Of a stretch of 6,704 nucleotides of DNA, positions 1-6,704 are shown piece by piece. A program made the position numbers and the translations under genes. The stretch lies in the IMG/VR virus record IMGVR_UViG_3300008227_000002; one strand, given 5' to 3'. Source of the stretch: a virus. Under the pieces are notes generated by a model. The model was not told where the DNA came from. It worked only from the letters and a program-made list of their open reading frames with translations, and did not search any database. Within the stretch, counting starts at the first letter, position 1. Each line of letters begins with the position of its first letter.

Positions 1-123
1 GCCAAAACAAAAACAGCGGCAATTTCTGAACCGTAAAAAACAGCGTCAGAAGTTGTAATGCCTGTATATGAATTATCAAAACCTAGAGAAGTACAATCAG
101 GAGGCGTGACAGTGTAAAAATTA
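1..123. repeat. Left copy of the terminal redundancy (identical to 6582-6704)
   Basis: Base-by-base comparison of the first 123 nt with the last 123 nt shows identity. Confidence 0.95.
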
Positions 124-278
124 TCCATATTGCGTAGAGTGGAAGTTATTTGTATATCTGTTGCGTTAAGAACTTGAACGTTTGTTATTACAAAACCATC
201 ACCAATGAATAAATTAGATTGAATTGAATCGGCAACATTTTGTAGAGTGTTGTAACAGTAGGAATTATATAATTTCAT
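1..278 (-). CDS. N-terminal 92 codons of a 103-aa hypothetical tail-anchored membrane protein, a candidate minor virion protein. The ORF continues across the circular junction to a stop at 6548.
   Basis: My translation from the ATG at 278-276: MKLYNSYCYNTLQNVADSIQSNLFIGDGFVITNVQVLNATDIQITSTLRNMDNFYTVTPPDCTSLGFDNSYTGITTSDAVFYGSEIAAVFVLAFTIKVIKRVL. The C-terminus is a hydrophobic helix with a basic tail, as in coat proteins. It lies between the major coat and pIII-like genes. The RBS is weak (AGG about 11 nt upstream). Confidence 0.45.
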   Translation of the reverse strand, partial: MKLYNSYCYNTLQNVADSIQSNLFIGDGFVITNVQVLNATDIQITSTLRNMDNFYTVTPPDCTSLGFDNSYTGITTSDAVFYGSEIAAVFVL

Positions 279-289
279 ATTTTTGGCCT

Positions 290-315
290 AAAAAAAAAGG
301 GGCATAAAAGCCCCC
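290..315 (-). terminator. Rho-independent terminator after the major coat gene
   Basis: On the - strand: GGGGC-TTTTAT-GCCCC followed by T9 (stems 310-314 and 299-303, T-run 290-298). It sits about 25 nt after the coat gene stop, like the terminator after gene VIII in Ff phages. Confidence 0.75.
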
Positions 316-338
316 TTTCCATTAAATAAAAACGTAAA

Positions 339-533
339 TTAAAGAGCTTTACGGATATATTTAAAAGTAGCAGCAGCAACAATAGCAACTAATACAGCAG
401 CGCCAACAGTACCAACGTCAGCAGTTGCAGCAGTTAAAGCAGTTGTTACTTCAGTTGCTACAGCAGCAGAAGCAGAAGAGATTGAAGCAACAGAACCAGC
501 AGCAATTAAGCCTAATTTTGTAGATTTTTTCAT
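339..533 (-). CDS. Major coat protein (pVIII-like), 64-aa precursor
   Basis: Signal peptide MKKSTKLGLIAAGSVASISSASA with an A-x-A cleavage motif. The predicted 41-aa mature protein has an acidic N-terminus (E, D), a hydrophobic core GAAVLVAIVAAA and a basic C-terminus KYIRKAL. RBS AAGG upstream. Followed by a terminator. Confidence 0.9.
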   Translation of the reverse strand: MKKSTKLGLIAAGSVASISSASAAVATEVTTALTAATADVGTVGAAVLVAIVAAATFKYIRKAL

Positions 534-592
534 TTTAAGATACCTTAAATTGTTTTTTCACTTTTGAAGGCAAGTGAAATAAGCCTTTTGAA

Positions 593-859
593 TTATTTAA
601 CTACGGTCGGATGAATTGCACCGTCTTGAAAGCTAGTAAAAGGCCGATCATTAAAAACACCGTGACGAACGGGGATCATGGCGGTTTTACCTTTCATGTT
701 TTTAAACTTTTGGATAATTTCAGCAGATTGTTGAGAAAGATTAAGATTTACACGTTCTGGGTCTACCTGTTCACATACGGCACGGATGCGAAGTTCACCC
801 GTTTCTCTGTCTCTAGTTTCTGTAACGTCTAGTACTTTTAAATGTGCGTAAGTTGTCAT
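593..859 (-). CDS. Probable ssDNA-binding protein (gene V-like), 88 aa
   Basis: It lies between the replication gene and the major coat gene and is close in size to Ff gene V protein (87 aa). This is a call from synteny and size, with no recognisable signature motif. Confidence 0.55.
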   Translation of the reverse strand: MTTYAHLKVLDVTETRDRETGELRIRAVCEQVDPERVNLNLSQQSAEIIQKFKNMKGKTAMIPVRHGVFNDRPFTSFQDGAIHPTVVK

Positions 860-885
860 AATATTTTTTAATTAATTTAGTTGAG

Positions 886-1929
886 TTAAGCGGCTATTAA
901 TCCACGATCAAAAGCCCACTGGGGGATTTCAACAGGGGTTGCTTCAATAACGCGCATGAGTGGAATTACATTGTTAGATTTTTCTGGATTAGTTGGTGGC
1001 ATGGTTATATCGATTTCCAGCTCTAGTAAATTTTTTCTATGTTTATAAAAGGTTGCTTTAGGTAAAAGATCTTTTAAAGAAACCCCTTGCCTCCAAAGCT
1101 GATAAGTTGATTGTAAATGTCTAGGTAATTTTAATAATTGTTCGTCAATTAAGGTCGTTTGATTGTTCATAGTGATACGCCCCAAGTATTCGTAAAATAA
1201 TGTTATTAATTTAGATTGAGTTAAGTGTTTTCCGTGAGTTAAGCAGTTGTCTTTAAGTTCTTGAGACATTAAACGAAGTTCAGCACGAAGCTTTCCTTTT
1301 ATAAATGTTTCCAAGCCCTGATCTGCTAACTCTGGATTTAATTTATGTTTTTTGGATTTAGTTGTTATACATTCACGATATTTGTTATAGAACTTAAAAG
1401 CCCAGCGTCTACTGGATTTTTGTAAATAGACTGTTCCTTTGTCCCTGCATGATCGACCTGAACGAGTTCTCGCGTTCATTTCGGCAGCATGTAACCAGCT
1501 TTCTACAGATTCATCATTTTTAACATCAAATAAGAAATTAATATCTAACATTTTTACTAAGTATTCACCTTTCAAAATTAGTTTGTTAGTACGCTTAATT
1601 TCTAGTTCTGTGCCTGTTAAATGTTCTGAATGTTCAGTTATGATTTTTTCGAAAGCTAGAAAAAGTAAAAGATTAAGGTCAAGTGATCCAAAGATATTAT
1701 GACCTTGTATAAATTTGCTGATATTGCCATCAATTAATAATGAAGTAGCCATTCCAGTACCATCACCACCGCCCGACTTGATTTTCAATGAGGATTCATA
1801 AGAGCCGCGACAGTGAACCGTTTTTAACATTTCCCATTCTATAGAACCATCTGAATCAATCGACATGATTAAGCCAGAGGGAATAGGAACATGTTTAAAA
1901 GGAACTTCTCCACGAAACCAATCAATCAT
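886..1929 (-). CDS. Rolling-circle replication initiation protein, gene II / RstA (Phage_CRI-type) family, 347 aa
   Basis: N-terminal MIDWFRG, the motif IDGNISKFIQGHNIFGS, and TVYLQKSSRRWAFKFYNKY. I recognise all three as conserved blocks of filamentous-phage gene II/RstA proteins. The start is translationally coupled (ATGA) to the upstream ORF. Confidence 0.85.
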   Translation of the reverse strand: MIDWFRGEVPFKHVPIPSGLIMSIDSDGSIEWEMLKTVHCRGSYESSLKIKSGGGDGTGMATSLLIDGNISKFIQGHNIFGSLDLNLLLFLAFEKIITEHSEHLTGTELEIKRTNKLILKGEYLVKMLDINFLFDVKNDESVESWLHAAEMNARTRSGRSCRDKGTVYLQKSSRRWAFKFYNKYRECITTKSKKHKLNPELADQGLETFIKGKLRAELRLMSQELKDNCLTHGKHLTQSKLITLFYEYLGRITMNNQTTLIDEQLLKLPRHLQSTYQLWRQGVSLKDLLPKATFYKHRKNLLELEIDITMPPTNPEKSNNVIPLMRVIEATPVEIPQWAFDRGLIAA

Positions 1930-2189
1930 TTTAATAATGCTGGGTTAATGTGCGATTCAAAGGAAATTTCTACATGGCCAACAGAACATATAGAACGGTT
2001 TACATCTAGAAAGCGTTTTCTTTTTGGGTGGTATGTTGTTGTTATTGAATGTTCAGAACAGCCAGAACGGGGGCAGATTGATCGCGAAGTTTTTAAAACA
2101 GGTTGGGGACGTTTAAAAGCGCGTTGTCTTACATTCTTTTTTAGAACTGGAGAATAGAAAAGGATGTTTTCTGAAAGTTGAGCATTCAT
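1926..2189 (-). CDS. Hypothetical strongly basic 87-aa protein with a C-x4-C ... C-x3-H pattern
   Basis: Strong SD (GGGGGAGGG, 6 nt before the ATG at 2189). The stop TGA overlaps the rep ATG (ATGA at 1926-1929). About 15 K/R against 5 D/E. Cys39, Cys44, Cys67, His71. Confidence 0.6.
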   Translation of the reverse strand: MNAQLSENILFYSPVLKKNVRQRAFKRPQPVLKTSRSICPRSGCSEHSITTTYHPKRKRFLDVNRSICSVGHVEISFESHINPALLK

Positions 2190-2191
2190 AG

Positions 2192-2416
2192 TTAGCCCTC
2201 CCCCGCACTGGCAAATAGGGAGGACTGCGCAAGGTTGCCAGAATCTTGTAATATTTGACGAGAATTAATTAGAGAAGTATGAGCATTACTTAATTCTAAA
2301 TATAATTCTGAATTAGAGGGGACAGTTAAGAGAAGATTTAAGAGGTATTCTTCTATAGTCTGAACTCTGTTTAATGTCTCGTCAAAGGATAGTTGATTTT
2401 CAGTATTTTCTGTCAT
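2192..2416 (-). CDS. Hypothetical acidic 74-aa protein, first gene of the replication operon
   Basis: The ATG at 2416 is preceded by GGAG with an 8-nt spacer. The longer 85-aa form in the ORF track starts at a GTG (2449) with no RBS. About 10 D/E against 2 K/R. The stop is 2 nt before the next ATG. Confidence 0.6.
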   Translation of the reverse strand: MTENTENQLSFDETLNRVQTIEEYLLNLLLTVPSNSELYLELSNAHTSLINSRQILQDSGNLAQSSLFASAGEG

Positions 2417-2445
2417 GGCTTGCGCTCCACAATTAAAGAATAGGT

Positions 2446-2519
2446 ACACGGTTGTGGAATATGTAAGACCACAGTTGTGGATTATCCACAGTTGTGTACC
2501 GTTGTCAAGTGTGGAATAT
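2446..2519. promoter_or_regulatory. Operator-like repeats: three copies of the inverted-repeat 12-mer CCACA-GT-TGTGG plus a half-site
   Basis: ACACGGTTGTGG at 2446-2457, CCACAGTTGTGG at 2469-2480 and CCACAGTTGTGT at 2486-2497. The extended motif TGTGGAWTAT occurs at 2453-2462, 2476-2485 and 2510-2519. The copies overlap the start site and spacer of the - strand promoter and the spacer of the + strand promoter. Confidence 0.6.
2481..2508 (-). promoter_or_regulatory. Candidate sigma70 promoter of the replication/structural operon
   Basis: On the - strand: TTGACA (2508-2503), a 16-nt spacer, then GATAAT (2486-2481). This is about 60 nt upstream of the ORF74 start. Confidence 0.6.
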
Positions 2520-2530
2520 ATACCTAATAT
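2502..2530 (+). promoter_or_regulatory. Candidate sigma70 promoter of the repressor gene
   Basis: TTGTCA (2502-2507), a 17-nt spacer, then TAATAT (2525-2530), 34 nt upstream of the ATG at 2564. Its -35 overlaps the -35 of the divergent promoter by 5 of 6 bp. Confidence 0.6.
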
Positions 2531-2563
2531 TATTATTTAGAAAATAAATAAAGGTATTCACCA

Positions 2564-2830
2564 ATGAAACCAAGTGAATGGCTAGACAAAACAAAAGAAA
2601 AATTAAATATAGAAAGCGATTACAGACTAGCTGAAATAATAGGTGTGGGAAAAACAGCAATAAGTAATATAAGAATACGTAATAATGGAATGGACAATTA
2701 CACAGCTTGTAGAATTGCCGATATATTAGAAATAAATGAAATAAAAATAATTGCAGATATTGAAGAACAAAAAGAAAAAAAAGAAGAAAAGAGAACTTAT
2801 TGGAGAAAAAAAGAAAGAATATATTTATAA
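2564..2830 (+). CDS. Small HTH transcriptional regulator, likely the phage repressor, 88 aa
   Basis: HTH-like segment SDYRLAEIIGVGKTAISNIRIRNN, then a charged tail EEQKEKKEEKRTYWRKKERIYL. It is divergent from the rep operon, as rstR is in CTXphi. RBS AAGG 9 nt upstream. From memory it resembles small repressors of integrative filamentous phages. This needs an HMM check. Confidence 0.75.
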   Translation: MKPSEWLDKTKEKLNIESDYRLAEIIGVGKTAISNIRIRNNGMDNYTACRIADILEINEIKIIADIEEQKEKKEEKRTYWRKKERIYL

Positions 2831-2850
2831 AAAGTCTCACCAATGAGACT
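2827..2850 (-). terminator. Hairpin with a T-tract only on the - strand (intrinsic terminator facing the repressor 3' end)
   Basis: The stem AGTCTCA (2833-2839) pairs with TGAGACT (2844-2850), with loop CCAA. The - strand reads TGAGACTTTTTAT after the stem. On the + strand the stem is followed by AAAG, so it is a poor terminator for the repressor transcript. Confidence 0.45.
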
Positions 2851-2992
2851 AAAGTGCAGTACTACATACACGCACTTTACATATATTGTGATTTAAGCAG
2901 AGTTGATACGTTAGAGAAGAGCAACATCGCATAATAGCGAATATGTAAAATAACGCCCGTGTGGGAAATTCTACACGGGCATTAAGATACAT
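2849..2992 (-). CDS. Speculative 47-aa Cys-rich ORF overlapping the dif-like region
   Basis: My translation: MYLNARVEFPTRALFYIFAIMRCCSSLTYQLCLNHNICKVRVCSTAL. SD-like CTGGTGA precedes the ATG at 2992. The stop TAG (2851-2849) lies inside the - strand terminator hairpin. No promoter was identified, and an ORF of this length could be open by chance in AT-rich DNA. Confidence 0.2.
   Translation of the reverse strand: MYLNARVEFPTRALFYIFAIMRCCSSLTYQLCLNHNICKVRVCSTAL
2924..2951 (+). other. dif-like XerC/XerD site (candidate attP half 1): ACATCGCATAA-TAGCGA-ATATGTAAAAT
   Basis: It has the 11+6+11 architecture. Against E. coli dif GGTGCGCATAA-TGTATA-TTATGTTAAAT, the XerC arm matches 7/11 (the CGCATAA core is intact) and the XerD arm 9/11. 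Confidence 0.55.
2955..2980. repeat. GC-rich hairpin at the apex of the palindrome (10-bp stem, 6-nt loop)
   Basis: GCCCGTGTGG (2955-2964) pairs with CTACACGGGC (2971-2980), including one G-T wobble. The loop is GAAATT. Confidence 0.7.
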
Positions 2993-3018
2993 ATTCACCA
3001 GCTCACATTATGCGAAGT
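2991..3018 (-). other. Inverted dif-like site (candidate attP half 2), read on the - strand: ACTTCGCATAA-TGTGAG-CTGGTGAATAT
   Basis: The XerC arm has the TTCGCATAA form. The + strand ACATTATGCGAA (3005-3016) equals the last 12 nt of the TATACATTATGCGAA attP/dif core reported for Xanthomonas filamentous phages. The central region begins TGT, as in dif. The XerD arm is degenerate (4/11). Confidence 0.55.
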
Positions 3019-3415
3019 TTCAGAATAATTATTTTAACGTCCAATTTTTAGTTTATTTTAGAAAAGTAACCATTTTGAATAGATTTACTTTACGATCTAA
3101 TAGCAAACGCTACCCTCGGAAGTCTTTTATAACTTCCATAAGTAATTTTTTTAACATACAAATCCTTATTCACTTAATTAAGGATTTTAAGCAATACGAA
3201 CATTTAGAGATTAGTTCCGTAGACTATAGAGAGTTTTTTTATTCAGTTAATGGCCGAGGGTATCAGGCTACACGAACCTGTAAAGATTAATGAATTAAGC
3301 CAAAGAGAATAAATGACATGAATTAATTGAGAGTTACATAATTAATTAATATTGACAGAACCGCTACACCTGATGAGTTAGCCATTAACTTAATCAAAAA
3401 AAGAAGGTGTAGAAA

Positions 3416-3622
3416 ATGACTTTATCAGATGCAATTATGATTTATACAAACAATAGAACAGCATCAAACGCAGAACGCGCATTTAAAACAATAGCAAAAT
3501 ATACGGCAGATGAAGAAGCAAACAGTCACAACATGAACGATGTCGAAAGAAATCAAATAGAAGCAGATGTAAGAGAAGATCTTGAAAATTTATACTATAA
3601 AGCTAGAGAAAACATGCTTTAA
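3416..3622 (+). CDS. Hypothetical acidic 68-aa protein in a stand-alone cassette
   Basis: RBS AAGG 8 nt before the ATG. A strong terminator begins 6 nt after the stop. It is on the opposite strand to the phage core genes. I recognise no motif. The sequence is predicted to be largely helical and charged. Confidence 0.65.
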   Translation: MTLSDAIMIYTNNRTASNAERAFKTIAKYTADEEANSHNMNDVERNQIEADVREDLENLYYKARENML

Positions 3623-3627
3623 ATATT

Positions 3628-3654
3628 AAGAGGCTTAACAGCCTCTTTTTTTTT
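3628..3654 (+). terminator. Rho-independent terminator
   Basis: The stem AAGAGGCT (3628-3635) pairs with AGCCTCTT (3640-3647), with loop TAAC, and runs into a T-run to 3654. An A-rich stretch upstream may give weak bidirectional activity toward Zot-operon transcripts. Confidence 0.85.
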
Positions 3655-3900
3655 ATCCTCATAAAAGAGCTAGAGATTCAGAGCGTAATTATTGTAATGA
3701 TTTTATTATCAATGTTTTGATAGTAAAGATTTTTGAATACAACATAATCAATATTGAGCTAGATAGTTTAGAAAGCGTGAATATGCCAAAAGCAAAAAGA
3801 AAGTGCTTAAGAACGGCATAAGATCAAAAGAGGAATGAAACCGCCCTATTTTCTACGCCTCCTCCTAATCGTCGTCGTTATAGATAATAGAACGGTTTTT

Positions 3901-5037
3901 TTATGAGTGTATTGAATTAAGTGAATCAGGATTAAAAATTAAGTCGGGTTGTTTTCTGAGTTTAATATAAACATAGCAGACTAACTTAATACACATTCTA
4001 TCTAAACTGGTTTTTTTATAAAATTCTGTAGGAATTGAGAAAGGTGGACATTTATAGATAGTTTTGCTTAAAGTACAAGTAGGCGGGATTAAATGATACT
4101 GATCTTGAGGGATTCCGTTAGAGGCCCATTCATAAATTAATGCTTGGTTAAGCTCTTCGGGCTGAATATCAATATTAGAGTCAGGATATATAAACGGATC
4201 GGATGGAATTAAATTAGTATTGGTAGCAATATCTGTAATTTGTGTGGGTTCAGTTATTTCTATTTTGCGTTGATTGACTCTGAAACCAATTAAAACAATT
4301 ACAAGCAGTAAGACAGGAAGAGCATAAACAGCCATTGGTATTTTTTTAGTTTGCTTTGTATGTAAAGAACTAGATTCATACATACCAAAAACTTTTTTAT
4401 TGAGTTTATAGGTAGATTTAACCCCCGTTGATAATGAGTTTAAAGAATCTTGGCATTTTGGGAACTCGTACTGGTAACGACCAGACCAAGTAGACGTTAT
4501 ATGAGTGTGTTTACCAACCAAAAGCCTTACCTTTTTATCAAATAATAAGGGACTTTGAGTCATTAAAAAGAAGTCTAGACCATGATGTCTATGAGTTGTT
4601 AATAGTGCTATAGAGTCAGGTCGTGGGGAGGTATCGGCCTTGGTAGGATAGACAAAATGTACTTCATCATATATCAATAAAGCACCCTCGGGACTCCATT
4701 TATCCCAATCCTCAGCAAGTAGGTGTTTATTATATTCGGCTAATTCTTTTTCGTACCGTCTAAACTTAATTTTGTAATTGTTTAAATCAATAGCATGTTG
4801 TTTTAGTGTTAGATCATGGCAATCATAAGGAGGCTCGAGGGGTTCTACAGGTTCTACAGGTTCAATGGGGCAAACATCACAAAGCGGGCTTTTACATATA
4901 ACAAGAGTGTGGACTAACGTTAATTTGGGTATACCATGAACAAAAAGCGGCCTTCCCTCCTCTATTAGTTCCAGCATTTGAGTGAGACAAAAAGCAGATT
5001 TTCCCGAACCTGTAGAGCCTGAGATTAAATTAATCAT
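3901..5037 (-). CDS. Zot / pI-like phage assembly ATPase, 378 aa
   Basis: Walker A GSTGSGKS at residues 7-14. Walker B-like LLIYDEVH. A single TM segment IPMAVYALPVLLLVIVLIGF comes after the NTPase domain, followed by a periplasmic C-terminal domain. This topology and the position after the pVI-like gene are typical of Zot-family proteins. The start overlaps the upstream stop (ATGA). Confidence 0.9.
   Translation of the reverse strand: MINLISGSTGSGKSAFCLTQMLELIEEGRPLFVHGIPKLTLVHTLVICKSPLCDVCPIEPVEPVEPLEPPYDCHDLTLKQHAIDLNNYKIKFRRYEKELAEYNKHLLAEDWDKWSPEGALLIYDEVHFVYPTKADTSPRPDSIALLTTHRHHGLDFFLMTQSPLLFDKKVRLLVGKHTHITSTWSGRYQYEFPKCQDSLNSLSTGVKSTYKLNKKVFGMYESSSLHTKQTKKIPMAVYALPVLLLVIVLIGFRVNQRKIEITEPTQITDIATNTNLIPSDPFIYPDSNIDIQPEELNQALIYEWASNGIPQDQYHLIPPTCTLSKTIYKCPPFSIPTEFYKKTSLDRMCIKLVCYVYIKLRKQPDLIFNPDSLNSIHS
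4832..4867. repeat. Degenerate 9-bp tandem repeat (about 4 units) inside the Zot-like gene
   Basis: GGCTCGAGG, GGTTCTACA, GGTTCTACA, GGTTCAATG. The two central units are identical. On the - strand they encode PIEPVEPVEPLEPP. Confidence 0.8.
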
Positions 5038-5309
5038 CCTATTTTAGCGAGATTTGAGAGTTGAGTTAAAGAAAGCCTAGTAACAACACAACCAAGAATA
5101 ATACCCAAGCCAGTTGGAAAACCTGCAAGCGAAAAGTAACTTAAAATATCAGACGGTAGACCAGACCAAGAAAGAACAGCAGAATCTATCAAGCCATTTG
5201 TAACAAAAGCATAACCAGCGTATGAAACAAAGCCCATACCAAGAGCTGCAAGTATACGGCTTGGCAAAGAAACAGCAAGCGAACCAAAAAAAGCAAATAA
5301 ACTAGCCAT
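5034..5309 (-). CDS. pVI/Ace-like small integral membrane protein (probably DUF2523-type), 91 aa
   Basis: Multiple hydrophobic segments and the pattern ALGMGFVSYAGY ... SGLP ... GIILG ... RL, which I recall from the conserved protein encoded just upstream of zot in many inoviruses. It overlaps both neighbouring genes. Confidence 0.7.
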   Translation of the reverse strand: MASLFAFFGSLAVSLPSRILAALGMGFVSYAGYAFVTNGLIDSAVLSWSGLPSDILSYFSLAGFPTGLGIILGCVVTRLSLTQLSNLAKIG

Positions 5310-6501
5310 TTCTAATACCCCCCGTTAAGATCATAATCCCTAAAACAGTAGAAACAGCAATAACAACAGGGCTAATACCCGTAGCAAACTGACATAAATA
5401 ACTTGTTGGAACTGAAAAAGAACCTTTGGAATAGGTTGAAACCTGCGGAACTGGACAAGAGGCAGAACTAGCAAAAATAACGGGAGTAAAATCAAAATCA
5501 AGCTCAACATTAGGAATTTCTGTGGCTGCTAATTCATTACCATATTTAGAACAACCGAGAATTTCAGGATTTTTTTCACATACGCTTTTTTGCTCTTCTA
5601 CTGGCTGAGTGTAAACATTAGATTCATTTGAATAACTGTTATTATTTATTTCCGTAGGGTTGGTGGTGGGATTGCTTGAAAGATCGGTATTATAATTATT
5701 TGTTATGTTATCCGCTTCTTGAGAGAAAGGGTCAGTATCAGAGGTTGAAGTATCAGGAGCAGGAGAAGTACCTGAAACACTAGAAGAAGGTAACCCCGTT
5801 GCAACATCTGTAAAAAGATCTTTTAATGTCGAATCAGTTAAAGAGGGTTCTATTTCGTCATATATTTCTGAATCGGTAGGCGTAACCGTGTCGGTATAAG
5901 CAGGAGAACCTTGTGGAGATTCGCCAATATAAGTACCAGGATTCCAAGAACCTCGATGATAGCCAACCGCGTCAGTTGTACGTCGAATAGTATAGAAATT
6001 AATACCTGCGTTCCATTCCATTGTATGAACGTATGAAGCACCAAAACGATTATCATAACCTTGAGTTTGTGCAAGGCATTGACTAGAAGTAACATGCGTA
6101 CCATCACCACGAGAACAACCACCCAATGAAGAACTAGCGTCTTGAGCAGGATAATCTATTTCCTTAGAGACAGTTCCATCATCATTCAAAACATAATCAG
6201 CAGCAAGCAAAGCAGCAGACAAACCCAAACCCCAAGGGCTAAAAGCTAAACGCTTAGCAAGACCACCAGCAGCAGCTTTAGAAATATTAATTGTTCGGGA
6301 TGCATAAACCTTTGCACCCGTTGAAGTAGTGGCTTCATAACCAACTTGGGCAACACCAGCAAGCATAGAACCCAGTTCCGCCTTTCGCATGGCAGCAATA
6401 TTGCGAGCTGAAAAACGACTAGCCAAATCCCAAACAGCAAAAGAGGAAGAAGAAAAAAGTAGAGTAAAAGTTAATACTATTAGTTTGAAATAAGTATCCA
6501 T
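5302..6501 (-). CDS. pIII-like adsorption / minor coat protein, 399 aa
   Basis: N-terminal signal peptide MDTYFKLIVLTFTLLFSSSSFA. A central S/T/P/N/D-rich linker (about residues 225-300). A Cys-containing C-terminal domain ending in the membrane anchor ISPVVIAVSTVLGIMILTGG. It occupies the gene III position. The C-terminal block CEKNPEILGC ... CPVP ... LC reminds me of TspB-type C-terminal domains. This is unverified. Confidence 0.7.
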   Translation of the reverse strand: MDTYFKLIVLTFTLLFSSSSFAVWDLASRFSARNIAAMRKAELGSMLAGVAQVGYEATTSTGAKVYASRTINISKAAAGGLAKRLAFSPWGLGLSAALLAADYVLNDDGTVSKEIDYPAQDASSSLGGCSRGDGTHVTSSQCLAQTQGYDNRFGASYVHTMEWNAGINFYTIRRTTDAVGYHRGSWNPGTYIGESPQGSPAYTDTVTPTDSEIYDEIEPSLTDSTLKDLFTDVATGLPSSSVSGTSPAPDTSTSDTDPFSQEADNITNNYNTDLSSNPTTNPTEINNNSYSNESNVYTQPVEEQKSVCEKNPEILGCSKYGNELAATEIPNVELDFDFTPVIFASSASCPVPQVSTYSKGSFSVPTSYLCQFATGISPVVIAVSTVLGIMILTGGIRNG

Positions 6502-6547
6502 GTTGAACCCAATATAGTAATGATTATTAAAATGCTTGTAACATCCA

Positions 6548-6704
6548 TTAGAGAACCCTTTTTATGACTTTGATAGTAAATGCCAAAACAAAAACAGCGG
6601 CAATTTCTGAACCGTAAAAAACAGCGTCAGAAGTTGTAATGCCTGTATATGAATTATCAAAACCTAGAGAAGTACAATCAGGAGGCGTGACAGTGTAAAA
6701 ATTA
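6548..6704 (-). CDS. C-terminal part of the junction-spanning 103-aa ORF (same gene as 1-278; 6582-6704 duplicates 1-123)
   Basis: The reading frame runs from 278 down through position 1 and continues at 6581 to the TAA at 6550-6548. The tail is ...AAVFVLAFTIKVIKRVL. Confidence 0.45.
   Translation of the reverse strand, partial: NFYTVTPPDCTSLGFDNSYTGITTSDAVFYGSEIAAVFVLAFTIKVIKRVL
6582..6704. repeat. Right copy of the terminal redundancy (identical to 1-123)
   Basis: Same comparison. It indicates a circular or tandem template with a 6581-bp period. Confidence 0.95.

Follow-up and report, generated by a model that had tools for sequence, protein, structure and literature searches.

A forked hairpin with two inverted dif-like sites as the probable CTXphi-type attachment site of an uncultivated filamentous phage

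In this study, we analysed a stretch of 6,704 nucleotides from an uncultivated virus (IMG/VR record IMGVR_UViG_3300008227_000002), referred to here as the window, and conclude that its positions 2920-3022 probably serve a temperate filamentous phage as attachment site for integration of the kind known from CTXphi. Integration of filamentous phages by the host recombinases XerC and XerD is established, including a class whose substrate is a forked hairpin of single-stranded DNA (ssDNA) and whose listed members are CTXphi/RS1, YpfPhi and CUS-1Phi (PMC4246890, PMC9226527). An earlier note on the window, made from its letters alone, had likened this region to the attP(+) of CTXphi. That likeness is supported by two inverted sites that resemble dif, at which the host resolves chromosome dimers, by a forked hairpin, a long spacer that starts with TGT and the lack of an integrase.

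Results

The window ends in a direct terminal repeat of 123 bp (6582-6704 identical to 1-123, by self-BLAST) and therefore represents a complete circular inovirus genome of 6,581 bp. Its DNA is that of the free phage or replicative form, the prophage form being excluded, and it is 99.7% identical to the JGI/IMG-VR metagenome contig Ga0105357_10005464 (= IMGVR_UViG_3300008252_000002). The genes on the minus strand encode the major coat protein B (339-533), a rolling-circle replication initiator of the gpII/RstA type (Rep, 886-1929; Pfam Phage_CRI 1e-47, G2P_X_C 3.5e-18), a Zot/pI assembly ATPase (3901-5037; Pfam Zot 3e-22), a DUF2523/pVI-like protein (5034-5309) and a pIII-like protein (5302-6501), together with a small gene that has no family match and occupies the position of the ssDNA-binding protein gene. 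Among GenBank phages there was no near-identical phage, and Rep matched only phage I2-2, to which it is 42% identical, and one other record (35-42% identity).

On the plus strand, an 88-residue helix-turn-helix (HTH) regulator that resembles a repressor is encoded at 2564-2830 (PHROG 4441, E 2e-20; PHROG 638, E 3e-13). Its gene is intact, adjoins the hairpin and reads against the direction of the phage operon, with transcription leading away from the Rep operon. The main ORFs, scanned against Pfam and PHROG, matched only Rep (HUH), coat, Zot, DUF2523 and HTH regulator families and neither an integrase nor a transposase, bearing out the absence of an integrase proposed earlier; the same two collections gave no match to an XafT-like protein at E<=0.01 among the window proteins. 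The hairpin region itself is intergenic, as the JGI gene calls on a near-identical contig (L013) place no gene from window position 2831 to ~3400, and a 109-residue ORF at 2961-3290 has no family match. The (+) strand that inoviruses package carries their structural and replication genes in the sense orientation. The sense strand is defined here by Rep at 886-1929 on the minus strand, and the packaged strand of the window phage is thus the window minus strand.

On this minus, gene-sense strand lies a forked hairpin of ~97 nt (2920-3022), the candidate attP(+), which folding, a genome scan and covariation support. Read along the minus strand, it holds an attP1-like site composed of a predicted XerC-binding arm, ACTTCGCATAA (3008-3018), a 13-nt central or overlap region, TGTGAGCTGGTGA (2995-3007), and a XerD-like arm, ATATGTATCTT (2984-2994). 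The inverted, attP2-like site lies on the plus strand at 2924-2951 and has the layout 11-6-11 (ACATCGCATAA TAGCGA ATATGTAAAAT); on the packaged strand it is the bottom strand of the folded site. Between the two sites is a GC-rich cap hairpin with no strand assignment (2955-2980), formed by eight Watson-Crick pairs, one G.T pair and one more G-C pair. In the fold the XerC arms ACTTCGCATAA and ACATCGCATAA pair together with one T.T mismatch, and the XerD-like arms (ATATGTA...) likewise pair, eight of the 11 bases of ATATGTATCTT being bonded to the arm of the inverted site. The paired arms form a dif-like duplex whose bottom strand has a canonical spacer of 6 nt and whose top strand has a bulged spacer of 13 nt; in the latter, TGTGAGCTGGTGA, the first base and the last two are paired and the other 10 nt constitute the bulge of the fork.

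The underlying inverted repeats are one of 13 nt (2923-2935/3007-3019; 92%, or 12/13) and one of 24 nt (2939-2962/2973-2996; 83%), the second of which includes a 9-bp stem (2939-2947/2988-2996) and a paired triplet (2951-2953/2982-2984). All of these pairings, and the cap, lie where the earlier note had placed them, and the stable fork that it had expected from the ssDNA of 2900-3040 was recovered on both strands at about -27 kcal/mol, with 10 nt unpaired against 3 nt. The values were -26.7 kcal/mol for the plus and -27.0 kcal/mol for the minus strand (z -6.4 and -6.5, respectively), and none of 200 shuffles was equally stable; the trimmed hairpin gave -25.1 versus -24.7 kcal/mol on the two strands. 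This was the most stable 110-nt fold in the genome (-26.7 kcal/mol, compared to a mean of -6.8, sd 3.4), and the next independent region reached -15.2 kcal/mol. An Rfam search of the hairpin returned no match, and a simple terminator scan flagged it on neither window strand.

Exactly two copies of ACTTCGCATAA with at most one mismatch are present in the window, both at the hairpin, against an expectation of 0.20, and two or more were found in 5 of 200 shuffles. The XerC arm of the site at 2924-2951 is identical to the dif XerC arms of the relatives described below at 10 of 11 positions, and that of the site at 2984-3018, on the minus strand, at 11 of 11, the dif arms in question being those of Methylococcaceae prophages. 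Measured against a dif of the E. coli type, the site at 2924-2951 matches at 18 of 28 positions (XerC arm 7/11, XerD arm 9/11). The earlier note had read both sites as 11-6-11. This holds for 2924-2951; the minus-strand site reads in full ACTTCGCATAA-13 nt-ATATGTATCTT, or 11-13-11, against the ACATCGCATAA-6 nt-ATATGTAAAAT of its inverted partner. The degenerate XerD arm that had been ascribed to it arose because a 6-nt spacer was forced on the site: the reverse complement of 2991-3018 is ACTTCGCATAA TGTGAG CTGGTGAATAT, whereas with TGTGAGCTGGTGA as the centre the outer arm becomes ATATGTATCTT.

A genome scan with the Rep protein identified 12 loci, mostly in Methylobacter and other Methylococcaceae, at 55-62% identity, and relatives found through Zot (40-51% identity) carry the same hairpin structure. 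Eleven hairpins from divergent relatives, which share only 40-62% Rep or Zot identity, were aligned. Their consensus fold consists of a XerC stem, an asymmetric loop, a XerD-like stem, a small internal loop and a GC cap, with 97% of cells paired and compensatory changes at 18 of 34 pairs, a number reached in none of 500 column shuffles. When the 3' partners were slid by one to three columns as a control, pairing dropped to 31-53%. All 12 pairs of the cap helix have compensatory changes, and the alignment shows no variation in the cores TCGCATAAT and TATGTA, as expected for protein-binding arms.

Within this alignment the XerD-like arm of the window is the weakest, as an A replaces the otherwise invariant T at its first position and the outer arm has a 3x3 internal loop. 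Such divergence, the greatest of the set, might indicate a site that descended from a functional CTX-type attP and no longer works in the window phage, as might the T.T mismatch in the XerC stem and the recovery of free-form contigs only. We consider such decay unlikely. A matching change on the partner arm (pair 29/85) makes up for the one at the first position and argues for continued selection for pairing, and the XerC arm, the TGT start of the spacer and the adjacent repressor-like gene are all intact. In addition, the attP(+) of CTXphi is itself mismatched in both arms (PMC3442271).

The two strands of the window hairpin fold equally well, and the strand is therefore chosen from the evidence of the family. 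A search of IMG/VR with the pattern ACTTCGCATAA-N65-95-TTATGCGA returned 59 contigs, nearly all of 4-12 kb, and strand statistics were computed for 48 distinct hairpins from inovirus-sized IMG/VR and related contigs; these hairpins are mutually related, so that the figures indicate a trend and should not be read as independent trials. In 37 of the 48 it is the coding strand that folds better, in 10 the complement, and in one the two are equal (Wilcoxon p = 5e-7); of the G.T pairs, 137 are found on the coding strand compared to 27 on the complement. In 47 of the 48 hairpins the 5' arm of the coding strand carries the long spacer, which exceeds its partner by 5-7 nt; the spacer always starts with T, usually as TGT or TG. 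The fold is thus selected on the coding strand, and the folding strand of the earlier note is corrected to the window minus strand. This polarity points to action as ssDNA since a double-stranded palindrome would have none, and an overlap region of 12-13 bp would, judging from the literature on CTXphi, seem implausible as a double-stranded (dsDNA) Xer substrate.

The earlier note had looked to the junctions of integrated copies at dif. Copies of the window phage itself, or of a relative with >60% identity, were absent from the collections searched: the sole hit of an exact-protein look-up of the window Zot was the source contig of 6.7 kb, in free form, the phage-specific 22-mer of the right end had no match in a metagenome scan, and a further metagenome scan with the Zot protein gave a single fragment of 1.4 kb. 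Seven integrated relatives that have the inverted pair were found (L002, L004, L007, L008, L019, L035 and L038), the last two of them IMG/VR proviruses. All seven have one polarity, in which a left end that starts with ACTTCGCATAA followed by the hairpin precedes the phage genes, and the right end is a canonical dif. A crossover directly 3' to the XerC arm in the long-spacer site would be expected to give this arrangement. We accordingly move the crossover from the 2935-2940 or 3002-3007 predicted earlier to 3008|3007 on the minus strand.

In the Methylococcaceae loci L002, L004, L007 and L008, the left-end ACTTCGCATAA lies 0.5-2 kb upstream of Rep and is followed 80-90 nt later by the inverted AC(A/C/T)TCGCATAA, and the right-end dif reads ACTTCGCATAA TG(T/C/A)ATA TTATGT(T/A)AAAT. 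The orientation of the hairpin relative to Rep is the same in the window as in these four. The spacer of the phage begins with TGT, and the dif overlaps of the related hosts, as distinct from that of the window's host, are TGTATA, TGCATA or TGAATA.

The flanks are cellular in L007, L008 and L019. L007 is from the isolate Methylovulum miyakonense HT12, in which a gene for a TOTE primase-helicase borders one end of a 7.8-kb interval (7957-15799) with Rep and Zot, and those for a hydrolase, a DUF2252 protein and QueG lie beyond the opposite end. The Methylobacter prophage L008, which shares with the window the HTH gene next to the hairpin (60% identity) and Rep (56%), lies between GGDEF/EAL and metallo-beta-lactamase genes and genes for an isocitrate/isopropylmalate dehydrogenase and an amino-acid permease. 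The neighbours of the integrated L019 are an aldo-keto reductase gene and yjbQ; the hairpin is found at its left end (1981-2070) and GGTTCGCATAA TGTATA TTATGTTAAAT at its right end (7640-7667). No synteny was found among the flanks of the prophage loci, and an empty site could not be reconstructed from them.

Several further observations were made on these loci. The bases outside the XerC arm are too similar between left and right junctions to show which arm is host-derived, except in L019, where pairing with the inverted partner is complete for GGTTCG, the phage-derived arm on the right, but not for TGTTCG, the arm on the left; this is a weak indication from a single position. The GC-skew of L010 and L007 is compatible with a replication terminus, the loci being too short to decide. 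A further contig, L015, was considered as a head-to-tail junction of two different phages at the XerC arm, and this was rejected on the finding that the switch lies 85 bp upstream, in a region common to both phages at 76% identity (by comparison with the circular genomes L071/L016 and L064). L015 is probably a chimeric assembly or a recombinant and was left out of the evidence.

Junction data alone do not tell whether the long-spacer site recombines as ssDNA or as dsDNA. They do bear on which of the two sites is used. The 11-6-11 site at 2924-2951 might be a VGJphi-type attP, recombined as dsDNA on the replicative form, with the inverted partner and the hairpin incidental. It alone is canonically spaced, and of the two XerD-like arms its own is the better (matching TTATGTTAAAT at 9/11 positions and the variant TTATGTAAAAT at 10/11), and single-site junctions without a hairpin do occur in the Rep relatives L005 (dif ACTTCGTATAA TGTATA TTATGTTAAAT; z -0.8) and L010 (dif ACTTCGCATAA TATAGA TTATGTTAAAT; z -0.6). 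However, all seven integrated relatives with an inverted pair keep the 11-6-11 site intact inside the prophage, inverted relative to dif, and have crossed over at the long-spacer site. Covariation of the stems, the strand bias of the G.T pairs and the 47 of 48 polarity would also be left unexplained, and we hold a VGJphi-type attP at this locus to be very improbable. The earlier note had allowed for a dsDNA mechanism of either the VGJphi or the TLCphi type; both are disfavoured by the intact internal site and the lack of a detectable XafT-like protein.

The same junctions weigh against the hairpin being a structural signal only, such as a packaging signal, a minus-strand origin or a terminator, in a phage that does not integrate and whose likeness to dif is inherited or coincidental. 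The hairpin is the sole strong one of the genome, so that no other candidate for a packaging signal or minus-strand origin is visible. In addition, the genome in the window is free and circular, and six consecutive T residues follow the GC cap in many relatives, in the manner of an intrinsic terminator. Yet such a signal would need neither the 11/11 match to host dif XerC arms, nor the invariant TCGCATAAT and TATGTA cores, nor the 5-7 nt spacer asymmetry, and it would not place the relatives' hairpin exactly at the boundary of prophage and host, opposite a regenerated dif. The terminator scan, moreover, missed the window hairpin on both strands. We therefore think it very unlikely that the hairpin has a structural role alone; it may have one besides integration.

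Discussion

By analogy with CTXphi and from the junctions of its relatives, the window phage would integrate as follows. Host XerC and XerD would bind the folded minus-strand site and bring it into synapsis with the chromosomal dif. XerC would cut the phage strand after ...CATAA (3008|3007) and exchange one pair of strands, with the TGT that opens the phage spacer pairing with the overlap of dif, and XerD would have a structural role only. Host replication would then turn the resulting pseudo-Holliday junction into a prophage. At its left end the hairpin sequence would come after the host XerC arm, and its right end would consist of the phage XerC arm, the host overlap and the XerD arm, regenerating a functional dif. 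For the window phage the predicted junctions would be ...TTCTGAAACTTCGCATAA joined to the dif overlap and TTATGTTAAAT on the right, and host DNA joined to ACTTCGCATAA-TGTGAGCTGG on the left, and Zot/pI would be the final gene ahead of the right end. As the site would be masked once it is double-stranded, integration should be essentially irreversible, and new phage would be produced by rolling-circle replication off tandem copies.

The resemblance to CTXphi extends to many details of the site and its surroundings. CTXphi attP1 has the layout 11-12-11 (AGTGCGTATTA TGTGGCGCGGCA TTATGTTGAGG), with an overlap that starts with TGTG, and attP2 the layout 11-7-11 (AATGCGTATTA TACGCCA TTATGTTACGG) (PMC3089051). 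Its fold leaves overlap bases unpaired and has mismatches within both arms (PMC3442271), and its prophage has the host arm and the hairpin on the left and the phage arm, host overlap and XerD arm on the right (PMC3442271, PMC3089051). Like CTXphi and the other CTX-type elements (RS1, YpfPhi and CUS-1Phi), the window phage is filamentous and encodes no integrase. As in CTXphi, the two inverted dif-like sites lie downstream of a repressor gene that is transcribed divergently, here the repressor-like HTH regulator gene in the position of rstR, with a rolling-circle Rep gene also adjoining. In both, XerC arm pairs with XerC arm and XerD arm with XerD arm on the (+) ssDNA, in silico in the case of the window. 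Both also have an over-long overlap that starts with TGT (12 nt in CTXphi, 13 nt in the window), a near-canonical overlap in the other site (7 and 6 nt, respectively) and mismatches within the arms. The prophages of the window's relatives, as does that of CTXphi, end in a regenerated dif and retain the inverted pair at the other end.

There are also differences. The window fold is ~97 nt long with a simple GC cap, compared to ~150 nt and a spacer of roughly 90 bp in CTXphi, and its arms follow the dif of another type of host (ACTTCGCATAA versus AGTGCGTATTA). Its Rep is gpII/I2-2-like, and the hosts of its relatives are Methylococcaceae, whereas those of CTX-type elements are Vibrio or Enterobacteria.

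Comparison with other elements that exploit Xer recombination (IMEX), or that recombine as folded ssDNA, leads to the same placement. Elements of the VGJphi type have a dsDNA attP of 29 bp and integrate reversibly in a XerC-first reaction. Use of host XerCD at dif, lack of an integrase and homology on the XerC side are features that they share with the window phage, whose site at 2924-2951 taken by itself resembles theirs, and the Rep relatives L005 and L010 seem to belong here or with a similar single-site type. Nevertheless, VGJphi has one site and neither an inverted partner nor a hairpin, unlike the two inverted sites of the window, and the junction polarity of the window's relatives does not fit use of a canonical site. 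TLCphi-type elements, which are XerD-first and activated by XafT, have a dsDNA attP with a degenerate XerD arm; they integrate at dif and are related to filamentous phages or their satellites, but the window has no XafT-like match, and its XerD-like arm is present when the spacer is read as 13 nt. The attC sites of integrons are similar in that recombination acts on an ssDNA hairpin with unpaired bases and exchanges a single strand, the intermediate being resolved by replication, although they depend on a dedicated recombinase (IntI), have other binding motifs and belong to a non-phage element.

The window phage is probably a new, uncultivated representative of the CTXphi-type elements, a class already known, with a compact site. 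At the level of the family, the result is a useful but incremental extension, as dozens of such hairpins are present in environmental inoviruses and methanotroph prophages. We put forward only tentatively, as the less likely outcome, that the ~97-nt fork is common, and may even predominate, as a means of lysogeny among environmental inoviruses, those of methanotrophs such as Methylobacter and Methylovulum included, and that it also serves as packaging signal, complementary-strand origin and/or terminator. The latter roles may hold because the hairpin is the sole strong one of its genome and because of the cap followed by a run of T in relatives. Were a dual role true, integration, replication and encapsidation would be coupled in one element.

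The window phage itself is probably temperate and would be locked in place once integrated. The hairpin together with the dif motif gives exact borders for prophages of a kind that automated tools usually miss, and the XerC arm constrains the prediction of hosts. In addition, the cultured Methylovulum miyakonense HT12 with its prophage of 7.8 kb offers a test system for the mechanism. The findings indicate that the hijacking of XerCD through folded ssDNA is not confined to CTXphi/RS1, YpfPhi and CUS-1Phi, and that the same polarity rules apply in many uncultivated inoviruses and in prophages of methane-oxidising bacteria.

Genome Form and Putative Regulatory Structures of the Window

A 123-bp direct terminal repeat, present at both ends of the window (1-123 and 6582-6704), shows that the window covers the whole genome, a circle of 6,581 bp, which differs at ~0.3% of positions from that of the near-identical JGI contig L013. 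Besides the proposed attP hairpin (2920-3022), the forked structure in which two inverted dif-like sites are paired, the window has its second most stable single-stranded fold at 2411-2540 (-15 to -17 kcal/mol), in the divergent region bounded on one side by the gene for a repressor-like HTH regulator (2564-2830, plus strand) and on the other by the operon of the rolling-circle initiator, Rep. Two sigma-70-like promoters are placed back to back there, one on the minus strand (2508-2481, 11/12 matches) and one on the plus strand (2502-2530). The region is probably an operator/promoter region and perhaps serves as the plus-strand origin as well.

Two terminator-like hairpins were also identified in the window. 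Read along the sense strand, the first (2833-2850, minus strand) comes immediately after the attP hairpin and immediately ahead of the stretch antisense to the HTH gene; the second (3628-3647, plus strand) follows a 68-aa ORF at 3416-3622. The attP hairpin itself has a terminator-like aspect in related phages, as in most of them (L002-L008 and many of L022-L079) its GC cap is directly followed by TTTTTT, which is complementary to the A-rich XerD-like arm, so that on the sense strand their hairpin is also shaped like an intrinsic terminator. In the window this feature (GTTATTTT) is weaker.

Variant, Apparently Joined and Possibly Decaying Copies in Related Loci

The hairpins of six loci (L034, L050, L068, L072, L075 and L076) form a separate clade, in which both XerC arms are exactly ACTTCGCATAA and the two strands are equally stable. 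Samples of several of these loci have human-microbiome-style IMG identifiers.

Two different inoviruses, one of the L071/L016 type and one of the L064 type, are apparently joined head to tail in the 11-kb ENA contig L015 (638-7692 and 7693-11051). This contig probably arose as a chimera in assembly or as a recombinant, since one phage gives way to the other 85 bp short of the second XerC arm, inside a region in which they share 76% identity; an array generated by Xer recombination is disfavoured by that same position. A tandem array with one decayed copy is suggested by L003, in which the hairpin of the first element (9182-9232) is reduced to 59 nt by the loss of the XerD stem and the cap, and a second, intact hairpin (18456-18549) begins at the end of the contig, 9.3 kb further downstream. 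The Rep gene of L008 (9735-10672) is broken into two frames, suggesting a decaying prophage, and the interval of only ~850 bp between the hairpin and a canonical dif in L061 (10021-10956) is probably the mark of a deletion remnant.

Apparent Single-Site Elements Without the Hairpin

The Motiliproteus chromosome (L010; positions 8742, 11727, 14712) contains two tandem 2,985-bp units with one Rep gene in each, each unit being opened by ACTTCGCATAA TGGATA... and the array being closed by a canonical dif. No forked hairpin was found in this array (fold z -0.6), which looks like a satellite-type array of single-site IMEX with the same Rep family. Likewise, no hairpin was found in the prophage L005 from Methylobacter, which encodes a related Rep and whose left boundary consists of ACTTCGTATAA TGTATA plus non-dif sequence (8751-8761) and whose right boundary is a full dif (18248-18275). 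Because this prophage appears to carry a VGJ-like module, that is, one of the type with a single-site double-stranded attP, phages that are otherwise related seem to exchange their attP types.
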